Shown: piece by piece, positions 1 through 64,000 of the stretch
How positions within the stretch are numbered: the first letter of the stretch is position 1
How the letters are laid out: each line of letters opens with the position of its first letter
From: Candidatus Omnitrophota bacterium
GTDB taxonomy: Bacteria > Omnitrophota > Gorgyraeia > Gygaellales > Profunditerraquicolaceae
Length of the DNA stretch: 64,000 nt
Reading direction: 5' to 3'
Assembly: GCA_011620275.1 (NCBI GenBank)
Contig: WOZK01000012.1
Coordinates: forward strand, 31,665 to 95,664
Notes under the pieces: generated by a model
The model's database searches: none
What the model saw: the letters and a program-made list of their open reading frames with translations, nothing else
What the model was told of the DNA's origin: nothing
Made by a program: the position numbers and the translations under genes

Positions 1-10
1 CTCTGCTCAA

Positions 11-286
11 TCAAACAGCTTCCAGTTTCTGTCCCTGTTCCAAAGTAACTACCGCCTTCTTGGTGTCGGAAGTCCGGCCTTCCTGACGCCGCACCCTTTT
101 GATCTTTCCCTTGTAAACGAAAGTGTTGACGCCGGTGACCTTGACTTTATAAATCTTCTCCACTGCCCGCCTGACCTGAAGTTTATTGGCGTTTATATCC
201 ACCAATAACAAATATTTATTCTGCCGCCCCATGCGCGTAGACTTCTCTGTGCCGAGTATGGATTTTACGACTTGATGTGAAATCAT
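11..286 (-). CDS. rplW: 50S ribosomal protein L23
   Basis: 91 aa; MISHQVVKSILGTEKS..KVKVTGVNT is a typical L23 sequence; sits after L4 in the S10 operon order. Confidence 0.93.
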   Translation of the reverse strand: MISHQVVKSILGTEKSTRMGRQNKYLLLVDINANKLQVRRAVEKIYKVKVTGVNTFVYKGKIKRVRRQEGRTSDTKKAVVTLEQGQKLEAV

Positions 287-930
287 TTGTTGAACCTCTC
301 AAGCAATACGGTTAAAGCTCCTTTGGTGCAGACTATCGTCTTGTGCGACAATAGCTCGTAAGCGTTGGTGTCGCCGGCCCTGGAGACGCGCAGGCCTGCT
401 ATGTTGCCGGCGGCCCTGCCCACGTTACCGTCCACTTTATCTACCAGAAGCAGGCATCTGATATCCGGGGTTTTCCGGGACTGTTTCATCCCGAGCGCGG
501 AAAGAACGGAAGCAATCTCCCTGGTCTTGCCGGCCGTGGCCTTTATATCATCAAGCACTTTCACGGCGTTCTCCGAGACTTTAACGGAAAAAGCCTCTTT
601 CAGGGCGCCGCGCTTGATCTTTGCAGGCAGAGAATACGAAAAATCCCTGGGATGCGGCCCGAAGACCACGCCGCCGTGGTACCACAAAGGATTACGGCTG
701 GAGCCAACCCTGGCGCGCCCGGTGCCTTTCTGTTTCCACGGCTTGCGTCCGCCGCCGGAAACTTCGCCGCGGGTCTTCGTGGAGGCTAACCCCTTGCGCT
801 GTCCTGCACGCAGGTTTACGATGGCTTGATAAATCAAAGAAGTATTTAGTTTATCACTAATTACTTCTTTGTCAAGCTTTATGCTGTCTACTTCTTTGCC
901 TTTTGCGTCTAAAACCGGTAATGTTATCAT
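283..930 (-). CDS. rplD: 50S ribosomal protein L4
   Basis: 215 aa; GGGRKPWKQKGTGRAR motif; operon context L3-L4-L23. Confidence 0.95.
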   Translation of the reverse strand: MITLPVLDAKGKEVDSIKLDKEVISDKLNTSLIYQAIVNLRAGQRKGLASTKTRGEVSGGGRKPWKQKGTGRARVGSSRNPLWYHGGVVFGPHPRDFSYSLPAKIKRGALKEAFSVKVSENAVKVLDDIKATAGKTREIASVLSALGMKQSRKTPDIRCLLLVDKVDGNVGRAAGNIAGLRVSRAGDTNAYELLSHKTIVCTKGALTVLLERFNK

Positions 931-960
931 TTTCTCGACGGGATAATGCTTCTTGTTGTT

Positions 961-1584
961 TTAGCTTTTCTTAACCTTCTTCTTTTTTGCGCTGCGTATA
1001 AGCACCAGCCCGTTTTTAGGCCCGGGAACGGCGCCTGTGACCAGGATGACGTTGCTTTCAGCATCTACCGCGGCTACCTTCAGGTTCTGAACGGTAACAC
1101 GCGAGCTCCCCATGTGGCCGGGCATGTGATGACCTTTAATGACTCTGCCCGGCGTGGTGCTGGAGCCGATGGAACCTACGCGCCTGCGGGAAGTCGAGCC
1201 GTGTGTCATCGGGCCACCCTTCCAATGCCATCTCTTCATGCCGCCCTGGAACCCCTTGCCGATGCTAACTCCGGTAACGTCCACGGAATCGCCTTCCTTG
1301 AAACAATCCGCCTTGATCTGGTCTCCGGCCTTGAATTCAGTCCCTGCGTCGCGCGGTATCTCCCTGATATATCTATGCGCCGCCGTTCCGGCCTTCTTGA
1401 AAACTCCGAGTAGAGGCTTGTTGCTCTTGGATTCCTTGCTTTTTCCGAAAGCCACCTGCAGACTCTTATCCTTCACGCAGAGCACCGGGCAGGGGCCGGC
1501 CTCGACGGCCGTGACCGTGATCCTCACGCCGCCAGCGCTGAATATCTGAGTCATCCCTATTTTCCTGCCTAATATTCCACCCAT
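961..1584 (-). CDS. rplC: 50S ribosomal protein L3
   Basis: 207 aa; N-terminus GILGRKIGMTQIF is the classic L3 start. Confidence 0.95.
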   Translation of the reverse strand: MGGILGRKIGMTQIFSAGGVRITVTAVEAGPCPVLCVKDKSLQVAFGKSKESKSNKPLLGVFKKAGTAAHRYIREIPRDAGTEFKAGDQIKADCFKEGDSVDVTGVSIGKGFQGGMKRWHWKGGPMTHGSTSRRRVGSIGSSTTPGRVIKGHHMPGHMGSSRVTVQNLKVAAVDAESNVILVTGAVPGPKNGLVLIRSAKKKKVKKS

Positions 1585-1650
1585 CTTGACAAATCCCTTT
1601 TTATTGTATAAAGCGGCGCCTCTTGCGCTGGAACAAGCGTGACGCGGCCG

Positions 1651-1953
1651 TTACTTTATCTCTACGTCGACGCCAGCCGGTAAATTCAGTTTTCTCAGAG
1701 AATCTATGGTCTTGGATGTCGGCTCGTAAATATCTATAAGCCGCTTGTGGGTAAAGAGACCGAACTGCTCCCTGGATTTTTTATCTATGACGGGAGAACA
1801 AAGAACGGTGTAAATTTCCCTCTTGGTAGGCAACGGAACGGGACCGGAAATCTTCGCTCCCGTGCGCCTGACCGTATCCACTATCTCTTCGACTGTCTGA
1901 TCCAGTAAGCGGTGATCGTATGCTTTAAGTTTTATGCGTATTTTCTGATTCAT
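1651..1953 (-). CDS. rpsJ: 30S ribosomal protein S10
   Basis: 100 aa; [25 protein letters not shown] is the S10 signature. Confidence 0.96.
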
Positions 1954-1980
1954 CGGTTGTTCCGTTCAGTCTCCGCTCCT

Positions 1981-2009
1981 CCGCGGCCGGTCCTTACGGC
2001 CGGCCGCGG
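1981..2009 (-). promoter_or_regulatory. GC-rich hairpin between tuf and rpsJ, possibly a tuf terminator or S10-operon leader structure
   Basis: 10-bp perfect inverted repeat CCGCGGCCGG/CCGGCCGCGG around a 9-nt loop; no clear U-tract follows. Confidence 0.35.
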
Positions 2010-2032
2010 AAGCCGAAGATCATTCTTCCGTA

Positions 2033-3235
2033 TTAAGCGATTATCTCGGTGACTACTCCTGCGCCGACGGTATGACCGCCTTCGCGTATAGCGAAACGAG
2101 ACTCTTTTTCCATGGCGATAGGAGTTATCAGCTCCACTTCAAATTGCACGTTGTCTCCCGGCATTACCATTTCCACGCCCTGCGGAAGCTTGGACGAGCC
2201 GGTGACGTCGGTCGTGCGGAAATAGAACTGCGGCCTGTACCCGGAGAAAAACGGGGTGTGCCTGCCGCCCTCTTCCTTGGTCAGGATGTAAACCTGCGCC
2301 TTGAACTTGGTATGCGGGGTGATCGACTTCGGCGCGGCGATTACCATCCCGCGCTCGATATCTTTCTTGTCCACGCCTCTGAGCAGAAGCCCGACGTTGT
2401 CTCCGGCCTGCCCTTCGTCCAGGGTCTTCCTGAACATCTCTATTCCGGTAACGACGCTCTTCTTGACTTCCGGGCGCAGCCCGATTATCTCGACTTCGTC
2501 GTTGACCTTAACCTTGCCGCGCTCGATCCTTCCGGTACCGACGGTTCCGCGGCCCTCGATCGTGAACACATCTTCCACCGCCATCAGCATCGGCTTATCC
2601 AGTTCGCGGGTCGGCAGCGGGATGAACTCATCGGCCGCCTTAACCAGCTCCAGGATAGGCGCCGCTTCAGGGCTGTTGGGATCGGTGCACTGCAGCGCTT
2701 TCAGGGCGCTCCCCTTGATGATCGGGGTCTTATCGCCCGGATAGCCGTACTTGGTGAGCAAATCCCTGATCTCCATCTCCACCAGGTCGAGCAGTTCCTT
2801 GTCGGTTACGATATCGACCTTGTTCAGGAAGACTACCATCGCCGGAACGTTGACCTGCCTGGCCAATAGGATATGCTCCCTGGTCTGGGGCATCGGGCCG
2901 TCGGCGGCTGAGACCACCAGTATGGCCCCGTCCATCTGAGCCGCGCCGGTGATCATGTTCTTTATGTAATCCGCGTGTCCCGGGCAGTCGATATGCGCGT
3001 AATGCCTGTTGTCGGTCTCGTATTCCACGTGAGCGACCGAAATCGTGACAACCTTGGTCTCGTCCCTTACCGTGCCGCCCTTGGCGATATCGGCATATTC
3101 CCTTGCCTGCGCTTTTCCCATCTTCGAAAGAACATGGGTAATGGCTGCCGTCAGGGTGGTCTTGCCGTGATCGATGTGGCCGATTGTACCTATGTTCGCG
3201 TGCGGTTTACTTCTCACAAACTTCTCTTTAGCCAT
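2033..3235 (-). CDS. tuf: elongation factor Tu
   Basis: 400 aa; [10 protein letters not shown] and DCPGHADY GTPase motifs; full-length EF-Tu. Confidence 0.98.
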
Positions 3236-3256
3236 TACGTCACCTCCTAAGTTTAA

Positions 3257-5350
3257 TTATGCACCCTTGCGTGAACTTATCCCTGCGACTATTTTCTCTG
3301 ATATATGTGAAGGCACCTCTGCGTAGAACGAAGGCTCCATTGTATAAGACGCGCGCCCTTGTGTCAAGGATCTCAACACGGTAGCGTAATTGAACACCTC
3401 CGACAACGGCACGTGCGCTCTTATAGCCCTTACGTTGCTTCTGGGAGTTATCGAGATTATCTTGGCGCGCCGAGAGCTGAGGTCGCCGATAACCGCTCCC
3501 ATGAATTCCTCCGGGGTGGTCGCCTCCAGGTCCATGATCGGCTCAAGCAGGAACGACTTAGCCTTCGCCAAACCCTCTTTCAACCCGATGCTTGCCGCCA
3601 TCTTGAACGACATCTCGGATGAATCGACGTCATGATACGAACCGTCAACCAGGGTGACTTTTATATCGGTGACCGGATAACCGGCGAGGATACCGCTTTT
3701 CGCCGTCTCAAAAATACCCTGTTTCACGGCCGGGATATACTCCTGCGGGATCGCTCCACCTTTTATTTTGTTCTCGAAAGTGACCCCCAGTCCGGGCGCT
3801 TCCTGGGGCTCCACATCTATGACCACGTGCCCGTACTGGCCGCGGCCGCCGCTCTGCTGAATAAACTTTCCGGTCACGTTCACCTTCTGGCGCACGGTCT
3901 CGCGGTAAGCTACTTGAGGCACCCCTACCTGCACATCCACATTGAACTCGCGCAGAAGGCGGTCGGTGATGATCTCCAAATGCAACTGCCCCATCCCCGA
4001 CATCAAGGTCTGGCCGGTCTCCTGGTTATAAGTGATGCGGAAAGTCGGGTCTTCTTCGGACAGTTTGTGCAACGACATACCGAGCCGCTCCTGATCGTTC
4101 TTGGTCTTTGGCTCGATAGACTGAGAAAGCACCGGCTCCGGGAATTTCATCGCTTCCAGCAGGATCTGGTTGTTCTCGTTGCAAAGGGTATCTCCTGTCT
4201 TGGTATCCTTCAGCCCCACTACGGCCACGATGTCCCCGGCGTAAGCCGCTTCGATTATCTCCTGACGGTTGGAGTGCATCTTCAAAAGCTTGGTCACGCG
4301 CTCCTTCACCCTTCGAGCGGCGTTATAAATATAAGTCCCGGAAGTCAGCGTCCCGGCGTAAATCCTGGTATAATTCAGTTTTCCCACGAACGGATCGGTG
4401 GCTATCTTGAAGCACAACGCTGTCAGAGGCGCGTCGTCTTCGGTCTTGATCTCCTCGAAATCTCCGCTGTCAGGCTTTGTCCCTTTGATGGGCGGCAGAT
4501 CCAGAGGCGAAGGCAGATAGTCGCATACCGCGTCCAACAGCAGCTGCACGCCTTTGTTCTTGAAAGAGGTGCCGCAAAGCACCGGCACGAATTTGTTCTC
4601 GATTACGCCTTTGCGCACTGCCTTCTTTATCTCCTCGGCCCCGATCTCCTGTCCGCCGAGGTATTTCTCCATGATCCCGTCGTCCGCCTCGGAAAGCCTC
4701 TCCAGCATTTCGCTGCGCAGGCGCTCGGCCTCGGCCTTCAAGTCATCCGGCCATCCCGGGACGACCTCCTGTTCTTTTCCGAGATCATCCTTGTAAATAA
4801 TGGTCTTCTTTTCTATAAGATCAAGAATGCCTTTGAAGTTCTCCTCCTGGCCGTAATTGAACTGTATGGCCGCGGCATTCGCCCCGAGTTTATCGTGTAT
4901 CTGTTTGATCACCTCGCGCATGCTGCTGCCGGTCCTGTCCATCTTGTTGATGTAGGCTATGCGCGGAACATGGTAACGTTCTGCCTGGCGCCAGACCGTC
5001 TCGGACTGCGGTTCAACTCCGCCGACTCCGCAGAAAACCACCACGGCTCCGTCGAGGACCTTGAGTGAACGCTCCACCTCCACGGTAAAATCCACGTGTC
5101 CGGGGGTGTCGATTATATTGATGAAACAATCCTTCCAGCGGCAGGTGGTGGCGGCCGCGGTGATGGTAATGCCGCGCTCCTGCTCCTGCGGCATCCAGTC
5201 CATGACGGCGTTGCCGTCGTGCACTTCCCCGATCTTATAAGTCTTACCGGTATAAAAAAGAATGCGTTCGGTAGTGGTGGTCTTCCCGGCATCAATGTGC
5301 GCGATGATACCGATATTCCTTAATTTATCTAAAGGTATCTGTCTGGCCAT
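3257..5350 (-). CDS. fusA: elongation factor G
   Basis: [26 protein letters not shown]; start chosen at MARQIP (ATG at 5348-5350), ORF track extends to 5380. Confidence 0.96.
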
Positions 5351-5360
5351 ATTCTTTCCC

Positions 5361-5831
5361 TTACCACCTGAAATGGGCAAAAGCCTTGTTAGACTCAGCC
5401 ATTTTGTGGGTATCGTCCCTCTTCTTTATGCTCGAGCCTTCGTTTTTATAAGCCGCTATGATCTCATCGGCCAACCTCTGATCCATGGACTTGCCTTTCT
5501 TGCCGCGGGCGAAATCCCGTATCCAACGCAGGGCTATCGAGGTGCCGCGCTCCTGCCGGACTTCGATCGGGACCTGGTAGGTGGCGCCTCCGACCCTGCG
5601 GGGTTTGACTTCCAGCCTGGGCCTGGCGTTGTCTATTGCCTTGTGGAATATCTTGAGGACATCCGGCTCGTTCAAGTGCTGTCTGACGATCTCGAACGCC
5701 CCGTATACTATGCTTTCCGCAACGGCCTTCTTACCCTCATACATCACCATATTTATGAACTTGCCGACGATCTTGCTGTTGAACTTCGGATCAGCCGCTA
5801 TTTCCTTTTCTTGTGCCTTTCTTCTTCTCAT
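5361..5831 (-). CDS. rpsG: 30S ribosomal protein S7
   Basis: 156 aa; str-operon position, typical S7 sequence. Confidence 0.95.
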
Positions 5832-5850
5832 ATCGCTGCTACGCTCCTAT

Positions 5851-6225
5851 TTAAGCTTTAGGCCTTTTGGCGCCGTATTTAGACCGGGACTTCCTGCGCG
5901 CGCTTACTCCAGCGGCATCGAGACTGCCCCTGACTATATGATACCTTACACCGGGGAGGTCCTTGACGCGTCCGCCCCTGACCAGGACGATCGAATGCTC
6001 CTGAAGATTGTGCCCTTCCCCAGGGATGTAGGCGGTGACTTCTATGCCGGTGGTGAGCCTGACCCTGGCTATCTTGCGCAAAGCCGAGTTGGGCTTTTTC
6101 GGGGTCATCGTCCTGACCTGCAGGCACACGCCCCGGCGCTGCGGGCATGCCTTCAAAGCAGGGGACTTCGTCTTCTTTTTCTTGGAGATCCTACCTAACC
6201 TGATTAGCTGTGTGATTGTCGGCAT
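5851..6225 (-). CDS. rpsL: 30S ribosomal protein S12
   Basis: 124 aa; [19 protein letters not shown] is the S12 signature. Confidence 0.97.
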
Positions 6226-6229
6226 ATAT

Positions 6230-9200
6230 TTATTCCTTTACGGTTTCTTCTGCGGCAACAGGCTCTGCGGCCTCCACAGGCACGGCATCTGCTGACTTTT
6301 GTATTTTTATTTCCCGGTGGGTATGGAATCCCGTTCCTGCCGGGATCAAATGTCCCACGATAACGTTCTCTTTCAGACCGAACAGATCGTCTTTCTTACC
6401 GGCAGCCGCGGCCTCGGTCAGGACGCGAGTGGTCTCCTGGAAGCTTGCCGCGGATATGAAACTGTCCGTAGTCAGCGAAGCCTTGGTGATGCCCAGCAGC
6501 AGCGGAGTCGCCGAGGCCGGTTTGCCGCCCTTTTTCAGCACTTCCGCGTTAGCCTGCCTGAATGTCCACTTGTCCACCTGCTGCCCCACCAGGAACTCGC
6601 TGTCCCCGGGATTTTCTATACGGACCTTCTTAAGCATCTGCCTGATGATAACTTCAATATGCTTGTCGTTTATGCGTACGCCCTGCAGGCGGTAAACCTC
6701 CTGTATCTCGTTTACCAGGTACTCCTGCAGCACCTTGTCGCCGCAGACACGCAGGATGTCCTGCAGGACCACCGGTCCGTCGGTGAGCTGCTGACCGGCC
6801 GCGACCTTGTCCGCCTTGTAAACGTTGGGGTGTTTCCCGTGCGGGATGGCATACTCCCTTGACATCCCTGTCGGGGACTTGACGACAATCACCCTCTGGC
6901 CTTTTTTCGTCTCACCAAATTCTATGAACCCGTCGATCTCGCTGATAACGGCCGGGTCTTTCGGCCTTCTGGCCTCGAACAGCTCCGCCACGCGCGGCAA
7001 ACCGCCGGTGATGTCCCTGGTCTTGACGACCAATCTGGGTATCTTGGCCAGCATGTCTCCGGCGTCGACCGTCTGGCCGTCCTTGACCAGTATATGCGCT
7101 CCGACGCTGATCGGGTATATGCCCATCACCTCGCCGGCCGCGCTTGCTATGACGATCTGCGGATGGAACTCCTGCTTGTGCTCGACCACTATGCGTTCGG
7201 TCAACTTTGTGACCGGATTAAGTTCTTCCTGTATGGTCTGGCCTTCCTTGATATCCTCGTATTTTACTTTACCGCCGACCTCGGTAAGGATCGGGATCGT
7301 ATACGGGTCCCAGCGCACGAAAGCCACGCCCTTGTTGATCTCCGCCCCATCGGCCACGCTGATGAAAGCCCCCTGAGGAACGGTATAGCGTTCTAACTCC
7401 CTGCCCTGTTCGTCGTTGATGCTGATGCTTCCGTTCCTGTTGAGTACCACGAACTCCTTGTTCTTGTCGGTGACGCGCAGGCCGTGATACTTTACCATGC
7501 CCTTGTTCTTGGACTTGTAGAGCGACTGCTCTACGGTCCTGGACGCCGTGCCTCCTATATGGAACGTTCTCATCGTCAACTGCGTGCCCGGCTCGCCGAT
7601 ACTCTGCGCGGCCACGACACCCACGGCGTCTCCGATTTCGACCAGCCTTCCGCTGGCGAGGTTGCGGCCGTAGCACTTTGAGCAAACTCCCCTGCCGGAT
7701 TCGCATGTAAGAACGCTGCGGATACGTATGCGCTCTATGCCGAGCCTCTCGATCATCTCCGCCTTCTCCTCCGTGATCTCCAAGCCCTGCTCGACGATGA
7801 CCTCGTCGGTGATGATGTCCACGATGTTATCGAGCGCGACTCGCCCGGCGATGCGGTCCTTGAGGCTGACCACCACTTCGTCGCCCTCGATGATTGCCGA
7901 GACGGTAATCCCGTTAAGAGTGCCGCAGTCATCCTCCTCGATAATCACCTCCTGCGCAACATCCACCAGCCTCCTGGTAAGGTATCCGGCGTCGGCCGTC
8001 TTCAAGGCCGTGTCGGCGAGGCCTTTCCTTGCGCCGTGCGTAGAGATAAAATACTCGAGAACCGTCAACCCCTCGCGAAAATTGGCGGTAATCGGGTTCT
8101 CGATGATCTCGCCGGAAGGCTTGGCCATCAGACCTCGCATGCCGGCAAGCTGCCTGACTTGCAGTTTAGAACCGCGAGCCCCGGAATCGGCCATGATGAA
8201 AATCGGATTAAATTTCGGCATCTCTTTGAAAAGAAGGTCGGATATCTTATCGGTTGTATGCGTCCAGATATCGATAACCTTGCTCTTGCGTTCCCTGTCG
8301 GTAATAATACCCCGGCGGTACTGTTCTTCAACTTTGGAGACCTCCGCTCTGGATTCCTTGAGCACGTCCTGTTTCTCTTTCGGGACCAGCAGGTCGTCCA
8401 TACCTATGGATATCCCGCCCAGGGTCGCGTAAATAAACCCGAGCTTCTTGCTCTCGTCGACCAGCTGGATGGTACGCTGGTGGCCGTAACGCTTATAGCA
8501 GACGGCGACTATGTTGCCTACCAGGCCCTTATTCAACTCCTTATTGACGAATCCGAAATCGGACGGCAGTAAACGGTTAAAAATGACCCTGCCGGGAGTG
8601 GTCTCTATGATCTGCCTGCCGTCGATCCTGTTGCCTTCGGCAATGTCCATTACCTGGTCGACGCGCAGCCTGATCTTGGCGTGCAGATCCGCTTCCTTGT
8701 CCTCATAGGCGGTTATTACCTCGGAAGCGTCGGCGAAAATACGGTTCTCCCCCTTGCCGCCCTCTTTCATTTTGGTCAGGTAGGAAACGCCGAGAATGAT
8801 GTCCTGCGTAGGAGAAATTATCGGCCGGCCGTCGGCGGGCGAAAAAAGGTTGTTCACCGACATCATCAGCACCCGGACCTCGATCTGGGCTTCGAGAGAT
8901 AGCGGCACGTGAACGGCCATCTGGTCTCCGTCGAAGTCGGCGTTGAACGCAGTACAAACGAGAGGATGTATCTTTATCGCCTTACCCTCGATAAGCACCG
9001 GCTGAAAAGCCTGAATGCTCAGTCTGTGCAACGTCGGCGCGCGGTTGAGCATTACCGGATGGTCTTTAATGACCTCATCCAGTATATCCCACACCTCTAT
9101 CTTGCCGCGCTCCACCATGCGGCGCGCGCCCTTGATGGTATGCACGAAACCCTTCTCACGGAGCTTCTTTATGATGAACGGTTCAAAAAGTTCCAGCGCC

Positions 9201-10291
9201 ATCTGCTTGGGCAGTCCGCATTCGTTCAGACTCAATTCGGGGCCGACGACAATTACCGAACGGCCGGAATAATCCACGCGTTTGCCGAGCAGGTTCTGGC
9301 GGAAACGCCCCTGTTTACCCTTGAGCATATCGGAAAGGGACTTCAACGGACGGTTGTTGGCTGCGACCACGGCGCGGCCGTGCCTGCCGTTATCGAGCAG
9401 GGCGTCCACCGCCTCCTGGAGCATCCTCTTCTCGTTGCGGATGATGATCTCCGGGGCGTTCAGCTCGATGAGTTTCTTCAAACGGTTATTGCGATTGATT
9501 ACCCTGCGGTAAAGATCGTTGAGATCGGAACTGGCGAAACGCCCTCCGTCAAGCGGCACCAGCGGACGCAGGTCGGGAGGAATCACGGGAAGTATCTCCA
9601 GGATCATCCACTCCGCCTTGTTCCCGGATTTGCGGAAATCCTCGAGTACTTTTAAAGTCTTGGTATTGCGCCTGCCGCTTGTCTGCTCTTTTTCTTTGGA
9701 GAGTTCGCTGCGCAGCTGCTCGGCGTGCTTGTCGAGATCCACTTCCTTCAGCAGTTCGCTGACCGCCTCGGCGCCTATCATGGCCTTGAAGCTCGCGCCG
9801 TATTTGACGACGGCTTCCTGATACTGCTCTTCAGTCAAAAGCTCCTTTTTCTTCAACGGGGAGTCGCCCGGATCAACCACCACGTATTCCTCGTAATAAA
9901 TCACCTTCTCCAGGTCGCGCAGACCTATATCGAGGATAGCGGAAAGGCGCGAAGGCACCGCCTTGAAAAACCAGATATGCGTGACAGGCGCGGCCAGCTC
10001 AATGTGACCCATGCGGTCCCTGCGCACGGAAGAATGATCCACGGTGACCCCGCAGCGGTCACAGGTAATTCCCTTGAATTTTATTCCTTTATACTTTCCG
10101 CAGTTGCATTCCCAGTCCCTGACGGGGCCGAATATCTTCTCGCAGAACAACCCGTCTTTTTCCGGTTTCAGCGTGCGGTAGTTTATAGTCTCCGCTTTTT
10201 TTACCTCGCCCTTGGACCAGCTCCTGATCACCTGGGGCGAAGCGATCTTGATCGAAATACGGTCAAAGGAATTAATTTCTTCCATTTTCAC
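6230..10291 (-). CDS. rpoC: DNA-directed RNA polymerase subunit beta'
   Basis: 1353 aa; Zn-finger [20 protein letters not shown] and NADFDGDQM catalytic motif. Confidence 0.98.
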
Positions 10292-13200
10292 TTTCCTTCT
10301 TCTCCGTGCGAATGTCCAGGCACAGTCCTTGTAATTCCTTTATCAGGACGTTGAACGATTCCGGCGTCCCGTATGTTAGCCTTTGTTCGCCCTTGACTAT
10401 GGCTTCGTATATATGCGTCCTGCCGGTAACGTCGTCGCTCTTGACGGTAAGCATCTCCTGCAGGGTGAACGCCGCGCCGTAAGCCTCCAGGGCCCAAACT
10501 TCCATCTCTCCCAGCCTCTGGCCTCCGAACTGGGCCTTGCCGCCGAGCGGCTGCTGTGTGACGAGGGAATACGGCCCTATTGAACGGGCATGTATCTTTT
10601 CGTCCACCAGATGAATGAGCTTCATAATATAAATGTACCCCACACAGACCTTCTGGTCGAACTTCTCCCCGGTAAAGCCGTCGTAAAGGTTTATCTTGCC
10701 TTCTTCCGGCAGGTTCGCCTTGCGCAGAAGTTCCTTGATCTCCGCCTCGCTGGCTCCGTCGAAAACCGGGGTGTCCACCGAAAACCCGAGCGCCTTTGCC
10801 GCCCATCCCAGATGCGTCTCCAAGATCTGGCCGACGTTCATGCGGGAAGGAACGCCCAGAGGATTCAGCACCACCTCAACCGGCCTTCCGTCCGGAAGAA
10901 AAGGCATATCTTCCTCGGGAAGGATGCGCGCGACCACGCCCTTGTTGCCGTGGCGGCCAGCGAGTTTGTCTCCCTGGGAGAGCCTGCGCTTTGTGGCGAT
11001 GTAAACCACGACCCGTTTCAACACACCGGGAGGCAGTTCATCGCCGCGTTTGACCCTGTCGATCTCCTGTTCCTGCTCGGAGAGCAATTCCTGGAGCTGT
11101 TCGTCGAAAGAAGCCGCTATTATCCTGGCTTCTTCGTTCTGATCGATGTCTATCACCGGGACCTTCTTCTTATCCACACCCAGGAACTGACTGAGCCTGT
11201 TGATCTTCTCGTTCTCGACGAACTCTATCTCCTGCCTATAATAGGCCTTGATCTCCTTTATACGCGCGAGCTCGGAGGTCTTCTCATCCTTGGATTTCCT
11301 GCCGCGGTCCTTGCGCTGAAAAATGTGCACGTCAACCACCACGCCCTCGACCCCGGGCGGAACGGCAAGAGACGTGTCGCGCACGTCGGAAGCCTTTTCG
11401 CCGAATATGGCGCGCAGCAGACGCTCTTCCGGCGATAATTCAGACTCCGTCTTGGGAGTGACCTTGCCGACCAGAATGTCCCCCGCCCCGACCTCGGCTC
11501 CGATGCGCACCACGCCGTCTTCGTCGAGGTTTTTCAGCGACTCCTCGCTGACATTGGGGATATCCCTGGTTATCTCCTCGTTGCCGAGGCGAGTCTCCGT
11601 CGCTTCTATCTCGAACTCCTCTATGTGTATCGAGGTAAACAGGTCCTCCCGGACCACCTTCTCGCTTATCAGTATGGCGTCCTCGAAGTTGTAACCTCTC
11701 CAGGGCATGAAAGCGCAGAGCAGGTTGCGGCCGAGGGCCAGTTCGCCTTTGCGCGTGCTGGTGCCGTCCGCCAGTACCTGCCCCTTCTCCACGTGCTCTC
11801 CGAGCTTGACGATCGGCCTCTGATTGAAACAAGTATCGGCGTTGGTCCTCTGGAACTTCTTTAAATGGTATATTCTTTTGCCTACCGTTATGGTAGAGGC
11901 GTCCACGCTGGTGATCTTGCCCGAATCCTCGGCGATCACCACGACCCCGGAATCGCGCGCGACCTTCCCTTCCATCTGCGTCCCCACCAGAGGAGCTTCC
12001 GGCACCATCAACGGCACGGCCTGTCTCTGCATGTTCGAACCCATCAGGGCGCGGTTAGCGTCGTCATGCTCGAGAAACGGGATAAGCGACGCGGCGACGG
12101 AAACCAACTGTTTAGGCGAGACGTCCATATACTGGACTTTATTGGGATGCACTTTCGGGAAATCGTCCCTGAAACGGCATGAAACTTCTTTCTCCAGGAA
12201 ATTTCCGTCGGAATCGATGGTGGCGTTGGCCTGGGCGATGATCTTATCCTCTTCCAGGTCTGCCGTGAGATATTCTATCTTGCGGGTCACCCTGCCGTTC
12301 TCGACTTTCCTGTAAGGCGTTTCCAGCAGCCCGAGCGCATTTACCCTGGCGTAACAACTCAAGGAGGAAATCAAACCGATATTCGGGCCTTCCGGGGTTT
12401 CTATGGGACAGATACGACCGTAATGCGAAGGATGTATGTCCCTGACCTCGAAGCCGGCCCTCTCCCTGGACAAACCTCCGGGGCCGAGCGCGCTCAGCCT
12501 TCTTTTATGCGTCATCTCGGCCAGGGGATTTATCTGGTCCATGAACTGGGACAGCTGGCTGCGCGAAAAGAAATCCCTGATCTGATTGGAAAGCAGTTTG
12601 GAATTAACGAGGTAATGCACGTTAAGGTTTTCCATCTCTCCCAGCAGGCTGATTCTCTCGACTATGGAACGTTCGACCCTGGAGAGACCGATCCTGACCT
12701 GGTTCTGCACGAGTTCGCCGACTGTCTTGACTCTGCGGTTACCCAGATGGTCTATATCGTCTATCTTGCCTTCCCCGCTCTTAAGCCTGATCAGATACTC
12801 GATGACCTTGATTACCGTGGCCGAATCCAGCACCCGCTTGTCCAGGGGGACATCCATCCCAAGCTTGCGGTTGAGGATGAAACGGCCGGCCTTTTCCAGG
12901 TCATACCTGGCGGGATCGAAGAACAAACGGTAAAAAAGCGCTTCCGCCGCCTCGCGCGTCACCGGTTCGCTGGGGCGCATCTTGCGGTAGAAATCTATAT
13001 AAGCTTCCTCTTTATTACGCGTGGAGTCTTTCTTAAGGGTATTCTCTATCTCCGGATACTGCTTGCCGAACACGGCTATGATCTCCTTGTCGGAAGAATA
13101 ACCCAGTATCCTCAATATCTGCGTGGCGGGAAAATTGCGGCGTCGGTCAACATAGGCGAGGATCGTCTCTGAAAGGTCATGTTTGAATTCCAGCCAAGCG

Positions 13201-13694
13201 CCCCTGTAGGGTATGATCCTGCCGTAAAATATCTTCTTGCCGGTGGGATGGTCCTCTTCCTCGAAGGAAACGCCGGGCGAACGCTGCAGCTGGCTGACGA
13301 CCACCCGTTCGTCACCGTTTATAATGAAAGTCCCGGTATCGGTCATCAGCGGGATCTCGCCGAAATAAGCCTCTTGTTCCTTGGCCTCCCGGGCGGTAGT
13401 CAGGCGGAAACGCACTTTCAAAGGCGCCCCGAAAGTGACCGAACGCCTCTTGGATTCCGGCAGATCATACTTGGGTTTTCCGAGCGAATAACTGAGGTAC
13501 TCCAGTTTTACGGAACGGTCCTGGTTCTCTATGGGAAATATCTCCTCGAAAACCTCCTGCAGCCCCTGACGCTTGCGTTCCGCCGCCGGCACATCTATCT
13601 GCAGGAAATCACGATACGACCCAAGCTGCATATCCAGCAAATGGGGCAGATCGTATGTTTCCTTCAGCTTACCGAAACTCTTTCTTTTCGCCAT
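10272..13694 (-). CDS. rpoB: DNA-directed RNA polymerase subunit beta
   Basis: 1140 aa; rpoB family sequence upstream of rpoC, overlapping it by 20 nt. Confidence 0.98.
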
Positions 13695-13734
13695 GGTTAT
13701 TCCCGACCTTCTCTATAAATAACTCCCGAAACTT

Positions 13735-14130
13735 TTATTTCAGTTCGACGGTCGCTCCGGCGGCCTCGAGTTTCTTCTTCATCTCCTCGGCTTCTTCTTT
13801 GTTGACCCCTTCCTTGACGGTCTTGGGAGCGCCGTCCACGAGATCCTTGGCTTCCTTCAGGCCGAGGTTGGTAATAGTCCTTACTTCCTTGATGACGGCT
13901 ATCTTGTTCGCACCCGAAGCGGTGAGGACGACGTTGAACGACGTTTTCTCTTCCGCGGGAGCGGCTCCGCCCGCTGCGGCTCCGCCTGCTGCGGGCGCCA
14001 TCATCATCGGCATATTGGCCTGGACGCCGAATTTATCTTCCAGCGCCTTGACCAATTCTGAAAGTTCCAGCACCGTCAACCCTTCTATCGTCTTGATCAT
14101 CTCTTCCAGTTTCTCGCTTGCCATTTCCAT
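13735..14130 (-). CDS. rplL: 50S ribosomal protein L7/L12
   Basis: 131 aa; Ala/Gly-rich hinge and [13 protein letters not shown]-terminal domain. Confidence 0.95.
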
Positions 14131-14170
14131 TCCTCCTTGTTTTTCGCTAATCGGCAGCCGGCCGCGCCAA

Positions 14171-14707
14171 CTAAGCGGCGGCAGACTTTTTCTGCTTTAT
14201 TTGTTCGACACAGTAAACGAACTTCTTCAACGTCTGGTTAAGCACCATGACGATGCCCGTAATCGGCGACTTGAGCGCCATGACCGTCTTGACGCGCAGC
14301 ATCTCTTTCGAAGGCAGTTTGGAGAGTTCCAGTACCTCGGCGGCAGTGAGAGGCTTGCCGAAGAGAAAACCCGCTTCTATTTTCAAGGGCTCGTGTTCCT
14401 TCGCGAAACCGCAAAGCGTTTTCGAAACGGCCACCGCGTCTTCTCCCGAGACAACGAGACCACAGGGACCTTCGACGGAAACGGCGAGCGCGTCCTGCCC
14501 GGAATCCTTGAACACGCGCCTGGCTACGCTATTCTTCACCACCTGCAGCTTGGCTCCGGTATCGTTAAGGGACTGCCTTAAAACCGACATCTCCGGTGAG
14601 GACAGGCCGGAATATTTGACTATAAAAAATCCGGCGTCCGGGGCGCTGATATTATCCTTGATGATCTTGCCGGACGTCTCCTTTATTATCAGGCTGATTT
14701 TCTTCAT
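14171..14707 (-). CDS. rplJ: 50S ribosomal protein L10
   Basis: 178 aa; lies between L1 and L7/L12. Confidence 0.9.
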
Positions 14708-15384
14708 ATCGCAACCCTCATACCCGGATTCATTGTGGAAGAGACCGCGAAAGCCTTCACGAATTTTCCTTTTACCGAACCCGGTTTAGCCTCATTTATC
14801 GCGTCTATCACGCAATTCGCGTTCTCCAAAAGCTGCTCTTCGCTAAACGACAACTTACCAGCCGAGAGATGTATCCCGCCCTGCTTGTCCACGCGGAACT
14901 CCACCTTCCCCTTGCGCACGTCCCGGATCGCTTTCGCGACGTCGGTGGTGACCGTTCCGGTCTTGGGGCTGGGCATCAGGCCTTTGGGACCGAGGATCTT
15001 GCCCAGTTTGCTCAAATCCTTCATCATATCCGGTGTGGCGATAACACAGTCGAAATCCAGGAAACCGGCGGCGACCTTCTCCATCAGATCTCCGGCACCG
15101 ACGTAATCGGCCTGGGCGTCCCTGGCGTCCCGCTCCTGCTCCCCCTTGCAGAACACGGCGATCTTCACTTTCCTGCCCGTGCCGTGCGGAAGCAGCACGG
15201 TGCCGCGGATCATCTGGTCGGATTTCTTGGTATCCACGTTAAGGTTGAAATGCAGGTCCAGGGACCCGGAGAATTTCGGCTGGGCCAGCGACTTAAGAAG
15301 GCTCACCGCTTCCTTAAGCGTGTAGACCTTGTCCTTATTCACTAGTTTCTCGGTTGTCTGGTATCTCTTGCTGCGCTTTTTCAT
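14704..15384 (-). CDS. rplA: 50S ribosomal protein L1
   Basis: 226 aa; L1 family sequence; overlaps the rplJ start by 4 nt, leaving no L10 leader. Confidence 0.94.
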   Translation of the reverse strand: MKKRSKRYQTTEKLVNKDKVYTLKEAVSLLKSLAQPKFSGSLDLHFNLNVDTKKSDQMIRGTVLLPHGTGRKVKIAVFCKGEQERDARDAQADYVGAGDLMEKVAAGFLDFDCVIATPDMMKDLSKLGKILGPKGLMPSPKTGTVTTDVAKAIRDVRKGKVEFRVDKQGGIHLSAGKLSFSEEQLLENANCVIDAINEAKPGSVKGKFVKAFAVSSTMNPGMRVAI

Positions 15385-15385
15385 A

Positions 15386-15814
15386 TTATTGCTCGACTTC
15401 TATGCCCATGCTCCTGGCCGTTCCCGCGATGATCTTGCGCGCGGCCTCAAGACTTTTGGTGTTCAGATCGGGCATCTTCTGTTTGGCGATCTCCTCGACT
15501 TGTTTTTGGTTTATCTTGCCTATGATCTCTTTTCCGGCTGTCGCGGAGGCCTTCGCCAAGTTGGCCGCCCTCTTGATGAGAACGGAAGACGGCGGACTCT
15601 TTATTATAAAGGTAAAGGATTTGTCCTCGTAAACGCTGATGACTACCGGAAGGATTAAACCGTCCCTTCCCTTGGTCTGTTCGTTGAACTGTTTGCAGAA
15701 CTGCATTATATTCACACCGTGCTGCCCCAGGGCCGGGCCTACCGGCGGCGCCGGATTGGCGGCGCCTGCGGGAACGTGCAATTTGATCTGAGCGGTAACT
15801 TTCTTTCCAGCCAT
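15386..15814 (-). CDS. rplK: 50S ribosomal protein L11
   Basis: 142 aa; [22 protein letters not shown] motif. Confidence 0.96.
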
Positions 15815-15816
15815 GG

Positions 15817-16344
15817 CTAAACCTTCTCCACTTGCCAGTATTCCAGTTCGACCGGAGTGGACCGCCCGAATATGGAGATACTGACCTTGATTTTACCCTT
15901 TTCAGGGTGAACTTCCTCTATGGTACCGTTGAAATTGACGAAAGGCCCTTCCGTTACCCTGACCTGCTCGCCTTTTTCGAAAATTATCTTGGGGCTGGGC
16001 TTGCTCTGCGTCTCCTCCGTGCGCTTAAGTATGCTGTCTACTTCCTTCTGCGGCAGCGGCATCGGCTTTTTGCCCAATCCGATGAAACCGGTCACGCCCG
16101 GCGTAGTTTTTATCAGCAAATGCGTGGCGTCATTAAGCTCCATCTCCACCATTAGGTAACCGGGAAAGAATTTTCTCTGGGAAAGCCTCTTCTTGCCGGA
16201 ACGGATCTCGGAGATCTGTTCCGTGGGGATGACGATGCCGCTTATCTGCTCCTGCAAACCGCTGGAAGCGACGCGCGTCTCGAGCAGCGCCCTTACTTTT
16301 TCCTCGAACCCTGTCTGGGTGTGAACGACATACCAATTTTTCAT
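15817..16344 (-). CDS. nusG: transcription termination/antitermination factor NusG
   Basis: 175 aa; NGN domain [14 protein letters not shown] plus C-terminal KOW domain. Confidence 0.94.
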
Positions 16345-16532
16345 CTGAACATGAAGGTAACGAAACGGGTAAGGAAGAAATCGACTATGAAAATGAAAAT
16401 CGCCATAATCGCGGTAAGACCGATCACTACGCCGGTGGCTCCGATGAGCTCCTGCTTACTTGACCAGGAAACCTTGCCTAGTTCGGCTTTTACTTCCCCC
16501 AAAAATCTTGCCGGTTTATCGAATAAATTCAT
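16341..16532 (-). CDS. secE: preprotein translocase subunit SecE
   Basis: 63 aa with a single TM helix; secE-nusG adjacency. Confidence 0.85.
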   Translation of the reverse strand: MNLFDKPARFLGEVKAELGKVSWSSKQELIGATGVVIGLTAIMAIFIFIVDFFLTRFVTFMFR

Positions 16533-16568
16533 TGTTTGTTTCTGTTCTTTCTCCCGCCGCCTGATCAG

Positions 16569-16641
16569 CAGGGGCGGAGGGACTTGAACCCCCAGGACAG
16601 GATTTGGAGTCCCGCCGTTTAGCCAATTAACGGACGCCCCT
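16569..16641 (-). tRNA. tRNA-Trp (anticodon CCA)
   Basis: Manual cloverleaf: AGGGGCG acceptor, anticodon loop CUCCAAA, T-arm GGTTCAAGTCC; CCA tail not encoded. Confidence 0.85.
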
Positions 16642-16789
16642 ATTTGGTCTCTTTATGCGGCGAGTGTTTCCTGCACACCCTGCAGAACTTCTTCAGTTCG
16701 AGCTTATCCTGATGCTTTTTTTTATTTTTTGTGGTGGTGTAGTTCTTATTCTTGCAGACCGTACATTCCACCGTGATTATTTCTCGCAT
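16640..16789 (-). CDS. rpmG: 50S ribosomal protein L33
   Basis: 49 aa; hand-translated [49 protein letters not shown] with a CxxC..CxxC zinc ribbon; absent from the ORF track because it is too short. Confidence 0.85.
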
Positions 16790-16841
16790 GATTTTTCGCC
16801 TGTTTTTCTCGGTACCGGTTAAACCTTACGGGAAATTTCTA

Positions 16842-16914
16842 AGCTGGAGACGGGAATTGAACCCGTGACCCCGTCCTTACCAAGGACGTGCTCTACCAAC
16901 TGAGCTACTCCAGC
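16842..16914 (-). tRNA. tRNA-Thr (anticodon GGT)
   Basis: GCTGGAGTAGCTCAGTTGGTAGAGC D-arm, anticodon loop UUGGUAA, perfect T-stem. Confidence 0.88.
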
Positions 16915-17067
16915 GACGGGATATCACGATTGATCGCCAACTTCCGGAGAAACAAAAAAACTCACCCATTAAGAATTCCTGCGGGATTCTTAAAACTGGA
17001 AAGCCTGCGTTGATTTTATGTCCGTTATTTCTACAGGCAGTACCCTTTGGGGCGATGTAGATAGTAG

Positions 17068-17096
17068 AATATATAGTAAAAAATCTCTGTTGTCAA
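17068..17096 (-). promoter_or_regulatory. sigma70-type promoter upstream of tRNA-Thr/rpmG/tRNA-Trp/secE/nusG
   Basis: Minus-strand -35 TTGACA (17091-17096), 17-nt spacer, -10 TATATT (17068-17073); about 150 nt upstream of tRNA-Thr in an AT-rich gap. Confidence 0.5.
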
Positions 17097-17270
17097 TGTT
17101 TTTTTAATAAAATTTAATCAAACCGCAGAAATCCCCGGTTTTTTCAAGAGGGATTTTTCCGGCATCTTACGACACGGAGTTAATCAAGGAAGAAAACCCG
17201 GGCGCATGTCCTGAGCAGTTCGACAGGCTCACTACTGAAGCCCGTCGAAGGATCAGCCCGGAGAGCTTCA

Positions 17271-18122
17271 TTAGGCGGGACCGGGTGGCGGCCTAGCGGA
17301 GGAATTTTTACGCAGGGTTAAGGAGTATTTCGCAAGTTCTATGAAATCGGCCGGAGAAAGAACCTCTCCCCTGGCCTGGGCGGGTATCCCCTTATCCTGC
17401 AGGAAACGCTCCAATTTTTCGCGCTCTATGAAGTCTTTAAGGGTATTCTTCAGCATTTTCCGCCTTTGCCCGAACGCGGCCGCAGCCAGACGGAAAAAAA
17501 TCTTTTGCGCTTCCCCTTCCAGCGGCAGGGTTTTTTTGGGAATAAGCCTAACGAAACAGGAATCCACCTTGGGCACAGGGTAAAAACAGGAGTTCTTTAT
17601 CTTAAAAAACACCGCGGCATCGCCGTAATACTGCGCGAAAAGACTCAAGGGGCCATATTCATCGCTTCCGGCCTGCGCGCATAACCTTTGACCATACTCC
17701 AGCTGCACGGTAAGATAGATCTCCGAAACCAGCCCCCGGCCCTCAAGCAGAAGTTTTTCCAGGATGGGGGAAGCGATATAATAAGGAATATTACCTACCG
17801 CCTTCAGCCCTCTCTCTCCGCCCGCGGAGAAAGAGTCGTAAAGAGACCGTATGTTAAGCTTCAGGATGTCCGAGTTGATCACCCGGACGTTGTCCCTGCC
17901 GGACACCACACGGCCGAGCTCCGGGAGCAGGTCGCAGTCTATTTCCACCGCCGCGACCTCGGCAGCCGTCTCGGCCAGCAGAGTTGTCAACTCGCCCATG
18001 CCCGCCCCGATTTCCAGCACGCGGTCTCCGCGTTCCAAACCGCAGGCGGACGCGACCCTTCTCAACACGTTCCTGTCCACCAGGAAATTCTGCCCTAGTT
18101 TCTTTTTAGGTTTAATGCGCAT
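17271..18122 (-). CDS. rsmA: 16S rRNA (adenine1518/1519-N6)-dimethyltransferase
   Basis: KLGQNFLVD..VLEIGAGMGELT SAM-binding motifs; start at MRIKPKK (ATG at 18120-18122). Confidence 0.9.
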   Translation of the reverse strand: MRIKPKKKLGQNFLVDRNVLRRVASACGLERGDRVLEIGAGMGELTTLLAETAAEVAAVEIDCDLLPELGRVVSGRDNVRVINSDILKLNIRSLYDSFSAGGERGLKAVGNIPYYIASPILEKLLLEGRGLVSEIYLTVQLEYGQRLCAQAGSDEYGPLSLFAQYYGDAAVFFKIKNSCFYPVPKVDSCFVRLIPKKTLPLEGEAQKIFFRLAAAAFGQRRKMLKNTLKDFIEREKLERFLQDKGIPAQARGEVLSPADFIELAKYSLTLRKNSSARPPPGPA

Positions 18123-19051
18123 TTTACCGCCAGCCGCACGGCGCACGCCAGAGAAGAAGGGTCTTCTAAACCCGGTCTGTCCGCGATATCGAAAGCAGTG
18201 CCGTGCAAAGGTGAAGTCCGAACGTATGGAAGCCCGATTGTAAGATTGACGCCGGAACCGGCTCCGGTAATTTTCAAAGGAATCATTGCCTGGTCGTGAT
18301 ACATCGCTACCACGCAGTCGTATCTGCCGCTGAGCGCCCGCGCAATGGCCGTGTCCGCGGCAAGCGGACCGTCTATCCCGCCGAACTTCAAACGCAGGCG
18401 GGCGGTTTCGGGAGCGAGCAGACGGACTTCTTCGTCGCCTATTACGCCGTTATCGCCTGCGTGCGGATTGACACCGCAGACCGCCAGCCGCGGAGAGGCG
18501 ATACGAAACATCCCTTTCAGGCAACGCCGCACGGAGGTCACCGCCGAGGTAAGCCTTCCCGGTTTTATGGCCTGCGCGGCTTTCCGCAGCGGCAGATGCC
18601 TGGTGAGAACGACAAAACGCAGTTTATCGTTAAGCAGCAGCATCTCCGCTTCCGCCGTCCCCGACTTCCAGGCCAGGTATTCGGTATGTCCCGGCCATTT
18701 GAAACCGGCGGCATTGACCGCTTCCTTGGAGATGGGACAGGTAACCAGACAGTCATATCTGCCGGCGGAGAGTCCTGCACAAGCGGCCTCAAGGTATTCC
18801 ATACAGGCGCGCCCGTTGAGCGGGCTGATCCTGCCGAAAGAAAAGCCTTTTGCCGGGACATTATCCAGGTCTTCCAAACGGACGCCTTGCGGCAGTCCGT
18901 AACCGCGCGGCAGCATGGAAAGGACACGCGCGCTGCCGATCACCGTGAAATCAGCCCGCAGGCGGCAGTCCCTTAAAGCCCTGCCGATTATGCCGGGACC
19001 GATTCCGGAAGGGTCGCCCATCGTGACGCACACTCTTATTCTTCCTGCCAT
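18095..19051 (-). CDS. pdxA: 4-hydroxythreonine-4-phosphate dehydrogenase
   Basis: VTMGDPSGIGPGII N-terminus and HAGDNG motif; lies between surA and ksgA as in E. coli. Confidence 0.85.
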   Translation of the reverse strand: MAGRIRVCVTMGDPSGIGPGIIGRALRDCRLRADFTVIGSARVLSMLPRGYGLPQGVRLEDLDNVPAKGFSFGRISPLNGRACMEYLEAACAGLSAGRYDCLVTCPISKEAVNAAGFKWPGHTEYLAWKSGTAEAEMLLLNDKLRFVVLTRHLPLRKAAQAIKPGRLTSAVTSVRRCLKGMFRIASPRLAVCGVNPHAGDNGVIGDEEVRLLAPETARLRLKFGGIDGPLAADTAIARALSGRYDCVVAMYHDQAMIPLKITGAGSGVNLTIGLPYVRTSPLHGTAFDIADRPGLEDPSSLACAVRLAVKCALNLKRN

Positions 19052-19073
19052 GGTTTCCGCCGACCGGGGATTC

Positions 19074-19967
19074 TTATTCAACAACATTTATTTTAATGTA
19101 GGCCTTCGCCTTCAATTTATCCAGCCAGGAGGCCAGCCCTTCCTGGAATTTCCTCGTGAAAAGTATATCCCGGATCTCCTCTCTGACTTCATCCAGCTTT
19201 TGGCTGCGCGGTTCGACGATACCGGTGACCCTGAAAACGTAAAACTCGTTCTCCGCCTTCAACGGATAAGAAAACTCGCCGGTCTTTAAGCTGAAGACCA
19301 CGTCCTCGATGTTCTTTTTAAACTGCCCGTTCTTAAATAACTGCAGCGTGCCGGGAGTCACCCCGGCGGCGGCGGCGGCTTCCCCGAATCCTTTTGCGTC
19401 CTTTAAAGCGGCATAGAACTTCGCCGCTTTGTCTTCTTCCCGGGTAACGATATATTCCACGCTGCGCTGCTCAGGCAGTTCAAACAGCTTCTTATCCTCC
19501 TCGAAATACGAAGTTATCTCCTGCGGATCAACGTTGACCCTGCTCTTTACCTGCTTATTTATAACCTCGTACATCAGCATCTGTTCCCTGATTTTCTCCT
19601 CGAGGTCCGACTGGACGAGCCCCTGCTCCAGCAAAGTCTGCTGGAACACCGCCTCGGAAGGATATTTGCTTTTTATATCCTCCACCCTGGCCTTGACCCG
19701 CGCTTCATCGGCTTTTAGCCCGCTTCTCCTGGCCTCCTGAAGTATCAACCGGTCTTCTATAAGCTTGAACAGCAGTTCCTGCCTGCTCTTAGCCCGGGCA
19801 CCCTGCTCCTGCATGCCGGCGAACGCGACGTAATCGTTCAACTCCTTGAGAGTAATTATATCCTTGTTCACTATCGCGGCGATACTGTCCGGCGCCGCGC
19901 AGGAAGAACCCGGGACAAGGAATAAAACCAGCATTATGATCGCGCCTATCGATTTATTGAATCTCAT
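19074..19967 (-). CDS. SurA-like periplasmic chaperone/peptidyl-prolyl isomerase family protein
   Basis: Signal peptide MRFNKSIGAIIMLVLFLVPGSSCA followed by a SurA_N-like helical domain; the parvulin domain is not clearly seen. Confidence 0.6.
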   Translation of the reverse strand: MRFNKSIGAIIMLVLFLVPGSSCAAPDSIAAIVNKDIITLKELNDYVAFAGMQEQGARAKSRQELLFKLIEDRLILQEARRSGLKADEARVKARVEDIKSKYPSEAVFQQTLLEQGLVQSDLEEKIREQMLMYEVINKQVKSRVNVDPQEITSYFEEDKKLFELPEQRSVEYIVTREEDKAAKFYAALKDAKGFGEAAAAAGVTPGTLQLFKNGQFKKNIEDVVFSLKTGEFSYPLKAENEFYVFRVTGIVEPRSQKLDEVREEIRDILFTRKFQEGLASWLDKLKAKAYIKINVVE

Positions 19968-21903
19968 TTTCTCCCACCCCTGCTTTCTTGTAGACCGCGA
20001 CCGCTTCCCGAAGAAGCCTGCAATAAAGGTCAAAACCGACCGCCGCGATAAAACCGTGTTGTTCCAGGCCGAGCACGTTCCCGGCCCCTCTTATCTCCAA
20101 ATCTTCCATCGCTATGCTGAAACCTGCGCCAAGCTGGGAATACTTCTCTATGGCGTTCACTCTTTTGATGCCGTCGGCTCCGGCCGCCCCGGAATGCGGC
20201 AGAAGCAGATAGGCGTAGGCCTGTTTGTCGAACCTGCCCACGCGGCCGCGCAGTTGATGCAGGTCCGAGAGGCCGAAGGCATGGGCGTTGTTGATGATAA
20301 TCGTATTCGCCCTGGGAACGTCAATACCGGTCTCGATGATCATCGTGCAGAAGAGCACGTCGAACTTGCCGCCGAAGAAACCGGACACGACCGCTTCAAG
20401 CTCCGCGGCCGGCATCTGCCCGTGCCCGACCGCGCACCTGACGGAACCCGGCAGGCCGGCCGCGACCTTTTCTTTGAGTTTCTCCAGGTCGCGGATGCGG
20501 TTGTGCACGAAATAAACCTGCCCGCCCCTGCGTAGTTCAGCGGAGATCGCCTCCCGGATAAGGTCTTCGTCATATTTTACCACAACGGTCTTCACAGGCA
20601 ACCGGTTTTGAGGAGGGGTATTTATGACCGACATCTCCTTTACGTTCATCAGGCTCATATACAGCGTGCGCGGTATAGGTGTGGCTGTGAGCGTGAGGAC
20701 ATCGGTCGAGACCCTGTACATCTTCAGTTTCTCCTTCGCCCTGACCCCGAAACGCTGTTCCTCGTCTATAATCAACAGTCCCAGGTTCTTGAACTTGACG
20801 TCCTCCGAAAGCAGGCGGTGCGTGCCGATGACGATATCGGCCGCTCCGGAGGCTATCTCGGAAACTATCCCGGCCTGTTCTCCGCGGGAGCGAAAACGCG
20901 AAAGCATGCGCACGTTGAACGGAAAATCCGCCAGGCGCGAGGTAAAATTAGCGTAATGCTGCTCAGCTAAGATAGTAGTCGGCACGAGGTAAGCCACCTG
21001 CCTGCCGTCCATCACCGCCTTGAAGGCTGCGCGCATGGCGACCTCGGTCTTCCCGTAACCCACGTCACCGCAAAGCAGCCTATCCATCGGCCGGCCGGAC
21101 TCCATATCTTCTTTGACCCTGGAGACGGCCGTCGCCTGGTCCGGCGTCTCGCGGTAGGGAAAGGACCGCTCGAATTTCTTCTGCCATTCTCCGTCCGGGG
21201 AATAGGCGAACCCTTTAACGCTGCGCCGCATCGCCTCCAGCGACACCAGCTCCATGGCAAGCTTGCGCACCGCCTTCCTGGCGCGTTCCTTGACCCTCTG
21301 CCACTGCCTGCCGCCCAGACGGTAAAGCCTGGGCCTGCGCACCTGAAAGGCGATGTATTTCTGGACCAGATACATCTGCTCCACCGGGACGTAAAGTTTC
21401 TCGCTCCGGTCGTATTCTATGACCAAGTGATCGACCGGCTGTCCACCGGAAGAGATCTTTTTCATCCCCAGGAACCTGCCTATGCCGTGGCGATTATGCA
21501 CCACATAATCGCCGCGTTTCAAATCGAGGAAATTGAACAGCGGAGAGTCTTCGCCGAAGGCAACGGCGGGCAGACGCGCCTTGCCGCCGAAGGGCAGGAT
21601 GATCGCCATCCGATGTTCCCAGGTCTTCTCTCCCGTGGACGGCTCGAAGGTATAGAGCCCGGAAAGTCTGTCCAGGTCGAAATTAAGACGCAAAGGCAGT
21701 TCAAAGGTGGAGGGGAAAACGTCAATCACCTCGCCCCGGCGGGCGAAATCCCCTTCCTCCGCCACCGCGTCCTGCCGTTTATAACCGAGCCGCGCCAGCG
21801 CCGAACATATGGCCTCGGGGCCAGCGTCATAACCGGGATAAAGTTTCAGGAAATCGAAAGCGGAATCTTTTAGCTGAGCGGGACGATGATATACTGCGGG
21901 CAT
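19954..21903 (-). CDS. mfd: transcription-repair coupling factor, shortened form lacking the UvrB-homology module and the C-terminal D7 domain
   Basis: 649 aa; D3-like start RGEVIDVFP, CarD/TRCF RNAP-interaction motif, SF2 helicase motifs (GDVGYGKTEVA, DEEQRFG, QLRGRVGR) and TRG motif (GAGFSIAMEDLEIRGAGNVLG). Confidence 0.85.
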   Translation of the reverse strand: MPAVYHRPAQLKDSAFDFLKLYPGYDAGPEAICSALARLGYKRQDAVAEEGDFARRGEVIDVFPSTFELPLRLNFDLDRLSGLYTFEPSTGEKTWEHRMAIILPFGGKARLPAVAFGEDSPLFNFLDLKRGDYVVHNRHGIGRFLGMKKISSGGQPVDHLVIEYDRSEKLYVPVEQMYLVQKYIAFQVRRPRLYRLGGRQWQRVKERARKAVRKLAMELVSLEAMRRSVKGFAYSPDGEWQKKFERSFPYRETPDQATAVSRVKEDMESGRPMDRLLCGDVGYGKTEVAMRAAFKAVMDGRQVAYLVPTTILAEQHYANFTSRLADFPFNVRMLSRFRSRGEQAGIVSEIASGAADIVIGTHRLLSEDVKFKNLGLLIIDEEQRFGVRAKEKLKMYRVSTDVLTLTATPIPRTLYMSLMNVKEMSVINTPPQNRLPVKTVVVKYDEDLIREAISAELRRGGQVYFVHNRIRDLEKLKEKVAAGLPGSVRCAVGHGQMPAAELEAVVSGFFGGKFDVLFCTMIIETGIDVPRANTIIINNAHAFGLSDLHQLRGRVGRFDKQAYAYLLLPHSGAAGADGIKRVNAIEKYSQLGAGFSIAMEDLEIRGAGNVLGLEQHGFIAAVGFDLYCRLLREAVAVYKKAGVGENEIQ

Positions 21904-21960
21904 TTAGTCAAGCAGCGGCCCCCGGTTTAAAAGCCGGGGGCTCTGCGCGTAGGGAATCGA

Positions 21961-24165
21961 TTATTTTTTCTTTGCCGCTCCGGACCAGGCCAGCACTAAA
22001 GGCGAAGCTATATATATGGTCGAATACACGCCGGAGATGAAACCGACGATCAGTGTGAAGGCGAAATTACCAAGTACTTCTCCTCCGAAAAGAAATATCG
22101 ACAGCACCGTCAACAGGGTCACGCCAGAAGTAAGGATGGTCCTGCCCAAAGTCTGGTTCACGCTCAGGTTTATCAGCTGGTAAAGACTCTTATTGCGGTA
22201 AAGATGGGAGTTCTCCCTGACCCTGTCGTAAATGACTATGGTATCGTTGATCGAATAACCGGCTATGGTCAGAAGAGCGGTGACGGTCAGAAGATCCATC
22301 TGCCTGCCGCTCAAGGCCATTACCCCGCAGGCGACCAGCACGTCGTGAAAAATGGCGAGAACGCCGGCCGCGGCGAAATTAAAATGCCTGAAACGTATGC
22401 CTACATAAACCAGTATCCCCGCCAGCGACCATAAAAGCGCCTTGACGGCCTTGTCTTTCAGGTGTTTTCCGGCGACCGGACCGACCTTTTCCAGACGCAT
22501 CAGCTCGATCTTCTCTCCCGGGAATTTTTTCTTCAATTCCGCGGTGAGACGGTCGTTCCTGTCGACCCCGGTCTTTATCAGCACCTGACGAGGGTTCTCC
22601 TTGAACTGCTGAATGGAGGCGTCGGCAAGGTCTATCTCCTTCAACGCCTCTCTCACCGCTTCTACCTGCACCGGTTTCTCGAACAGGTATTCCTGGAGCT
22701 GTCCTCCGGCGAAGTCGATGCCGTAAGCGCGCGCACCTTTGCTGAAGAAAGAAAACATCCCCAGCCCTATGACCAGCAGAGAGATAAAATAGAAAATATG
22801 CCTCTTGCCGATGAAATCCATCCTGGTGCCTTTTATCATCTTCATCATCGGCAGTGATTTTATCCAGCCCGCGGATATCAGCAGTTCAAAAACGGTCCTC
22901 GTCATTATCACCGCGGTGAAAAGGCTGGCGCAGAGGCCGATGGTCAGGGTCACGGCGAAACCGCGTATGGGCCCGGTACCGAACTGAAAAAGCATGAAAG
23001 CGGCGATCAGCGTCGTGATGTTGGAATCGAATATGGCGCTGAAAGCCTTGTTGTAACCGGTCTCGACCGCCGCCCGCAGCGGCCTGCCCTGCAGCAGTTC
23101 CTCCCGAATGCGCTCATTGATAAGCACGTTGGCGTCGACCGCCATACCCAGAGAAAGCACCATCCCGGCGATGCCCGGTAAAGTCAAAGTAGCGGATATG
23201 CCGGGAAAAAGATACGGAAGCAGCCCCAGGCATCCCAAAGAGATAAGCAGGTTGCAGAAGAGCGCCAAATCGGCTATCACCCCGGGAAGAAGATAATACA
23301 AAGCCATAAAAATAAACACCAGCGCCATGCCCACGATGATTGCCTTGACCCCGGAATTTATGGAATCCTGGCCGAGCAACGGGCCGATACTACGCTCTTC
23401 CTCTATATACATGGGCGCGGGCAGCGCGCCTACCTTCAGTATAACCGAAAGATCCTGGGCCTCCGCCGCGTCAAATTGCCCCTGTATCACGGCCTGGCCC
23501 GAAGGTATGGCCTCCCGGATCACCGGGGCCGACTGGACCTTGCCGTCCAGCACGATTGCCAGCCTTTTGCCCACATTGGCGCCGGTAATCTCGGCGAATT
23601 TTTTCGCCCCCTCTGCGTTGAACTCGAGAGAAACCAGAGGCTCATTGAAAGAGCTCTGGTTGAAACGCACGGAGGCGTCCTTGATGGAATCCCCGGTCAT
23701 CGCCGCCTTCGTCTCCAGCAGTAAAGGCTCCTTCTCCTCTCCGGCGTATTTTAATTCATAGCCTTCCGGCACGCTGCCGGCCAGCGCCGCCTGCAATTTA
23801 TCCGGTTCGGAAGATACCACCTTGAACTCCAACAGGGCGGTTTTGCCGATGATATCCACGGCGCGCTGCCTGTCGGACATGCCGGGAAGCTGCACCACTA
23901 TCTCATCGTCTCCCTGGCGCTGTATGGAGGTCTCCCTTACGCCGAACTCGTCTATCCTGTTCCTGATGACCTCTATCGCCCTGTCCGCGGCCTCGCTCCT
24001 CTGAGCCGCCGGGATGGCCGAAGTGTCGACTCTAAGCAGCAGGTGCGTGCCGCCCTTCAGGTCAAGGCCGAGATTAATACGTTTCTCCAGGGGGAAAGCG
24101 AAAAACGCGCAGACACCCAGAACCGCCAATATTCCCAACGTCTTATAGAGAAGATTTTTATGCAT
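21961..24165 (-). CDS. secDF: protein translocase subunit SecDF (fused)
   Basis: 734 aa; SecD N-terminus and periplasmic domain followed by a SecF-like second six-TM half. Confidence 0.9.
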   Translation of the reverse strand: MHKNLLYKTLGILAVLGVCAFFAFPLEKRINLGLDLKGGTHLLLRVDTSAIPAAQRSEAADRAIEVIRNRIDEFGVRETSIQRQGDDEIVVQLPGMSDRQRAVDIIGKTALLEFKVVSSEPDKLQAALAGSVPEGYELKYAGEEKEPLLLETKAAMTGDSIKDASVRFNQSSFNEPLVSLEFNAEGAKKFAEITGANVGKRLAIVLDGKVQSAPVIREAIPSGQAVIQGQFDAAEAQDLSVILKVGALPAPMYIEEERSIGPLLGQDSINSGVKAIIVGMALVFIFMALYYLLPGVIADLALFCNLLISLGCLGLLPYLFPGISATLTLPGIAGMVLSLGMAVDANVLINERIREELLQGRPLRAAVETGYNKAFSAIFDSNITTLIAAFMLFQFGTGPIRGFAVTLTIGLCASLFTAVIMTRTVFELLISAGWIKSLPMMKMIKGTRMDFIGKRHIFYFISLLVIGLGMFSFFSKGARAYGIDFAGGQLQEYLFEKPVQVEAVREALKEIDLADASIQQFKENPRQVLIKTGVDRNDRLTAELKKKFPGEKIELMRLEKVGPVAGKHLKDKAVKALLWSLAGILVYVGIRFRHFNFAAAGVLAIFHDVLVACGVMALSGRQMDLLTVTALLTIAGYSINDTIVIYDRVRENSHLYRNKSLYQLINLSVNQTLGRTILTSGVTLLTVLSIFLFGGEVLGNFAFTLIVGFISGVYSTIYIASPLVLAWSGAAKKK

Positions 24166-24193
24166 ATCCCGATTTCCCCTTCTTACCTACCGG

Positions 24194-24481
24194 TTATTTC
24201 TGTTGTTCTTTCCTTGACACTGCGGAAATGCAGTTCTTTTCCACCTCTATTTTTACATTCTCGTCTATGCGCAGGACGACGCTCGTCTCTTTGACGTTGA
24301 CGACTGTCCCGTGTATCCCGCCGGAGGTGACCACTTCGTCGTTCTTGGCCAGGGCGGAGAGCATCTTCTGGTGCTCTTTATCGCGCATACGCTGCGGCCT
24401 GATCAGCATGAAGTAAAAAACCACGAAGATCATCGCCAGCGGTAAAAGGTTCAATATCAGATTCGGTGCCTGAGTCCCCAT
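24194..24481 (-). CDS. yajC: preprotein translocase subunit YajC
   Basis: 95 aa; single TM helix plus IRPQ..V.TSGGI.G motif; located upstream of secDF. Confidence 0.88.
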   Translation of the reverse strand: MGTQAPNLILNLLPLAMIFVVFYFMLIRPQRMRDKEHQKMLSALAKNDEVVTSGGIHGTVVNVKETSVVLRIDENVKIEVEKNCISAVSRKEQQK

Positions 24482-24625
24482 AGTTTACCCCCTCGTAAAT
24501 GAGCGGACGACCCACGCCCGGTGCCTCGCGTGGGCTGCTGTCCCGCTGTTCCTGTCCCCTTATGTTTCAAGGGACATTCTATAATATAATGCCCGGGCGC
24601 CGGCGCGTTCCGGCGTTATTAACCC

Positions 24626-24868
24626 TTACGCTTTCTTCGCCTTATTATAAAGGCTCTTAACGGTGTCCGAAGGCTGGGCCCCTTTGGAAACCCAATACTC
24701 GTATCTGGCCACTTTCAGCGTTGAAGACGCCTTGAAAGGATCGTAGGAACCGATCTCCTCGATGCTTTTGCCGTCCCTACTCCTGTTCTCATCAAGAACG
24801 ACGACGCGGTAATATGCCCTGCCCTTGACGTTCTTTCCTATTCTTTTCAAACGGATACGTACTGCCAT
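24626..24868 (-). CDS. rpsP: 30S ribosomal protein S16
   Basis: 80 aa; MAVRIRLKRIG..YYRVVV is the S16 signature. Confidence 0.95.
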   Translation of the reverse strand: MAVRIRLKRIGKNVKGRAYYRVVVLDENRSRDGKSIEEIGSYDPFKASSTLKVARYEYWVSKGAQPSDTVKSLYNKAKKA

Positions 24869-24897
24869 TTTGCTAAACCTCCTTCAAGATTATGCGT

Positions 24898-26421
24898 TTA
24901 ACGGCTTTGTGTTATGGCCTCAAGCAGAGCCCTGGCCTTGTTGGCTGTTTCAATGTATTCTTTTGCCGGGACCGAATCCGCGACTATACCGGCGCCCACC
25001 TGGATATAAGCGGTGCCGTCCTTTATAGAAATGGTGCGTATGGTAATACAGGTATCCATATTCCCGGAGAAACTGAAATACCCCACGCAGCCGGCATACG
25101 GCCCCCTCCTGGTTTTCTCCAGTTCCTCGATTATCTCCATCGCCCGTATCTTGGGACTGCCGCTGACTGTTCCGGCCGGAAAACACGCCGCCAGCACGTC
25201 ATAAGCGTCGTGCCCTTTTTTCAGCTTGCCGGTCACCTCGCTGACCAGATGCATAACGTGCGAATATTTCTCTACTTTCATGAATTCGCCCACCCGCACG
25301 CTGCCTTCCCTGCTTACCCGCCCAACGTCGTTCCTGCCGAGGTCCACCAGCATCACGTGCTCGGCGCGCTCTTTTCCGTCTCCCAGGAGGTCCTTCTCAT
25401 TGAAAGAGTCCTCCCGCTCGTCGGTCCCGCGCGGCCGGGTGCCCGCGATCGGCCGGGTGCGCACGAGCCCGTCCTCGCAGCGCACCAGCATCTCCGGAGA
25501 CGCCCCAACCATTGTTATCTCCCCTAATTCAAGAAAAAACATATACGGAGAAGGATTTATGCTGCGCAACCTGCGGTAGACATCGAACGGCGGACGGCAA
25601 AGAGCCGTCTGCATCCTGCGCGACAACACAACCTGGATTATCTCTCCATCCCTGATATATTTCTTGGCCTTCTCCACCATCCGGCAGTATTCGGCGCGCG
25701 TAGCGCCTCCAGAAGGAGGCAACGGACGCGCGGTCTTTACCCTCGCGCTTCTCGCCGCCGGGAGACTTCGTGACAACCTGGCGTTAAGCGCAGTTATCCG
25801 GCGCAAGGACTGCCGGTAAAGGCGTTCCATCTTTTGAATGCCGCGCGTTCCCCCGCGCTGCGGCAGAAAAACGTTGGAGACGACCATAATAGTATGCCGG
25901 AAATGGTCGAAAATCAGGATGTCGTCGGCAAGCAGGAAAACACAGTCCGGAAAACCGGCGTCGTCCCTCTTCAAATCCGGCAGTTCTTCAAAGAACCTCG
26001 CCATGTCGTAACCGGCGTATCCGACAAGCCCTCCGCAAAAACGCGGCAGCCGCGGCACGCGCACCGGACGCAGATCCTTCATCAGTTTCTTCAGTTCGTC
26101 GAGAGGGCCTCTGCCGGTTTCGGCCCTGAAACGCCGGACGCCGCCGGATACCCCTCTGCCGCAGAGGCGAGCGGCGCCGTCCTTGCTCTTAAAAACGACC
26201 CGGGGGTCGGTGCCAAGGAACGAATACCTGGCTATCTTCTCCTGCCCCTCGACCGATTCCAGCAAAAAAGAATACCTTCCTTTACGTATTTTCAGGAACG
26301 CCGAGACCGGCGTATCAAAATCGGCGTTCACCTCGGCATAGACGGGCACGACATTGCCGTGCGCGGCGAGCTTCCTGAACTCCCGGAACGAAACGGGATG
26401 GAACGAAAGGGTGTTATCCAT
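24898..26421 (-). CDS. trpE: anthranilate synthase component I family (TrpE-like; PabB not excluded)
   Basis: 507 aa; chorismate-binding fold with SFLLESVEG Trp-feedback-type motif and [11 protein letters not shown]-terminal motif. Confidence 0.7.
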
Positions 26422-26800
26422 TCTTCTTCTTGGTCCTTATTGTTCTGTAAAAACAACTGCGTTTCCCCGTATGGCAGGCGATATCTCCGACCTGTCTTAC
26501 TTTGATCAACAGGGCGTCCACATCGCAATCGTAGGCGATGGACTTTACAATCTGGAAATGCCCGGAAGTTTCCCCCTTTACCCAGAATTCGCGGCGGGAA
26601 CGGGACCAGAAACAGGTCTTGCCGGATTTGATCGTCCTGCGCAAAGATTCCGGGTTCATATAACCCAGCATCAGCACAGTCCCATCCTTATAATCCTGGA
26701 TGACGGCAGGAATCAACCCCTTATCGTCAAGTTTTAACTTATCGAAACTGAAAACATCGTCTTTCTTGCCTGACTTATTCACTCTCTTGGGCCTCCTCAT
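26414..26800 (-). CDS. hisI: phosphoribosyl-AMP cyclohydrolase
   Basis: 128 aa; HisI family, zinc/Cys-containing C-terminal region. Confidence 0.8.
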
Positions 26801-26852
26801 ATGTTGGAGATATCTTTAACGCACTTATACGATCTTTACGTCACCGCAGCCG

Positions 26853-27617
26853 TTATCCGGCTGAAAGGCGCACCTGCACACCGTTTGCCGAGAGATATTC
26901 CTTGACTTGCATTACCGAGTATTTGCGGTAATGGAATATGGAAGCTGCAAGGCAGGCGTCGGCTTTTCCGGCAATGAACCCGTCCAGGAAATGCCGCGGA
27001 CAGCCCGCACCTCCGGAAGCTATTACCGGCACCTGCACCGCGGAAGAAACAGCCGCCGTCAACTCCAGGTCATAACCGTTCTCCGTGCCGTCGGAATCCA
27101 TACTGGTGAGCAGTATCTCGCCGGAGCCTCGCTCAACAGCCTCTTTTGCCCAGGCAACGGCATCCTTTCCCGTCGGTGTCCTGCCGCCGTGGATGGTCAC
27201 TTCCCAGCCCCCCCCGGAACGCCTGGCGTCTATAGCAGTCACTATGCACTGCGCCCCAAACTTGCGGGACGCCCCGGAGATCAACCCGGGATCGAGCACT
27301 GCCGCGGTATTCAAAGAAACCTTGTCGGCGCCGGCGCCCAGCAGCGCGCTGATGTCTTCCAGTGTACTGATTCCTCCGCCCACGGTAAAAGGCATGTAAA
27401 TGACTTCCGCGATTCTTTCCACCAGGGGCCGCAAGGTCTTCCTTTTTTCGCAGCTGGCGGTGATGTCCAGGAAAACCAGTTCATCGGCGCCCTGCCCGTC
27501 GTAAATAGCGGCCACCTCCACCGGATCTCCGGCATCTTTGAGGCCGAGAAACTTCACGCCCTTAACCACCCGCCCGTCTTTTATGTCCAGGCAGGGAATG
27601 ATTCTTTTTGTCAACAT
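26853..27617 (-). CDS. hisF: imidazole glycerol phosphate synthase cyclase subunit
   Basis: [16 protein letters not shown]; start at MLTKRIIP (ATG at 27615-27617), upstream part of the ORF is probably not translated. Confidence 0.93.
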
Positions 27618-27697
27618 TCTTATAAACCGGCTTTCTCCACCCCGCAGAACTTCAAAGAAATAAAAACTCACCGGGTTTACTGATTTCCGCGGTTTGA

Positions 27698-28120
27698 TTA
27701 AAGATACTTGCGCAGAGATTTCCAGGTCCTCTTGCCGACTTTGCCGTCCGCTTTGAGGTTGTTGGCCCTTTGATAGTCTTTTATGGCTTCTCGTGTCTGC
27801 CTGCCGAACTTTCCGTCGATGCTCCCCGGGTTGTAGCCGGCGTTCTTCAGCGCCTTTTGTATCTGCTTCACGGTCGGCCTGGATTTGACTTCCCTGTTTT
27901 CCTCGCTGTAAACGGCAGAGACCGACTGTTCATGCGCGCACCCAAGCTCATTCCTTAACCCGGCTATCTCCTCATCCTTAGCCTGCACCTGCGCGTTCAT
28001 CGCGGTAAGTTGATTATTAAGCCTTTGTATCTCCATGTCCTTCTGTTTCGCGCCGGTAGTCGCGCACCCCGACAATAATAAAGACACCGCTGTAACGACC
28101 GTCAAGATCATTAACCGCAT
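27698..28120 (-). CDS. lipoprotein with coiled-coil region and C-terminal peptidoglycan-binding (PG_binding_1-like) domain
   Basis: Lipobox LLLSGC; C-terminus [31 protein letters not shown] resembles a PG-binding domain; inserted between hisA and hisF. Confidence 0.6.
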
Positions 28121-28914
28121 CTGTTCCTCCTTTTCACGCTCTGCCGGAGATCCTCCGGCATATTCTCCGTAAACGGTAAAACCCTGCCGCCTGCGGCCCG
28201 AATCGCCTGCCGCATAGTGAACTTTTTTTCGTAGATCGCCTTACCGGTAATGATCCCGCTCAATCCCTTATCCTCAAGCCCGCAAAGCTCTCTTATATCC
28301 CGCAGGCTGGATATACCGCCGGAAGCGATAACGCGCATCCCGCTTTCCCTAAGGAGTTTCCTGACCGCCGGAACGTTCGGCCCCTTCAGGGTGCCGTCCC
28401 TTAATGTGTCGGTATAGATCATCTCGCTGAAACCTGTTCTCTTGAGCGAACGCGCGAAATCAGCCGCATCAAGCCCGCTGTGGCTTTCCACCCATCCTTT
28501 TACCATAATCCTGCCGTTTGCGGCGTCCACGCTGATGATCACCCGCTCCCCGAATTTCCCGTAGGCTTTCTCAAGGAAAACGCGGTCTTCCACCGCCCTG
28601 GTACCGAGAATGACCCTGCTTATACCGGCGTCCAGAACCCGCCCGATCGCCTGCAATGTCCGTATACCGCCTCCGAGTTGCACTGGGATACCGGCCGCCC
28701 TGGCTATTTTAGCGGCGAGCGAAAGATTGCTCTGCCTGCCGCTTTTTGCGCCGTCGAGGTCCACGACATGTATCATTCGCGCCCCCTGCGCGGCCCATTC
28801 GACCGCCACCGCTACCGCGTCACGCGAATACTCCTTGCTGCGGCAAAACTCGCCCTTCACCAGCCGCACCACGCGGCCGCCCTGCAGGTCTATAGCCGGA
28901 AATATGTCCACCAT
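28111..28914 (-). CDS. hisA: 1-(5-phosphoribosyl)-5-[(5-phosphoribosylamino)methylideneamino]imidazole-4-carboxamide isomerase
   Basis: MVDIFPAIDLQGGRVVRLVKG; (beta/alpha)8 HisA family. Confidence 0.92.
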   Translation of the reverse strand: MVDIFPAIDLQGGRVVRLVKGEFCRSKEYSRDAVAVAVEWAAQGARMIHVVDLDGAKSGRQSNLSLAAKIARAAGIPVQLGGGIRTLQAIGRVLDAGISRVILGTRAVEDRVFLEKAYGKFGERVIISVDAANGRIMVKGWVESHSGLDAADFARSLKRTGFSEMIYTDTLRDGTLKGPNVPAVRKLLRESGMRVIASGGISSLRDIRELCGLEDKGLSGIITGKAIYEKKFTMRQAIRAAGGRVLPFTENMPEDLRQSVKRRNRCG

Positions 28915-29522
28915 CAGTTAAGCGCGATGAAATTCTGCAGTATACGCAGGCCTGCCCCCTGGCTTTTTTCCGGATGGAACTGCACTGCGTACACGTTGTC
29001 TTTCCAGGCAACGGATGTGAAATCTATCCCGTATTCCGTTAGCCCGGCGGAAACCGAGACTTCACGCGGCGACGCGTAATAGGAATGGCAGAAATAGACA
29101 TATTCGCCGTCTTCTATCCCTCGCAGAAGCGGACAGTCGCGGCCGGAAACGCCGAGTCTTAACCTGTTCCAGCCCATATGCGGAACCTTTAGCCCGCCGC
29201 GGAATTTCAGCACCCTGCCGTCCAAAACACCAAGTCCCTTGTGCGAGGAGGCTTCTTCACTTTCGCAAAAAAGTACCTGCATCCCCAAACAGATACCGAG
29301 AATAATCTTGCCGGAAGCCGCCTGTTTTTTCAAAAGCACGGCGCCGCCGCGGTCCAGATACTCCATTGCGTCATCGAAAGCTCCGACGCCGGGAAGCACG
29401 ATCTTATCCGCAGCAGAAAGTTCATCTTCTTTACAGGTCAAAACGGTCCGCGCGCCAAGATTTTCCAGCGCCTTGCGCACGCTGTGTATGTTCCCGATCC
29501 CGTAATCGAATATCGCTATCAT
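28914..29522 (-). CDS. hisH: imidazole glycerol phosphate synthase glutamine amidotransferase subunit
   Basis: MIAIFDYGIGNIHSV..GICLGMQ..HPE class-I GATase triad. Confidence 0.93.
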   Translation of the reverse strand: MIAIFDYGIGNIHSVRKALENLGARTVLTCKEDELSAADKIVLPGVGAFDDAMEYLDRGGAVLLKKQAASGKIILGICLGMQVLFCESEEASSHKGLGVLDGRVLKFRGGLKVPHMGWNRLRLGVSGRDCPLLRGIEDGEYVYFCHSYYASPREVSVSAGLTEYGIDFTSVAWKDNVYAVQFHPEKSQGAGLRILQNFIALN

Positions 29523-29545
29523 GCCTTCCTTAAAAACTCGTCAGA

Positions 29546-29745
29546 CGGTTACGGTAACGAAACCCGTTTCGCTTCCCGGTCACGGTTACCAACAAGACCC
29601 GACCTATCTTTCCTCCCCTCGATGAGGAGGATTAAGGAGGGATGGCAATCAATGCGCTGTTTGACAAGTTTTTTACAGCGCACTGTGTCCGCCGCTGAAG
29701 CGCCGGCGAGACTAAAACAAGGGTATCGTAACCGTTACCGACAGA
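29546..29745. repeat. conserved ~200-bp non-coding element, copy 1, immediately upstream of hisH
   Basis: Blocks shared with 51233-51462: CGGTTACGGTAACGAAA, GTTTTTTA(A)ACAGC(G/A)CAC(T)GTGTCCGCC, ACTAAAACAAGG and GACGAT; element ends ~20 nt before the hisH ATG. Confidence 0.7.
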
Positions 29746-29748
29746 CGA

Positions 29749-30345
29749 TTAATCAATCACTCCCTTACTGGAAGGAACACCCTTCCTGCGCGGGTCGATT
29801 TCCACAGCAGAACGCAAAGCCAACCCCAGCGCCTTGAACGCCGGTTCGAGCGTGCTATGCAAGTCGCTGCCGGCACCGTTTATCTTCACGTGCAGATTCA
29901 TACCTAACTGTTTGGCGAAGGCGTCCAGAAAATGCTCCGCGTCACCGACACCATAGCCCTCGCTGCCTTCCGGCTTTAGCCCCTGGGGGGAAATAATTTT
30001 AAAATACCCGCGGCCGCAGATATCTGCGGCGACGTCGGCCGACGCTTCCTCCATAGGAACCGAAGCCCACCCTATGCGCCTGATGCCGCATTTATCGCCC
30101 AACGCTTCCTTGAAAGCCTTGCCCAGCGCGATGCCGACATCTTCGTTAGTATGGTGTATATCGACCTTGAAATCGCCTTTAGCCGATATCTCCAGGTCGA
30201 ACATCCCCCAGAACGAAAACAACTCCAGAAGGTGGTTCAGCAATCCTATACCGGTCTCTATTTTGCTTTCGCCGGAGCCGTCTATCTCCAGTTTAAGACC
30301 GATATCGGTTTCCTTCGTGGTCCTTTTGATTTCCGCATTACGCAT
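29749..30345 (-). CDS. hisB: imidazoleglycerol-phosphate dehydratase
   Basis: 198 aa; IGPD family sequence containing HHTNEDVGIALG. Confidence 0.92.
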   Translation of the reverse strand: MRNAEIKRTTKETDIGLKLEIDGSGESKIETGIGLLNHLLELFSFWGMFDLEISAKGDFKVDIHHTNEDVGIALGKAFKEALGDKCGIRRIGWASVPMEEASADVAADICGRGYFKIISPQGLKPEGSEGYGVGDAEHFLDAFAKQLGMNLHVKINGAGSDLHSTLEPAFKALGLALRSAVEIDPRRKGVPSSKGVID

Positions 30346-30348
30346 GCT

Positions 30349-31593
30349 TTATCCCTTCCCCGGCTCGGTGTGAAACCGTGCCTTCACGGAATCCAGATGG
30401 TACGTCATTCCCTCTATGGAAGCCACTTTCTCCAGCGGCTCACGGATCCTCTCCAGCGCCTTCTTGGAATAACTTATTATATGCAGGCTCTTGACGAAAT
30501 CAAGCGTGGATAACCCGGAGAAAAACCGCGCCGTGCCGCCGGTCGGCAGAACGTGGCTGGGACCGGCTACGTAATCTCCCACCGCCGCCGGGCTGTAATG
30601 TCCCAAGAATACGGCGCCGGCGTGCCTGACGTGCTTAAGCAGCGGTCCGGGGTCAGTCACGAGTATCTCCAGGTGCTCCGGGGCTATGCGGTTGGATATA
30701 TCCACCGCCTGTTCCAGATTCTTGGTCAGCACGACGTAGCCGTTTACCGAAGGTATCTGTCCCACCACTTCTTTAGCCAGGCTCTTGGAATTGGTCACCA
30801 GTATCGCCAGCCCCTGAGAGTGCTCCGCCTGCGCCTTGAGATCGGCGATGATGTGCCGGTGGTTGCTGTAACGGTTGGCGATGATCACCAGTTCGGTCGG
30901 GCCGGCGACCATATCGATGTCCACTTCCCCGAACACCTGCCTTTTGGCTTCGCTGACATATATATTACCCGGACCGACTATCTTGTCAACCCTCGGGATG
31001 GTGCGGGTGCCGTAGGCAAGCGCGGCTATACCCTGCGCTCCGCCGACCCTGTAAATTTCGTCGACCTTCAAAAGATTGGCCACCACCAGTATATGCGGAT
31101 TGATGTGACCGGTCTTGTCCGGCGGGCTGATCAGCGCTATCTTCTTGACGCCCGCCAGGCGCGCCGGCAGGACGCTCATGTAAACGCAGGAGACCAGCGG
31201 AGCAGTACCCGCCGGGACATAAATACCCACCCTCTCCAGCGGCACGTAATTCTCGCCCAGCACCACTCCTTCGTCGGAACGCATCCTCCAGGACTTACGT
31301 TCCATCCTGCGGTAAAACCGCGTGATATTATCTATGATCACCTTCAGGCTGGAGACGAAATTCGAGCTGATATTCTGATACGCGCCGCTGATCTCTATTT
31401 CGCTCACCTTCAACTGCTTCGGGGTCATCTTCACGCCGTCGAATTTCCTCGCGTATTTAAGAACCGCTTCGTCTCCGTTAAGCCTGACGTCGTCGAGTAT
31501 CCGGCGCACTTTTTCGTCCACGCGCCTGGAACGGTAGAAACGCCTGTTATATATCTTCTCCAGCGCTCCGCTGCTGGAACGTATTATCTTCAT
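30349..31593 (-). CDS. hisD: histidinol dehydrogenase
   Basis: 414 aa; HisD family sequence. Confidence 0.92.
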   Translation of the reverse strand: MKIIRSSSGALEKIYNRRFYRSRRVDEKVRRILDDVRLNGDEAVLKYARKFDGVKMTPKQLKVSEIEISGAYQNISSNFVSSLKVIIDNITRFYRRMERKSWRMRSDEGVVLGENYVPLERVGIYVPAGTAPLVSCVYMSVLPARLAGVKKIALISPPDKTGHINPHILVVANLLKVDEIYRVGGAQGIAALAYGTRTIPRVDKIVGPGNIYVSEAKRQVFGEVDIDMVAGPTELVIIANRYSNHRHIIADLKAQAEHSQGLAILVTNSKSLAKEVVGQIPSVNGYVVLTKNLEQAVDISNRIAPEHLEILVTDPGPLLKHVRHAGAVFLGHYSPAAVGDYVAGPSHVLPTGGTARFFSGLSTLDFVKSLHIISYSKKALERIREPLEKVASIEGMTYHLDSVKARFHTEPGKG

Positions 31594-34223
31594 ATCTCCG
31601 CCCGCTCCGCCAATTCCTTGAACTTAAGCAGCGCCTCCTCAATCTTGTCCGGACGGCTGCCGCCGGCCTGCGCAAAATCCGCCCTGCCCCCTCCGCTGCC
31701 TCCGATGACCGCCGCCACTTCGCCTATCATGCCGGAGACCTTTAACCCGCCGGCGCAAAGGTCCTGCGTCGCTCCCAACACCAGAAAAGCCCTGCCGCCC
31801 TTAACGCTTCCCAGAGCGAACAAGGTCGCCCGCGCGCTTTCTTTTTTGAGGCTGTCCACGGTCCTGCGCAAAACGTCCGGGTCGGCTCCAGCGATCATCC
31901 CGCTTACCAGCTTGAAATTATTTATCTTCTGCGCGGAGTCCAGCAGTTTCAGAGCCGAACTCCTGGCATTCTCCATTCGAAGCACAGATAATTCCTTCTC
32001 GAGATCCCTAATCCTGGACGCCTTCTTCTGCGCCTCTGCTACGAGCGCATTCGCTGGCACGCCCAGCGCCTCTGCCGCGGAAGATATAACGGCGTCCTTC
32101 TCTTTCGCCAACGCGTAAGCGGCGGAACCGGTCACAGCTTCTATCCTGCGCACTCCCTGCGCTACCGAACTCTCCTGCAGAATCCTGAACTGCCCGATCT
32201 GTCCGGCGAAATCAAGATGCGTGCCGCCGCAAAGCTCTTTGGAAATGCCCGGTACCGTGATTACCCGCACTTTCTCGGCGTATTTCTCCGCGAAAAAAGC
32301 CAGTGCTCCTTCGGATTTAGCCTCCTCAAGAGTCATCTCCCGCTTTTCCAATGCGGGATTCTCCAGCACGAACCTGTTGACGAGCGCCTCCACTCTGTCC
32401 AGTTCTTCCCGGGAAAGCGCGGAGGGATTGGCGAAATCAAAACGCAGCCTATCCTCCGCTACCATCGACCCTTGCTGCCTAACCTGGGGGCCGAGTACTA
32501 AACGCAGCGCCGCTTGAAGAAGATGGGTTGCCGTATGATTCCTGGCGACGTTCAACCTGCGCTCTTTATCAAGAACGCAGAGGACATCTTCACCCTTACG
32601 CAGTACCCCGGATATAACCCGGCAATCATGCATGACTATTTTATCTATTTTTTTCGTATCTATGACCTGGACCTGCGCGTCGGCGCCTTTTATCGTTCCC
32701 GTGTCGCCGCACTGACCCCCGGATTCCGCGTAAAAAACGCTGCGGTCCAGCACCACACGCACCCGGCCGCCCTGCCCCGCCTCTTTGATCTCTTCGTCTC
32801 CCGCTATTATCTTCAGTACGCGCCCTTGCGCCTCGAAGCTCGTGTAGCCGAGGAATTCCGTTTCAGGCAGCCCTTTCTGCCAGGTCTGCTCCAGGCAAAA
32901 CACGTCTCCTTGCATGACGCTCCCGGCCTTCGAACGGTTCTTCTGCAATTGCATCTCTTTCTCGAAAGACCCGGCGCTGAGCTCTATGCCCTGTCCGGCC
33001 GCCCAGGAGGAAGTAAGCTCAAAAGGTATCCCGTAAGTATCATAGAGCTGAAAAGCCGCGATACCGGCCTTGTGAGCGTCCGGAGAGGAACGAAAACACC
33101 CGAGCTTGGCTTCCAGCATGGTTTCACTGTCGGAAAGAGTCGTCTGGAACGACCGCTCCTCCGCGGAGATCACCGCTTCTATCCCGGCGGACCTTTCGGC
33201 GAGTTCAGGATAAGGAAGACTCATCGCCCGGGCCGCCACCGGCACCAATGTGTGCAAAAAAATCCTGTTGATCCCGATCCCTCTCAAATGGAGAACGCTC
33301 TTGCGTATGAGTTTCCTCACCACGTAGCCGCGCGCCTCGTTGGACGGCAGTATTCCGTCGTAAATCGCGAATACCGCCGCGCGCAGGTGATCGGCAACCG
33401 CGTAAACTTCGCTTGCCGCAACCTCGAGACCTCCGACAGGACAGCCTGCCTTGATGGCATCAACCAGCGGACTGAAGGCGTCGGTCTCAAAATTGCTCTT
33501 AACGCCCTGCATTACCGCGGAAATCCTTTCCAGTCCCATGCCGGTATCGATGTTCTTTTGCGGCAAAGGCTCCAGTATCCCGCCTTCCCTGCGGTTGAAC
33601 TGCGTGAAAACAAGATTCCATATCTCCACGTATCTCCCGCAGCCGCAGCCCGGGCCGCAATCCGGAGAAGAACAGGCAAACCCCGTACCCATATCAAAGA
33701 ATATCTCGGAACACGGACCACAGGGGCCGTTCGGACCTTTTTCCCTGGCGTCGGCCGGCCAGAAATTATCTTTGTCCCCCAGCCTGGCTATACGCGCCTC
33801 CGGAACACGCACATCCTCTTTCCATATGCAGTAGGCCTCATCGTCATCTTTATGCACCGATACGCTGAGTTTCGCGGGGTCTATCTGCAGCTCGACGGTA
33901 AGAAATTCCCAGGCCCAGTTTATAGCCTCCTTCTTGAAGTAATCTCCGAAGGAAAAGTTGCCCAGCATCTCGAAGAAGGTATGGTGGCAGTCGGTCTTGC
34001 CGACCTTCTCCAGGTCGTCCGTCCTTAGACAACGCTGCGCGGTGACCGCCCGGCTGAATCCGGTAAGGCAACCCATAAACTGCTTCTTGAACTGGTTCAT
34101 TCCGGCGGGGGTAAAAAGCACCGTCGGATCATCAGCCGGAACAAGCGAATCGCTCTCCACCACGCGGTGCCCGCGCTTGGAAAAAAAATCAAGATATTTA
34201 GCCCTTATTTCGTCAGTCTTCAT
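31590..34223 (-). CDS. alaS: alanine--tRNA ligase
   Basis: Class II AlaRS N-terminus MKTDEIRAKYLDFF, editing-domain HxxxH/CGGTH motifs and C-terminal DHHA1 domain; start at MKTD. Confidence 0.95.
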   Translation of the reverse strand: MKTDEIRAKYLDFFSKRGHRVVESDSLVPADDPTVLFTPAGMNQFKKQFMGCLTGFSRAVTAQRCLRTDDLEKVGKTDCHHTFFEMLGNFSFGDYFKKEAINWAWEFLTVELQIDPAKLSVSVHKDDDEAYCIWKEDVRVPEARIARLGDKDNFWPADAREKGPNGPCGPCSEIFFDMGTGFACSSPDCGPGCGCGRYVEIWNLVFTQFNRREGGILEPLPQKNIDTGMGLERISAVMQGVKSNFETDAFSPLVDAIKAGCPVGGLEVAASEVYAVADHLRAAVFAIYDGILPSNEARGYVVRKLIRKSVLHLRGIGINRIFLHTLVPVAARAMSLPYPELAERSAGIEAVISAEERSFQTTLSDSETMLEAKLGCFRSSPDAHKAGIAAFQLYDTYGIPFELTSSWAAGQGIELSAGSFEKEMQLQKNRSKAGSVMQGDVFCLEQTWQKGLPETEFLGYTSFEAQGRVLKIIAGDEEIKEAGQGGRVRVVLDRSVFYAESGGQCGDTGTIKGADAQVQVIDTKKIDKIVMHDCRVISGVLRKGEDVLCVLDKERRLNVARNHTATHLLQAALRLVLGPQVRQQGSMVAEDRLRFDFANPSALSREELDRVEALVNRFVLENPALEKREMTLEEAKSEGALAFFAEKYAEKVRVITVPGISKELCGGTHLDFAGQIGQFRILQESSVAQGVRRIEAVTGSAAYALAKEKDAVISSAAEALGVPANALVAEAQKKASRIRDLEKELSVLRMENARSSALKLLDSAQKINNFKLVSGMIAGADPDVLRRTVDSLKKESARATLFALGSVKGGRAFLVLGATQDLCAGGLKVSGMIGEVAAVIGGSGGGRADFAQAGGSRPDKIEEALLKFKELAERAEI

Positions 34224-34743
34224 ATTCGTCCCCGGCGGCATGGCCGCCAAAAAATCTCTCCGTCACATTTGCTACAACCCCGGGGCAGAAACCGCGCCGC
34301 GATAAAAAAGCGAACAGCCGGCGTTTCAGTTTCAGCTTCTCGCCGCCGCGCAGCAGCGAACGTTTCCTGGAGATAACAAGCTCTATAGCCGCCTTTTCCT
34401 CTGAATAACCGCCTGCCAGGAGCCTGTCAAGCGCCCTCTCCGCCAAAATCCGCTCCACGCCTTTAGAAGACAGTTCCCTGCCTATGCGTGAAAGGCCGTA
34501 GGAACGCGCCGCCCTGCTCTGCGCCCAGGCGCGTGCGAAAGACGCGTCATCCAGGAATTTCTTGTCCTGCAGAAAAGAAATCGTATCCGCAACGGCGGCC
34601 GGAGAAAAACCTTTCTTCTGCAGCCGGAATTCCATTTCCCGCACGCTGCGCGGCCTGAACTTCAATAAGAGAAAGGCGTACCGCAGAGCTTCAACCAGGC
34701 CGCCTTCTACCGGATCCCTCTTCTTTAACACTTGGCTTTCCAA
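34213..34743 (-). CDS. recX: recombination regulator RecX
   Basis: 176 aa; three-repeat helical RecX fold; downstream of recA; the ORF-track start is TTG at 34741-34743 and the true start is uncertain (GTG at 34729 is possible). Confidence 0.75.
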   Translation of the reverse strand: MESQVLKKRDPVEGGLVEALRYAFLLLKFRPRSVREMEFRLQKKGFSPAAVADTISFLQDKKFLDDASFARAWAQSRAARSYGLSRIGRELSSKGVERILAERALDRLLAGGYSEEKAAIELVISRKRSLLRGGEKLKLKRRLFAFLSRRGFCPGVVANVTERFFGGHAAGDEYED

Positions 34744-34860
34744 TTAGCCAAAGTATAACGCACGAGCGAATACTTGGCACTCCGATTAGCCAAGGTATAA
34801 CGCACGAGCGAATACTTGGCTTTCCAATTAGCCAAGGTATTATTTCGATAGGCTAAGGTA
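34727..34860. repeat. tandem array of ~42-bp hairpin-forming repeats (about 3.5 units) between recA and recX
   Basis: Unit AGCCAAGGTATAACGCACGAGCGAATACTTGGCTTTCCAATT with internal inverted repeat GCCAAGGTAT/ATACTTGGC; a related copy lies at 62561-62607. Confidence 0.8.
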
Positions 34861-34966
34861 AACCCGGCTCGAAAGCCGCGGATTTCTGCGGTTTGATGAA
34901 GATGGATTCCAGCGGTCATTTAAGCGGATTTTAAATACGGAAAAAGAACCGGGGACGACCTGCGCG

Positions 34967-36022
34967 TCATTTCTTCGCTTCAGCCGGAACACCGACGCTG
35001 CCCGCGGAGATCGCCTGGCGGAATTCTTTTTCCATTTCCTGAAAGAGCTTAGGCTGTTCTTTCAAGGCTCTTATCGCCACGTCTCTGCCCTGCCCGATCT
35101 TTTCGTTCTTGAAAGAGATCCATGTCCCGGACTTATCGACCAGCCCCAAGTTCATCGCCGCATCCAGAAGGCTTCCCATCTTTGAGATACCTTCATTGTG
35201 CAATATATCGAATTCCGCCTCGCGGAAAGGCGGCGCCACCTTATTCTTCACCACGCGCACCCTTGTCCTTCCGCCGATCACCCGGTCGGCCTCTTTCAGA
35301 GAAGCTATACGCCTGATGTCAAGGCGGACGGAAGAGTAAAACTTCAACGCCCTGCCGCCGGGGGTAGTCTCCGGATTGCCGAACATAACGCCTATCTTTT
35401 CGCGGATCTGGTTTATGAAGATAACGCACGTCTTGGAACGGTTGATGGCGCCGGTCAGTTTCCTCAATGCCTGCGACATAAGGCGCGCCTGCAGTCCCAT
35501 GTGGGAATCGCCCATCTCGCCTTCTATCTCGGCGCGCGGAGTTAACGCCGCCACCGAATCTATAACCACCAGATCTACCGCGTTCGAACGCACCAGGGTT
35601 TCGGTGATATCCAACGCCTGCTCTCCGGTATCCGGCTGGGAAATAAGCAGGTCATCGAGATTAACGCCTATCACGTTGCCGGCATAAGCCGAGTCAAAGG
35701 CGTGTTCCGCGTCGATAAAAGCCGCCACCCCGCCTTTTTTCTGGATCTCACGTATCACGCTCAGAGTAAGAGTGGTCTTACCGGATGCTTCCGGACCGAA
35801 AACCTCGATCACCCTCCCTTTGGGAAGACCACCTACCCCCAGCGCCCAGTCAAGGGTATAAGAACCGGTCGGGATCACCTCCACGTCTATCTTTACGTCC
35901 CCGCCCAGGGTCATAATGGAACCTTTACCATGATGCTTCTCTATCTGGGAAAGGGCCAATTCAAGGGCTTTCTTGCGGTCGTTTATCTCTTTAGATTCCT
36001 CTTTTTTCTTTTCAACCGGCAT
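34967..36022 (-). CDS. recA: recombinase RecA
   Basis: 351 aa; GPEASGKTT Walker A and full RecA family sequence. Confidence 0.98.
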
Positions 36023-36219
36023 AAATACCTCCGCGTTCCTGCGGCATTAATAAAAATTAACCATTATCTTGATTAAGGTTTGTAAACTAAGGGCGTTTAC
36101 CCTAACGTCCCGCACAGCAAGACGTTATTATAACCCACCCCTTTTACCGTGTCAAACAAATAATCCCCCCCCTGGGGGCCCCCTGGGGCCGTTTCAAAAT
36201 CACCTGCGATACGGCAAAT

Positions 36220-37731
36220 TCACTGTCTGCGTATGCTGTAAAGCCCGCCAGACATTGCGTCCAGATAAGCGGTCAATTCCCGAAGTCGTATCTCTTTATC
36301 GAAACGGCGCTTCCTGTCTTCCAGTCGCATATTTGCCAGCTCATGCCGCACGCGCAAGCGTTCGAAATAAGCCTTGGTCACCTGCTCTATTATCTCCTGA
36401 CGCAATTCCGCGGTAAGCTTGGACCGCACGTCTATGGAGGTCTGGGCGTCGTTCCAGATCAAATCACCAAGTTCCCAGACCAAGGCAACCGACCACTCCT
36501 GCGTATATCTTCCTTTGCGCAAGCAATCATCCTCTTGTCTGGTAGTAGAGCCTCCCTCCCAGTGCCAGCGATCGGTGCCGTTACGATCGGCAGAGACCGA
36601 TACCCTGGGGAGCCAGCCGCGCGCCGCCGCCAGTTTCCTCCAGCGAAATATCTTTTCCTGGCCGGAATCGGTAAGCGCTATAGACGCTTCCACTACCTCC
36701 CGTATGCCCGGTTCTCCTTCTTCTTCGGCAGGAGGACGCGAATCTACGGGGTACGCAGGAGGCCCCAATACGCCGGTCTCTACGATACCGCTATCGCAGA
36801 GAAGTAAAAGCCTTCCGGGAGCCGCCACAGCTATTTCGTTTATTCTTCTAATACCGGCGGGAACGCCCGCTTCCGACCAGTACCCTATGGAGGGATAATA
36901 AACGAAAACTTCTCTCCCGTCCGTCGCATAGATCTCTCCCCCGTATCCGGCCGTGACCGCGGACAAAGGATACCGGGGCAGGCCCTGCGCGCTCAATTCT
37001 TCAAACTGCCCGTCGGAGCTCTGCGCCAGATAAATGCGTCCGCGGCAGTAAGCGCACACTCCGCCGTGCGGGAGCGCGGCGATCAGCGCGTTGCCGCTTG
37101 CCCGGGCCTCCTGCGCCGGCTCATCATCCCCGCCGCCGGGTTCATCTTCTCCCTCGGGAACAGCGCCGCAGGACAAAATCCTGTCCCAGGTATTCCCGTT
37201 ATCAAAGCTCTCGTAGATCCCGTTCGAGGCCGCCAGATAAATACCGTCTCGCGCGCCGCGGCAAAGCCGATAAACAGGCATAGACGACAACGCCCCCCCG
37301 GCCTTAACCCAGTGCCCTCCGTTATCGTCGCTAATGACCAATCCGTCCTCTCCGGCGGCAAGGACTCTGCTTCCGGAACAAAGAATCGAGAACAAACCTT
37401 TACCCCTGAACACCCGCCGCCATTCCCTGCCGCCGTCAGAGCTGCAATATACCCCGGTGGAAGAAGCGGCAAAGATAGTGCCGCCGGAGCCGGAAAATGC
37501 CCGCACCTCGCCTTTGATTCCGCGAGTCCTTCCGTAACGCTCCCAGTTCAATCCCCGGTCCTCGCTTTTCCAGACCGTATCCTTTGAACCGGACAGAAAA
37601 ACGTTACCGCCGAGAAACAGGACGCAAAAGGCGTCTTTTACCGAAACGCTGTCCTCTCCGCTTGCCTTTTTCAACGGTACAGGCGCTGAAAGGAACAGCG
37701 GCAGGAAGGCGATCACGCACCATTTACGCAT
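36220..37731 (-). CDS. secreted BNR/Ycf48-like beta-propeller repeat protein
   Basis: Signal peptide; repeated S.DGG..W / SxDxGxTW BNR-like motifs (SEDRGLNWER, SSDGGREWRR, SDDNGGHWVK, SFDNGNTWDR). Confidence 0.6.
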   Translation of the reverse strand: MRKWCVIAFLPLFLSAPVPLKKASGEDSVSVKDAFCVLFLGGNVFLSGSKDTVWKSEDRGLNWERYGRTRGIKGEVRAFSGSGGTIFAASSTGVYCSSDGGREWRRVFRGKGLFSILCSGSRVLAAGEDGLVISDDNGGHWVKAGGALSSMPVYRLCRGARDGIYLAASNGIYESFDNGNTWDRILSCGAVPEGEDEPGGGDDEPAQEARASGNALIAALPHGGVCAYCRGRIYLAQSSDGQFEELSAQGLPRYPLSAVTAGYGGEIYATDGREVFVYYPSIGYWSEAGVPAGIRRINEIAVAAPGRLLLLCDSGIVETGVLGPPAYPVDSRPPAEEEGEPGIREVVEASIALTDSGQEKIFRWRKLAAARGWLPRVSVSADRNGTDRWHWEGGSTTRQEDDCLRKGRYTQEWSVALVWELGDLIWNDAQTSIDVRSKLTAELRQEIIEQVTKAYFERLRVRHELANMRLEDRKRRFDKEIRLRELTAYLDAMSGGLYSIRRQ

Positions 37732-37897
37732 AAGACTCCTCCTTTCGTTTTAAATACACAAGTATTCTCTTTATTTAATAGACGGTGCAAGGAGGGAAAA
37801 TCTAACGGACAATTCTTAACGCCGCCTTGGGTCGGCCGATAATGGGCAAGAGTTCATCGTGCGGGCCGAAGAGAAGAGAAAAAAAACGGAGGGTTCT

Positions 37898-40003
37898 TTA
37901 TAATTCCAGTTCGCGGAATTTTTTGCGCAGGTCGTAAAAAGCCGGCATATCTATTTCTCTCAAAACGGTCTGCGCCTTACGCAGGTATTCCCTGGCCTCC
38001 TGTTTTCGCCGGGCGGATTTACAGATAAAGGCCAGATGGCAGTATGCCTCCGCCAATTCCGGCACTGCTCCGGCCTTGACGGCATTGGCTTCCGCCGTCA
38101 TAAACGAACGCTCCGCGGAAACATAGTCTCCGGTCTCCAGGTACAATTCTCCTATCATATTGTGGTCTCCGGCGATATTGGCATAATTACGCTGTTTAAT
38201 ATCCAATTTCAGCCCTTTCAAATAAAGCTCCAGAGCCCGGGGGTAATCCTTCTCCAGTAGAAAAACCTCCCCCAAATTAAAATAGCAATCGCTAAGCTCT
38301 TCCCCGGCTCCGAGACGCTCGAAAATACGCTGGCTTTTCAGGTAAAACTTTTTTGCCGCCGAATAATCGTCTTTGTTGACGAAAACAAGGCCGATATCGA
38401 AATAATCGCAGGCAAGATTGTATTTATGACGGTATATCCACTGTTTTTCCCTGTTGATATCCGAGCTCTTAGTCAATAATTCCAGGGCGGCGTCATAATT
38501 CCCTGCGTCGATCTGCCAAACCGCCATCCTGCGCAGAACCAGCGCTTCATTCAGACGGTCATGGTTTTCTCTCGCCAGCGCCAGGGACTTGCTGTAGAAC
38601 CCGGCCGCCCCGGCGTGTTTACCCTGCATCTGATATATCCAGCCGATACCGGCATAGGCGCAGGAGAGACCGCTTTGATAACCGTTCTCCGCGCATTGCT
38701 TGGCAAGCTCGTAATAACACTCCAGCGCCTCCTTGCGCCGTCCGGACTGCTCGTAAATTTCCCCCAGGAAACGGTATGCCGCCACACAACGGGGAGTTTT
38801 GTTTACGATGTCCCTGAAAACGGCAGCGGCCGCGGCATGCTCTCCGCCGCGAAACATCCTCCGGCCCTTAAGTAAAAGCAGGTAATTGCTCTCTTCTTCC
38901 TGCGCGGAGGGGCCAAAAAGAAGCACGGCTCCCGTCATCAAGGCAGCAGCCGCGGTCTTCCAGTTCCTTCGCAGACGGTTGCCTGCGATGGAGATCCGCC
39001 GCCGCTCGTAAAGCACGGTATCCGGTCTGCCGTATAACACATACCTGCTCCATGTCCCGATACGCGAAGACTGGGAATATCTGCATAAGCGCACGATTTC
39101 CGCTATGGACAGCCCGCCCCGCAGCCGGCGGTAGAACCCGGCGGCAAAATCCCTGCAGGCGGCGTCCTGCGCAGCCGCGATCGTCCCCAGGTAATGCATA
39201 GTCCCGTGCAGCAGGAAGGAACCGGCTAACGACGGCAAGCCCCGCCGCCCTGCCGCAGAAACGCAGGCATTAGCGAAAACAAACGAAGGAAGAGCTGAAA
39301 CCCCGGCGGCCTGCATGACGTCTTCGGCGCCGAATATCCCGTCGTTGAGCACCCATCCCCCTTTTACCCCCGGCAGGCAATGCCCGGCGAAGTGGATCAT
39401 ATCGTAGCGTCCAAGGGCCTCGCGCAGGAACATCTTGCCGGCGGGAAAAGACCTGAAATCAACGCTTATGCCCGGCAGGCGCGACAGGATACCTTTTATT
39501 TCCAACCCTTCCGCATAGGCGTAAGGCAATCCTCCTGCGGGGTCGGCGAGTACGAGCGCTCTCGCCGGAAACGGCGGTCTCTCTCTGCGGACGTAATCTT
39601 TTTCCCCACGGTAACGCAGTATCCTCGAACAGGCAAACCTGCGGCAGAGAAAATCAGTCCCGTCATAAGCGAGTTCCCACGGCACCTCGACAAGCCGTTC
39701 GTCGAGCAGTATCAAAAGGGTTCTCCGTCCGCTCCCGGAAAGGATTTCCCTGACCCGTGACGGAAATACGGATTTCCATAACAACCGGCCGGAGGAAATC
39801 ATCTCCCGTGCGCCGTCTTCTCCCGGAATATATAAACCGCGGGTAGAAGAAAAGAAAGGGAACCTGCCGCATAGAGAATTCAGTTCCTCGGCGGGGAAAC
39901 CGCAGCGCAGGTGGCGTCTGACCGGAGAGCACTCCATATCTTTTCGATCGAAAACGCCGAGAAATATCTCCCCGTCTTCCAGTAAGATCTCTGCTATCAG
40001 CAA
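37898..40003 (-). CDS. CHAT-domain (caspase-like) protein with one TM helix and C-terminal TPR repeats
   Basis: 701 aa; CHAT His/Cys dyad motifs MIHFAGHC and VFANACVSA; hydrophobic segment TAAAALMTGAVLLFGP; at least 6 TPR-like repeats in the C-terminal ~320 aa. Confidence 0.65.
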   Translation of the reverse strand: MLIAEILLEDGEIFLGVFDRKDMECSPVRRHLRCGFPAEELNSLCGRFPFFSSTRGLYIPGEDGAREMISSGRLLWKSVFPSRVREILSGSGRRTLLILLDERLVEVPWELAYDGTDFLCRRFACSRILRYRGEKDYVRRERPPFPARALVLADPAGGLPYAYAEGLEIKGILSRLPGISVDFRSFPAGKMFLREALGRYDMIHFAGHCLPGVKGGWVLNDGIFGAEDVMQAAGVSALPSFVFANACVSAAGRRGLPSLAGSFLLHGTMHYLGTIAAAQDAACRDFAAGFYRRLRGGLSIAEIVRLCRYSQSSRIGTWSRYVLYGRPDTVLYERRRISIAGNRLRRNWKTAAAALMTGAVLLFGPSAQEEESNYLLLLKGRRMFRGGEHAAAAAVFRDIVNKTPRCVAAYRFLGEIYEQSGRRKEALECYYELAKQCAENGYQSGLSCAYAGIGWIYQMQGKHAGAAGFYSKSLALARENHDRLNEALVLRRMAVWQIDAGNYDAALELLTKSSDINREKQWIYRHKYNLACDYFDIGLVFVNKDDYSAAKKFYLKSQRIFERLGAGEELSDCYFNLGEVFLLEKDYPRALELYLKGLKLDIKQRNYANIAGDHNMIGELYLETGDYVSAERSFMTAEANAVKAGAVPELAEAYCHLAFICKSARRKQEAREYLRKAQTVLREIDMPAFYDLRKKFRELEL

Positions 40004-40012
40004 CGCCCCACC

Positions 40013-40690
40013 TTAACCTTTAAAAAGCAGCCTCACCGCCGCCAGCCTTACGCCCTCCGGAGACGATATCTCCAGGAGATAATCTCCCACCGGAACGCAA
40101 TCGAACCCTCCCACTCCTGCCGAAAGGACTTTAGATTCATATTCTCGCCCTCGGCAGAAGAGCGACGCCCGAATATCCCCGGGCGGTAGACTCCCGTGTA
40201 TCCCGCACCGGAGAGAAAAAAAACCGCCGGAACAGCCGGAAACCGTTATTTCAAACCTCAAGCTGTCCCGGACGCTTCTCAACACTGCTTTACCCGTTCC
40301 CTGCGGCCGTCTTCCTCTGGCGAGCCCCTCCAGCGCGTATCTCCTGGCAGATAATCCCCCGGACGCGCGCAAAAAACGGAAAATCCCATCTTTCCAGGAG
40401 AATTCGGCCTCGGGAAGCGCCGCTCCGGAAAAGAGCCCCTTCAACTCGGCTTTTCTTTCCTCTCCTAAAATAGGAGAGGAAAAGTCCTCTTCCGTTGCCG
40501 CGACGGAAACGATCTCCGCGCACCTGCCGCAGTCCAGAATATGCTCCTTTACGTAAGCCTCTTCCGGCTCCGTTAGCCTGCCCTCAAGAAAACAAACCAG
40601 AGTCTCTTCGTCCGGATGCTTGACAGGCATTACTCCGCGCGAAGCCTTCCACCGTTTATAAACTTTTTTTATTAATTGCCGCTCATCCAT
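40013..40690 (-). CDS. zinc-finger (zf-HC2 type) anti-sigma factor
   Basis: N-terminal HILDCGRCAEI H-x3-C-x2-C motif; start at MDERQ (ATG at 40688-40690) 4 nt after the ECF sigma stop; the rest of the ORF-track N-terminus is probably untranslated. Confidence 0.6.
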   Translation of the reverse strand: MDERQLIKKVYKRWKASRGVMPVKHPDEETLVCFLEGRLTEPEEAYVKEHILDCGRCAEIVSVAATEEDFSSPILGEERKAELKGLFSGAALPEAEFSWKDGIFRFLRASGGLSARRYALEGLARGRRPQGTGKAVLRSVRDSLRFEITVSGCSGGFFSLRCGIHGSLPPGDIRASLFCRGREYESKVLSAGVGGFDCVPVGDYLLEISSPEGVRLAAVRLLFKG

Positions 40691-40694
40691 CCTC

Positions 40695-41309
40695 TCACCC
40701 GTCCTTCCGGTCCGCGGCGAGGTCATAACCCCTGCTACGGAAACATTCGCGCAGCCTGCCGAGCACCCGTTTCCTGCGCATATCCACGGCCCCTCTCGAA
40801 CTGCGCAGCAGTTTCTGTAGATGCCCGAGGCGCAGGCCGCGTGCGAAATACAATTCCATAAAATACTTGTCCTCAAGACCAAGTCTTTCTATACAGCTTT
40901 TGAGATGATCTACCATTTCGCTCTCCTGCGCGGAACCCGCGGCGTCCGCCACCGCGTTACCTTGCGTAAAACAATATTCAACTTCCGGGGTCTCCTCCTC
41001 CTGATAAAAATGATGAACTCTGCGCGCGCGGTCTATGGTGGCGTTAAGCGCCACCTGGCGCAGCCAGCTTGCCAGGCTGCAGCCGTTTCTGGCCTGAAAA
41101 GTGCGAAGCTTACGGAAATCGTCTTTCAGCAAAGAAAGGAATATTTCCTGAAGTATATCCTGGGGATTGATCTCGGAAGCGGAAGCGCCTCTGGCCTTCA
41201 AGGCGTTATGGACGAAACTGAAGATAAGCTGGGAATACCTGTCTACGAATTCGCTCCAGGCCGCCTTGTCGCCCATGACGCAGCGCCGGATGAAATCCAT
41301 ATCATCCAT
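40695..41309 (-). CDS. ECF-family RNA polymerase sigma factor (sigma-70 regions 2 and 4)
   Basis: 204 aa; region 2 FVDRYSQLIFSFVH..DILQEIF and region 4 HTH near the C-terminus. Confidence 0.85.
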   Translation of the reverse strand: MDDMDFIRRCVMGDKAAWSEFVDRYSQLIFSFVHNALKARGASASEINPQDILQEIFLSLLKDDFRKLRTFQARNGCSLASWLRQVALNATIDRARRVHHFYQEEETPEVEYCFTQGNAVADAAGSAQESEMVDHLKSCIERLGLEDKYFMELYFARGLRLGHLQKLLRSSRGAVDMRRKRVLGRLRECFRSRGYDLAADRKDG

Positions 41310-41322
41310 ACGGGTATTTTGT

Positions 41323-41700
41323 CTACTTTGATTTGAATTCCCCGGTCCGAAAGTCGAGCGAAAGGATGTAAGGTATCTTAGACTGGGGTTCTCTGCCGCC
41401 CTTTGTGCATCTCTCGGCCACGCCTCTCTGGCCCTCGGAAGAAAGATAATAGCGGAAATAATGAGTCGGGACGCATTTTTCCGGAGCGATCACATCGAGC
41501 TCTTTAACCGACTGCGCGCTCTCTCCGGTGAACATGCTGAGCGCCTGCTGCGCGTTGCGCAGCTGCCCAAGCACGTAACGAGCCTCCGCGACGCGTGATT
41601 TCTCTATGATGTCCCTTAAAGCGGCGAAACCCATGAACAAAAGGGCCAGGATGATCAGGATGGTGATAATGAGTTCGAGAAAAGAAAAACCCAATTTCAT
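41323..41700 (-). CDS. type IV pilin-like/pseudopilin protein with prepilin-type N-terminal cleavage/methylation domain
   Basis: MKLG|FSFLELIITILII: Gly at -1, Phe at +1, Glu at +5, followed by a hydrophobic helix. Confidence 0.75.
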   Translation of the reverse strand: MKLGFSFLELIITILIILALLFMGFAALRDIIEKSRVAEARYVLGQLRNAQQALSMFTGESAQSVKELDVIAPEKCVPTHYFRYYLSSEGQRGVAERCTKGGREPQSKIPYILSLDFRTGEFKSK

Positions 41701-41740
41701 AATATATTATTTTAGTAGCTTATGGGGAAATGGCAAGCAG

Positions 41741-41776
41741 AAAAAAAAGGGGGCGTTTCCCAGCGGGAACACCCCC
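41741..41776 (-). terminator. rho-independent terminator downstream of the H+-PPase gene
   Basis: Minus-strand hairpin GGGGGTGTTCCC-GCT-GGGAAACGCCCCC followed by an 8-U tract. Confidence 0.75.
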
Positions 41777-41798
41777 TTAGTTATTACGCTAACTGTCC

Positions 41799-43898
41799 TT
41801 ATTTAAAAAAACCGTGCGCGATTATGAACGACGCGAAAACGATGGACACCATGGACATCAGCTTGATTAAAATGTTCAAGCTGGGGCCGGAAGTATCCTT
41901 GAAAGGATCGCCAACGGTATCTCCTACAACCCCCGCTTTGTGGGCTATCGACCCTTTACCGCCGTGATGCCCTTCTTCGATGAACTTCTTGGCATTGTCC
42001 CATGCCCCGCCGGCATTAGCCATCATTACCGCAAGCACGAAACCGGTGACCGTGGCCCCCGTCAATAATCCGACGACCGCTTCCACTCCCACGAAAATAC
42101 CCACCAGTATAGGCGCGGCAATCGCCAGCAGAGAAGCCGGAATCATTTCTTTTTGCGCGGCAGCGGTAGCTATATCCACGCAGCGTGCGTAATCAGGCTT
42201 GGCCTTGCCTTCCAACAGACCGGTTATCTCTTTAAACTGTCGGCGGACTTCCACCACTATCTTGCCCGCAGCGCGCCCCACGGCGCGCATGGTCAAGGCG
42301 CAAAAAAGGAACGGCAGCATCCCGCCCAGAAACAACCCGACCAGGACGTTGGGATTGATAAGACTCAAGGAAAGTTCTTTACCGGCAAGCGCCACCTGGT
42401 CACGGTAAGCCGCGATCAGCGCCAGCGCCGTCAAGGCCGCAGAACCGATGGCAAAACCTTTTCCGGTCGCCGCTGTAGTATTGCCCAAAGCGTCCAGCGC
42501 GTCTGTCCTCTTGCGCACTTCAGGAGGAAGATGAGACATCTCCGCGTTCCCCCCGGCGTTGTCCGCCACCGGCCCGTAAGCGTCGGTAGCAAGCGTGATA
42601 CCGAGCGTCGAAAGCATGCCGACCGCCGATATCCCTATTCCGTAAAGACCGGTCCCGTAATTAGAGGCGCCGCCCGACAGGAAGAAACTCAACATAATCG
42701 CCAAACAAACTATTATTACGGGAACGGCGGTGGACATCATTCCTACCGCCATACCTCCGATAATTACCGTGGCCGGACCGGTCAAGGCCGAGTCGGCGAT
42801 GCCCTGTGTCGGTTTAAAGCTGCTCGAGGTGTAGTACTCGGTGCAAAGACCGATGATCATTCCCGCGATCAAGCCGGCCAGCACGGAATAGTAAACCCCG
42901 ATATGCTGCATACCAAGCGTTCCCTTGACCAGGAAAAAAGAAACCACCGCGACTATAAAGGAACTGACAAAAACGCCTTTTCTCAAGGCCGCCAGAAGCA
43001 CTCGCTGGTTAGCCTCTTCACGGCTCTTGACGAAAAACGTCCCGATGATAGAAGCGACCACGCCCACGGCCGCCATGACCATGGGAACGGTGACCCCGGG
43101 AAGACCGAGACCGGCCGTCACGCCCAGCGCGGAAGTGGCCACGATGGAGCCCACGTATGATTCGTATAGATCGGCTCCCATGCCGGCTACGTCTCCCACG
43201 TTATCCCCCACGTTATCGGCGATTACCGCCGGGTTGCGCGGGTCGTCTTCGGGAATGCCCGCCTCAACCTTACCCACAAGGTCGGCGCCCACGTCTGCGG
43301 CCTTGGTAAATATACCGCCTCCCACGCGCGCGAACAACGCCTGTGAACTGGCGCCCATGCCGAAACAAAGCATAGTAGAAGTAATGGCGGTTATTTTATC
43401 CATGCCGTAAGGAATAGCATGCGTTCCGTAATACCAATTAAGAAAATAATACCAGATGCTCAAATCAAGCAGCCCCAGACCGACTACCACCAGCCCCATG
43501 ACTGCGCCGCTGGAAAAAGCCACGCGCAAGCCGGAATTAAGGCTTTTAGTGGCGGCCTGCGCCGTGCGGTTGGAGGCGTTGGTCGCCACCGTCATGCCGA
43601 TAAAACCGGACAAGCCGGAAAAGAAACCGCCGGTAAGGAAGGCGAACGGCACGAATATCACCAGGTAGTTCTTGAAGGACAGATAAAACAGTATCAGGGA
43701 GACCACGGCAAAGAATATGCCCACTCCGACGTATTGCCTCTTCAGATAAGCGCGCGCGCCTACCTTTACCGCCAGAGCGATCTCCTTCATGCGGTCGTTA
43801 CCCTGGTCCTGTCTCATAATGAAACAAGCCAGATACGCCGCGAACGAAAGCGCCAGGATCGAACCTACGGGTGCCATCCAAAGAAAATCTGAAAACAT
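41799..43898 (-). CDS. hppA: membrane-bound proton-translocating pyrophosphatase (V-type H+-PPase)
   Basis: 699 aa, about 15 TM segments; motifs [19 protein letters not shown] and [21 protein letters not shown]. Confidence 0.93.
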
Positions 43899-44013
43899 CT
43901 CTACTACCTCCTTTTGCCTGTTGAAAAACCATACCGGAGGCTTCCGGCTCCCGGGGCCTTGTCCGGGTAAAATTTAGAAAATAGATTATCACGTTTCGGA
44001 AATGGAGTCAATT

Positions 44014-44036
44014 AAAAAAAACCGGTTTGTACCGGG
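44014..44036 (-). terminator. rho-independent terminator downstream of the small ORF pair
   Basis: Minus-strand hairpin CCGGT-ACAA-ACCGG followed by a 7-U tract. Confidence 0.55.
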
Positions 44037-44126
44037 TTTTGTTTCTGAAATAACAACACCAAATCTATTCCGGTTATTCGGACCAGGTTTTCGCATTGTT
44101 CCGGGACCCAGTACCTAAAATCCGTA

Positions 44127-44459
44127 TTACCGCGTTCTTCTCGCCGCGAAGGTGAAGGCAAGAAAGTAGCTGCGCCAGGCGGCGTCCGTGGAATGGAAGC
44201 TGTTCTCCCCGAAGAAATCGTCCACTATCGCTTCCCGCATCCTGGTAAGCTCCTTGAGACGGGGAAACCCTTTTGCCGCGCTTATGGTGAGGTCTGACAG
44301 TTCCAGGGCGCGCTCGGCCGCGCGGCGCGCATAATCCGGATTATTGCGGGAACGCCAATTAACGGCCCGTTCCACCTCGCTGCCTATATTAGCCATCTGC
44401 TCGGCAAAGGTCAATTCCTGCCAGCGTCCGGCGGCAAGCTCCTTATGCTGACAACTCAT
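44127..44459 (-). CDS. hypothetical all-alpha protein (110 aa), second gene of a coupled pair
   Basis: ATGA overlap with the upstream ORF; has its own terminator downstream; no family confidently recognised (weak resemblance to MazG-like NTP-pyrophosphohydrolase helices). Confidence 0.45.
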   Translation of the reverse strand: MSCQHKELAAGRWQELTFAEQMANIGSEVERAVNWRSRNNPDYARRAAERALELSDLTISAAKGFPRLKELTRMREAIVDDFFGENSFHSTDAAWRSYFLAFTFAARRTR

Positions 44460-44797
44460 CTCTTTATCCTCTCCGCCACTATGGCGGCTATCTCCCTGCG
44501 CAACTTTTCGTCATCAACGCCGCGGCTTTTATTACCCTGTGAAGGGCGAAGATTGATCATCGAATCGAATTCGATAAAAGAATCATCCTGAAGATCGGGA
44601 TAAAGATTGATCCCCCAGAGATATTTTTGCTTAGAACCATCATCGAGCAAAGCGGCTTCCAGATCGGAATGCAAATCAGCATCAACCGCTATCAGCCTGC
44701 GTTCGGTGTCCACGACCGCCTTGACCATATTGCCGAATCCTTCCTCCGCCATCCGCTTCAACTCGTCTATAACCAATGTTTTCGATATTATTCTCAT
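44456..44797 (-). CDS. hypothetical protein (113 aa), first gene of a coupled pair
   Basis: Start overlaps the coaX stop; acidic central region; no recognisable domain. Confidence 0.45.
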   Translation of the reverse strand: MRIISKTLVIDELKRMAEEGFGNMVKAVVDTERRLIAVDADLHSDLEAALLDDGSKQKYLWGINLYPDLQDDSFIEFDSMINLRPSQGNKSRGVDDEKLRREIAAIVAERIKR

Positions 44798-45609
44798 GGC
44801 CTCGCAATATCCTCCATATCTTCCATTCCTTCCCCGTTACTTAAATCGGTCTTTTTATTATAATGCTCATACACCATCCTTAATCCCCGCAGGGTCAGGT
44901 CAGGCTCGATACGGTCGAAAACGCGGGTATAACGGCTGATAAACCGTATGTCGCCGCCGGTGCCGATAACCACGGCCTTGCCTCCAAGCTGTTTCTTCAT
45001 CCCGTCGCAGAGTCCATCGCAGACTGCGGCGGTCCCTCTTACTACGCCGTTCAATATGCCGTCCTGCGTGCGCTTGCCCAGCAATCCGGAAGGAGCCTGC
45101 AGTTTGACTTTCGGCAGCAGAGCCGTCCCCTCGCTCAAAGCCCGTAGCTGCATACCCATCCCGGGAAATATCATACCTCCCAGGTATTCGCCCCGCGCGG
45201 ACACCGCGTCAAAGGTGACAGCCGTCCCCAAGTCAACACAGATCAAAGGCACTCCAAACAGCTTAGCCGCGGCGTAAGCGTTCACCAAACGGTCTTGCCC
45301 GGTTTCTTTCGGCCTCGTATAAAGGTTTTTCAACGGCACTATCACGCCGTTGCTGCCGACCACCATCGGCTTAAACAAAGACAACAGTTTCAGGCAGCGG
45401 CAGAAGGAACGCGTCGCCGCCGGCACCACGCTACAGATCACCACGTCCCCAGCGCCTTTTATGCCGATATTGCGCAGGCTCGCGCCGCAATTCTCCGCGC
45501 GCGCGGTGGGGATATTCACGCGGCGCAGCAGCCTCTCACCGAAAAAAACCCCGGCGGTGATATTGCTGTTGCCGATATCAAACGCGAAAAGCGGCTTCAT
45601 AGTTTTCAT
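44794..45609 (-). CDS. coaX: type III pantothenate kinase
   Basis: FAFDIGNSNITAGVF..DLGTAVTFD acetate/sugar-kinase fold of the CoaX family; ATG overlaps the uvrB TGA (ATGA). Confidence 0.9.
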   Translation of the reverse strand: MKTMKPLFAFDIGNSNITAGVFFGERLLRRVNIPTARAENCGASLRNIGIKGAGDVVICSVVPAATRSFCRCLKLLSLFKPMVVGSNGVIVPLKNLYTRPKETGQDRLVNAYAAAKLFGVPLICVDLGTAVTFDAVSARGEYLGGMIFPGMGMQLRALSEGTALLPKVKLQAPSGLLGKRTQDGILNGVVRGTAAVCDGLCDGMKKQLGGKAVVIGTGGDIRFISRYTRVFDRIEPDLTLRGLRMVYEHYNKKTDLSNGEGMEDMEDIARP

Positions 45610-47576
45610 TTTTTCAACCTCCCGATCTCTTTGAGTTTATCCCTAAAGGCTGCGGCCTTCTCAAACTGAAGGTTGCGCGCCGCCAGTTCCATTTCATACT
45701 CCAGCTCGGAGGCGTAACGGTTCAACTCATATTCTTCTTTGTTGAGGCCGGTCAGGTCTTCCACGTAATCCTCGGCTTTATCGTATATTTCGATGCCGTC
45801 TTTTATTGCCTTGTTCACGGAGACAGGCGTAATTCCGTGCTCTTTGTTATATTCAAGCTGTATCCTGCGGCGACGGTTGGATTCCGAGATCGCCTTGCGC
45901 ATGGAATCTGTCACACTGTCGGCATACATCACCACCGTGCCGTTTATGTTACGAGCCGCTCTGCCGGAGACCTGAATCAACGAAGTGGCGGAACGCAGAA
46001 AGCCCTCTTTATCGGCGTCGAGAATCGCCACCAGCGACACCTCCGGCAGATCCAGCCCTTCACGCAGAAGATTCACTCCCACCACGCAGTCAAAATCCTT
46101 TTTCCGCAGTCCTTTCAGTATTTTGCTGCGCTCGAAGGTTTTGACCTCGGAATGCAGATATTTGACCCTCACCCCGCGTTCCTGAAGATACGTGCTCAAA
46201 TCCTCGGCCATGCGTTTCGTCAGAGTAGTAACCAATGTTCTTTCTTCGCGCGAGGCGCGCTCCTTGACAAGCTTGAGCAAATCATCCACCTGCCCCTCCA
46301 CCGGCTTGATCTCCACCTGGGGGTCCACCAGACCGGTCGGCCTGATTATCTGCTCTACCACGTTCCCCTTGCTCTGCCCGATCTCGTATTTTTCCGGAGT
46401 GGCGGAAACGAATATCGTCTGCCCCATCAAAGCCTCTATCTCCGGAAATCTGAGCGGCCGGTTATCCAGGCATGACGGCAGGCGGAAACCGTATTCTATC
46501 AACACTTCCTTCCTGGCGCGGTCTCCCTCAAACATCCCGCGCAGTTGCGGCACGGTCACGTGCGATTCGTCTATGATGGTCAGGAATCCCGTCGGGAAAT
46601 AATCCATCAGACAATACGGGCGCGACCCGGGCGGCCTGCCGGAGAGGTAACGGGAATAATTCTCTATCCCGTGGCAGTAACCGGTCTCTTTAAGCATCTC
46701 CATGTCATACTTGGTGCGGGACTCGAGGCGCTGCGCCTCCAATAGCTTATTCTGTCGGCGCAGTTCATCGCAGCGCAGGCGCATATCCGCGCTGATCGAC
46801 TCCATAGCCGGAGACATCAACTCCTGCGCTACCAGAAAATGCTTGGCGGGATACACCGCCGCCTTCTCCATGCCGGCGAGAATATTCCCGGATACCGGGT
46901 CGACCTCGCTGATCTTGTCCACTCTGTCTCCGTAGAATTCCACTCTCAAAGCGGTTTCCCTGTAAGCCGGATATATCTCGACCGTATCCCCCCTGACGCG
47001 GAAACGTCCGCGTTTGAACTCGTAATCGTTTCTTTCATACTGCACGTTCACCAGGTCAAGCATCAGCCTGTCGCGACCGTTTTCCGAACCTTTCTCTACG
47101 AAAACCAGCGCGTCGCGGTAGTCATCGGGAGAACCGAGGTTATAAATACAGGAGACCGAAGCCACGATTATCACGTCCCTGCGCGACATCAAAGAACTGG
47201 TGGCGGAAAGACGCAAACGGTCCAGCCTGTCGTTTATGGAGGCGTCTTTCTCTATATATGTGTCCGTTGACGGGATGTAGGCTTCCGGCTGATAATAATC
47301 GTAGTAGCTGACGAAATACTCCACGGCGTTGTGCGGGAAGAATTCCTTGAACTCCGAATACAGCTGCGCGGCGAGCGTCTTATTATGAGAGATGACCAGA
47401 ACGGGGATATTCAGCCCGGCTATCACGTTCGCCAAGGTGAAGGTTTTTCCCGATCCCGTGACCCCGAGCAGAGTCTGGCGGGAATTACCGGAAAGAATTA
47501 ACCGGGTGAGCTTCTCTATCGCCTGCGGCTGGTCGCCGCGCGGGCGGTAAGAAGAAACCAGCTTGAACAAAGACAT
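45606..47576 (-). CDS. uvrB: excinuclease ABC subunit B
   Basis: 656 aa; GDQPQAI..GVTGSGKTFT helicase motifs, beta-hairpin region and C-terminal UVR domain. Confidence 0.97.
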   Translation of the reverse strand: MSLFKLVSSYRPRGDQPQAIEKLTRLILSGNSRQTLLGVTGSGKTFTLANVIAGLNIPVLVISHNKTLAAQLYSEFKEFFPHNAVEYFVSYYDYYQPEAYIPSTDTYIEKDASINDRLDRLRLSATSSLMSRRDVIIVASVSCIYNLGSPDDYRDALVFVEKGSENGRDRLMLDLVNVQYERNDYEFKRGRFRVRGDTVEIYPAYRETALRVEFYGDRVDKISEVDPVSGNILAGMEKAAVYPAKHFLVAQELMSPAMESISADMRLRCDELRRQNKLLEAQRLESRTKYDMEMLKETGYCHGIENYSRYLSGRPPGSRPYCLMDYFPTGFLTIIDESHVTVPQLRGMFEGDRARKEVLIEYGFRLPSCLDNRPLRFPEIEALMGQTIFVSATPEKYEIGQSKGNVVEQIIRPTGLVDPQVEIKPVEGQVDDLLKLVKERASREERTLVTTLTKRMAEDLSTYLQERGVRVKYLHSEVKTFERSKILKGLRKKDFDCVVGVNLLREGLDLPEVSLVAILDADKEGFLRSATSLIQVSGRAARNINGTVVMYADSVTDSMRKAISESNRRRRIQLEYNKEHGITPVSVNKAIKDGIEIYDKAEDYVEDLTGLNKEEYELNRYASELEYEMELAARNLQFEKAAAFRDKLKEIGRLKK

Positions 47577-47577
47577 T

Positions 47578-48474
47578 TCACCTGCCTTTTACGGCCGCCG
47601 GGATGAATTCCATGCTGATGTCCGCCGATTTAACGTTATGGGTGAGCGCTCCCACGGAGATGATATCCGCGCCGGCGGCGGCGTAAGCGCGAATATTGGA
47701 AAGAGTGATGCCTCCAGACACCTCCAGCAAAGGAACGCGCCGTTCCGCCTTGCCGCGCAGCCGCACCGCTTTACGGATATCGACGGGCTTCATATTATCG
47801 AGCATAATGATGTCCGGCTTAAGCGAAAGCGCCATGCGGAAGTCATCCAGGTTCTCTACTTCTATCTCTATCTTCATCTTTCCGTGCGGGAACCTGTTCC
47901 TTAGCTTTGAGAACGCGCGGCTCAAATAAAGGTGTTTGCCGCTTTTCGGGCAGGCCGCCAGATGATTGTCCTTTACCAGCACCATTTCATCCAGGCAGCT
48001 GCGGTGGTTATCCGCCCCTCCCGTACGCACGGCGTATTTCTGCAAGGAGCGCAAACCGGGGAAAGTCTTGCGCGTATCCACCACTTTGACGCCGTAGGAT
48101 TTCACTTTGTCGGCGTAAGCGCGAGCCTGAGTGGCTATCCCGGAAAGCATCCCTACGAAATTTATAGCGACACGCTCTCCTTTTAGCAGTGAACGCGCCT
48201 TTCCGCTCACGCGTGCCAGTTCTGCGCCGCGTCGGACTTTTTCGCCTTCTCTGCGCAGCTTCCTAAAGGAGACTTTTTCGTCAACCTGCCTGAATACCTC
48301 GGCGGCGATGTCCAGACCGCAGACCACCATCTCCCGGACGGCGATGAAAGAAGCCGAAGCTGAACAGCCTCCGGGCACGAAAAAATCCGTGGTGACGTCA
48401 CCGCTGCCGATATCCTCGCGCAGCGCCTGCGACACTATCCTGCCGTATTCTATATTATTTCCGCAATTCTTCAT
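47578..48474 (-). CDS. nadC: nicotinate-nucleotide diphosphorylase (carboxylating)
   Basis: 298 aa; quinolinate PRTase family with MLDNM motif and C-terminal SVGALTHNV. Confidence 0.88.
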   Translation of the reverse strand: MKNCGNNIEYGRIVSQALREDIGSGDVTTDFFVPGGCSASASFIAVREMVVCGLDIAAEVFRQVDEKVSFRKLRREGEKVRRGAELARVSGKARSLLKGERVAINFVGMLSGIATQARAYADKVKSYGVKVVDTRKTFPGLRSLQKYAVRTGGADNHRSCLDEMVLVKDNHLAACPKSGKHLYLSRAFSKLRNRFPHGKMKIEIEVENLDDFRMALSLKPDIIMLDNMKPVDIRKAVRLRGKAERRVPLLEVSGGITLSNIRAYAAAGADIISVGALTHNVKSADISMEFIPAAVKGR

Positions 48475-51205
48475 ATATTCCGCGGTACCTTTCCAGGGTC
48501 TCTTTCAACTCCCGCAGTCTATCTTTCTCTTTATCCACAATTTCCCCGGGGGCTTTGTCTGCGAAACCAGGTTTTGCCAGCATAGCTTCCTTGCCGCGGA
48601 TCGCCCCGGATGTATTATCAATTTTAACGCGGAGTTTTTCCCTTTGCGCCGCGATATCCACTATACCTACGAGCAAAACGCTCACATGCATACCCCCGGC
48701 TACTGCGGCAACCGAAGACGGTTTATGATTGTACCCTTTCTCAATGCCAAGAACGGATATTCTCGCCAGACGGCGTATGACCGCGGAAAGCGGCTTCAGC
48801 GCCTCTGCCTGCGCCTTTGAAGAAGCAGCTATGACCGCGGGTACCTCCTTCTGCGGCGGAATGTCGAGTTCCTGACGGATGTTGCGCACAGCGGCGATCA
48901 CGGCAAAGATATCCTCCATGAAAGTCTCCGCCTTGCGGTCCTGGCGCAAATCCTTGTGTGCCGGCCAGGCGCGCGTCATAACTGAATCGCCCACGTGCGG
49001 AAGTTTCTGCCAAATCTCCTCGGTGATAAACGGCATGAAAGGATGCAAGGCGGCCAGGAAGTTCTCCAGCACACGCAGCATCACCGACTGGTTCTGCCGA
49101 TCCTTCATATCAAGCTTGATTATCTCCAGGTACCAGTCGCAGTATTCCTTCCAGAAAAAAGAATACAGCAGGTTGGCCGCCTCGTTGAAGCGGAAAGCGG
49201 AGAGCGAGGCATCGGTTTTCTTCAGGGTGACGGAAAGCCTGCTCAATATCCATCGGTTGACCGCGCTTAAATCCTTTTCAGAAGAAACGGCGGACGCCTC
49301 AACCGCCCCTGTTCCCGGCTCAAGGTTCATCATCACCAGGCGCGAGGCGTTCCATATCTTGTTGGCGAAATTTCTGCCCTGCTCGAACCTCTCCCTGGAA
49401 AGATAAACGTCCTGCCCTTGGGCTGTGATGGCGATCAGGCTGAAACGCAGGGCGTCGGTGCCGTATTGCGAAATTATTTCCAGCGGGTCGATGCTGTTTC
49501 CCAGGGATTTGGACATCTTCCTGCCGTCCTTATCCCTGACCGTGCCGTGTATATAGACGTCCCTGAACGGTATGTCCCCCATGAACTCAAACCCGGCCAT
49601 AATCATGCGCGCCACCCAGAAAAAGATGATCTCAGAGGCGGTGGTCAGGGTATCGGTGGGATAGAAATACGCCAGTTCTTTCTTTTTCTTCTTCTCTTCT
49701 TTTCCCTGCCCGAACGGCCAGCCGAAAGTGGCGAACGGCCAGAGCCAAGAAGAAAACCAGGTGTCAAGCACATCCTCATCCTGACGCAGCTGCGCGTTTC
49801 CGCAGACCGGGCATTTCTCCGGTTTAGTCCCGGATACAATGACCCCCTCTTCCTCATTATTTTTCCGGCCGGAATCTCTGTCCGCGCGCGATGGACTATC
49901 GGCTGTGGATTGTTCCTGCCGCCTAAGGCAGCTGTCGCAGTAATAAACCGGCAGTCGGTGCCCCCACCAGATCTGCCGTGAGATACACCAATCCTGAATG
50001 TTCTCCATCCAGTTCAGATAGACCTTGGTCCAGCGCTTCGGATAAAACTTGATTCTACCCTTTTTCACCGCTTCTATGGCAGGCAAAGAAAGCGGCTTCA
50101 TCTTCACGAACCACTGCCTGGAAAGATACGGTTCGATTATGGTGTGGCAGCGATAACAGTGCCCGGCGGAAAGCTTATGCGGTTCTATCTTCTCCAGCAG
50201 GCCTTTTTCCTTCATATCTTCCAGCACGACTTCCCTGGCCTCAAACCTGTCCATCCCGGAATACTCTCCGGCAAGGTCGTTCATCCTGCCGTCCGGGTGC
50301 ATCACGTTGATGAATTGCAGTCCGTGCTTTCTGCCCATACGGTAATCGTTGGGATCGTGCGCCGGGGTGACCTTGACCGCTCCGGTACCGAAGCCGGCGT
50401 CCACTTCCGAATCGGCGATAATCTTTATCTCTCTGCCGGCCAAAGGCAGCAACAGCGTTTTTCCGACGAGTTTCTTATAGCGCCTGTCATTTGGATTGAC
50501 CGCGACCGCGGTATCGCCGAGCATGGTCTCCGGCCTGGTAGTGGCAACCGTCACGGACCGCGAAGGGTCGTCCTTCAAGGGATATTTGAGATAATAAAGA
50601 TGCGCGTCCAGCTCATGGTGCGGGGCCTCTTCGTCTGCGAGGGCGGTCTGGCATCGCGGGCACCAGTTGATAATGTATTCGCCGCGGTAAACAAGGCCTT
50701 TTTCGTAAAGCCGGATGAAGACCTCCGTGACCGCCCTGGAATATCCCTCATCCATGGTGAACCGCGCGCGCGTCCAGTCACAGGATGCGCCGAGTTTCCT
50801 GAGCTGTTTTATAATAGTTGAGCCGTACTGTTCCTTCCACTGCCAGACGCGCTCCAGAAATTTCTCGCGGCCAAGGTCCTGCCTGCGCAGTCCTTCCTTC
50901 ATCAGCATCTTCTCCACCACGTTCTGGGTGGCGATGCCGGCGTGGTCTGTCCCGGGCATCCAGAGGCTCGACTTCCCTTTCATACGCTGCTGCCGGATAA
51001 GTATATCCTGAATGGTATCGTTGAGGGCGTGCCCCATATGCAGAATACCAGTGACATTGGGAGGAGGAATAACGATGGAAAAAGGTTTCTTCCCGGAATC
51101 CGCCGAAACCCCGAAATAACCATTATCTTCCCAGAACTTATACCATTTGTCCTCGGTATCCGCGGGATTGTAATGAGTGGGTATCTCGTTTATATTTTCT
51201 TCCAT
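48455..51205 (-). CDS. valS: valine--tRNA ligase
   Basis: 916 aa; HMGH (HIGH-type) and KMSKS class I motifs, CP1 editing domain and C-terminal coiled coil. Confidence 0.96.
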   Translation of the reverse strand: MEENINEIPTHYNPADTEDKWYKFWEDNGYFGVSADSGKKPFSIVIPPPNVTGILHMGHALNDTIQDILIRQQRMKGKSSLWMPGTDHAGIATQNVVEKMLMKEGLRRQDLGREKFLERVWQWKEQYGSTIIKQLRKLGASCDWTRARFTMDEGYSRAVTEVFIRLYEKGLVYRGEYIINWCPRCQTALADEEAPHHELDAHLYYLKYPLKDDPSRSVTVATTRPETMLGDTAVAVNPNDRRYKKLVGKTLLLPLAGREIKIIADSEVDAGFGTGAVKVTPAHDPNDYRMGRKHGLQFINVMHPDGRMNDLAGEYSGMDRFEAREVVLEDMKEKGLLEKIEPHKLSAGHCYRCHTIIEPYLSRQWFVKMKPLSLPAIEAVKKGRIKFYPKRWTKVYLNWMENIQDWCISRQIWWGHRLPVYYCDSCLRRQEQSTADSPSRADRDSGRKNNEEEGVIVSGTKPEKCPVCGNAQLRQDEDVLDTWFSSWLWPFATFGWPFGQGKEEKKKKKELAYFYPTDTLTTASEIIFFWVARMIMAGFEFMGDIPFRDVYIHGTVRDKDGRKMSKSLGNSIDPLEIISQYGTDALRFSLIAITAQGQDVYLSRERFEQGRNFANKIWNASRLVMMNLEPGTGAVEASAVSSEKDLSAVNRWILSRLSVTLKKTDASLSAFRFNEAANLLYSFFWKEYCDWYLEIIKLDMKDRQNQSVMLRVLENFLAALHPFMPFITEEIWQKLPHVGDSVMTRAWPAHKDLRQDRKAETFMEDIFAVIAAVRNIRQELDIPPQKEVPAVIAASSKAQAEALKPLSAVIRRLARISVLGIEKGYNHKPSSVAAVAGGMHVSVLLVGIVDIAAQREKLRVKIDNTSGAIRGKEAMLAKPGFADKAPGEIVDKEKDRLRELKETLERYRGIYEELRK

Positions 51206-51232
51206 GAATAATCTCCGGGTGAAAACCGGCTG

Positions 51233-51462
51233 CGGTTACGGTAACGAAAGACGATTGACGATACGGGCATCGTAACCGGGAAACGATAGACGAGTTTTAA
51301 TATCGGTAACGGTTACGGATATAGTCAACCGATCTTCCCTCTCTAATAGCGTACTTCTCCCCAGTTCAGTAAGTTTTTTAAACAGCACACTTTGTCCGCC
51401 ATTGAATCGTTGACGACACTAAAACAAGGACAGCGCAACCGAAAGACGATATAAACAACCGG
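51233..51462. repeat. conserved ~230-bp non-coding element, copy 2, immediately upstream of valS
   Basis: Homologous to 29546-29745; begins with CGGTTACGGTAACGAAA about 27 nt before the valS ATG and contains additional CGGTAACGGTTACG and CGTAACCGG motifs. Confidence 0.7.
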
Positions 51463-51485
51463 ATTTTGTAACTTCTGCACTCTGA

Positions 51486-53063
51486 TTAACCGCGGGAGGA
51501 TCTATCCTTAAGCAGTTTATATTCCACGCTGTCCGACAAAGCCTGCCAGGAGGCCTCGATTATGTTCTCTGAAACGCCGATCGTATTCCAGGTATCCCCG
51601 GCGTCCTGCGACTGTATAAGAACGCGCACCTTGGCGGCGGTACCGTCTTTTTCATTAAGCACGCGCACCTTGAAATCGCTCAAGTGCATGCGCGCAAGAT
51701 CGGGATAGAAATCCCGAAGCGCCTTGCGCAGGGCGTTATCCAGGGCGTTGACCGGGCCGTCGCCCTCGGCTGCGGTATACTCCCGGGAACCCTTGACTTT
51801 TATCTTTATAATCGCCTCGGTGGTTATTTTTCCATCCTGCCTGCGCTCCACCACCACCCTGAAACCCTCCAACTCGAAGAATTTCTCGTGTTTCTTTATT
51901 TCCCTCTGCAGCAGCAGCTCGAAAGAGGCTTCCGCGGCCTCGAACTGGTATCCTTTATGCTCCAGTTCCTGGACCAGTTTAAGTAACTTCTTCGTCTTGG
52001 GGTCGTTTTTGGTCAAGTCCATTTCCAGGTCGCGGGCGCGCAGCAATATCCCGGTCTTTCCCCCGAGCTCCGAAAGCAGCATCCTGCGCCTGTTCCCGAC
52101 GAGCGCCGGATCGATGTGCTCGTAAGTAGCGCAGTTTTTCATCACCGCGTTAATGTGCACCCCGCCCTTGTGCGCGAACGCCGAGATTCCGCTGTAAGGC
52201 TGGTCGTTCCTGATCGTCATATTGCTGATCTCGCTGACAAAATGAGACAATCTGGTCAGTCCCTTCAATTTATCGGCGGGAAGACAGCGCACTCCCATTT
52301 TCAACTGCAGATTAGCGATAATCGGGATAAGATCGGCGTTGCCGCAGCGCTCGCCGTAACCGTTTATAGTCCCCTGCGCCATAACCGCTCCCGCTTCCAC
52401 CGCGGCCAAGGAATTGGCCACCGCCAACCCCCCGTCATTATGACAATGTATTCCGATATCGGCCTTCAACAGTGATTTCACTTCCTTAACCACGCGCAAG
52501 ACCTCCGAAGAGAGCGTTCCACCGTTGGTATCGCAGAGCACCAGCACGGAGGCGCCGGCATCTCTGGCGGTCAACAGGCACTGCAATGCGTAATCGCGGT
52601 TGGCTTTGTAGGCGTCAAAGAAATGTTCCGCGTCATAAAAAACGGCCAAGCCTTTGCCGCGCAGAAAAGACACCGAATCCCTGATCATGGATAGATTCTC
52701 TTCCGGCGTTGTCTTCAGCACGTCTCTGATGTGCAGGTCCCAGGTCTTACCGAACAGCGCGGCGCAGGAAACACCGCTCTTGAGGAACGCCTTGAGGTTG
52801 GCGTCCTGCGATGCCTTTATGCCCGGCCGGCGGGTGGAGCCGAAAGCCACCAGTTCCGCGCAGGCAAGTCTGCGTTTAGACATCTTCAAAAAAAACTCCA
52901 TGTCCTTGGGATTGGACCCCGGCCAGCCTCCTTCGATATAATGGATGCCCGCCTTATCCAGTTCCATGGCGATGGCGAGTTTATCAGAAACGGTGTAGGA
53001 AATACCTTCCCCCTGAGACCCATCCCGCAAAGTAGTGTCGTAAACAGCCACGCTGTTCTTCAT
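51486..53063 (-). CDS. citramalate synthase / 2-isopropylmalate synthase family enzyme (CimA-like)
   Basis: 525 aa; DRE-TIM YDTTLRDGSQ N-terminus and C-terminal LeuA-dimer regulatory domain; long CimA-type size; lies in a threonine/isoleucine gene block. Confidence 0.65.
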   Translation of the reverse strand: MKNSVAVYDTTLRDGSQGEGISYTVSDKLAIAMELDKAGIHYIEGGWPGSNPKDMEFFLKMSKRRLACAELVAFGSTRRPGIKASQDANLKAFLKSGVSCAALFGKTWDLHIRDVLKTTPEENLSMIRDSVSFLRGKGLAVFYDAEHFFDAYKANRDYALQCLLTARDAGASVLVLCDTNGGTLSSEVLRVVKEVKSLLKADIGIHCHNDGGLAVANSLAAVEAGAVMAQGTINGYGERCGNADLIPIIANLQLKMGVRCLPADKLKGLTRLSHFVSEISNMTIRNDQPYSGISAFAHKGGVHINAVMKNCATYEHIDPALVGNRRRMLLSELGGKTGILLRARDLEMDLTKNDPKTKKLLKLVQELEHKGYQFEAAEASFELLLQREIKKHEKFFELEGFRVVVERRQDGKITTEAIIKIKVKGSREYTAAEGDGPVNALDNALRKALRDFYPDLARMHLSDFKVRVLNEKDGTAAKVRVLIQSQDAGDTWNTIGVSENIIEASWQALSDSVEYKLLKDRSSRG

Positions 53064-53071
53064 AATCGCCT

Positions 53072-54298
53072 CTATTTCTTTTTGCCCATGCCGAATTTAT
53101 CGTGCAGTATGCGCACGGCTTCTTCAGCCGATTTCTTCTTTATGATACAGGAGATACTAATGTCCGAGGTGGAAATCATATCTATATTTATATTGTTGGC
53201 TGCCAAAGCGGCGAACATCATAGCCGCCACGCCGGGATGTGATTTCATTCCCACGCCTATCACCGAGATGCGCGCAATATCATCATCCTGCAGTATCTCC
53301 CCCGCCCCCACGTCCGCCGCCGCCTCTTTAGCGAGTTTAACCGCCCTGGCCAAGTCGGACTTGGCGACGGTGAAAGAGATATCGGTTTTACGCAGGTGGC
53401 TGACGTTCTGAACGATCATGTCTACGTTTATGGATTTCTCGGCCATAAGGCTGAATATCTTCGCGGCGATGCCGGGCTGGTCCTGCAATCCGCAGACCGT
53501 TACCTTAGCTTCATTCTTGTTCAAGGTTATTCCGCTGACCATCAACTCTTCCATATCTTTTACCTCCCTGATTATCATCGTCCCCGGCTTGTCCGAAAAA
53601 GAAGACCGGACATGTATCGGCACGTCGAATTTCTTGGCAACTTCGATCGATCTTGCCTGCATCACCTGCGCGCCCAAAGAGGCCATTTCCAGCATCTCGT
53701 CATACGTGATGGTGGAAAGCTTTCTCGCCGACGGCTCGACCCTGGGATCGGTAGTGAATATGCCTTCCACGTCAGTGTATATCTCGCACTCATCGGCCTT
53801 CAACTCTTTGGCCAGCGCCACCGCCGTCAAGTCCGAACCGCCGCGGCCCAAAGTGGTAATATCCTGATCCGGGGTGACCCCCTGGAACCCGGCCACGATC
53901 ACGATCCTGCCCTTTTCCAGCTCCGCCTTTACTTTCGCGGGATTTATTTTCAGGATACGGGCCCTGGTATGGCAGCGGTCTGTGATAATACCCACCTGCA
54001 GGCCGGTCATCGATATCGCCTCATAACCCAGTTTGTGTATGGCCATTGCCAGCAATGCCACGGAGATTTGCTCGCCGGTGGACAGAAGCATATCCATCTC
54101 CCTCTCCGAAGGATTGCTGTTTATCCTGGCCGCCAGTTCTATCAATTCATCGGTGGTATCGCCCAACGCGGACACCACCACTATCAGGTTATCACCGTTC
54201 TTTTTGTAGGCGGCCACCCGCTTGGCGACGTTCTGTATCCTCTCCACATTGGCGACCGAAGAGCCGCCAAACTTCTGCACTACCAAACGCCCTTTCAT
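53072..54298 (-). CDS. lysC: aspartate kinase
   Basis: 408 aa; VQKFGGSSV kinase N-terminus and two C-terminal ACT domains. Confidence 0.93.
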   Translation of the reverse strand: MKGRLVVQKFGGSSVANVERIQNVAKRVAAYKKNGDNLIVVVSALGDTTDELIELAARINSNPSEREMDMLLSTGEQISVALLAMAIHKLGYEAISMTGLQVGIITDRCHTRARILKINPAKVKAELEKGRIVIVAGFQGVTPDQDITTLGRGGSDLTAVALAKELKADECEIYTDVEGIFTTDPRVEPSARKLSTITYDEMLEMASLGAQVMQARSIEVAKKFDVPIHVRSSFSDKPGTMIIREVKDMEELMVSGITLNKNEAKVTVCGLQDQPGIAAKIFSLMAEKSINVDMIVQNVSHLRKTDISFTVAKSDLARAVKLAKEAAADVGAGEILQDDDIARISVIGVGMKSHPGVAAMMFAALAANNINIDMISTSDISISCIIKKKSAEEAVRILHDKFGMGKKK

Positions 54299-55525
54299 CT
54301 AAACCTTCCCTCCGTTTATGAAATAAGCCATCAATTCGTGGCCTTTATCGAAAACAAGTCCGCTTTTGCGCGCCTCGCTCTCGCTGTAAACGGCGGCACT
54401 CCCCGGATGAATATCCGGCCCGTATATTCCGAAACATACCGGGTCGGCGGAGTGGCTGCGCAGCGCCACCGGTGTGGGGTGGTCGGGCATCACCAGTATG
54501 CGTAGTCCCTGCTGTTTTTTTGCCGCGTCAAGAAACCTACGCACCACCGCGTGATCAAAACGCTCGATGGCGGTTATCTTCTGCCGCAGGTCGCCGTTAT
54601 GTCCCGCCTCGTCAGGGGCCTCCACGTGAACGAAAACGAAATCGTGCTTCTCCAGAGACTTGACCCCGGCCTCAGCCTTACCTTCGTAATTAGTATCGTA
54701 ATACCCGGTGGCTCCCGGCACGTCTATCACGTCCAGGCCGATGATGCGCCCCAGACCTTTTAGAAGGTCCACGGCGGAGATAACGCTGCCGCTGATCCCG
54801 AACATATCGCTGAAACGCGGCATGCGCGGTTTCACACCCTGCCCCCAGAGCCAGATCATATTGGCGGGGTTCTCTTTCAAATCTATGCGCACCTGGTTGA
54901 TCTCGTGCGTCTCCAGCAGGGATCGGGAATCTTTCATCAGCTTGATCAGATGCTGCGCCCCTCCGCCTTTAGGCAGATTGCGGGAAACGGTCTGCCCGGA
55001 GATATCGTGAGGCGGTTTACACTCGGTCTCGTGCAACCCCAAAGCCGTTCCTCCGGAAGCAAGCATTAAATGCCGATAGCTGACGCCCGGATAGAACCTA
55101 AAATTCCCGCCGCCGATGCCGCGGTCTACGAACTTTATAAGCTGTTCCGCTTCTTTGGAACTGATATGCCCGGCGCTGTAATCCTCCAAGATGTCCCCGG
55201 AGACGGTAATCAGGTTACAGCGAAAAGCAACATCCCCTTCTTTCATCTCCACGCCGAGATTGGCCGCTTCCAGCGGGCCGCGGCCGGCATAATACTCCGC
55301 GGGATTATATCCCAGTATGGACATATTGGCCACGTCCGAACCGGCGGCCATTCTGTCCGGGATGGTCCTCGCGACACCAAGCATTCCTTTTCTGGCGAGA
55401 AAATCCATCGCCGGGGTGTCGGCCGTCTCGATCGGCGTCTTGCCTCCGAGTTCCTGCAAAGGGTAATCGGCCATGCCGTCGGCGACCAGGACGGCGTATT
55501 TTAATCTAACTTTTTCAGCAGGCAT
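54299..55525 (-). CDS. cofactor-independent phosphoglycerate mutase (archaeal-type, ApgM) family protein; candidate non-orthologous homoserine kinase
   Basis: 408 aa; metalloenzyme fold YAVLVADGMADYP..; embedded in a thr cluster (lysC-X-coaB-thrC-hom) that has no canonical thrB. Confidence 0.6.
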   Translation of the reverse strand: MPAEKVRLKYAVLVADGMADYPLQELGGKTPIETADTPAMDFLARKGMLGVARTIPDRMAAGSDVANMSILGYNPAEYYAGRGPLEAANLGVEMKEGDVAFRCNLITVSGDILEDYSAGHISSKEAEQLIKFVDRGIGGGNFRFYPGVSYRHLMLASGGTALGLHETECKPPHDISGQTVSRNLPKGGGAQHLIKLMKDSRSLLETHEINQVRIDLKENPANMIWLWGQGVKPRMPRFSDMFGISGSVISAVDLLKGLGRIIGLDVIDVPGATGYYDTNYEGKAEAGVKSLEKHDFVFVHVEAPDEAGHNGDLRQKITAIERFDHAVVRRFLDAAKKQQGLRILVMPDHPTPVALRSHSADPVCFGIYGPDIHPGSAAVYSESEARKSGLVFDKGHELMAYFINGGKV

Positions 55526-56198
55526 CCCTGGACAACCCTTCCGCTATGCAGCGCACCAGATGCACGGCCAGGCTCTTTTTGGAACAGAAAGGGCCGCTTA
55601 ATTTGCCGTCTTTAACGATGTAAGCCTCATAAAGATTGTTACGAATGGTATTGGCAACCACGATCTCCGCCCCGCAACGCTCGGCCAGATGCACGGCTTC
55701 TTTATGCAGTTCTTTTGCCGCAGCCTGGGGCTCGAATTTGAAACCCACGAGCATAAGCGCAGGATCCTGCTTCTTTATGGAATCTATAATCTTGGGAGTG
55801 GCAGCCAGCTTCAAAGCCAGATTCTTCCTGCCCGAGGGGATTTTCCTACGGTGCGCGTGCCTCGGCTGGTAATCGGAGACGGCCGCCGAGTGTATAACCA
55901 CGTCGTATTTGCGGCGGACCAGCTCGCGCGAGAGCTTTTCCCGCAGGTCGGAAAAGAACTTGAAAGACTCGGTATACTTACTGTTAACCAGTCTTGACTC
56001 CAGCAGAGACGGCCCCAACAGCAGACGCACGGACGCCCCCATCTTCTTGACTTCCTCGGCCAGCAGCAGACCGGTTTCACCGGTAGCGGTATTGCTGATC
56101 ACCCGCACGTCATCGATAGGCACCCACGTCGGCCCTGCGGTGATCAACACTTTCTTATCCTTTAACCCGTTCGGTCGCTTCTTGGTTTTGGCTTTCAT
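55515..56198 (-). CDS. coaB: phosphopantothenate--cysteine ligase (CoaB domain only)
   Basis: 227 aa; KVLITAGPTWVPIDDVRVISNTATGETG DFP/CoaB signature; no CoaC flavoprotein domain. Confidence 0.8.
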   Translation of the reverse strand: MKAKTKKRPNGLKDKKVLITAGPTWVPIDDVRVISNTATGETGLLLAEEVKKMGASVRLLLGPSLLESRLVNSKYTESFKFFSDLREKLSRELVRRKYDVVIHSAAVSDYQPRHAHRRKIPSGRKNLALKLAATPKIIDSIKKQDPALMLVGFKFEPQAAAKELHKEAVHLAERCGAEIVVANTIRNNLYEAYIVKDGKLSGPFCSKKSLAVHLVRCIAEGLSRDAC

Positions 56199-56271
56199 CT
56201 ATGATAGCACTCCCTTTAGAAGAACAGTCCACACTATTTCCCGTTCCTGATCATCCTTCGTAACCGTAATC

Positions 56272-57333
56272 TTAAAATCCCATCTTCCCCAGTATCTCCT
56301 TCATCTGAGCGTCAACCGTCAACGGTTTTGCCACGCTTTTGATTGCCCGGTCAGGATCTTTCAGGCCATGGCCGGTCAGGATGCAGACGATACGCAATTT
56401 CTCCTTGCCGGAGAAAAATCCGGCTGCGGAAAGTTTCAAAAGCCCGGCAACGGAGGCGCAGGAGGCCGGCTCGGCGAACACCCCGTCTTTTTCCGCCAGC
56501 AGTTTATACGCCTCCAGTATCTCTTCATCAGAGACCATATCTATCAACCCGCCGGACTCGTCCCTGGCCTGTTCGGCCTGCTTCCAGCTGGCGGGATTAC
56601 CGATGCGTATGGCAGTAGCGATCGTCTCGGGATTCTCCACTATCCTCCCCCTAACTATCGGAGCCGCCCCTTCGGCCTGGAAACCCAGCAACCCGGGCAG
56701 GGAAGTTATTTTCCCTTCCTGGAGATACTGCTTGTAGCCTTTCCAGTAAGCGGTGATATTGCCGGCGTTCCCGACCGGCATCACCTGGAAATCAGGGGCG
56801 CCTTCCAAAGCGTCGCAAATCTCGAAACTCCCGGTTTTCTGCCCTTCAATACGGAAAGGGTTCAGGGAATTCACCAGGGTTATCGGGTATTTCTCCGCGG
56901 TTTCGCGCACCAGGCGCAGCGCGTCGTCGAAATTGCCGCGCACCTGCAAAACCAGGGCGCCGTGTATCAAAGCCTGGCTCAATTTCCCCATGGCGATGTG
57001 GCCGTCCGGTATCAGCACGACGCATTTTATCCCGGCGCGCGCCGCGTAAGCGGCGGCAGAAGCGGAAGTATTGCCGGTGGACGCGCAGATCACGGCGCGG
57101 GAACCTTCCTCGCAGGCCTTGGAAATGGCCATGGTCATGCCGCGGTCTTTGAAGGAACCGGTGGGATTAAGCCCTTCGTATTTCAAATAGACCAAGCACC
57201 CGGCTCCCAGTCTGGAACTCAAGTAAGGCGAGAAAATCAGCGGCGTGTTCCCCTCGTTTAGAGTAACCACCGGAGTGGCCCCGCTTACCGGCAGATATTT
57301 CCTGTATTTCTCGATCACCCCGCGGTAAAACAT
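56272..57333 (-). CDS. thrC: threonine synthase
   Basis: 353 aa; PLP-lysine motif TGSFKDRG. Confidence 0.93.
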   Translation of the reverse strand: MFYRGVIEKYRKYLPVSGATPVVTLNEGNTPLIFSPYLSSRLGAGCLVYLKYEGLNPTGSFKDRGMTMAISKACEEGSRAVICASTGNTSASAAAYAARAGIKCVVLIPDGHIAMGKLSQALIHGALVLQVRGNFDDALRLVRETAEKYPITLVNSLNPFRIEGQKTGSFEICDALEGAPDFQVMPVGNAGNITAYWKGYKQYLQEGKITSLPGLLGFQAEGAAPIVRGRIVENPETIATAIRIGNPASWKQAEQARDESGGLIDMVSDEEILEAYKLLAEKDGVFAEPASCASVAGLLKLSAAGFFSGKEKLRIVCILTGHGLKDPDRAIKSVAKPLTVDAQMKEILGKMGF

Positions 57334-57338
57334 GATTT

Positions 57339-58640
57339 TTATATCTCCTCTATGCGGATAGCCACCGATTTTTCCTTTATCACATCAAGCTTGTCTATCA
57401 CGGTCAGCGCGGAACGCAATTTCTTCTCCAGCGCGTCGTGTACCACCATTACAATCGGCACGGCCTGGCCGCCGCGCGCCGGTTTCTGCGTGACCGACTC
57501 TATGCTGATCCCGGACTTCGCAAACACCCCGGATATCTTTGCCAGCACGCCCGGTTTATCGTCGGCCGTCACTCTTATGTAATACCGGCTTTCTATCTCG
57601 TCTATGCTGCGCAGACGTTTCACCTCGGCGTCGGGAGTAATATTAAGCGTAGGCCTGAACAAACCGGCCTTCATATCCTGCGCCAGGTCCACCAGGTCGG
57701 AGACCACGGCAGACGCCGCGGAGAACTGGCCGGCTCCGGGGCCGTAAAAAAGCAATTCCCCGGCCAGGTCGCTGGAGACGAAGATGGCGTTGAAGACGCC
57801 GTTCACGGAAGCGAGCAAATGCCCGGAACTGATCAAAGTCGGATGTACCCGCACCTCCAACGCGTCGCCCTCCTTCTTGGCTATCGCCAACAGTTTGATC
57901 TCGAAATCGAGTTCTTTGGCATAATTGATGTCCTGCAGGGATACCCTGGAAATCCCTTCCACATAAACTTCCCCGATGCGCACCATCCTTCCGAAACAAA
58001 GATAAGTGAGTATGACAAGCTTATGCGCGGAATCCATTCCTTCGATGTCGAGCGTGGGGTCTTTCTCGGCGAAACCGCGCTTCTGCGCCTCCTTGAGCGC
58101 CTCGGAGAAGCCGCAGTTCTCCGCCGACATACGGGAAAGCACGAAATTGGTGGTGCCGTTGACTATACCGAACACCCCTGCGAAGTTATTGGCGACCAGA
58201 CCTTCTCTCAACGCCTTTATGATCGGAATGCCTGCCCCGACCGAGGCCTCGAAATAAACGCTCTTTCCCCTGTCCTGGGCAAGCGTAAAGATATCCGTCC
58301 CGTGGTGAGCAAGCAGAGCTTTATTGGCAGTGACCACGTTCTTGCCTTTTTTAAGCGCTTCGGTCACGAATTCACGCGCCGGGTTTATGCCGCCGATCAG
58401 CTCCACCACGATGTCTATTTGGGGATCTTCAAGGATATCGGAGACATTGACGGTCAACAGCGACTTATCCAAAGAAACGCCGCGCTTGGAAGAGATATCC
58501 TTGTCGCAGACTTTCTTGAGCTCAATCTCCATACCGGTCTTTTCGCGCAGCATCGCTTTCTTGTCGCGCAGTATCTTTATCATGCCGGCACCGACGTTGC
58601 CGAACCCTATCAACCCTATGTTTATCTTCCTGGCGCTCAT
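57339..58640 (-). CDS. hom: homoserine dehydrogenase
   Basis: 433 aa; GLIGFGNVG NAD(P)-binding motif, catalytic domain and C-terminal ACT domain. Confidence 0.93.
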   Translation of the reverse strand: MSARKINIGLIGFGNVGAGMIKILRDKKAMLREKTGMEIELKKVCDKDISSKRGVSLDKSLLTVNVSDILEDPQIDIVVELIGGINPAREFVTEALKKGKNVVTANKALLAHHGTDIFTLAQDRGKSVYFEASVGAGIPIIKALREGLVANNFAGVFGIVNGTTNFVLSRMSAENCGFSEALKEAQKRGFAEKDPTLDIEGMDSAHKLVILTYLCFGRMVRIGEVYVEGISRVSLQDINYAKELDFEIKLLAIAKKEGDALEVRVHPTLISSGHLLASVNGVFNAIFVSSDLAGELLFYGPGAGQFSAASAVVSDLVDLAQDMKAGLFRPTLNITPDAEVKRLRSIDEIESRYYIRVTADDKPGVLAKISGVFAKSGISIESVTQKPARGGQAVPIVMVVHDALEKKLRSALTVIDKLDVIKEKSVAIRIEEI

Positions 58641-58666
58641 GGTATGTACCTCTCTTTTCTCGGATA

Positions 58667-59026
58667 TTACTTGGCGTTCTTAAGATGATATTCCACCGTC
58701 CCGCCGATCACCCTGCGATGGTTCTCGTCAACCGCGACGAACTGGATACGAGTATCGTAAATCATGTTCTTGCTAATCTCCCTCGACTCCACCACTTTAC
58801 CCATCAAAAGGATCGGATGCGCGTCGAAAGGAAGTCTTATCTCCAGGGCCAGGTTAGTGCCCGGCTCAAAAGAGCGGTTGGTGGTCAAAAGCATGCCTCC
58901 CAGGCTGAGGTTCTTAGTCTGGGAAATGTCCACGTTGTTGGCTTCATCGAAGACCCTGTAAGAGACCACGAAACGACCGCTTGCTCTGGGGTACTTACGC
59001 TTTTCTTCTCCCTTATACTGCGTCAT
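58667..59026 (-). CDS. PilZ domain protein (c-di-GMP receptor family)
   Basis: Start at MTQYKGEEKRKYPR (ATG at 59024-59026) with strong RBS AAGGGAGG; PilZ motifs RKYPR and DISQTKNLSLGG. Confidence 0.75.
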   Translation of the reverse strand: MTQYKGEEKRKYPRASGRFVVSYRVFDEANNVDISQTKNLSLGGMLLTTNRSFEPGTNLALEIRLPFDAHPILLMGKVVESREISKNMIYDTRIQFVAVDENHRRVIGGTVEYHLKNAK

Positions 59027-59251
59027 ATCGCCTCCCTTGAAATCTCCGCTGTTAGGCTTTATTATTCTGGATGTGTTCGCCGGACGGTATCGGTATTCTA
59101 CCTTAGGACATGCCAAAGCCCCGATTGTAAGTCTCAAGATGCGCATTTATAAACTACACAAAATTGTATTATATACGCGCGCTTAAATAATGTAAATAGA
59201 AAGTTAAATAAGGGAAAGCTGCGAAATGGAAGAAAAACGGCGGGGCAGCCG

Positions 59252-60253
59252 TCACTCTTTCTTCATTTGGCGGGTCATCAGATCCTTTACCGCTTTTACC
59301 GGCGACTTGCCTTTATACAGAACGCGGTATACTTCCCCGCAAATAGGCATATCCACCTTGTAACGCAGGCTCAATCCGTGCGCCGATTCGGCTGTCGGCA
59401 CTCCTTCGGCTATCATCAGCCCCATCTTGCGCCTGATATCGGCAAGCGTCCTCCCCATACCGATCTGTTCGCCCACGAACCTGTTGCGGCTGTCGCGGCT
59501 GATACAGGTAGTAACCAGGTCTCCCAGTCCGCTGATGCCGCTGAACGTCCTGGGTTTTGCCGACATGGCCGCGCCAAGCCTGGTAATCTCCGCCAGACCG
59601 CGGGAAAGCAGTGCCGCTTTTGTGTTTGAGCCGAAACCAAGCCCATCGGAGATACCGCAGGCTATGGCTATCACGTTCTTCAGGCTGCCGCCCAGTTCCA
59701 CGCCTGTCACGTCGTCGTTACCGTAAATACGGAAGCTTTCGCTGATAAACAAAGATTGCAGTTCTTCGCGGACGTCCTTTCTGCCGGAAGCGATCACGGC
59801 CGTCGTCGGTATCCCTAAAGCGACCTCTCTGGCGATGGTCGGCCCGGAAAGCACGGCCACTCGTATCCTGCCCAGTTCTTCGCTTACGACCTCGGACATC
59901 CTTTTCAGGGAGCCGGCCTCTATGCCTTTGACCACGCTGAGATAATCCGCCCCGCGCGGCAGGCGGCACCCTTTCATTTTGCGCAATACTCCGCGCAAGT
60001 ATTGTGAAGGAACGGCCAGGACAATAACATCGCTGTCCGAACAGGCTTTCTCCAAGTCGGAAGTTATGAATATCTTACCGGGGATCTTGAAGCCGGGCAG
60101 GAATTTCTTGTTCTCGCGGTATCTGTTCAGATAAACCGCATACTCCGGGAAAGCGCTCCAGATAGAGACGTCGACATCCTTCCGGGAAAGCAGGATGGCA
60201 AGCGTCGTTCCCCAACCGCCGTCCCCTATAAACGCTATCTTCTTTCTTTTCAT
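59252..60253 (-). CDS. gpsA: NAD(P)H-dependent glycerol-3-phosphate dehydrogenase
   Basis: 333 aa; IAFIGDGGWGT Rossmann motif and GpsA family C-terminus. Confidence 0.93.
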   Translation of the reverse strand: MKRKKIAFIGDGGWGTTLAILLSRKDVDVSIWSAFPEYAVYLNRYRENKKFLPGFKIPGKIFITSDLEKACSDSDVIVLAVPSQYLRGVLRKMKGCRLPRGADYLSVVKGIEAGSLKRMSEVVSEELGRIRVAVLSGPTIAREVALGIPTTAVIASGRKDVREELQSLFISESFRIYGNDDVTGVELGGSLKNVIAIACGISDGLGFGSNTKAALLSRGLAEITRLGAAMSAKPRTFSGISGLGDLVTTCISRDSRNRFVGEQIGMGRTLADIRRKMGLMIAEGVPTAESAHGLSLRYKVDMPICGEVYRVLYKGKSPVKAVKDLMTRQMKKE

Positions 60254-60256
60254 ACC

Positions 60257-60649
60257 TTAAACCTGTTCCGGCGGAAAGACTATCCTGGGGACCAAGACGT
60301 GTCCTTCTTCTCTCGTGATAAATCTCAAACCGACCTTATGCAACCCGTCCTCGTCCCGTCCCTCCGCCCTTACCACGCAGCCGATTATCCCGCCCTGATA
60401 CATGAAACATCGTTTCTCCATGTCGTGACAAAAATCAAGGGTGTCCTTGTCGAAAGAAAGCCAAAGGATGTCGTCCATCTGAACGTCGTCTTTTATACGG
60501 CAAAAAATACCGCTTTGACTGATATCCGCGGTATAACCTTCCAGAAGCTTATCTATAGTCTCGCGCTTACAGATCTTGTAGGCCAGCGGAGTCACGTATT
60601 CCACCCTGGCGTATTCTCTTCTCTCTTTACCGAATATGCCGTCGCTCAT
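60257..60649 (-). CDS. PilZ domain protein (c-di-GMP receptor family)
   Basis: 130 aa; RREYAR and DISQSG PilZ motifs; RBS GAGGAA. Confidence 0.7.
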   Translation of the reverse strand: MSDGIFGKERREYARVEYVTPLAYKICKRETIDKLLEGYTADISQSGIFCRIKDDVQMDDILWLSFDKDTLDFCHDMEKRCFMYQGGIIGCVVRAEGRDEDGLHKVGLRFITREEGHVLVPRIVFPPEQV

Positions 60650-60663
60650 TAAAATTCCTCGGT

Positions 60664-61440
60664 CTATTTTATCTCCAGCCCGGTTTTATTGGTACGCAGT
60701 TTGGCCAGGTCCCAACTGTATTCATACAAATGCAGTCCCTTGCTCGCCGCGATAATCTCACCGTCCTCCACGCCTATCTCCTGAGCCATATACTGCTTTA
60801 CCAGTTCCAGACCTCCCAGGTTGGAAGGAAAGCCTCCCCAGAGATCCCAGGAACGGAAATAAAGTATGAAATGCAGTTTGCCGTAGCGCACGCGCGTGTC
60901 TATCAGGCGCAGGCACGGCGGATCGTTAAGCTTTATGTCCGACGGCATACCTATCTCCATCACCGCCTGGTTCGTACCCGGGCCTTTCTCCTTATAGATG
61001 CGTATGACCTCCTCGATCTGGTTGACGTCAAGAGGTATCTCCTTGAACATTCCGCTGCCGTCCTGTTTCACCTTCACCCGCGGCGCGACCAGCCTTTCTC
61101 CGTAAGTATAATCCTCCGTCTCGGTCTTGGCGCCGGTAAGCAGATATCCCAGGTATCCCTGAACGTAATCCATATCTGTGGGAGCCGGAATGCTCATGCC
61201 TTCCGGAATGATCGGTATAATCTGATGAGATGGTTTTTTGATCTTGATTACCGCGAAATCGAATTCCAGGCGCCTCTGCCCTTCGTAGCTGCCGCGGGTG
61301 ATTGTATAGACATGCCCTTTATCCAGTATCTTTGACAGACACTGGAACCAGGCGTCGTCCACGTCGAAGGCATCGATAAAAACAGGTTCCAGAGATTCTC
61401 TTTCCGGCATAGGCTGAGGTACTTGAAAAATCCCCTTCAA
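60664..61440 (-). CDS. divergent thymidylate synthase (ThyA)-family protein, archaeal-like
   Basis: 258 aa; ThyA-like catalytic region PPCLRLIDTRVRYGKLHFILYFRSWDLWGGFPSNL (compare PPCH..GKL..Q.YQRS.D..LG.PFN) but otherwise distant from bacterial ThyA. Confidence 0.55.
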   Translation of the reverse strand: MKGIFQVPQPMPERESLEPVFIDAFDVDDAWFQCLSKILDKGHVYTITRGSYEGQRRLEFDFAVIKIKKPSHQIIPIIPEGMSIPAPTDMDYVQGYLGYLLTGAKTETEDYTYGERLVAPRVKVKQDGSGMFKEIPLDVNQIEEVIRIYKEKGPGTNQAVMEIGMPSDIKLNDPPCLRLIDTRVRYGKLHFILYFRSWDLWGGFPSNLGGLELVKQYMAQEIGVEDGEIIAASKGLHLYEYSWDLAKLRTNKTGLEIK

Positions 61441-61484
61441 GGATAAAACCAGTGTTCTTACTACCCCGGGACTGCGATTTCAAG

Positions 61485-61521
61485 AGCGAGAGAGGGGAAT
61501 CGAACCCCCGTATATAGCTTG
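61485..61521 (-). pseudogene. partial tRNA-Gly copy (3' half only)
   Basis: 39 nt (61483-61521) identical to 61695-61733 of the intact tRNA-Gly (acceptor 3' strand, T-arm, 3' anticodon stem), then divergent sequence. Confidence 0.7.
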
Positions 61522-61696
61522 TCCCGCCTTCTTTTTAACCTTTGACTAAAATGCCGCGGGATTTCGCTATATAAAAGCTTTCTGTGCTCAAGAAAGCTAT
61601 TGTTCTCTTTCAAATCTATCTCTGAACATCAAGAAACTTGTCTCGTGGCCTTATTCTCTAATTGCCTGCGAGATTTCGTTCCCTGTTCAATCTCAG

Positions 61697-61767
61697 AGCG
61701 AGAGAGGGGAATCGAACCCCCGTATATAGCTTGGAAGGCTATTGTTCTACCATTGAACTACTCTCGC
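61697..61767 (-). tRNA. tRNA-Gly (anticodon TCC)
   Basis: GCGAGAGTAGTTCAATGGTAGAAC..anticodon loop CUUCCAA..GGGGGTTCGATTCCCCT..CTCTCGC. Confidence 0.85.
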
Positions 61768-61856
61768 AAATAATGCGTCTTTAAGGTGCTTGTCCCGCCT
61801 CCTATACAACTACTCTTTGAGACGGGATTTCGTTCAGCCTTCGGCCGAACTCAAGA

Positions 61857-61888
61857 AGGTTATTGTTCTACCATTGAACTACTCTCGC
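61857..61888 (-). pseudogene. partial tRNA-Gly copy (5' half only)
   Basis: 31 of 32 nt identical to the 5' half (acceptor and D-arm) of the intact tRNA-Gly; diverges at the anticodon loop into a GTTCGGCC-GAAG-GCTGAAC hairpin. Confidence 0.65.
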
Positions 61889-61973
61889 GAATCGCATCAA
61901 TCTGCAAAACTATCCTGCTCATTATATCTAATTTCGCAGGATTTCATTCTATACTTTTCTTGTTGAATTTAAA

Positions 61974-62056
61974 TGGGCAGAGTAGGATTCGAACCTACGT
62001 AGCACGAGTGCAACAGATTTACAGTCTGTCCCCTTTAGCCACTTGGGTATCTGCCC
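61974..62056 (-). tRNA. tRNA-Tyr (anticodon GTA)
   Basis: GGGCAGATACCCAAGTGGCTAAAGGGG, anticodon loop ACUGUAAAUC region, long variable arm, T-arm GGTTCGAATCC. Confidence 0.85.
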
Positions 62057-62240
62057 GCGTTATGCGCTGCTAAATTAATATAACAGCGCACAGAGCAATC
62101 GAGAAGCGAAATTTGAAAGTTGAGCGGCATCGAGATTGCGGTCTGATCTCTAATTCCGATTTTCAAATATAAGAAAGATGAATTTTATCTAATCCCTCGT
62201 GCTTCATCCTTCGTTATACCGCGGTATAGTCAAATAACAA

Positions 62241-62315
62241 TCGGGGCGACAGGACTTGAACCTGTGACCTCTTGAACCCCATTCAAGCGCTCTAGCCAAG
62301 CTGAGCCACGCCCCG
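62241..62315 (-). tRNA. tRNA-Pro (anticodon GGG)
   Basis: C1:G72 acceptor pair typical of tRNA-Pro; anticodon loop AUGGGGU; T-arm GGTTCAAGTCC. Confidence 0.8.
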
Positions 62316-62560
62316 TAATCTTTTATCCAGGAAGCCTCGCCAATGCTTTTATGACGGACCCCGTAAATCTATTATCCCGGCCTGGGAAAGCACTTCCCCT
62401 GCCGCTTTTTCGCTGAAAAAATCTGTTGGTTTATTCGTAGAGTAATGAAGCTCACTGGGCTAAAACCAGGAGTTTTCTACCACTTTAGCGAAATTTCTCC
62501 GAAGCAGCCCCCCCCTCTTTGCGCAGCGATACCTTCCAGTTTATCCTACGCATTCATCTT

Positions 62561-62607
62561 CGCACAAGCGAATACTTGGCCTTCCTATTGGCCAAGGTAT
62601 AACCAAG
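62561..62607. repeat. isolated copy of the 42-bp hairpin repeat family seen at 34727-34860
   Basis: CGCACAAGCGAATACTTGGCCTTCCTATTGGCCAAGGTATAACC: the tail of one unit plus the head of the next. Confidence 0.7.
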
Positions 62608-62780
62608 CTTGAAAACTTAGGGGTTTTTGCGTAGGAGAATAAATATACCAGAACTTTCCAAGGGTGTAAAGAAAGATTTTGCGGATATGTGCGGATAGAC
62701 AGTTAGAAACGAGGAATTATCATATAATTAAGTATTGTGTCCCCGGAATGCGAAATGCAGAACCCGTTTTAAAAGAAAAA

Positions 62781-62853
62781 AGCCGGCGAGAGGAATCGAA
62801 CCCCCGACCCGCTGTTTACAAAACAGCTGCTCTACCAACTGAGCTACGCCGGC
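62781..62853 (-). tRNA. tRNA-Thr (anticodon TGT)
   Basis: GCCGGCGTAGCTCAGTTGGTAGAGC, anticodon loop UUUGUAA; T-stem contains two G-U pairs. Confidence 0.72.
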
Positions 62854-62938
62854 GTGAAAGTTTGATGGACGGATGAAGTGAAAGGAACGGAGCGTTTGTT
62901 CCGCTTCCGGCGGAATGGCAATAACGATAACCGTTTTG

Positions 62939-63802
62939 TCAAAGCTTTGATATGCTCTTGATCGCTTGTGGGATTTTATCAATAATATCCCCGGCAATCA
63001 AGCTAATTTTTGTCTTCTCCGCCGCCGCCATGTCCCCTGCCAGGCCGTGCAGATAGACAGCGAATTTGGCTGCCGTGAAACAATCCAGCCCCTGTCCGAT
63101 GAAGGCGGCCAGCATACCTGCCAGCACGTCGCCGGAGCCGGCGGTGGCCATGCCTGGATTACCGGTATTATTGATATAACAGCGGCCGTCCGGCCCCGCG
63201 ACCACGGTACGATGCCCCTTGAGCACTACGGTGATACAGTATTTGCGCGCGAAATCAATCGCCGTCTGTTTCCTGCTCCCCTGAATCTTCCCCACGCTCA
63301 ACCCGGTCAACCTGGACATCTCTCCGGGATGCGGAGTAATCACCAGCCCCCAGCGCCCGGCAGGAGGCAACAACTCCGGTCTGCCCGCGAATGCGTTCAA
63401 GCCGTCGGCGTCGAGTACCTTGGGAAGACCGATCTTCCGGACAAGATTCACGACCAATGCGCGTGTCCCCGCAGCCTGTCCCAAACCCGGACCGACAAGC
63501 AGGACATTACAGCTATCGGCGAACTTTCTTATGGAAGAAAAACCGGAGGAAAGAAAAACTCCTTTGCCAGCGTCCGGCAAAGGCAGAGTCATCAATTCAG
63601 GGGTTTTTTTTCGGATAAGGGCGTTGTTAATGGATGCCGGGACGGCAAGAGTAACCAGTCCGGAGCCGCTGCGTAAGGCAGCGTAACCGGAAAGAAGAGC
63701 CGCCCCGGAGAATCCGGCAGAGCCGGCCACGATCAGTAGATGGCCATAATCGCCTTTATGGGAATCAGCTTTCCTTTTCGACAAACGCGTTGGCAACCGC
63801 AT
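62939..63802 (-). CDS. nnr: ADP-dependent NAD(P)H-hydrate dehydratase (YjeF C-terminal domain)
   Basis: 287 aa; KGDYGHLLIVAGS..GPGLG..NPGMATAGSGDVLAG ribokinase-like motifs; overlaps the acpS 3' end, so the start is uncertain. Confidence 0.85.
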   Translation of the reverse strand: MRLPTRLSKRKADSHKGDYGHLLIVAGSAGFSGAALLSGYAALRSGSGLVTLAVPASINNALIRKKTPELMTLPLPDAGKGVFLSSGFSSIRKFADSCNVLLVGPGLGQAAGTRALVVNLVRKIGLPKVLDADGLNAFAGRPELLPPAGRWGLVITPHPGEMSRLTGLSVGKIQGSRKQTAIDFARKYCITVVLKGHRTVVAGPDGRCYINNTGNPGMATAGSGDVLAGMLAAFIGQGLDCFTAAKFAVYLHGLAGDMAAAEKTKISLIAGDIIDKIPQAIKSISKL

Positions 63803-64000
63803 AGCTTTTCACGTGGGAAATGGAAACATGGACTTTTTTACCGCAGGCCTTGCCGTTTAAAATACGACACCAGGGACGGCCTTCTTCGTCGTTTACTATC
63901 TGCACGTCTTTCCAGGTCAAGGAATTGTCGTTGAACGCCTTGAATACAGCCTCCTTGGCGGCGAACCTGCCGGCCAGGTGCTGGTAAAAACTGGCGTGCT
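63765..64000 (-). CDS. acpS: holo-[acyl-carrier-protein] synthase (partial, 5' end beyond the window)
   Basis: Hand translation ...RFAAKEAVFKAFNDNSLTWKDVQIVNDEEGRPWCRILNGKACGKKVHVSISHVKSYAVANAFVEKES* with stop at 63765-63767; acpS-nnr adjacency is common. Confidence 0.7.
   Translation of the reverse strand, partial: HASFYQHLAGRFAAKEAVFKAFNDNSLTWKDVQIVNDEEGRPWCRILNGKACGKKVHVSISHVKSYAVANAFVEKES

Follow-up and report, generated by a model that had tools for sequence, protein, structure and literature searches.

Among the closest described counterparts of the element reported here are BIMEs, REP clusters and REPINs, which occur in Enterobacteria and Pseudomonas and are mobilised by RAYT tyrosine transposases. 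They are intergenic, non-coding mosaics of short GC-rich imperfect palindromes, tandem arrays included; inverted pairs of units give a larger hairpin, many lie between co-directional genes of an operon, and turnover is rapid. All of this is shared by the element analysed here, for which a tandem array was found at locus L042. The differences are in the details: its end units are repeats of a CGGTWAC hexamer and not a hairpin of 20–40 nt, TTAG or TCAG adjoins the GGCGG stems where a GTAG tag would be expected, no RAYT gene was found in the window or the related loci, and there is no sequence similarity to the known families.

A second group comprises Correia/NEMIS of Neisseria and ERIC/IRU of enterobacteria. 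Here the likeness includes a length of about 100–200 bp, terminal inverted repeats of about 25–30 bp, a long stem-loop when co-transcribed, the occurrence of full-length next to internally deleted or expanded variants, and a position near gene starts. However, the sequences are unrelated and the hosts belong to another phylum. Correia elements are further distinguished by a TA target duplication and by defined IHF and promoter motifs, none of which could be demonstrated at our loci.

Two additional systems deserve a comparison. T-box leaders resemble the two window copies only in genomic setting, one preceding an aminoacyl-tRNA synthetase gene and the other an amino-acid biosynthesis gene; T-box sequence, specifier/antiterminator architecture, terminator and conservation at orthologous positions are all lacking. 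Di Nocera et al. (2013, PMC3733652) described CGTC-tagged REP families with an 8–9-bp stem, a 4–5-nt loop and a CCA tail, which mostly form head-to-head dimers and have no dedicated transposase. CGTC does start both outer ends of the inverted repeat described below (ATCGTCTG... and ...CAGACGAG), but only a 4-bp stem is possible after the tag, which departs from the geometry of these families; membership is not supported.

The element was detected in a window of 64,000 nt, which HisH and ValS homologues place in Candidatus Omnitrophota. Its two copies there lie upstream of hisH and valS, and we consider it likely that they belong to a lineage-specific, non-coding, mosaic palindromic repeat of MITE/BIME-like type in a genus-level Omnitrophota group. 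We infer the repeat to be non-autonomous. Omnitrophota are an uncultured phylum whose genomes are almost all MAGs. A full-text literature search returned no paper linking them with REP, REPIN, RAYT or MITE, and this is apparently the first documentation of a mosaic palindromic repeat family in the phylum. Such repeats break assemblies, mimic structured RNAs in comparative screens and can serve to mark strain-level genome dynamics.

Two related spacers in one window

All genes concerned are encoded on the minus strand. A 226-nt gap separates hisB from hisH within a hisD-hisB-hisH operon, and a 280-nt gap separates a LeuA-like gene from valS. The initial annotation had reported that the two gaps share sequence blocks, which holds: BLASTN aligns a 71-nt block, 29666–29734 with 51371–51441, at 79% identity (E 2e-11), CGGTTACGGTAACG(AAA) is found exactly at 29546 and 51233, the same two positions carry an exact common 17-mer, CGGTTACGGTAACGAAA, and GACTAAAACAAGG/CACTAAAACAAGG lie at 29710 and 51417. 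Allowing two mismatches, CGGTTACGGTAACG(AAA) has five matches in the window against 0.47 expected by chance, four of them within the two gaps. GGTWAC hexamers cluster in these gaps only and occur elsewhere in the window at background frequency. BLASTN of each gap against the window, together with a self-comparison of the window, revealed no third copy. Relative to the gene downstream, the two copies are oriented alike, as first described, and 14–27 nt separate their ends from its ATG.

Table 1. Features of the two element copies and their flanking genes; positions refer to the window.
Feature	Position	Strand	Remarks
hisH	28914-29522	-	Pfam GATase
hisB-hisH copy, full extent	29537..29749	-	bounded by terminal inverted repeats
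3' arm of terminal inverted repeat, GGGTTTCGTTACCGTAACCGTCTGACGAG	29537..29565	-	holds a 17-mer exactly matching the valS copy
extra internal module, about 85 nt	29568..29652	-	has a CCTCC...GGAGG hairpin and an additional GGTAACC unit; missing in L041, whose element otherwise matches
hairpin GCGCTGT-N14-ACAGCGC	29650..29685	-	A-rich loop; inverted repeat I5, 11 nt, 91%
REP-like hairpin unit TTTAGTCTCGCCGGCGCTTCAGCGGCGGACACA	29684..29716	-	stem GTC.CGCC/GGCG.GAC; recurs in the valS copy, L020, L015, L038, L041, L042
5' arm of terminal inverted repeat (gene direction), ATCGTCTGTCGGTAACGGTTACGATACCCT	about 29720..29749	-	matches the reverse-complemented 3' arm at 23/29 positions
hisB	29749-30345	-	Pfam IGPD
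valS	48455-51205	-	ValS homologues
valS-upstream copy	51233..51452	-	composite, degraded
3'-arm 17-mer TTTCGTTACCGTAACCG, valS copy	51233..51249	-	exact match in the hisB-hisH copy
second 5'-arm-like fragment TCGTCTATCGTTTCCCGGTTACGATGCCC, inside the valS gap	51258..51293	-	96.6% match to the partial copy of L015
conserved core block, valS copy	51364..51441	-	79% identical to 29666-29734
LeuA-like gene	51486-53063	-	Pfam HMGL-like/LeuA_dimer

The hisB-hisH copy is where it was first placed, but its inverted repeats show it to be slightly longer than first thought (Table 1). On one side it abuts the hisB stop codon (29749–29751). On the other, 14 nt separate it from the hisH ATG, and the AAGGAAGG ribosome-binding site follows directly after its end. 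The terminal inverted repeats (29537–29565 and 29721–29749) are 29 nt long, imperfect and composed of CGGTWAC hexamers (arms ATCGTCTGTCGGTAACGGTTACG / CGTTACCGTAACCG). Each end of the element carries an 11-bp perfect palindrome of GTWAC half-sites (GTTAC-N-GTAAC / GTAAC-N-GTTAC). The arms were also found at L038, L039, L041 and L042.

Two hairpins between the arms recur across copies, GCGCTGT/ACAGCGC (29650–29685) and GTCTCGCC/GGCGGAC (29684–29716); the stem CAGCG-N12-CGCTG proposed in the initial annotation is not retained in the valS copy. The GCGCTGT/ACAGCGC hairpin is present in L020, L015 and L041, half gone in the valS copy and missing from L038, L039 and L040. The REP-like unit forms a tandem array of five units of 28–29 nt in L042. 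In one unit of L015, GTTTTACC..GGGTAAAA replaces GTCTCGCC..GGCGGAC, with changes on both sides that preserve the pairing, so it is the palindromy itself that is maintained, as in REPs. Modules similar to the extra internal one are present in L020 and, in L038, ahead of recA.

The hisB-hisH copy folds strongly on either strand: the minus strand reaches −95.1 kcal/mol (z −5.9 vs shuffles) and the plus strand −85.4 kcal/mol (z −5.7), and both predicted folds are a long hairpin closed by pairing of the two ends. A DNA palindrome would give just such symmetry. The ribosome-binding site of hisH, which is not part of the element, stays unpaired in the prediction. A promoter and terminator scan of both strands yielded no such site in this copy.

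Other candidate features of the hisB-hisH copy were considered. A sigma-70 promoter in the core was not recovered by the promoter scan, and for a sigma-54 promoter the GG/GC spacing proved off by one on reading. As for a small ORF or leader peptide, one hand-traced frame across the 3' end of the copy is closed by stops and has no start codon.

The valS copy has a different make-up. In this copy a 5' arm is followed by the REP-like hairpin and one half of the second hairpin; then come unrelated filler, another piece resembling the 5' arm, and lastly the 3' arm. The second 5'-arm-like fragment marks it as nested or composite. It folds no better than shuffles (z −0.65), and scans of the valS gap gave no terminator-like site and three weak promoter-like matches (9/12), where about one is expected by chance. 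The valS copy is a composite, decayed element.

Gain, loss and rebuilding of copies between related genomes

Relatives' loci were found as contigs with close HisH and ValS homologues (L038, L042, L043). An exact look-up of the HisH protein encoded in the window gave no match; its ValS is on record. Both L038 and L042/L043 are syntenic with the window at about 78–82% nucleotide identity, and the closest relative with a long contig has a ValS that is 83% identical. At valS the 280 nt of the window stand against a 19-nt spacer in L042/L043. The reverse is seen at two other sites. Upstream of recA, L038 carries an element while the window has about 40 nt and none; a promoter, TTGACA-N17-TATAAT, lies downstream of the L038 element and is conserved in both. 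Upstream of the H+-pyrophosphatase (H+-PPase) gene, a 444-nt stretch of L042 with the 5' arm, inverted arm units and the five tandem GTCTCGCC..GGCGGAC units has no counterpart in the window, which is contiguous there. L043 has a further copy before a pilin-like gene. The hisB-hisH gap is the sole site occupied in both the window and a syntenic relative.

Even this site is far from constant. Over HisH identities of 85–100% the gap takes five different architectures, in all of which the end motifs are kept. The window (100%) holds the full element with the extra internal module; L041 (98%) has a compact form of about 130 nt in which the 85-nt CCTCC module is missing and the 5' side bears a different additional module; in L040 (94%) the second hairpin is missing and a further conserved motif directly precedes the ATG; L039 (87%) is reduced to the arms and a short interior in a 135-nt gap; and L038 (85%) is another variant. 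The core of about 70 nt is missing from three of the five. Fold significance varies as well, with z −3.9 for L041, −5.45 for L039 and +0.3 for L040, whose fold is lost. At L045, from a more distant member of Omnitrophota (HisH 62%) in which the alaS-hisD-hisB-hisH synteny is shared, an unrelated sequence of 86 nt fills the gap, and at L046 ruvC is followed by hisH after 19 nt. Copies have thus been gained, lost and rebuilt in the spacers of co-directional genes between genomes of about 78–82% nucleotide identity.

Elements of about 130–260 nt also occur outside these syntenic loci. In L020 (Omnitrophota MAG JBAZDY01) a full element occupies the spacer from nusB to a PHP-domain gene. L015 (Ca. 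Undivivens industriae), likewise an Omnitrophota MAG, has one flanked by phoU and a YgjP-like gene, and a partial copy there adjoins a TolC-like (OEP) gene in opposite orientation. Besides these, the density amounts to two copies in the 64-kb window and at least four in the relative, over about 45 kb (L038, L042, L043). At seven of eight independent loci the copy runs in the same direction as the flanking genes (binomial p about 0.07). The core of about 70 nt is 86–90% identical among the Omnitrophota MAGs, which probably represent different genera, as no NCBI-sourced HisH or ValS match besides the window's own exceeds 62–67%. A tblastx comparison of L015 and L020 with the window and L038 found no genes in common.

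How widely the element is spread was approached by pattern scans. Among species-representative genomes (596 Gb) the pattern ACAGCNCACTNTGTCCGCC, with 17 specified bases and by estimate about 70 chance matches on both strands, returned 36 matches, and only two of these, L015 and L020, were similar beyond the pattern. A metagenome scan with a 22-base gapped pattern gave a single locus, L037, with the same element region and local matches as L015. At 85–90% identity between copies such exact patterns miss most of them, and the counts are uninformative on copy number. Plasmid records and viral contigs contained no matches to the element. Contig ends agree with a repeat: one Logan contig, whose ValS is 100% identical, terminates within the element, and two short ENA contigs begin at it or within about 40 nt.

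These observations carry the assignment. In line with a MITE, there are terminal inverted repeats (29-nt arms, 23 of 29 positions matching), a small element that is non-coding as far as one hand-traced frame tells, several dispersed copies, and insertion polymorphism at valS, recA and H+-PPase. In line with REPs, BIMEs and REPINs, short imperfect palindromes form mosaic clusters, and every locus combines the modules in its own way. A small MITE-like mobile element had been one of the options of the initial annotation, and it was essentially right: inverted repeats, dispersed copies and filled and empty orthologous sites all agree with it, though no target-site duplication emerged. Three filled/empty sites and the hisB-hisH copy show no unambiguous direct repeat, their flanks being too diverged or remodelled, and the sole candidate is a weak CCGGTT(G)TTT at valS. 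Neither a transposase nor an autonomous parent element appears in the gene tables and ORF list for the window and about 80 kb of related loci.

A complete unit would then consist of a 25–30-nt imperfect terminal inverted repeat of CGGTWAC hexamers around variable interior hairpin modules (GTCTCGCC..GGCGGAC, GCGCTGT..ACAGCGC and CCTCC..GGAGG). Its movement or copying may depend on a DDE or tyrosine transposase that is encoded elsewhere and acts in trans, or it may spread by recombination between copies. The location within operons makes co-transcription probable, and the mRNA of an intact copy would then contain a very stable stem-loop. To judge from REP/BIME, ERIC and Correia elements, any effect of this stem-loop might at most be a generic one on mRNA decay, processing or translational coupling. 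The position next to hisH and valS would simply reflect where insertions are tolerated.

Alternative readings of the element

Not every observation points to free mobility. A core that stays 86–90% identical across probable genera could mean functional constraint, and the prevailing co-orientation hints at selection or at a strand-specific mechanism. Together with the two-sided, pairing-preserving changes in one hairpin unit, these features are the grounds for another view: a REPIN-like, long-lived and vertically inherited system of Omnitrophota, with the core of about 70 nt selected as RNA or single-stranded DNA, a single-copy transposase, and maybe exaptation as an operon-internal element for mRNA stability or processing. 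We regard this as unlikely, though it is the most credible of the alternatives to a MITE/BIME-like repeat.

Less probable still is a role as clustered target sites of a DNA-binding protein, be it a transcription factor or a nucleoid-associated protein, that recognises the GTTAC-N-GTAAC / GTAAC-N-GTTAC palindromes. The perfect half-site palindrome at each end and the confinement of GGTWAC clusters to the two gaps speak for such sites, and there is precedent, as IHF, gyrase and Pol I bind REP/BIME elements (background in PMC2817692). But the sites are not conserved at orthologous promoters, one copy is internal to an operon and not at a promoter, and the recA promoter downstream of the L038 element is conserved with or without it. 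A cluster of transcription-factor sites, which the initial annotation had also considered, is not gene-specific. Binding by a general host protein would in any case be compatible with the repeat-element reading and not an alternative to it.

The idea that the element is a cis-regulatory RNA leader controlling hisH and valS, either T-box-like or a new sensor of amino acids or tRNA, is scarcely credible, although it headed the options of the initial annotation. Both copies of the window lie immediately 5' of an amino-acid-related gene in the same orientation, and the predicted fold of the hisB-hisH copy is very stable. Against this, the valS copy folds like shuffled sequence and its site is empty in the nearest relative, and in the hisB-hisH gap the interior is replaced or deleted at 85–98% HisH identity, to the point that one variant has lost its fold, while the gap of L045 is unrelated altogether. 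Absence of the element from orthologous loci, which the initial annotation had itself named among its grounds for refutation, therefore refutes this reading. Other copies lie next to unrelated genes, namely recA, H+-PPase, PHP, YgjP-like, PhoU, TolC-like and pilin-like ones.

Known RNA families give the same answer. Rfam 15 at the gathering threshold reports only tRNAs in the window, and even at a permissive E≤10 the two gaps have only chance matches to unrelated families and no T-box. When held against a T-box, the element has no match to the covariance model (T-box sequence, stem I, antiterminator), no leader conserved at orthologous loci (valS in L042/L043 and hisB-hisH in L045 being the cases in point) and no expression platform, as terminator-like sites are missing from both copies and the predicted fold does not sequester the ribosome-binding site of hisH. 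That both strands fold equally well is the behaviour of a DNA palindrome. The element does not sense tRNA or amino acids, and a false lead is thereby removed: there is no new leader of this kind at hisH or valS.

A multicopy small-RNA gene or antisense RNA in the gaps, for which the core identity across different Omnitrophota MAGs might be cited, is extremely improbable given that no sigma-70-like promoter or intrinsic terminator lies in or beside the hisB-hisH core on either strand, that the valS gap is without a terminator-like site and has promoter-like matches that are weak, that the core is absent from three of five hisB-hisH variants, and that Rfam gives no match.

Other repeats and motifs in the same genomes

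Several additional repeats were seen in passing. In L042/L043 (17798–18013) five hairpin units of 28–29 nt (AGTCTCGCC-N-TYAGTGGCGGRC) adjoin element arms and resemble a REP cluster, and the orthologous site of the window is without them. L042 and L043 encode an identical ValS protein and diverge fully upstream of about position 2180 (positions 1–2180), where one contig carries thyA/PilZ/gpsA and the other, which begins with an element copy, has pilin and T2SS-like genes. This is a strain-level rearrangement, possibly at repeats.

The alaS-hisD gap of the distant L045 (247–465) contains its own, unrelated palindromic sequence of about 48 nt, AGAGACGATTTACGTTGTTAGAAGCACAACGTAAATCGTGGACTCACT, twice; separate Omnitrophota lineages appear to hold separate palindromic repeat families.

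A motif of 23–25 nt, (G)AATTAAGTATTGTGTCCCCGGAAT, is nearly exact in the window (62726–62749) and three Omnitrophota loci: L015 (1156–1180, 7191–7213), L020 (606–625, 3082–3104) and L040 (133–155). It occurs in both orientations and is not palindromic. Often it lies 12–40 nt before a start codon, as for hisH (L040), the YgjP-like gene (L015), and PHP and ribBA (L020), and sometimes it adjoins the repeat element or faces the 3' end of a gene. No match was found in viral contigs. This sequence might represent a promoter or leader motif, or else the terminus of a different element.

A unit of about 42 nt (TATACCTTGGCTAATYGGARNGCCAAGTATTCGCTCGTGCGT) occurs three to four times in tandem in the recA-recX gap of the window (34727–34880), with another copy at 62561–62603 near the tRNA cluster and a part of the unit, GTATTCGCTCGTGCG, recurring in L015 (7287–7303). 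These units form a second intergenic repeat family. Furthermore, TTTTTCCGGYATCTTACGACACGG and a palindrome GTCCTGAGC..GTCGAAGGA(C) are common to intergenic regions of different genomes, at 17149–17265 in the window, at 2215–2250 and about 18040–18075 in L042, and at 7313–7348 in L015. The genomes behind the window, L042 and L015 carry several small repeat families.

Finally, the tRNA cluster of the window (61483–61892) contains duplications of 38–39 nt: 61483–61521 is an exact match to 61695–61733, and 61734–61771 is about 95% identical to 61855–61892. These are probably related tRNA genes or spacers.

Follow-up and report, generated by a model that had tools for sequence, protein, structure and literature searches.

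The window that we analysed is a stretch of 64,000 nucleotides from an Omnitrophota MAG; the phylum is uncultivated. Between positions 36220 and 41700 it holds five ORFs, all on the minus strand, which in the direction of transcription encode a type IV pilin-like protein, an ECF sigma factor, a putative anti-sigma factor, a CHAT-TM-TPR protein and a secreted BNR propeller protein, as the preliminary description had proposed. The spacing between the sigma and anti-sigma genes was given correctly there (4 nt from the sigma stop to the anti-sigma ATG), and that between the pilin-like stop and the sigma start measures 13 nt, not 14 nt. A further 9 nt separate the anti-sigma stop from the TTG start codon of the CHAT gene, and 166 nt lie between the CHAT stop and the BNR ATG. 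The base composition of the five-gene block is unremarkable. The whole region is syntenic across the phylum, with the H+-PPase gene upstream and trx, pta, and ackA downstream, so the block cannot be considered the accessory island for which it was taken.

The sigma gene (40695 to 41309, minus strand) encodes a protein of 204 amino acids that passes both curated thresholds for an ECF (group IV) sigma factor, Sigma70_r2 (28.5 bits; cut-off, 24) and TIGR02937 (52.3 bits over residues 17 to 189; cut-off, 42.9). The profile search returned no separate Pfam region-4 match, all NCBIfam subfamily models scored far below their cut-offs, and SigK and SigW are the solved structures nearest to it. As expected for ECF factors, the protein consists of sigma2 and sigma4 domains only, in about 200 residues, and it is encoded next to an anti-sigma gene and together with an ECF-type promoter that it would recognise.

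The next gene (40013 to 40690, minus strand) encodes 225 amino acids and was previously described as a zinc-finger anti-sigma factor. The zf-HC2 profile (PF13490) reaches 19.1 bits (E=0.0015) and stays below the gathering cut-off of 22.2. The ligand motif itself stands up better. Comparison of homologues gives the ZAS spacing H25-x24-H50-x3-C54-x2-C57, that is, an H-x3-C-x2-C motif with an upstream His/Cys ligand at about the 24 to 26 residues typical of ZAS proteins; H50, C54, and C57 are invariant, as is C33, and H25 is conserved in at least 90% of the homologues. An N-terminal helical domain carries these ligands and is followed by a conserved middle region (residues 66 to 131) and a C-terminal beta-sandwich (134 to 223). 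The AlphaFold2 model has helical N-terminal elements and is of low confidence (pLDDT, 63.6). A structure search with this model gave no significant match; Foldseek returned weak matches (probability, 0.30 to 0.35) to PDB 2Q1Z and 2Z2S, structures of Rhodobacter sphaeroides sigmaE/ChrR. None of 75 sequences contains a membrane helix (mean maximum hydropathy, 1.13), nor does any of about 150 representatives among the relatives listed. The family comprises 119 to 591 clusters, and the relatives listed are all standalone proteins of about 230 amino acids. Judged from sequence, the product is a putative soluble, zinc-binding anti-sigma factor that would bind the sigma factor encoded before it.

The third gene of the trio (37898 to 40003, minus strand) encodes 701 amino acids. 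A CHAT caspase-like domain was found at residues 71 to 325 (nt 39029 to 39793; PF12770, 71.2 bits, E=1.3e-19, profile positions 3 to 288 of 289), followed by a hydrophobic segment at residues 350 to 367 (nt 38903 to 38956) and a TPR array at residues 370 to 701 (TPR_12, 101 bits). Both domain assignments of the preliminary description are thereby borne out, as is the intact catalytic dyad, formed by H208 (codon 39380 to 39382, in HFAGH) and C247 (codon 39263 to 39265, in NAC). The family is present in at least 104 species genomes. Its 81 distinct sequences share only 35 to 40% identity, and all 81 retain the dyad as well as the motifs around it, HFAGH and NAC(x)SA, which argues for retained CHAT catalysis. 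The single membrane helix is less uniform. The wider family has one strong helix with a mean hydropathy of 2.2, whereas in the window protein it is marginal, with 18 uncharged residues (T350 to A367) and Kyte-Doolittle averages of 1.21 in a span of 19 residues and 1.6 in one of 17. No N-terminal signal peptide was found in the family. Lysines plus arginines around the helix average 5.2 in the N-terminal flank versus 1.5 in the C-terminal flank (73/81), and based on this charge bias the CHAT domain is predicted to be cytoplasmic and the TPR array periplasmic. Comparison of the CHAT domain with solved chains revealed no detectable sequence relation.

The last gene (36220 to 37731, minus strand) encodes a secreted protein of 503 amino acids with a signal peptide and a seven-bladed beta-propeller with BNR/Asp-box repeats, of the Ycf48 or Sortilin-VPS10-like kind. 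The propeller fold with its BNR repeats agrees with the earlier assignment, which is weak in the window copy. A highly conserved C-terminal domain (residues about 341 to 503) is made of a helix, four strands, and a long helix. The profile of the TolC/OEP outer-membrane factors (PF02321) matched this domain in no more than 2 members out of 16, with a best E of 0.0032, and a PDB profile search found no match to it; its predicted pattern of helix-helix-four strands-long helices is no more than suggestive of a likeness to OEP. Directly before the BNR gene, 46 nt upstream of its ATG, lies an ECF-type promoter motif, GTTAGATTTTCCCTCCTTGCACCGTCTAT (37778 to 37806, minus strand). The consensus, GTTAGATT-N15/16-CGTCTATT, has the geometry of −35 and −10 elements with a CGTC −10 element, and this is its one match in the 64 kb, where 0.02 would be expected. 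Of 80 species loci, 51 have the motif ahead of the BNR gene and 54 have it ahead of the anti-sigma gene, about 20 nt from the start codon in either case. The window clade lacks such an internal promoter before the anti-sigma gene and keeps the trio nonetheless. From its position, the motif at 37778 to 37806 is predicted to be read by the sigma factor of the operon, with the BNR gene as the main member of the regulon. The operon probably controls the production of one secreted propeller protein.

At the head of the window operon is the pilin-like gene (41323 to 41700, minus strand; 125 amino acids). Its product starts with the prepilin signal MKLG/FSFLE, with G at −1, F at +1, and E at +5 as in class III signals, followed by a hydrophobic helix (MKLG/FSFLELIITILIILALLFMGF; hydropathy, 2.62). 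The curated profiles all fall short: TIGR02532 scores 12.8 against a cut-off of 16.3, Pilin_GH 14.9 against 28.9, and GspG 14.4 (E=0.028) against 88.9. Annotations read PilE or hypothetical protein. The assignment as pilin-like is weak in the window copy. A sigma-70-type promoter, TTGCCA-16-TAAAAT (41709 to 41736, minus strand; 10 of 12 matches), ends 8 nt before the ATG of this gene, and the operon transcript should therefore be leaderless or nearly so. In distant species, TGnTATAAT is found 6 to 10 nt before the ATG of the sigma gene itself.

Among the GTDB species representatives, the order sigma, anti-sigma, CHAT-TM-TPR is kept in all 68 loci that were found via the CHAT gene and had enough upstream DNA, with the sigma gene directly upstream of the anti-sigma gene in each. 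In the reverse test, with metagenome loci found via the anti-sigma gene, the CHAT gene adjoins it in 36 of 37. The gap between these two genes in the GTDB species loci is mostly below 12 nt, or the genes overlap. These results support the proposed association of the CHAT-TPR protein with the sigma/anti-sigma pair, and the trio is a core, syntenic signalling operon of the Omnitrophota. Inclusion of the BNR gene in the unit is supported by the common promoter motif. The single signalling module that had been suggested thus holds for these four genes and does not extend to the clade-specific pilin-like gene.

The reading that we consider best, and to which we would give an even chance of being correct, is that a periplasmic signal sensed by the TPR array makes the CHAT domain cleave the soluble anti-sigma factor, which frees the sigma factor to transcribe the propeller gene. 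A housekeeping promoter would drive the sigma gene, with the pilin-like gene in front of it in the window clade, and the anti-sigma factor, encoded immediately 3' of the sigma gene, would hold the sigma factor inactive. The product of the third gene would span the membrane once, and binding of a periplasmic cue to the TPR array would turn the CHAT domain on at the cytoplasmic side. As the anti-sigma factor has no membrane helix, a cytoplasmic CHAT domain could reach it; the conserved middle region would be the most plausible site of cleavage. The freed sigma factor would then act on the GTTAGATT-N15/16-CGTCTATT promoters, which in most species, other than those of the window clade, would also drive the anti-sigma and CHAT genes and so provide feedback. 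The marginal helix and the missing internal promoter in the window clade count against this mechanism, as do the low-confidence model of the anti-sigma factor and its zf-HC2 score below the Pfam threshold.

Because an ECF-type promoter precedes the anti-sigma and CHAT genes in most species (the 54 of 80 loci mentioned above), the CHAT-TM-TPR protein could also be an output of the regulon instead of its sensor. The sigma factor would then induce this protein and the propeller as envelope effectors with other substrates, and the anti-sigma factor would lose its activity by way of its own zinc/thiol site, as in RsrA, or of its beta-sandwich, as in ChrR. Its full set of ZAS ligands, its extra C-terminal domain, which is the kind of sensor found in ChrR, and the weak Foldseek matches to ChrR fit such a scheme, which we regard as possible if rather doubtful. 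The near-perfect two-way co-occurrence of the anti-sigma and CHAT genes and their translational coupling, however, better fit a physical partnership, co-induction of an anti-sigma factor with its protease is compatible with cleavage by CHAT as well, and the window clade keeps the trio without the internal promoter. An improbable variant is that the CHAT-TM-TPR protein is not proteolytic and serves as a membrane scaffold or co-anti-sigma factor, tethering the anti-sigma/sigma complex until a TPR-sensed signal frees it. The anti-sigma factor indeed lacks a membrane anchor of its own, its gene is tightly coupled to the CHAT gene, and in Myxococcus xanthus DdvA the CHAT site was found to be resting and incomplete and dyad mutants had no phenotype in unstimulated cells (PMC11506125), but the invariance of the dyad and its motifs in such divergent sequences argues that catalysis has been kept.

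Adjacency alone is weaker evidence than it appears, since the whole region is syntenic: H+-PPase, trx, pta, ackA, panD, and def also keep their places across the phylum, and the CHAT-TPR gene might have been inherited beside the sigma/anti-sigma pair with no functional tie to it. This reading is disfavoured and seems highly unlikely, as the trio is intact at two loci (L007 and L010) where the flanking genes differ, the distance from the CHAT to the BNR gene varies from 0 to 6 kb while the gap between the anti-sigma and CHAT genes never opens, and the promoter motif links the genes. Hardly credible, finally, is an integral role for the pilin-like protein, for instance as the CHAT substrate that it was earlier suggested to be. 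In the window clade its gene does lie just upstream of the sigma gene, with a promoter in common, but of 94 loci no more than 11, all from close relatives, have it at the head of the operon, and at all distant loci it is absent from this position, where H+-PPase or other genes directly abut the sigma promoter. Prepilin-like ORFs near the module elsewhere are rare and without consistent placement, which makes such a substrate unlikely, and mature pilins are extracytoplasmic, whereas the CHAT domain is predicted to be cytoplasmic. The gene is probably a clade-specific passenger and not a component of the module.

The proposed system would resemble several known ones, most closely M. xanthus DdvA/DdvS and craspase. 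In Escherichia coli, the anti-sigma factor RseA is a membrane protein; a serine protease of the periplasm (DegS) makes the first cut and an intramembrane metalloprotease (RseP) the second, which releases sigmaE (PMC10028731). The path from envelope signal through proteolysis to ECF sigma release, and the co-regulation of the anti-sigma factor by the sigma factor, would be alike, whereas in the Omnitrophota the anti-sigma factor would be soluble and cleaved by just one transmembrane cysteine protease. ChrR of R. sphaeroides is a soluble ZAS anti-sigma factor of sigmaE whose C-terminal, beta-rich sensor domain is a cupin. The two-domain layout, the His-x24/25-His-x3-Cys-x2-Cys spacing, and the C-terminal beta domain are shared, but ChrR has no dedicated CHAT partner and the structural similarity is not significant at the Foldseek probabilities given above.

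No description of the sigma/anti-sigma/CHAT-TM-TPR module was found in the literature searched, and the preliminary description had not recognised the combination as a described system either; control of ECF sigma factors through CHAT domains, on the other hand, has already been published for DdvA/DdvS and craspase and, as genomic context, for ECF54. In M. xanthus, the ECF factor DdvS is paired with DdvA, a ZAS-TM-TPR-CHAT anti-sigma factor for which signal-induced CHAT proteolysis, by self-cleavage and then RseP, is proposed to release the sigma factor (PMC11506125). Restricted to the Myxococcota plus one Comamonas, this pair controls a CBASS/CRISPR defence island (PMC11506125). Its parts are those of the Omnitrophota system as well: an ECF sigma factor, a zinc-binding anti-sigma domain, one membrane helix, TPR repeats, and CHAT with its His-Cys dyad. 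In DdvA, however, all parts are fused in one protein of about 1,000 amino acids, with TPR followed by CHAT and both periplasmic, whereas here they are split over two genes, with a soluble anti-sigma factor and a CHAT domain that is predicted to be cytoplasmic and precedes the helix and the TPR array. PADLOC gave no defence match beyond generic TPR, the neighbours are housekeeping genes, and the predicted target is the BNR propeller gene instead of a defence island. The split, the reversed order, and the standalone anti-sigma relatives of about 230 amino acids rule out a DdvA-type protein.

By analogy, the best mechanistic precedent would be the type III-E craspase, in which Csx29 cuts Csx30 and thereby relieves CASP-sigma (PMC10028731). 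There, as would be the case in the Omnitrophota, a cytoplasmic CHAT protease turns on transcription by cleaving a soluble protein that inhibits an ECF-type sigma factor. Craspase becomes active upon RNA-guided target binding on Cas7-11. It is a fully soluble complex whose TPR lies N-terminal of CHAT, and Csx30, unlike the Omnitrophota anti-sigma factor, is not a ZAS protein. The Omnitrophota module has no CRISPR context, and its membrane-spanning architecture implies an extracytoplasmic input. Housekeeping neighbours, reversed domain order, and the membrane helix exclude a craspase. In ECF54, an ECF sigma factor is likewise encoded beside CHAT-domain proteins and carboxypeptidase-regulatory-like or subtilase proteins, and proteolytic control has been proposed (PMC8999054; PMC7826278). 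This group is actinobacterial and is described without an anti-sigma factor, whereas the Omnitrophota operon encodes one.

Flanked by recA (34967-36022) on one side and the H+-pyrophosphatase gene (41799-43898) on the other, five co-oriented open reading frames occupy the minus strand at the coordinates that the preliminary description had given them: a pilin-like gene (41323-41700), an ECF sigma factor gene (40695-41309), an anti-sigma factor gene (40013-40690), a gene encoding a CHAT domain, a transmembrane segment and a TPR array (CHAT-TM-TPR; 37898-40003) and a gene encoding a secreted BNR propeller (36220-37731). They are separated by 13, 4, 9 and 166 nt, respectively. The domain assignments made at that stage were only partly upheld by profile searches. 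The sigma factor (Sigma70_r2, 28.5 bits; TIGR02937, 52.3 bits; both above the cut-off) and the CHAT-TPR protein (CHAT, 71.2 bits, E=1.3e-19; a TPR array with TPR_12 at 101 bits) were recovered, whereas the anti-sigma factor (zf-HC2, 19.1 bits, cut-off 22.2), the pilin-like protein (all matches) and the window copy of the BNR protein stayed below threshold. The pilin-like protein does have a canonical prepilin signal, MKLG/FSFLE. The database annotation of the module's proteins is generic ('hypothetical', 'sigma-70 family' or 'tetratricopeptide repeat protein'). A short G/C hairpin (36165-36178) follows the BNR stop codon, and beyond it, upstream of recA, lies a promoter with the perfect sigma-70 consensus (TTGACA-17-TATAAT, 12/12, 36127-36155, minus strand).

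The nearest relatives are Omnitrophota MAGs, one species-representative genome being 96% identical and 'Candidatus Undivivens industriae' 90% identical. Scanning one genome per GTDB species identified full-length relatives of the CHAT-TM-TPR protein in at least 104 species, with 35-40% identity over residues ~2-700, and nearly all of these species are labelled Omnitrophota. Submissions do not agree on the taxonomy of this lineage: the same protein families are labelled Omnitrophota, Elusimicrobia, 'uncultured Planctomycetales' or Margulisiibacteriota. We called open reading frames in 80 retrieved loci and searched these with the window proteins. The order sigma, anti-sigma, CHAT-TM-TPR on one strand was present without exception in the 68 loci whose upstream DNA spanned 1.5 kb or more, and in these CHAT-retrieved loci the anti-sigma stop codon adjoins or overlaps the CHAT start. 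Where 7.5 kb or more of downstream DNA was available (42 loci), a BNR gene was found in 38, on the same strand in 37, at a distance of 0-6 kb. When metagenome loci were retrieved with the anti-sigma factor alone, 37 extended far enough downstream, and in 36 of these a CHAT gene was adjacent; the single exception matches only the N-terminal ~60 residues. The association of the CHAT-TPR gene with the sigma/anti-sigma pair that had been noted in the window is conserved from both directions of search. In an exhaustive HMM search the anti-sigma family comprised from 119 (E<=1e-30) to 591 (E<=1e-10) clusters at 50% identity, and the ~150 listed matches are standalone proteins of ~230 aa, barring truncated fragments and one 3350-aa repeat protein. 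The gene grouping is real and goes beyond chance, and there is strong support for a functional unit in which a membrane CHAT-TPR protein serves the sigma/anti-sigma pair.

Two parts of the preliminary description did not survive this comparison. The region had been called an accessory island, but its composition is flat and its synteny is conserved across the phylum, and an accessory or horizontally acquired island was rejected on these grounds. In 38 loci the H+-PPase gene immediately precedes the sigma gene, and thioredoxin, pta, ackA, panD and def are found downstream of the BNR gene; the module region is a conserved core-genome block. In the related loci L007 and L010, the three genes are kept together amid differing flanks. 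L007, from a distant species, also carries a gene for a chagasin-family cysteine-protease inhibitor (Inhibitor_I42; 5682-6089, plus strand) a short way past the BNR gene, with thioredoxin coming next. The pilin-like gene, which had been counted as part of the module and as a possible CHAT substrate, fills the gap between H+-PPase and sigma only in the window's own clade (11/94 loci), and elsewhere prepilin-like open reading frames are rare and inconsistently placed. The gene is probably a passenger, and both roles were rejected on account of its clade-specific occurrence. Opposite the anti-sigma gene, on the minus strand, long stop-free antisense open reading frames cluster together in 57 of the 80 loci (L015-L094; e.g. 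L069 9127-10083), which is probably a by-product of codon usage and of the clustering of close relatives.

The upstream regions contain two types of promoter. In distant species (loci L019-L094, ~10-35 nt ahead of each sigma start, e.g. L019 ~8580-8615), the sigma ATG lies 6-10 nt past an extended -10 element, TGnTATAAT, which points to a housekeeping promoter and to an mRNA with no leader or almost none. This implies that the first gene of the operon would be translated in that way across Omnitrophota. The counterpart in the window is TTGCCA-16-TAAAAT (41709-41736), 8 nt ahead of the pilin-like ATG. An autoregulated ECF promoter ahead of the sigma gene was not found, the housekeeping TGnTATAAT taking its place. 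The second element, GTTAGATT-N15/16-CGTCTATT, is strikingly conserved: among 59 distinct regions upstream of the BNR gene, 50 contain it. It occurs once in the window (37778-37806), 46 nt before the BNR ATG, against a chance expectation of 0.02. Its two-box geometry, its CGTC-type -10 element and its fixed distance to strong Shine-Dalgarno sites mark it as an ECF type of promoter. In most distant species a further copy lies across the sigma stop codon, ~22 nt before the anti-sigma ATG; among the 80 species loci, the element was counted before BNR in 51 and before anti-sigma in 54. The internal copy before anti-sigma has been lost in the window clade. We infer that the operon's own sigma factor reads this shared element, in which case the BNR gene would be its main target and the anti-sigma and CHAT genes would form a feedback loop.

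Within the CHAT domain, the HFAGH and NAC motifs, with the dyad residues H208 and C247, are invariant in 81/81 sequences. In the family, one strong hydrophobic helix (mean Kyte-Doolittle 2.2) divides CHAT from TPR, with a mean of 5.2 K+R on its N-terminal flank versus 1.5 on its C-terminal flank (bias in 73/81 sequences), and an N-terminal signal peptide is absent. Together, the charge bias and the lack of a signal peptide predict that the CHAT domain is cytoplasmic and the TPR array periplasmic. The corresponding segment of the window protein (T350-A367) is only marginally hydrophobic, a caveat for the topology in its clade. Among solved structures, no relative of the CHAT domain could be detected by sequence; kinship with the solved proteases Csx29, DdvA and separase was rejected, as only TPR matches were returned. 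The anti-sigma factor is anchorless, with a transmembrane helix in no homologue, and retains H25, H50-x3-C54-x2-C57 and C33, the ligand spacing being the ZAS spacing of ChrR. A low-confidence model (pLDDT 63.6) has four N-terminal helices and a C-terminal beta-sandwich; the middle region (66-131) is poorly modelled and conserved in sequence. A conserved basic patch at about residues 122-127, 'LRSR' in most species, is a speculative candidate for the cleavage site. A fold search with this low-confidence model gave nothing at E<=0.001, the matches being generic Ig-like sandwiches. The giant protein P0289 (3350 aa), from the anti-sigma HMM search, has 23 repeats that match profile positions 164-214, which indicates that the C-terminal beta-sandwich is a repeat unit employed elsewhere. 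The BNR protein consists of a signal peptide, a propeller and a C-terminal domain of ~165 aa, which is the best-conserved part (mean column identity 0.74 vs 0.54) and is predicted to fold as two helices, four strands and two long helices. A TolC/OEP-like nature of this domain is a weakly supported lead: a PDB profile search was empty and a weak Pfam OEP match was seen in 2/16 members. The presumed efflux operon in the window, a possible source of a TolC for comparison, turned out to encode homoserine dehydrogenase and a PLP enzyme.

The analysis shows conserved coupling of the genes, the identities of the domains, an invariant dyad, a topology bias, an anti-sigma factor that has no anchor and a promoter element in common; cleavage, sensing and promoter recognition are inferred. 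These parts fit a simple circuit in which the TPR array would detect a periplasmic cue and the cytoplasmic CHAT domain, once activated, would cleave the soluble anti-sigma factor. The sigma factor thus set free would transcribe the BNR gene and usually also the anti-sigma and CHAT genes. Regulated proteolysis by the CHAT-TPR module is moderately supported. In the main rival reading, the CHAT protein would be an effector induced by sigma, and the anti-sigma factor would be inactivated via its own zinc site or its beta domain. In its full form, the proteolytic model would have a lone transmembrane caspase-like protease make up the entire ECF signalling step, with TPR sensing an envelope cue, possibly the C-terminal domain of the induced BNR protein, and CHAT cutting the soluble ZAS anti-sigma factor directly, as a core trait of Omnitrophota. 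We put this forward tentatively, as a possibility somewhat short of probable. If true, one protein would replace the site-1/site-2 proteolytic cascade, and this arrangement would be fixed in uncultivated Omnitrophota.

Related logic is known from other systems. DdvA of the DdvA/DdvS pair of M. xanthus combines ZAS, TM, TPR and CHAT in one periplasm-facing anti-sigma factor, and the pair controls a defence island (PMC11506125). In craspase, the soluble TPR-CHAT protease Csx29 cleaves Csx30, which relieves CASP-sigma (PMC10028731), and ECF54 has CHAT genes in its gene context and no anti-sigma factor (PMC8999054; PMC7826278). The Omnitrophota module shares the logic of these systems but lacks what defines each of them: its parts are split and not fused, the order of its domains and its topology are the reverse, and neither CRISPR nor other defence genes surround it. 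An anti-phage system was rejected, since PADLOC matched only generic TPR and there are no CRISPR or CBASS neighbours. The literature searched contains no description of an ECF factor with CHAT in Omnitrophota or of this module, in agreement with the initial impression that it is not a described system.

CHAT proteases are very common in bacteria, and a substrate or trigger is known for few. To our knowledge, craspase and DdvA are the two worked examples with a link to sigma factors, and both serve phage defence; Omnitrophota have no cultured representative. If our reading is true, the same CHAT logic would serve ordinary envelope signalling, with the anti-sigma factor split off, CHAT on the inside and TPR on the outside. 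As the module is small (three genes, a single defined promoter and a single target gene) and more than 100 variants of it exist in nature, rebuilding it in E. coli could address how a TPR array activates a CHAT protease across a membrane. It offers a first handle on gene regulation in Omnitrophota and draws attention to the BNR-propeller protein and its conserved C-terminal domain, as an envelope component under specific regulation.

Some related loci carry additional elements around the ECF-type promoter. The motif lies ~20 nt upstream of a gene for a ~160-aa IS200-like Y1 transposase/RAYT (PF01797, 63.8 bits) in L033 (3586-3613, minus), L039 (8484-8511, minus), L047 (8468-8495, minus), L082 (8445-8472, minus) and L059 (12270-12297, plus); in four loci it and the sigma gene diverge. 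In some species the regulon may include a domesticated transposase. A hairpin element of ~60 nt (GTGAGGGCAC...TGCCCGAACTTAYCC), absent from the window, is inserted directly past the -10 box in BNR leaders (L021 ~12432-12500, L047 ~12764-12840, L055, L124, L035, L041/L049 and L078) and in anti-sigma leaders (L048 ~3985-4090 and L102), with further copies in L060 (~18930) and L086 (13320-13700, three in tandem). Seven sequences show compensatory changes at 7/16 pairs. The hairpin has no match in Rfam, and no known RNA family was found there for the long BNR leaders. Its additional copies, some in tandem, make a REP/MITE-like element more likely than a riboswitch. In one species, the variable stretch separating the CHAT-TPR and BNR genes contains a c-di-GMP-I riboswitch (RF01051; L078 12106-12202, plus strand), at 37.3 bits against a gathering score of 35.

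Follow-up and report, generated by a model that had tools for sequence, protein, structure and literature searches.

A predicted membrane-anchored CHAT-TPR protease encoded in a conserved module with an ECF sigma factor and a soluble anti-sigma factor in Candidatus Omnitrophota

The window (the whole 64-kb stretch of Candidatus Omnitrophota DNA that was analysed) carries on its minus strand a gene for a protein in which a CHAT domain is followed by a hydrophobic helix and an array of TPR repeats. The gene and its parts, in window positions, are the following:

37898..40003, minus strand: CHAT-TM-TPR protein gene, 701 aa (open reading frame, Pfam, ortholog alignment, AlphaFold)
39014..40003, minus strand: CHAT (clan CD, caspase-like) protease domain, aa 1-330, probably cytoplasmic (Pfam, AlphaFold)
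39380-39382 and 39263-39265, minus strand: codons of the catalytic His208 and Cys247, respectively, of the CHAT domain
38903..38962, minus strand: probable single transmembrane (TM) helix, aa 348-367, WKTAAAALMTGAVLLFGPSA, with RRRISIAGNRLRRN before it and EEE after it
37901..38896, minus strand: TPR array, aa 370-701, about 8 repeats or 17 helices, probably periplasmic (Pfam, AlphaFold)

The reading frame opens with a TTG start codon, just before which lies AAGGTGGGG, and alignment places the start at the same residue in the orthologs. Relatives of the protein are encoded at 529 loci of a species-level genome collection, and the best 80 of these match it over its full length at 35-96% identity, so the reading frame is not a product of chance. 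These full-length relatives, together with the domain matches described below, bear out the first-pass annotation, which had described a frame at 37898-40003 with a CHAT domain, a hydrophobic helix and TPR repeats. A word-indexed homolog search, which returned five close relatives, had suggested a tiny family; this was discarded when an exhaustive search returned thousands.

Pfam CHAT (PF12770; MEROPS clan CD, caspase-hemoglobinase fold) matches aa 71-325 with an E-value of 1.3e-19 and 71.2 bits against a cut-off of 24, covering positions 3-288 of the 289 in the profile. The two hallmark motifs are MIHFAGHC (His204 and His208) and FVFANACVSA (Cys247), and residues H204, G207, H208 and C247 are invariant in 234 of 234 homologs, which likewise show little or no variation at the acidic or polar positions E110, E165 and D280. 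In the AlphaFold model the CHAT domain (pLDDT 85-92) consists of alternating beta and alpha elements, with the His placed after the strand 202-206 and the Cys at the end of the strand 241-248. A single CHAT-domain sequence found no relevant match in the PDB; a profile was needed, and it matched the CHAT proteins 8tl0_A and, weakly, 8rot_B (a DdvA chain, E 0.05), and placed the HfaGH and naC motifs opposite His and Cys in the caspase-like protein 3bij_A. Foldseek matches of the model to Csx29 (8eex_B, E 5e-9) and separase rank below many TPR matches, and the aligned region is not given for them. The claim that the His/Cys dyad is intact thus holds, by its invariance and by its alignment to 3bij_A; both motifs lie where they had been read, but 39 residues apart and not the roughly 50 first estimated. 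Proteolytic activity would be expected from such conservation.

TPR_12 (E 3.4e-29) and other TPR models of Pfam cover aa 378-685, the predicted array (pLDDT 85-95) resembles the TPR superhelices of LGN, CTPR and OGT in Foldseek (E 1e-12), and it contains a family-invariant motif, YNLACDYFD (aa 528-536), of which N529, L530, A531 and Y534 are invariant. The overall pLDDT of 83.5 was obtained with 19 diverse orthologs; with 6 close sequences the CHAT half stayed below 40 and was unusable.

The orientation of the protein in the membrane is best approached by comparison. A strong TM segment (median Kyte-Doolittle 19-residue mean, KD19, of 2.32) occurs in 75 of 84 orthologs at the position of the helix in the window protein, and these 75 have 5.8 Lys and Arg in the 15 residues before the segment vs 1.6 after it. 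Among more remote relatives, 128 of 149 have a TM segment directly after the CHAT domain; the domains beyond it belong to periplasm-type families (CsgG in 29 of 65, LpoB, DUF4384, FlgT_C and TPR), and in 13 of 65 relatives an adenylate or guanylate cyclase is fused ahead of the CHAT domain. The K/R-rich flank on the CHAT side, the periplasm-type domains after the TM segment and the N-terminal cyclase fusions support an N-in topology, in which the helix would span the membrane with the CHAT domain in the cytoplasm and the TPR array outside, as had been suggested at first. The reported lack of a signal peptide is likewise upheld, as the N-terminus forms a confident beta-hairpin of the CHAT domain (AlphaFold, pLDDT about 90), and a signal-peptide reading of this end was rejected on that ground. 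What did not survive is the view that the arrangement is unusual: HetF of Anabaena has the order CHAT, TM, periplasmic TPR, and the exhaustive search found CHAT-TM-X layouts common to thousands of relatives.

Directly upstream of the CHAT gene lie two further genes on the same strand:

40695..41309, minus strand: ECF-type sigma factor gene, 204 aa (TIGR02937, Pfam Sigma70_r2)
40013..40690, minus strand: predicted soluble zinc-finger (ZAS-like) anti-sigma factor gene, 225 aa, starting MDERQL

The product of the first matches TIGR02937 (sigma70-ECF) over aa 17-189 of its 204 residues, with an E-value of 4.9e-14 and 52.3 bits vs a cut-off of 42.9, and on this profile match the gene is assigned to the ECF (group IV) members of the sigma-70 family. 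The second protein combines an N-terminal H-x24-H-x3-C-x2-C arrangement (in the window H25...H50-x3-C54-x2-C57), a linker with a near-invariant Arg, R125, and a C-terminal domain resembling a beta-sandwich. Its match to zf-HC2 is below the Pfam cut-off (19.1 vs 22.2 bits, E 0.0015); across the family, 27 of 30 members match zf-HC2 at E <= 0.05 (best 6.6e-6) and 81 of 82 orthologs have HxxxCxxC near residue 52. The linker reads PAPvLRSR in most orthologs, with Arg-Ser conserved in the alignment, and has diverged to LARGRRP in the clade of the window. No real TM segment (KD19 >= 1.6) was found in the 82 anti-sigma orthologs, the two nominal matches being an N-run artefact and the zinc motif; being devoid of a membrane segment, the anti-sigma factor cannot itself sense signals from outside. 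Zinc-binding anti-sigma factors can react to redox stress unaided.

Downstream of the CHAT gene there is a gene for a predicted secreted protein, preceded by a promoter-like site, and a second candidate promoter is located beyond the sigma factor gene:

36220..37731, minus strand: gene for a 503-aa secreted BNR/Asp-box beta-propeller protein with a signal-like sequence at its N-terminus; predicted to be the sigma factor's target
37771..37810, minus strand: predicted ECF-type promoter GTTAGATT-N14-CGTCTATTA, 45-75 nt upstream of the propeller start codon
41709..41736, minus strand: candidate housekeeping (sigma-70 type) promoter TTGCCA-16-TAAAAT upstream of a pilin-like gene (consensus scan, 10/12)

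The propeller assignment is based on Pfam Sortilin-Vps10 and BNR matches below cut-off and on NF045728 (E 1.6e-12); no Pfam family matched the C-terminal 164 aa. Most loci have an ortholog of the propeller gene downstream of CHAT, and in nearly all orthologous loci the ECF-type motif stands upstream of it, with the consensus GTTAGATT-N13-CGTCTA (spacer N13/14). In the 64-kb window the site at 37771..37810 is the only one of its type: it reaches a PWM score of 32.1 vs a shuffle maximum of 5.9, and the exact pattern occurs once where 0.27 occurrences are expected. In most lineages the motif is also present before the anti-sigma gene, a copy that the clade of the window does not have, and the two-site layout, before both the propeller and the anti-sigma genes, recurs in the distant locus L086. 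An autoregulated sigma promoter was considered and rejected, as no ECF-type motif lies upstream of the sigma gene, where most lineages have a housekeeping extended -10. In the clade of the window, the TTGCCA-16-TAAAAT candidate may perhaps drive a transcript of the pilin-like, sigma, anti-sigma and CHAT genes.

The spacing of the three genes is tight, the anti-sigma gene starting 4 nt past the sigma stop codon and ending 9 nt ahead of the CHAT start codon. The order sigma, anti-sigma, CHAT-TM-TPR is kept in essentially all of the best 80 loci, at only 35-40% protein identity, and virtually all orthologous loci have a sigma ortholog immediately ahead of the anti-sigma gene. The linkage extends to more distant relatives, 7 out of 10 of which have an anti-sigma-like homolog adjoining or overlapping the CHAT gene, with differing C-terminal domains; an orthologous sigma gene is found in 5 of these 7 loci, and in L089 and L090 the anti-sigma-like gene stands next to the CHAT gene with no sigma gene adjacent. 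On this comparative sequence evidence, the CHAT gene is the third member of a predicted module of ECF sigma factor, soluble anti-sigma factor and CHAT-TM-sensor protein, distributed across Candidatus Omnitrophota and beyond. Neither this module nor its promoter figured in the first-pass annotation. Within about 8 kb lie genes for UvrB, pantothenate kinase, H+-PPase, recA, recX and alaS, and no cas genes; a defence-island or CRISPR-linked CHAT protein was ruled out by the synteny with H+-PPase, recA, recX and alaS and by vertical inheritance across the phylum. Neither the region nor the inserts in the 5'UTR of related loci matched a known RNA family in Rfam.

How the three proteins might work together can be formulated as follows. 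The periplasmic TPR domain would sense an envelope-related cue, perhaps one involving the secreted BNR-propeller protein encoded next door, and the signal would pass through the TM helix, or by oligomerisation, to activate the cytoplasmic CHAT domain. This domain would then cut the soluble anti-sigma factor, most probably in the conserved linker at the near-invariant Arg, and the freed sigma factor would direct RNA polymerase to promoters of the type GTTAGATT-N13/14-CGTCTA. In the window the sole promoter of this kind would drive the propeller gene, and in most other lineages the second copy would drive the anti-sigma and CHAT genes as feedback. We consider it an even chance that a HetF-like, membrane-anchored CHAT protease with a periplasmic TPR sensor thus cleaves the anti-sigma factor and frees the ECF sigma factor. 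Several observations count against the model: the clade of the window has a weak TM helix, a diverged linker, no WLPTxNP motif and no feedback promoter; the more distant CHAT relatives P0184, P0192 and P0205 have no sigma or anti-sigma neighbours; and zinc anti-sigma factors can sense redox alone.

The same linkage could equally mean that the CHAT gene is an output of the sigma factor. In that case the CHAT-TM-TPR protein would be a HetF-like protease of the envelope or of cell division, induced together with the propeller protein and acting on another cytoplasmic substrate, while the anti-sigma factor would answer a different cue such as thiol oxidation of its zinc site, for which the complete H/C-H-C-C ligand set is kept. 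The ECF-type promoter upstream of the anti-sigma and CHAT genes in most lineages implies that CHAT expression depends on the sigma factor, the LpoB- and CsgG-like periplasmic domains of relatives point to envelope functions, and HetF, of like architecture, acts on a non-sigma substrate at the division site (PMC8406250, PMC9457339). However, the anti-sigma-like gene stays with the CHAT gene, often with overlapping codons, even in L089 and L090, and the pairing persists where the sensor domain is a different one; such close co-variation with the anti-sigma gene is not what one would expect of a gene that is purely an output. An output role is regarded as unlikely.

A second alternative concerns the clade of the window, in which the helix may no longer span the membrane, a reading that the first-pass annotation had allowed, leaving a soluble cytoplasmic CHAT-TPR protease whose TPR array binds the substrate or a cytoplasmic ligand. 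The helix of the window protein is indeed marginal (KD19 of 1.21, a simple Hessa-scale sum of +6 kcal/mol) and is only the third most hydrophobic segment of the whole protein; all nine clade members have KD19 values of 1.1-1.5 vs a median of 2.3 elsewhere, their Ala-rich helix falls 4-5 residues short of the others, and WLPTxNP, the conserved motif after the TM segment, has been lost. However, the GC content of the clade is 0.53-0.60 vs a median of 0.43, which alone shifts Ile, Leu and Phe to Ala; the helix still has an R/K-rich sequence ahead of it and an acidic one behind it, substitutions within the clade remain hydrophobic, and AlphaFold leaves the helix (334-362) isolated at low confidence between two confident domains, packed on neither. 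A soluble protein seems improbable. More doubtful still is the possibility that the CHAT protein is a non-catalytic or autoproteolytic membrane tether (a co-anti-sigma factor) that holds the anti-sigma/sigma complex through the conserved C-terminal beta-sandwich of the anti-sigma factor, a potential docking module, and releases it by a conformational change or by self-cleavage, such as DdvA is proposed to perform in trans (PMC11506125), given that dyad invariance in all 234 homologs argues for catalysis and that the juxtamembrane linker is poorly conserved in the ortholog alignment and offers no conserved candidate for a self-cleavage motif.

Returning to cleavage of the anti-sigma factor, a broader reading can be offered tentatively, at somewhat less than an even chance: a widespread, undescribed form of ECF signalling in which a transmembrane CHAT protease reads a periplasmic cue and cuts a soluble zinc-finger anti-sigma factor on the cytoplasmic side, in one step and with no intramembrane proteolysis. 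As parts of this reading, the sensor domain outside would be exchangeable (TPR, CsgG/LpoB-like, DUF4384 or discoidin), and the module would be present phylum-wide in Candidatus Omnitrophota next to core genes, with GTTAGATT-N13-CGTCTA as its recognisable target promoter and the secreted beta-propeller protein as a constant member of the regulon. For bacteria, ECF sigma factors are one of the chief means of reporting on the state of the envelope, and only a few ways of releasing these factors are known, namely regulated intramembrane proteolysis, partner switching, phosphorylation, C-terminal extensions and CRISPR-linked proteases. If the proposal is true, cleavage of a soluble anti-sigma factor by a caspase-like protease anchored in the membrane would be added to them, bacterial CHAT proteases would gain a second defined physiological role after that of HetF and the CRISPR-linked enzymes, and there would be an explanation for a gene trio that has been kept throughout an entire uncultivated phylum and that occurs in thousands of metagenomic proteins. 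The prediction lends itself to direct testing, with small components, a conserved Arg as candidate cleavage site, a known catalytic Cys and a defined target promoter, and the module could serve as a compact transcription switch, gated by a protease, whose sensor domains can be interchanged. CHAT goes unmentioned in the main text of the ECF reclassification paper.

Several known systems share parts of this design. RseA is a membrane-spanning anti-sigma factor whose periplasmic cleavage precedes a second cut inside the membrane (by DegS and RseP). Such pathways also convert an outside signal into proteolytic destruction of the anti-sigma factor; in contrast, the anti-sigma factor of the window has no TM segment and the protease domain would be on the cytoplasmic side, and a canonical RseA-like pathway controlled by regulated intramembrane proteolysis was ruled out as none of the 82 orthologs has a real hydrophobic segment of KD19 >= 1.6. 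In the CalpL-CalpT-CalpS system of type III CRISPR, a SAVED-Lon protease reportedly cleaves a soluble anti-sigma factor and frees an ECF sigma factor. It resembles the proposed module in that a signal-activated cytoplasmic protease cuts a soluble anti-sigma factor, but its protease is of the Lon type, responds to cyclic oligoadenylate and has no membrane or periplasmic sensor.

Two other systems contain CHAT domains. In the Craspase of type III-E CRISPR, the CHAT protease Csx29 cleaves Csx30, an inhibitor of an ECF sigma factor (CASP-sigma) (PMC10028731), so that here too a cytoplasmic CHAT protein cuts a soluble inhibitor and alters transcription. Csx29, however, is soluble, has its TPR before its CHAT domain and is activated by RNA-guided target binding (Cas7-11/gRAMP), and Csx30 is not a zf-HC2 protein; a Csx29-type identity was excluded by the reversed domain order, the probable TM segment and the lack of cas neighbours. 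DdvA-DdvS of Myxococcus xanthus unites an ECF sigma factor, a zinc (CHCC) anti-sigma domain (ASD), a TM segment, TPR and a CHAT His-Cys dyad (PMC11506125), the same set of elements in one signalling unit as in the module. DdvA, however, is a single ASD-TM-TPR-CHAT chain with a C-terminal, periplasmic CHAT domain, and it controls a CBASS/CRISPR defence island; in the window the anti-sigma factor is encoded separately and is soluble, the CHAT domain is N-terminal on the K/R-rich, presumably cytoplasmic side, and the genes lie amid housekeeping genes (H+-PPase, recA, alaS). A DdvA-type anti-sigma identity was ruled out for the same reasons, the anti-sigma gene being separate and devoid of a TM segment and the CHAT domain being N-terminal.

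Domain order and probable topology are shared with HetF (Alr3546) of Anabaena sp. PCC 7120, which as the founding CHAT protease gave the domain its name and has the layout CHAT, TM, periplasmic TPR (PMC8406250, PMC9457339). HetF requires its catalytic Cys and has one specific cytoplasmic substrate, the regulator PatU3, which it cuts between an Arg and a following Ser (PMC9457339); the Arg-Ser of the anti-sigma linker is conserved in most orthologs. The two differ in that the CHAT region of HetF is much longer (aa 1-555), that its substrate is a cell-division and heterocyst regulator whereas an anti-sigma factor is proposed here, and that adjacency to a sigma/anti-sigma pair is not reported for hetF, whereas the CHAT gene of the window lies next to such a pair. 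The sources searched give the name HetF to no homolog of the window protein. The CHAT-TM-TPR layout itself is already known from HetF, while the sigma/anti-sigma/CHAT route would be a variant of protease-controlled sigma signalling not yet described.

The minus-strand reading frame at 37898-40003 encodes 701 amino acids from a TTG start with a good Shine-Dalgarno sequence upstream. In Pfam searches a CHAT domain covers residues 71-325 (E 1.3e-19; 71 bits, cut-off 24) and many TPR models cover residues 378-685. The motifs described in the first-pass annotation, MIHFAGHC (His204, His208) and FVFANACVSA (Cys247), are present, with a His-Cys spacing of 39 residues rather than the proposed 50 or so, as is the hydrophobic stretch WKTAAAALMTGAVLLFGPSA (residues 348-367) between CHAT and TPR. 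A signal peptide is absent: in the AlphaFold model (19 orthologs included; mean pLDDT 83.5; two confident domains) the N-terminus is a confident beta-hairpin. That description of reading frame, motifs, helix and TPR is confirmed; the part that it overlooked is the sigma/anti-sigma context of the gene:

41709-41736, minus strand, sigma-70-like promoter candidate
41323-41700, minus strand, pilin-like gene, prepilin-type N-terminus GFSFLELIITI...
40695-41309, minus strand, ECF sigma factor gene (TIGR02937, 52.3 bits against 42.9)
40013-40690, minus strand, anti-sigma-like gene (225 aa), zf-HC2-type H-x3-C-x2-C motif, no hydrophobic segment
37898-40003, minus strand, CHAT gene, starting 9 nt past the anti-sigma-like gene
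37771-37810, minus strand, predicted ECF-type promoter, 45-75 nt ahead of the propeller start codon
36220-37731, minus strand, secreted BNR/Asp-box beta-propeller gene, after a 166-nt spacer past the CHAT gene
downstream of the propeller gene, minus strand, recA, recX and alaS

The window also holds two tRNA clusters, at 16569-16914 and 61697-62853 (minus strand), of two and four tRNAs.

Relatives were sought by an exhaustive profile-free search with residues 1-387 of the CHAT protein, which returned 4057 at E <= 1e-3, of which 285 reach E <= 1e-30; public records name them just "CHAT domain-containing protein" or "tetratricopeptide repeat protein". A species-level scan (one genome per species) gave 529 loci with relatives, the best 80 of which are full-length orthologs (35-40% identity, up to 96%), nearly all from Candidatus Omnitrophota MAGs. 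The window shares 96% protein identity with Omnitrophota MAG JBAZDY010000082 and 90% with 'Candidatus Undivivens industriae', and public records label the same lineage variously as Elusimicrobia, Omnitrophota, Planctomycetales, Margulisiibacteriota and Patescibacteria. In essentially all 80 genome loci the order sigma factor, anti-sigma-like protein, CHAT-TM-TPR protein is kept, often with an H+-PPase gene upstream and usually with the propeller gene downstream, at a variable distance. An inserted pilin-like gene between the H+-PPase and sigma genes occurs only in the window's clade, nine GC-rich orthologs.

Ten CHAT relatives more distant than the orthologs were examined for neighbours. In seven, a homologous zinc-finger gene of 206-244 aa lies immediately upstream, its codons often overlapping the CHAT gene, despite differing outside domains (TPR, CsgG-like, DUF4384, discoidin), and in five of these seven an orthologous sigma factor also adjoins, as detected with a profile built solely from Omnitrophota sequences. 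The other three, more remote, have neither a sigma nor an anti-sigma-like neighbour. At distant loci L088-L094 the neighbours include CsgG/Glucodextran_B-like proteins, FadL/Toluene_X outer-membrane channels, FecR-like and BNR proteins, which suggests a broader envelope-monitoring neighbourhood; some CHAT proteins there have an N-terminal nucleotide cyclase. In the propeller protein itself, the C-terminal ~160 aa (36220-36710, minus strand), conserved and predicted to be helical, follow a Pro/Glu-rich linker and match no Pfam family; they might act in oligomerisation or outer-membrane association.

The dyad claimed to be intact is so by alignment: His208 and Cys247, together with His204 and Gly207, are invariant in 234 of 234 sequences, a set made up of the window protein, its 84 orthologs and a diverse sample of 149 representatives. 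No variation is seen at R127, E165 and G267 either, and almost none at PWE108-110 and D280. In the AlphaFold model His208 directly follows strand 202-206 and Cys247 ends strand 241-248, a predicted placement resembling that in caspase-fold enzymes. The family profile pairs both motifs with those of the caspase-like protein 3bij_A and weakly matches the solved CHAT proteins 8tl0_A (E 0.002) and 8rot_B (the 991-aa DdvA chain; E 0.05). Foldseek matches to Csx29 (E 5e-9) and human separase (E 1e-8) rank under many TPR proteins.

Whether the helix spans the membrane is a separate question. In the window protein it is marginal (Kyte-Doolittle 19-residue mean, KD19, 1.21; Hessa-scale sum about +6 kcal/mol), and one of the core strands in CHAT is more hydrophobic. 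At the same position the 84 orthologs have a median KD19 of 2.32, with 75 above 1.6, and 128 of the best 149 relatives have a segment of KD19 >= 1.6 within 130 residues past the CHAT domain. The orthologs carry on average 5.8 Lys+Arg in the 15 residues before the helix against 1.6 after it, a positive-inside signature implying an N-in protein. In remote relatives the domains that follow are CsgG-like (29/65), LpoB-like, DUF4384, FlgT_C, discoidin or TPR, periplasm or surface types that support a sensor outside, and in 13 of 65 CHAT is preceded by an adenylate/guanylate cyclase domain, necessarily cytoplasmic, which further supports CHAT inside. The modelled helix (334-362) is unpacked and of low confidence, joining the two confident domains. 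Taken together, these comparisons remove most of the doubt: the helix is very probably transmembrane in the family as a whole, and likely so in the window protein. The nine orthologs below 1.6 are exactly the window's clade, where the helix is shorter by 4-5 residues and rich in Ala, so it may there have ceased to span the membrane; this is improbable, since the clade's high GC (0.53-0.60 against a median of 0.43) alone pushes Ile, Leu and Phe towards Ala.

The anti-sigma-like family has an N-terminal zinc-ligand set, H/C-x24-H-x3-C-x2-C (zf-HC2 match in 27 of 30 members), and, in an alignment including distant homologs, a C-terminal beta-sandwich-like domain. Its linker is conserved, reads PAPvLRSR in most orthologs and includes an Arg that hardly ever varies, R125 of the window protein. 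As for transcription, a bipartite ECF-type motif, TTTTnnGTTAGATTTT-N11-CGTCTATTA, precedes the propeller gene at almost every locus. The site at 37771-37810 is the sole one in the 64 kb (PWM score 32.1, all others <= 10, shuffle maximum 5.9; the exact pattern occurs once against 0.27 expected). Most Omnitrophota loci have a second copy overlapping the sigma gene 3' end, directly before the anti-sigma gene; distant locus L086 repeats this two-site layout and L092 has one site after the CHAT gene. In the orthologous loci L011-L085 an extended -10 (TGnTATAAT) is strongly conserved 8-12 nt before the sigma gene ATG (e.g. L011:3600-3632), so near as to imply that the promoter is a housekeeping one and that the mRNA has no leader or almost none. 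Neither this element nor the feedback site before the anti-sigma gene occurs in the window's clade; its sigma-70-like candidate lies upstream, with the pilin-like gene.

Other upstream elements were also noted. A perfect sigma-70 consensus promoter (TTGACA-17-TATAAT, 12/12) precedes recA at 36127-36155 (minus strand). An insert of 60-100 nt, absent from the window, separates the ECF-type promoter from the propeller ribosome-binding site at L013:7431-7540, L050:7763-7880 and L062:7253-7320, and also at L033, L051, L052, L028, L044 and L057. Its hairpin arms covary across loci (GGACATGAGTTATG/CATAACTCATATGTCC, GGCACAAGTTATG/CATAACTTGTATGCC, GCGCACAACTTACG/CGTAAGGTGTATGCGC); it has no Rfam match and may be an unclassified cis-regulatory RNA. 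Palindromes (GGGGACGGTTCTATTTT...AAAATAGAACCGTCCCC or GGGACACCCTT...AAGGGTGTCCC) upstream of the sigma gene at many loci (e.g. L032, L053, L056, L082) recur among unrelated Omnitrophota MAGs; they may represent terminators or a family of REP-like repeats.

The predicted circuit has a constitutively made sigma factor on which the propeller gene and, in most lineages, the anti-sigma and CHAT genes depend, the propeller protein being the constant regulon member. In the best-supported model, to which we give an even chance, the outside TPR domain would sense an envelope cue, in which the secreted propeller protein may play a part, and activate the cytoplasmic CHAT domain. CHAT would then cut the soluble anti-sigma factor, with the conserved Arg of the linker as the probable site, and so free the sigma factor. 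These steps draw on gene linkage and on analogy with HetF, Csx29 and DdvA, and the architecture and linkage are much firmer than the full mechanism. Of the rival readings, we consider an output protease acting on another substrate rather unlikely, and a tether or autoprotease quite improbable.

HetF has the CHAT-TM-periplasmic TPR layout of the window protein and cuts PatU3 after Arg117-Ser (PMC8406250, PMC9457339), so calling the arrangement "unusual" is not justified: the topology proposed in the first-pass annotation, CHAT inside and TPR outside, is supported, its rarity is not. Csx29 cleaves Csx30, which inhibits an ECF sigma factor (PMC10028731). In DdvA a zinc anti-sigma domain and a periplasmic TPR-CHAT are parts of one fusion protein (PMC11506125), and a review points to CHAT genes close to ECF54 sigma factors that have no anti-sigma factors (PMC8999054). 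DdvA-type, Craspase-type and RIP-type identities were each tested by their defining features and rejected. The literature searched gave no description of a sigma/soluble zinc-finger anti-sigma/CHAT-TM-sensor module or its promoter. The wider finding merits follow-up: a module of three genes that is conserved and whose promoter and regulon gene are defined. None of the HetF, Csx29, DdvA and ECF54 cases matches its split soluble anti-sigma factor and cytoplasmic-side CHAT, and while the CHAT protein alone is of the known HetF-like type, the module is rated a newly recognised form of protease-controlled ECF signalling.

What the first reader, a model, noticed from the sequence alone, without database searches (positions are those of the whole stretch)
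51233..51462. Copy 2 of the conserved non-coding element, forming the valS 5' leader, with additional GGTTACGGTAACG-type motifs
This is the same element as at 29546-29745, here 230 bp long between the cimA-like gene and valS. It adds extra internal copies of the half-site motif (CGGTTACGGTAACG at 51233, CGTAACCGG at 51266, CGGTAACGGTTACG at 51288). A plausible sigma70 promoter sits inside it in gene sense (TTACTG-N18-TATTAG). The positional conservation relative to the start codon, about 27 nt before the valS ATG, argues for a leader/regulatory role rather than random repetition.
Basis: seen in the sequence. Interest (0 to 1): 0.6.

Follow-up and report, generated by a model that had tools for sequence, protein, structure and literature searches.

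The report
Mobile intergenic repeat inserted before valS
The 280-bp spacer in front of valS is one or two copies of a small non-coding repeat with inverted-repeat ends (a MITE-like mobile element) that is scattered through a few Omnitrophota genomes and is missing at this spot in the closest relative, so it is an insertion and not a dedicated valS control region.

Summary
The repeat is real. Copy 2 (window 51206-51487, minus strand) shares a 70-nt core and a 17-nt 3' motif with copy 1 (29534-29748); the local alignment scores 66 against 18±2.4 for shuffles. It is not a valS leader. In the nearest relative (ValS 83% identical) cimA and valS are 19 bp apart. A 66% relative has an unrelated 126-bp spacer. 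The hisB-hisH site of copy 1 is 0-6 bp in relatives at 69-73% identity. Relatives carry family members at other sites (upstream of recA and of the H+-PPase gene) that are empty in the window, and one copy lies antisense to its neighbours. Elements have imperfect terminal inverted repeats built from GGTWAC hexamers. They contain a 26-nt hairpin (GTCTCGCC-N11-GGCGGAC) that can be arrayed, and their interiors are interchangeable. TTAA lies at 12 of 18 element or module boundaries (1.7% expected). Copy 2 is a degenerate composite of two units sharing a TTAA. No Rfam family, terminator, conserved ORF, plasmid or phage match was found. Best reading: an undescribed TTAA-flanked, MITE-like mosaic repeat family of Candidatus Omnitrophota, co-transcribed passively. 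This is an ordinary kind of element and of low-to-moderate interest.

The parts
51486..51489 (-). TTAA at the left (cimA-side) boundary, overlapping the cimA stop codon TAA (51486-51488)
   Evidence: the relative has GGTTGA here and no element
51451..51487 (-). Module M0 (AATCAGAGTGCAGAAGTTACAAAATCCGGTTGTTTAT), homologous to AATCGGAGCGCAGAATTCCCGAATGGCGAGTATTA in L121 and L124
   Evidence: sequence comparison by eye
51428..51450 (-). 5' inverted-repeat arm of unit A (ATCGTCTTTCGGTTGCGCTGTCC), degenerate and lacking one hexamer
   Evidence: alignment A1; 5' profile hit at 51450-51394 with E=2.8e-14
51394..51429 (-). CCTTGTTTTAG followed by hairpin H (GTGTCGTC-AACGATTCAAT-GGCGGAC), the most conserved module of the family
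51371..51393 (-). Start of interior module M3a (AAAGTGTGCTGTTTAAAAAACTT), shared with copy 1 and L002; the rest of the interior (51324-51370) is diverged
51299..51328 (-). sigma-70-like site TTGACT-18-GATATT lying over the 3' arm of unit A; a possible accidental outward promoter for valS
   Evidence: 9 of 12 matches; it resembles the conserved H+-PPase promoter TTGACT-17-GATAAT; no equivalent in copy 1
51301..51323 (-). 3' inverted-repeat arm of unit A (TATATCCGTAACCGTTACCGATA)
   Evidence: window 51318-51295, E=0.02
51297..51300 (-). TTAA at the junction between unit A and unit B
51265..51296 (-). Unit B 5' arm (AACTCGTCTATCGTTTCCCGGTTACGATGCCC), the same terminus as the L006 left end and the reverse complement of the copy 1 right end
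51233..51264 (-). Unit B 3' part (GTATCGTCAATCGTCTTTCGTTACCGTAACCG), containing the 17-nt motif identical to copy 1
   Evidence: 3' profile hit at 51267-51213 with E=1.2e-10
51206..51232 (-). Tail CAGCCGGTTTTCACCCGGAGATTATTC. It may be homologous to the family tail ...GCCGGTATTTTAATGGCGG...GGCGGATAATAATTC and contains the valS Shine-Dalgarno GGAG (51213-51216). The right boundary of the insertion is uncertain within this stretch.
   Evidence: inference
29534..29748 (-). Copy 1, a 215-bp single unit between hisB and hisH with arms of about 29 nt (23 of 29 complementary), hairpin H, and interior module M3a. M3a includes the GTGCGCTGT/ACAGCGCA hairpin and the CCCTCCTTAAT...GGGGAGGAAAG motifs.
   Evidence: (MFE -94.9 kcal/mol, z=-6.5)
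29749..29752 (-). TTAA flanking copy 1 on the left, overlapping the hisB stop codon
29530..29533 (-). TTAA flanking copy 1 on the right, followed by GGAAGGC and the hisH ATG. Removing the element and one TTAA gives GATTAAGGAAGGCATG, a normal tight gene junction.
   Evidence: inference

Best explanation
The cimA-valS spacer is occupied by a member of a lineage-specific family of small, non-coding, non-autonomous mobile repeats in Candidatus Omnitrophota. It is in fact two abutting and partly degenerate units. Each unit is about 140-300 bp long. It is bounded by imperfect terminal inverted repeats made of tandem GGTWAC/TCGTC-type hexamers and carries a conserved 26-nt hairpin. Its interior is interchangeable, and TTAA usually lies at both ends and at module junctions. 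The most likely mechanism (inferred) is cut-and-paste or copy-in insertion at TTAA, catalysed in trans by a transposase encoded elsewhere that binds the hexamer-repeat ends. Each insertion regenerates a TTAA on each side, which would invite further insertions next to the first and so produce mosaics such as copy 2. Recombination between copies would swap interiors and keep the arms homogeneous. At this locus the element landed on the TTAA formed by the cimA stop codon inside an otherwise tight operon. It is now transcribed passively as an intercistronic spacer. Any effect on valS would be a by-product of insertion and not a conserved regulatory design. Such effects could include a structured spacer, a possible accidental outward promoter (TTGACT-18-GATATT), or a replaced ribosome-binding region.
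For: Filled versus empty sites: the cimA-valS spacer is 19 bp in L121/L122, whose ValS is 83% identical, with full synteny, and an unrelated 126 bp in L150. The hisB-hisH spacer is 0 bp in L146/L148 and 6 bp in L151, but is filled in the window and in L124. The converse also holds. L121 carries an element upstream of the H+-PPase gene and L124 carries one upstream of recA, while the window's orthologous spacers lack it. Flanking genes are unrelated, and the L006 copy lies antisense to its neighbours. Terminal inverted repeats: the copy 1 arms match at 23 of 29 positions. The 5'-arm profile hits the 3' arms in reverse complement (E=0.017-0.049), and the 3' profile hits the 5' arms (E=2.9e-4 to 0.014). 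TTAA lies at 12 of 18 boundaries, against 1.7% of 10-nt windows. Removing copy 1 and one TTAA restores a normal hisB-hisH junction. Mosaicism: the window and L124 have identical arms at the same site but different interiors. The arms are 43/44 and about 44/48 identical, whereas hisB third-codon positions are only 54% identical. The element is non-coding, because the small ORF shared by copies 1 and 2 is out of frame in L002. A short-read contig of the same strain breaks inside copy 2. The family was absent from 870 kb of unrelated DNA and from relatives at 73% identity or less.
Against: No transposase with matching ends was found, and the syntenic Pfam annotations show only housekeeping genes. 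Target duplication is inferred from flanking TTAA and was not demonstrated with a pre-insertion allele from the same lineage. TTAA could instead be part of the element termini. Only about 8 distinct copies from 4-5 genomes were available, so copy number per genome is unknown. Arm conservation far above synonymous-site conservation, the lower sense-strand folding energy in 8 of 8 copies and the 6-of-7 co-orientation with genes could all reflect selection on a host-level or RNA-level function. The right boundary of copy 2 is ambiguous.
Confidence: 0.75

Rival explanations
1. The element is a cis-regulatory leader RNA (riboswitch, T-box or attenuator) that controls valS and hisH.
For: It lies in gene sense directly upstream of two amino-acid-related genes, ending 27 and 22 nt before their ATGs. 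Copy 1 folds very stably, z=-6.5. The core is strongly conserved between the copies.
Against: It is absent from the orthologous valS and hisH junctions in relatives. It is present next to nusB, recA, H+-PPase and DUF1318 genes at variable distances, once in antisense. No Rfam hit appears even at E≤10. No terminator or antiterminator was predicted. Copy 2 folds no better than shuffles. Both sites lie inside operons where the ancestral state is direct gene adjacency.
Confidence: 0.04
2. The element is a host-domesticated structured intercistronic RNA, similar to REP/BIME or ERIC elements. Its hairpins would be selected because they stabilise, process or uncouple segments of polycistronic mRNAs. 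The repeat would spread by recombination as well as transposition and would be kept for function.
For: Six of 7 sites are co-oriented with the flanking genes. The sense strand has the lower folding energy in 8 of 8 copies. All 6 one-sided stem changes in hairpin H give G·U pairs on the sense strand. The arms are far more conserved than synonymous sites. REPs and MITEs are known to act as RNA elements (PMC3733652, PMC3184786).
Against: There are no double-sided compensatory changes in hairpin H, and pairing does not exceed the shuffle control. The orientation bias of 6 of 7 is not significant (p≈0.06). The arms carry conserved mismatches at the W positions, which suggests that sequence and not pairing is conserved. 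Sites turn over rapidly between close relatives. No expression data are available.
Confidence: 0.15
3. The GTWAC-N-GTWAC dyads are operator sites for a dimeric transcription factor, defining a regulon that includes valS and hisH.
For: The dyads GTTACNGTAAC and GTAACNGTTAC occur only in these two spacers in the 64 kb, four hits in total. They lie upstream of genes.
Against: The dyads are always embedded in the larger mosaic element together with non-dyad modules. They occur as inverted terminal arms. The sites are absent in orthologues, the neighbouring genes are functionally unrelated, and the locations are intra-operonic.
Confidence: 0.04
4. The copies are independently transcribed small-RNA genes, forming a paralogous sRNA family.
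For: The hairpin H and M3a core is 83-87% identical between this genome and an unrelated MAG locus, L002. Copy 1 is highly structured.
Against: No promoter or terminator brackets the conserved core. The interiors are interchangeable, and the M3a module is missing from most copies. The elements sit inside operons on the coding strand.
Confidence: 0.02

Closest known systems
Bacterial MITEs such as Correia/CREE (Neisseria), RUP (S. pneumoniae), Nezha (cyanobacteria) and Chunjie (Geobacter uraniireducens)
   Same: These are small (about 100-400 bp), non-coding and bounded by terminal inverted repeats with short flanking direct repeats. They are intergenic, often within operons, fold into long stable stem-loops in RNA, and show filled/empty site polymorphism between relatives. 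Some create promoters. These properties are defined in PMC3184786. All of them except a proven target-site duplication and promoter creation are seen here.
   Different: There is no sequence similarity to any of them (my own knowledge of their consensus sequences; no hits in plasmid or phage collections). The flank here is TTAA, whereas it is TA for Correia and RUP and 9 bp for Chunjie. The arms are hexamer-periodic (GGTWAC)n. The interiors are modular and exchangeable. No partner IS has been identified.
REP elements and BIMEs (GTAG- or CGTC-tagged palindromes mobilised by RAYT transposases)
   Same: Hairpin H is REP-sized (26 nt, 7-bp G+C-rich stem) and occurs singly or in clusters of 3-4. 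It is combined with other motifs into mosaics and lies mostly between co-directional genes. G·T pairs suggest an RNA or single-stranded form (PMC3733652). TCGTC motifs recur at the arm starts.
   Different: The tag before the stem is NNAG (TTAG, GAAG, GGAG, AAAG), not GTAG. The CGTC motifs belong to long arms, not to 8-9-bp stems with 4-5-nt loops. H units are arrayed head-to-tail, which is rare or absent in REP families. The loop is 11 nt and conserved in sequence. No RAYT is known for this lineage.
T-box leaders of aminoacyl-tRNA synthetase genes
   Same: A structured non-coding region of about 200-300 nt lies directly upstream of an aaRS gene in the sense orientation.
   Different: There is no match to the Rfam T-box model or to any other family at E≤10, and no terminator/antiterminator. 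The element is absent from orthologous valS genes, and the same element occurs next to non-aaRS genes.

Membership tests
MITE (miniature inverted-repeat transposable element) | Small size (under about 400 bp) with no transposase or conserved ORF | tested here: met
   Units are 140-300 bp. The small ORF shared by copies 1 and 2 is not in frame in L002.
MITE (miniature inverted-repeat transposable element) | Terminal inverted repeats | tested here: met
   The copy 1 arms match at 23 of 29 positions. The 5' and 3' arm profiles cross-match in reverse complement, E=2.9e-4 to 0.049. The repeats are imperfect, with conserved mismatches at the W positions.
MITE (miniature inverted-repeat transposable element) | Flanking target-site duplication | tested here: inconclusive
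   TTAA lies on both sides of copy 1 and of L002, and at 12 of 18 boundaries against 1.7% expected. The left TTAA of copy 1 overlaps the native hisB stop codon. No pre-insertion allele from the same lineage is available to prove duplication.
MITE (miniature inverted-repeat transposable element) | Multiple dispersed copies with presence/absence polymorphism between relatives | tested here: met
   There are two copies in 64 kb. Three sites are polymorphic between the window and relatives at 83-85% identity, and one site is shared.
MITE (miniature inverted-repeat transposable element) | A cognate IS or transposase with matching ends in the same genome | not testable with these tools
   Only about 64 kb plus short loci of relatives were accessible, and no transposase domains appear in the syntenic annotations.
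REP/BIME | A 20-40 bp palindromic unit with a G+C-rich stem | tested here: met
   Hairpin H is 26 nt and 91.7% of its stem cells are paired across 12 units.
REP/BIME | An unpaired GTAG or CGTC tag at one end of the palindrome (PMC3733652) | tested here: not met
   The tags before H are TTAG, GAAG, GGAG, AAAG or AAGG, none of them GTAG. The CGTC motifs lie in the long arms and not next to H.
REP/BIME | Units in alternating (inverted) orientation within clusters | tested here: not met
   The H arrays in L006 and L121 are head-to-tail with 3-nt spacers.
REP/BIME | An associated RAYT (Y1 transposase) gene | not testable with these tools
T-box / riboswitch leader | A match to the family covariance model | tested here: not met
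   Rfam 15 gave no hit at gathering thresholds and none at E≤10 on 51150-51540. The only hit on copy 1 was a chance one at E=4.9.
T-box / riboswitch leader | Conserved upstream of orthologous genes, with an expression platform such as a terminator or Shine-Dalgarno sequestration | tested here: not met
   The orthologous spacer is 19 bp in the nearest relative. No terminator-like site was found in 51100-51600.

The most novel reading that the evidence does not exclude
The family might be more than selfish DNA. It could be a previously undescribed kind of modular, TTAA-targeting element whose conserved hairpin H and M3a core is a functional RNA carried from site to site. M3a includes a CCUCCUUA anti-Shine-Dalgarno mimic paired with GGGGAGGAAAG. 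Such an RNA might be an intercistronic translation or processing module, or a guide or recognition RNA for its mobilising enzyme, and the host or the element might use it to rewire operons in Omnitrophota.
Probability: 0.08. Interest if true: 0.55.

Novelty: new member of a known kind. Interest (0 to 1): 0.27.

Why it matters
The result mainly corrects an annotation. A conspicuous conserved non-coding element upstream of valS and hisH is an interspersed mobile repeat and should not be treated as a riboswitch or leader candidate. It also documents, apparently for the first time, a repeat family in the little-studied, uncultivated phylum Omnitrophota; a full-text search for Omnitrophota with 'intergenic' and 'repeat' returned nothing relevant. 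The family inserts inside tight housekeeping operons, breaks short-read assemblies, and marks very recent genome change between relatives with roughly 83-85% identical ValS and HisB proteins. If its TTAA specificity and partner transposase were established, it would add a bacterial TTAA-targeting MITE system. Such a system could be useful for strain typing and for understanding operon tolerance to insertions.

Tried and rejected
- **Rfam:** scans at gathering and permissive thresholds found no family.
- **Small-peptide idea:** the GTG...SLP* ORF present in both window copies was rejected because its frame is not kept in L002.
- **Sigma-54 promoter in GGCGGACA-N-AGTGNGCTG:** rejected by eye because the GG/GC spacing is wrong.
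falls below the scan threshold.
- **Genome-collection scan with the core pattern:** returned one true hit (L002) and one chance hit inside an ORF (L001).
- **Metagenome scan with a relaxed pattern:** Almost all hits were chance matches, many in one conserved coding region, and only L006/L120 were real.
- **Two viral-contig scans:** 0 hits and 18 hits with no family similarity around them.
- **Plasmid and phage BLAST:** no match.
- **Covariation test on hairpin H:** no double-sided compensations, so RNA structure is not demonstrated.
- **Exact insertion boundaries and TSD at the cimA-valS site:** could not be derived from the 83% relative because the spacers are too diverged.
- **Integron attC, CRISPR repeat, retron and group II intron readings:** considered and dropped. 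The flanking genes are syntenic core genes. There are no spacers or RT/Cas genes, and hairpin units are separated by only 3 nt.
- **Exact-protein lookup of HisB:** failed.

Full report
**Setting.** All genes around the finding are on the minus strand. valS is 48455..51205 (916 aa) and a cimA/leuA-like gene (HMGL-like + LeuA_dimer) is 51486..53063. The finding therefore lies in the 280-bp cimA-valS spacer and is read here on the minus strand. The sister copy lies between hisB (29749..30345) and hisH (ATG at 29523), inside the his operon. The organism is a Candidatus Omnitrophota bacterium. The best ValS matches after a 100% identical entry are an unnamed 83% protein, followed by many Omnitrophota MAG proteins at 67% or less.

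- The core GGCGGACANAGTGNGCTGT occurs exactly twice in the window, with 0.16 expected.
- The two spacers share about 70 nt of core (CGGTT.CG....CCTTGTTTTAGT.TCG.C..CG.TTCA..GGCGGACA.AGTG.GCTG..TAAAAAACTT) and an identical 17-mer, TTTCGTTACCGTAACCG.
- The local alignment scores 66, against 18.0±2.4 (maximum 31) for 1000 dinucleotide shuffles.
- Profile HMMs built from family members find only these two copies in the 64 kb.

**It matches no known RNA family and does not encode a peptide.**
- Rfam 15 finds only tRNAs in the window and nothing at E≤10 in the valS spacer.
- No terminator-like site was predicted.
- An ORF running from the GTG in the core to the TAA in the 3' motif exists in both window copies, but it is not in frame in the homologue L002.

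**Homologues elsewhere.**
- A core-pattern scan of one genome per species returned one true homologue, L002. It is an Omnitrophota MAG, and the element lies between nusB and a PHP-domain gene.
- A metagenome scan returned mostly chance matches plus L006/L120. There the element lies on the strand opposite to both flanking genes, a DUF1318 gene and an HhH-GPD glycosylase gene.
- The remaining copies came from contigs of close relatives, fetched through ValS, HisB and SecDF homologues. They are L121/L122:17720-18011 (upstream of the H+-PPase gene), L122:1-215, L124:1100-1245 (upstream of recA) and L124:7632-7799 (between hisB and hisH).
- No family similarity was found in 870 kb of unrelated metagenomic and viral loci. 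None was found in about 80 kb from Omnitrophota relatives at 73% identity or less, or in the plasmid and phage collections.

**Filled and empty sites: the decisive evidence.** Gene order is fully conserved between the window and L121/L122/L124.
- In L121/L122 (ValS 83% identical), cimA and valS are separated by 19 bp: TGA-TACATTTTCAGGACAGCTT-ATG. In the 66% relative L150 the spacer is 126 bp of unrelated sequence.
- hisB and hisH abut directly in L146/L148 (TAAATG) and are 6 bp apart in L151. The window and the 85% relative L124 both carry an element there.
- Conversely, the elements upstream of the H+-PPase gene in L121 and of recA in L124 are missing from the window's orthologous spacers. 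Those spacers still keep the conserved promoters TTGACT-17-GATAAT and TTGACA-17-TATAAT.
- Three of the four comparable sites therefore differ between genomes whose proteins are about 83-90% identical. A short-read contig of the window's own strain ends inside copy 2, as expected at a repeat.

**Anatomy.**
- Each unit starts with an arm such as TCGTCTRTCGGTWACGGTYACGATACCC and ends with GGGCTTCGTTACCGTARCCG(TYTGACGA).
- In copy 1 the two arms are complementary at 23 of 29 positions and close a fold of -94.9 kcal/mol, z=-6.5.
- The 5'-arm and 3'-arm profiles hit each other's targets in reverse complement, so the arms are terminal inverted repeats.
- The arms are hexamer-periodic. The W positions are systematically mismatched across the helix, which points to conserved sequence, such as protein binding sites, more than to conserved pairing.
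- After the 5' arm comes CTTGTTTTA and hairpin H (GTCTCGCC-N11-GGCGGAC). H also occurs in head-to-tail arrays of three or four units in L006 and L121.
- Interiors differ between copies. Copy 1, L002 and part of copy 2 carry module M3a. This module contains the GTGCGCTGT...ACAGCGCA hairpin and the CCCTCCTTAAT...GGGGAGGAAAG motifs. The other copies carry a second arm-like stem-loop instead.
- At the shared hisB-hisH site, the window and L124 have arms that are 43/44 and about 44/48 identical but quite different interiors. hisB itself is 79% identical, with 54% identity at third codon positions. This pattern indicates recombination or homogenisation among copies.

**TTAA boundaries.** TTAA lies at 12 of 18 element or module boundaries. 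Only 1.7% of 10-nt windows in this genome contain a TTAA.
- Copy 1 is TTAA-[215 bp]-TTAA. The left TTAA overlaps the native hisB stop codon. Removing the element and one TTAA gives GATTAAGGAAGGCATG, an ordinary tight junction with a Shine-Dalgarno sequence. This is an inference and not a demonstrated duplication.
- In copy 2 a TTAA overlaps the cimA stop codon (51486-51489). A second TTAA (51297-51300) separates unit A (M0, a degenerate 5' arm, hairpin H, M3a, 3' arm) from unit B (5' arm fused to a 3' part).
It also fits copy 2 not folding better than shuffled sequence, with z between -0.5 and -1.5.

**DNA-level or RNA-level selection?** The evidence is weak in both directions.
- The sense strand has the lower folding energy in all 8 copies.
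- Six of 7 sites are co-oriented with their neighbouring genes.
- All six one-sided changes in the H stem give G·U pairs on the sense strand.
- There is no double-sided compensation, however, and pairing does not exceed the shuffle control.
- I therefore treat an RNA-level role (mRNA stabilisation, processing or cistron uncoupling, as proposed for REPs and MITEs in PMC3733652 and PMC3184786) as a secondary possibility.

**Consequences at valS (inferred).** In relatives valS is almost directly joined to cimA and is presumably co-transcribed with it. The insertion adds a 280-nt spacer. The scan finds TTGACT-18-GATATT at 51328..51299 in gene sense. This site resembles the organism's own conserved H+-PPase promoter, so an accidental outward promoter is possible. 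Copy 1 has no equivalent site. The valS Shine-Dalgarno GGAG (51213-51216) lies in a tail that may itself derive from the element.

**Comparison with known kinds.**
- The element meets the MITE criteria of size, lack of coding capacity, terminal inverted repeats, dispersed copies and filled/empty polymorphism (definition in PMC3184786).
- The target-site duplication is likely but unproven, and the partner transposase is unknown.
- It resembles REP/BIME elements in its REP-sized hairpin and mosaic build. It fails the GTAG/CGTC tag criterion and the alternating-orientation criterion.
- It is not a T-box or riboswitch.
- I found no description of such repeats in Omnitrophota.

**Verdict.** It is a new family of an ordinary kind of element, a TTAA-flanked, mosaic, MITE-like repeat. 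Interest is low to moderate.

Noticed in passing
L121:17905-18011 (also L122); L006:2210-2313: Head-to-tail arrays of three or four copies of the 26-nt hairpin GTCTCGCC-N11-GGCGGRC, separated by only 3 nt, next to the inverted-repeat unit. In L121 a TTAA separates the array from the unit.
   Followed up: partly
window 36120-36155 (minus strand, upstream of recA) and 43985-44015 (minus strand, upstream of the H+-PPase gene): Canonical sigma-70 promoters (TTGACA-17-TATAAT and TTGACT-17-GATAAT) are conserved between the window and relatives at 83-85% identity while the surrounding spacer has diverged. This Omnitrophota lineage therefore uses standard -35/-10 promoters.
   Followed up: partly
L123:1-73 (Logan contig SRR10568503_66407), equal to window 51278-51206: A short-read contig of the same strain ends inside copy 2. 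The repeat family breaks assemblies, so copies are probably under-represented in MAGs.
   Followed up: no
window 29607-29650 (copy 1) and L002:700-790: The interior module contains CCCTCCTTAAT, which includes CCUCCUUA, the sequence of the 16S rRNA 3' tail (anti-Shine-Dalgarno). It is followed by one or two GGGGAGGAAAG Shine-Dalgarno-like motifs that are predicted to pair with it. Its function is unexplained.
   Followed up: no
L125:2085-2117: In a third relative with 85% identical HisB, the hisB stop codon is TAG and the following 30 nt (CAGTCTGCTGAAAAAGCCTCATCTGCGTTG) match neither the element nor hisH. The contig ends there, so the state of this site is unresolved.
   Followed up: no
L124:7700-7745; L122:140-165; L124:1165-1195: The alternative interior module is itself a pair of arm-like inverted repeats around a loop that contains TTAA or TTTAA (for example CGGTTACGGCTTTTAAGACGTAACC). 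It might be a minimal arms-only unit or a nested insertion site.
   Followed up: no
window 48455-48474: The valS 3' end overlaps the start of the downstream nadC-like (QRPTase) gene by 20 nt, as in the relatives. This shows how compact the operon is apart from the inserted spacer.
   Followed up: no
L121 versus L122, positions 1-2340: Two assemblies carrying the identical ValS protein (the 83% relative) differ completely upstream of position ~2340: thyA/PilZ/GPDH genes in one, pilin-like/T2SSK genes in the other. L122 carries an extra element copy at 1-215 in the divergent part.
   Followed up: no
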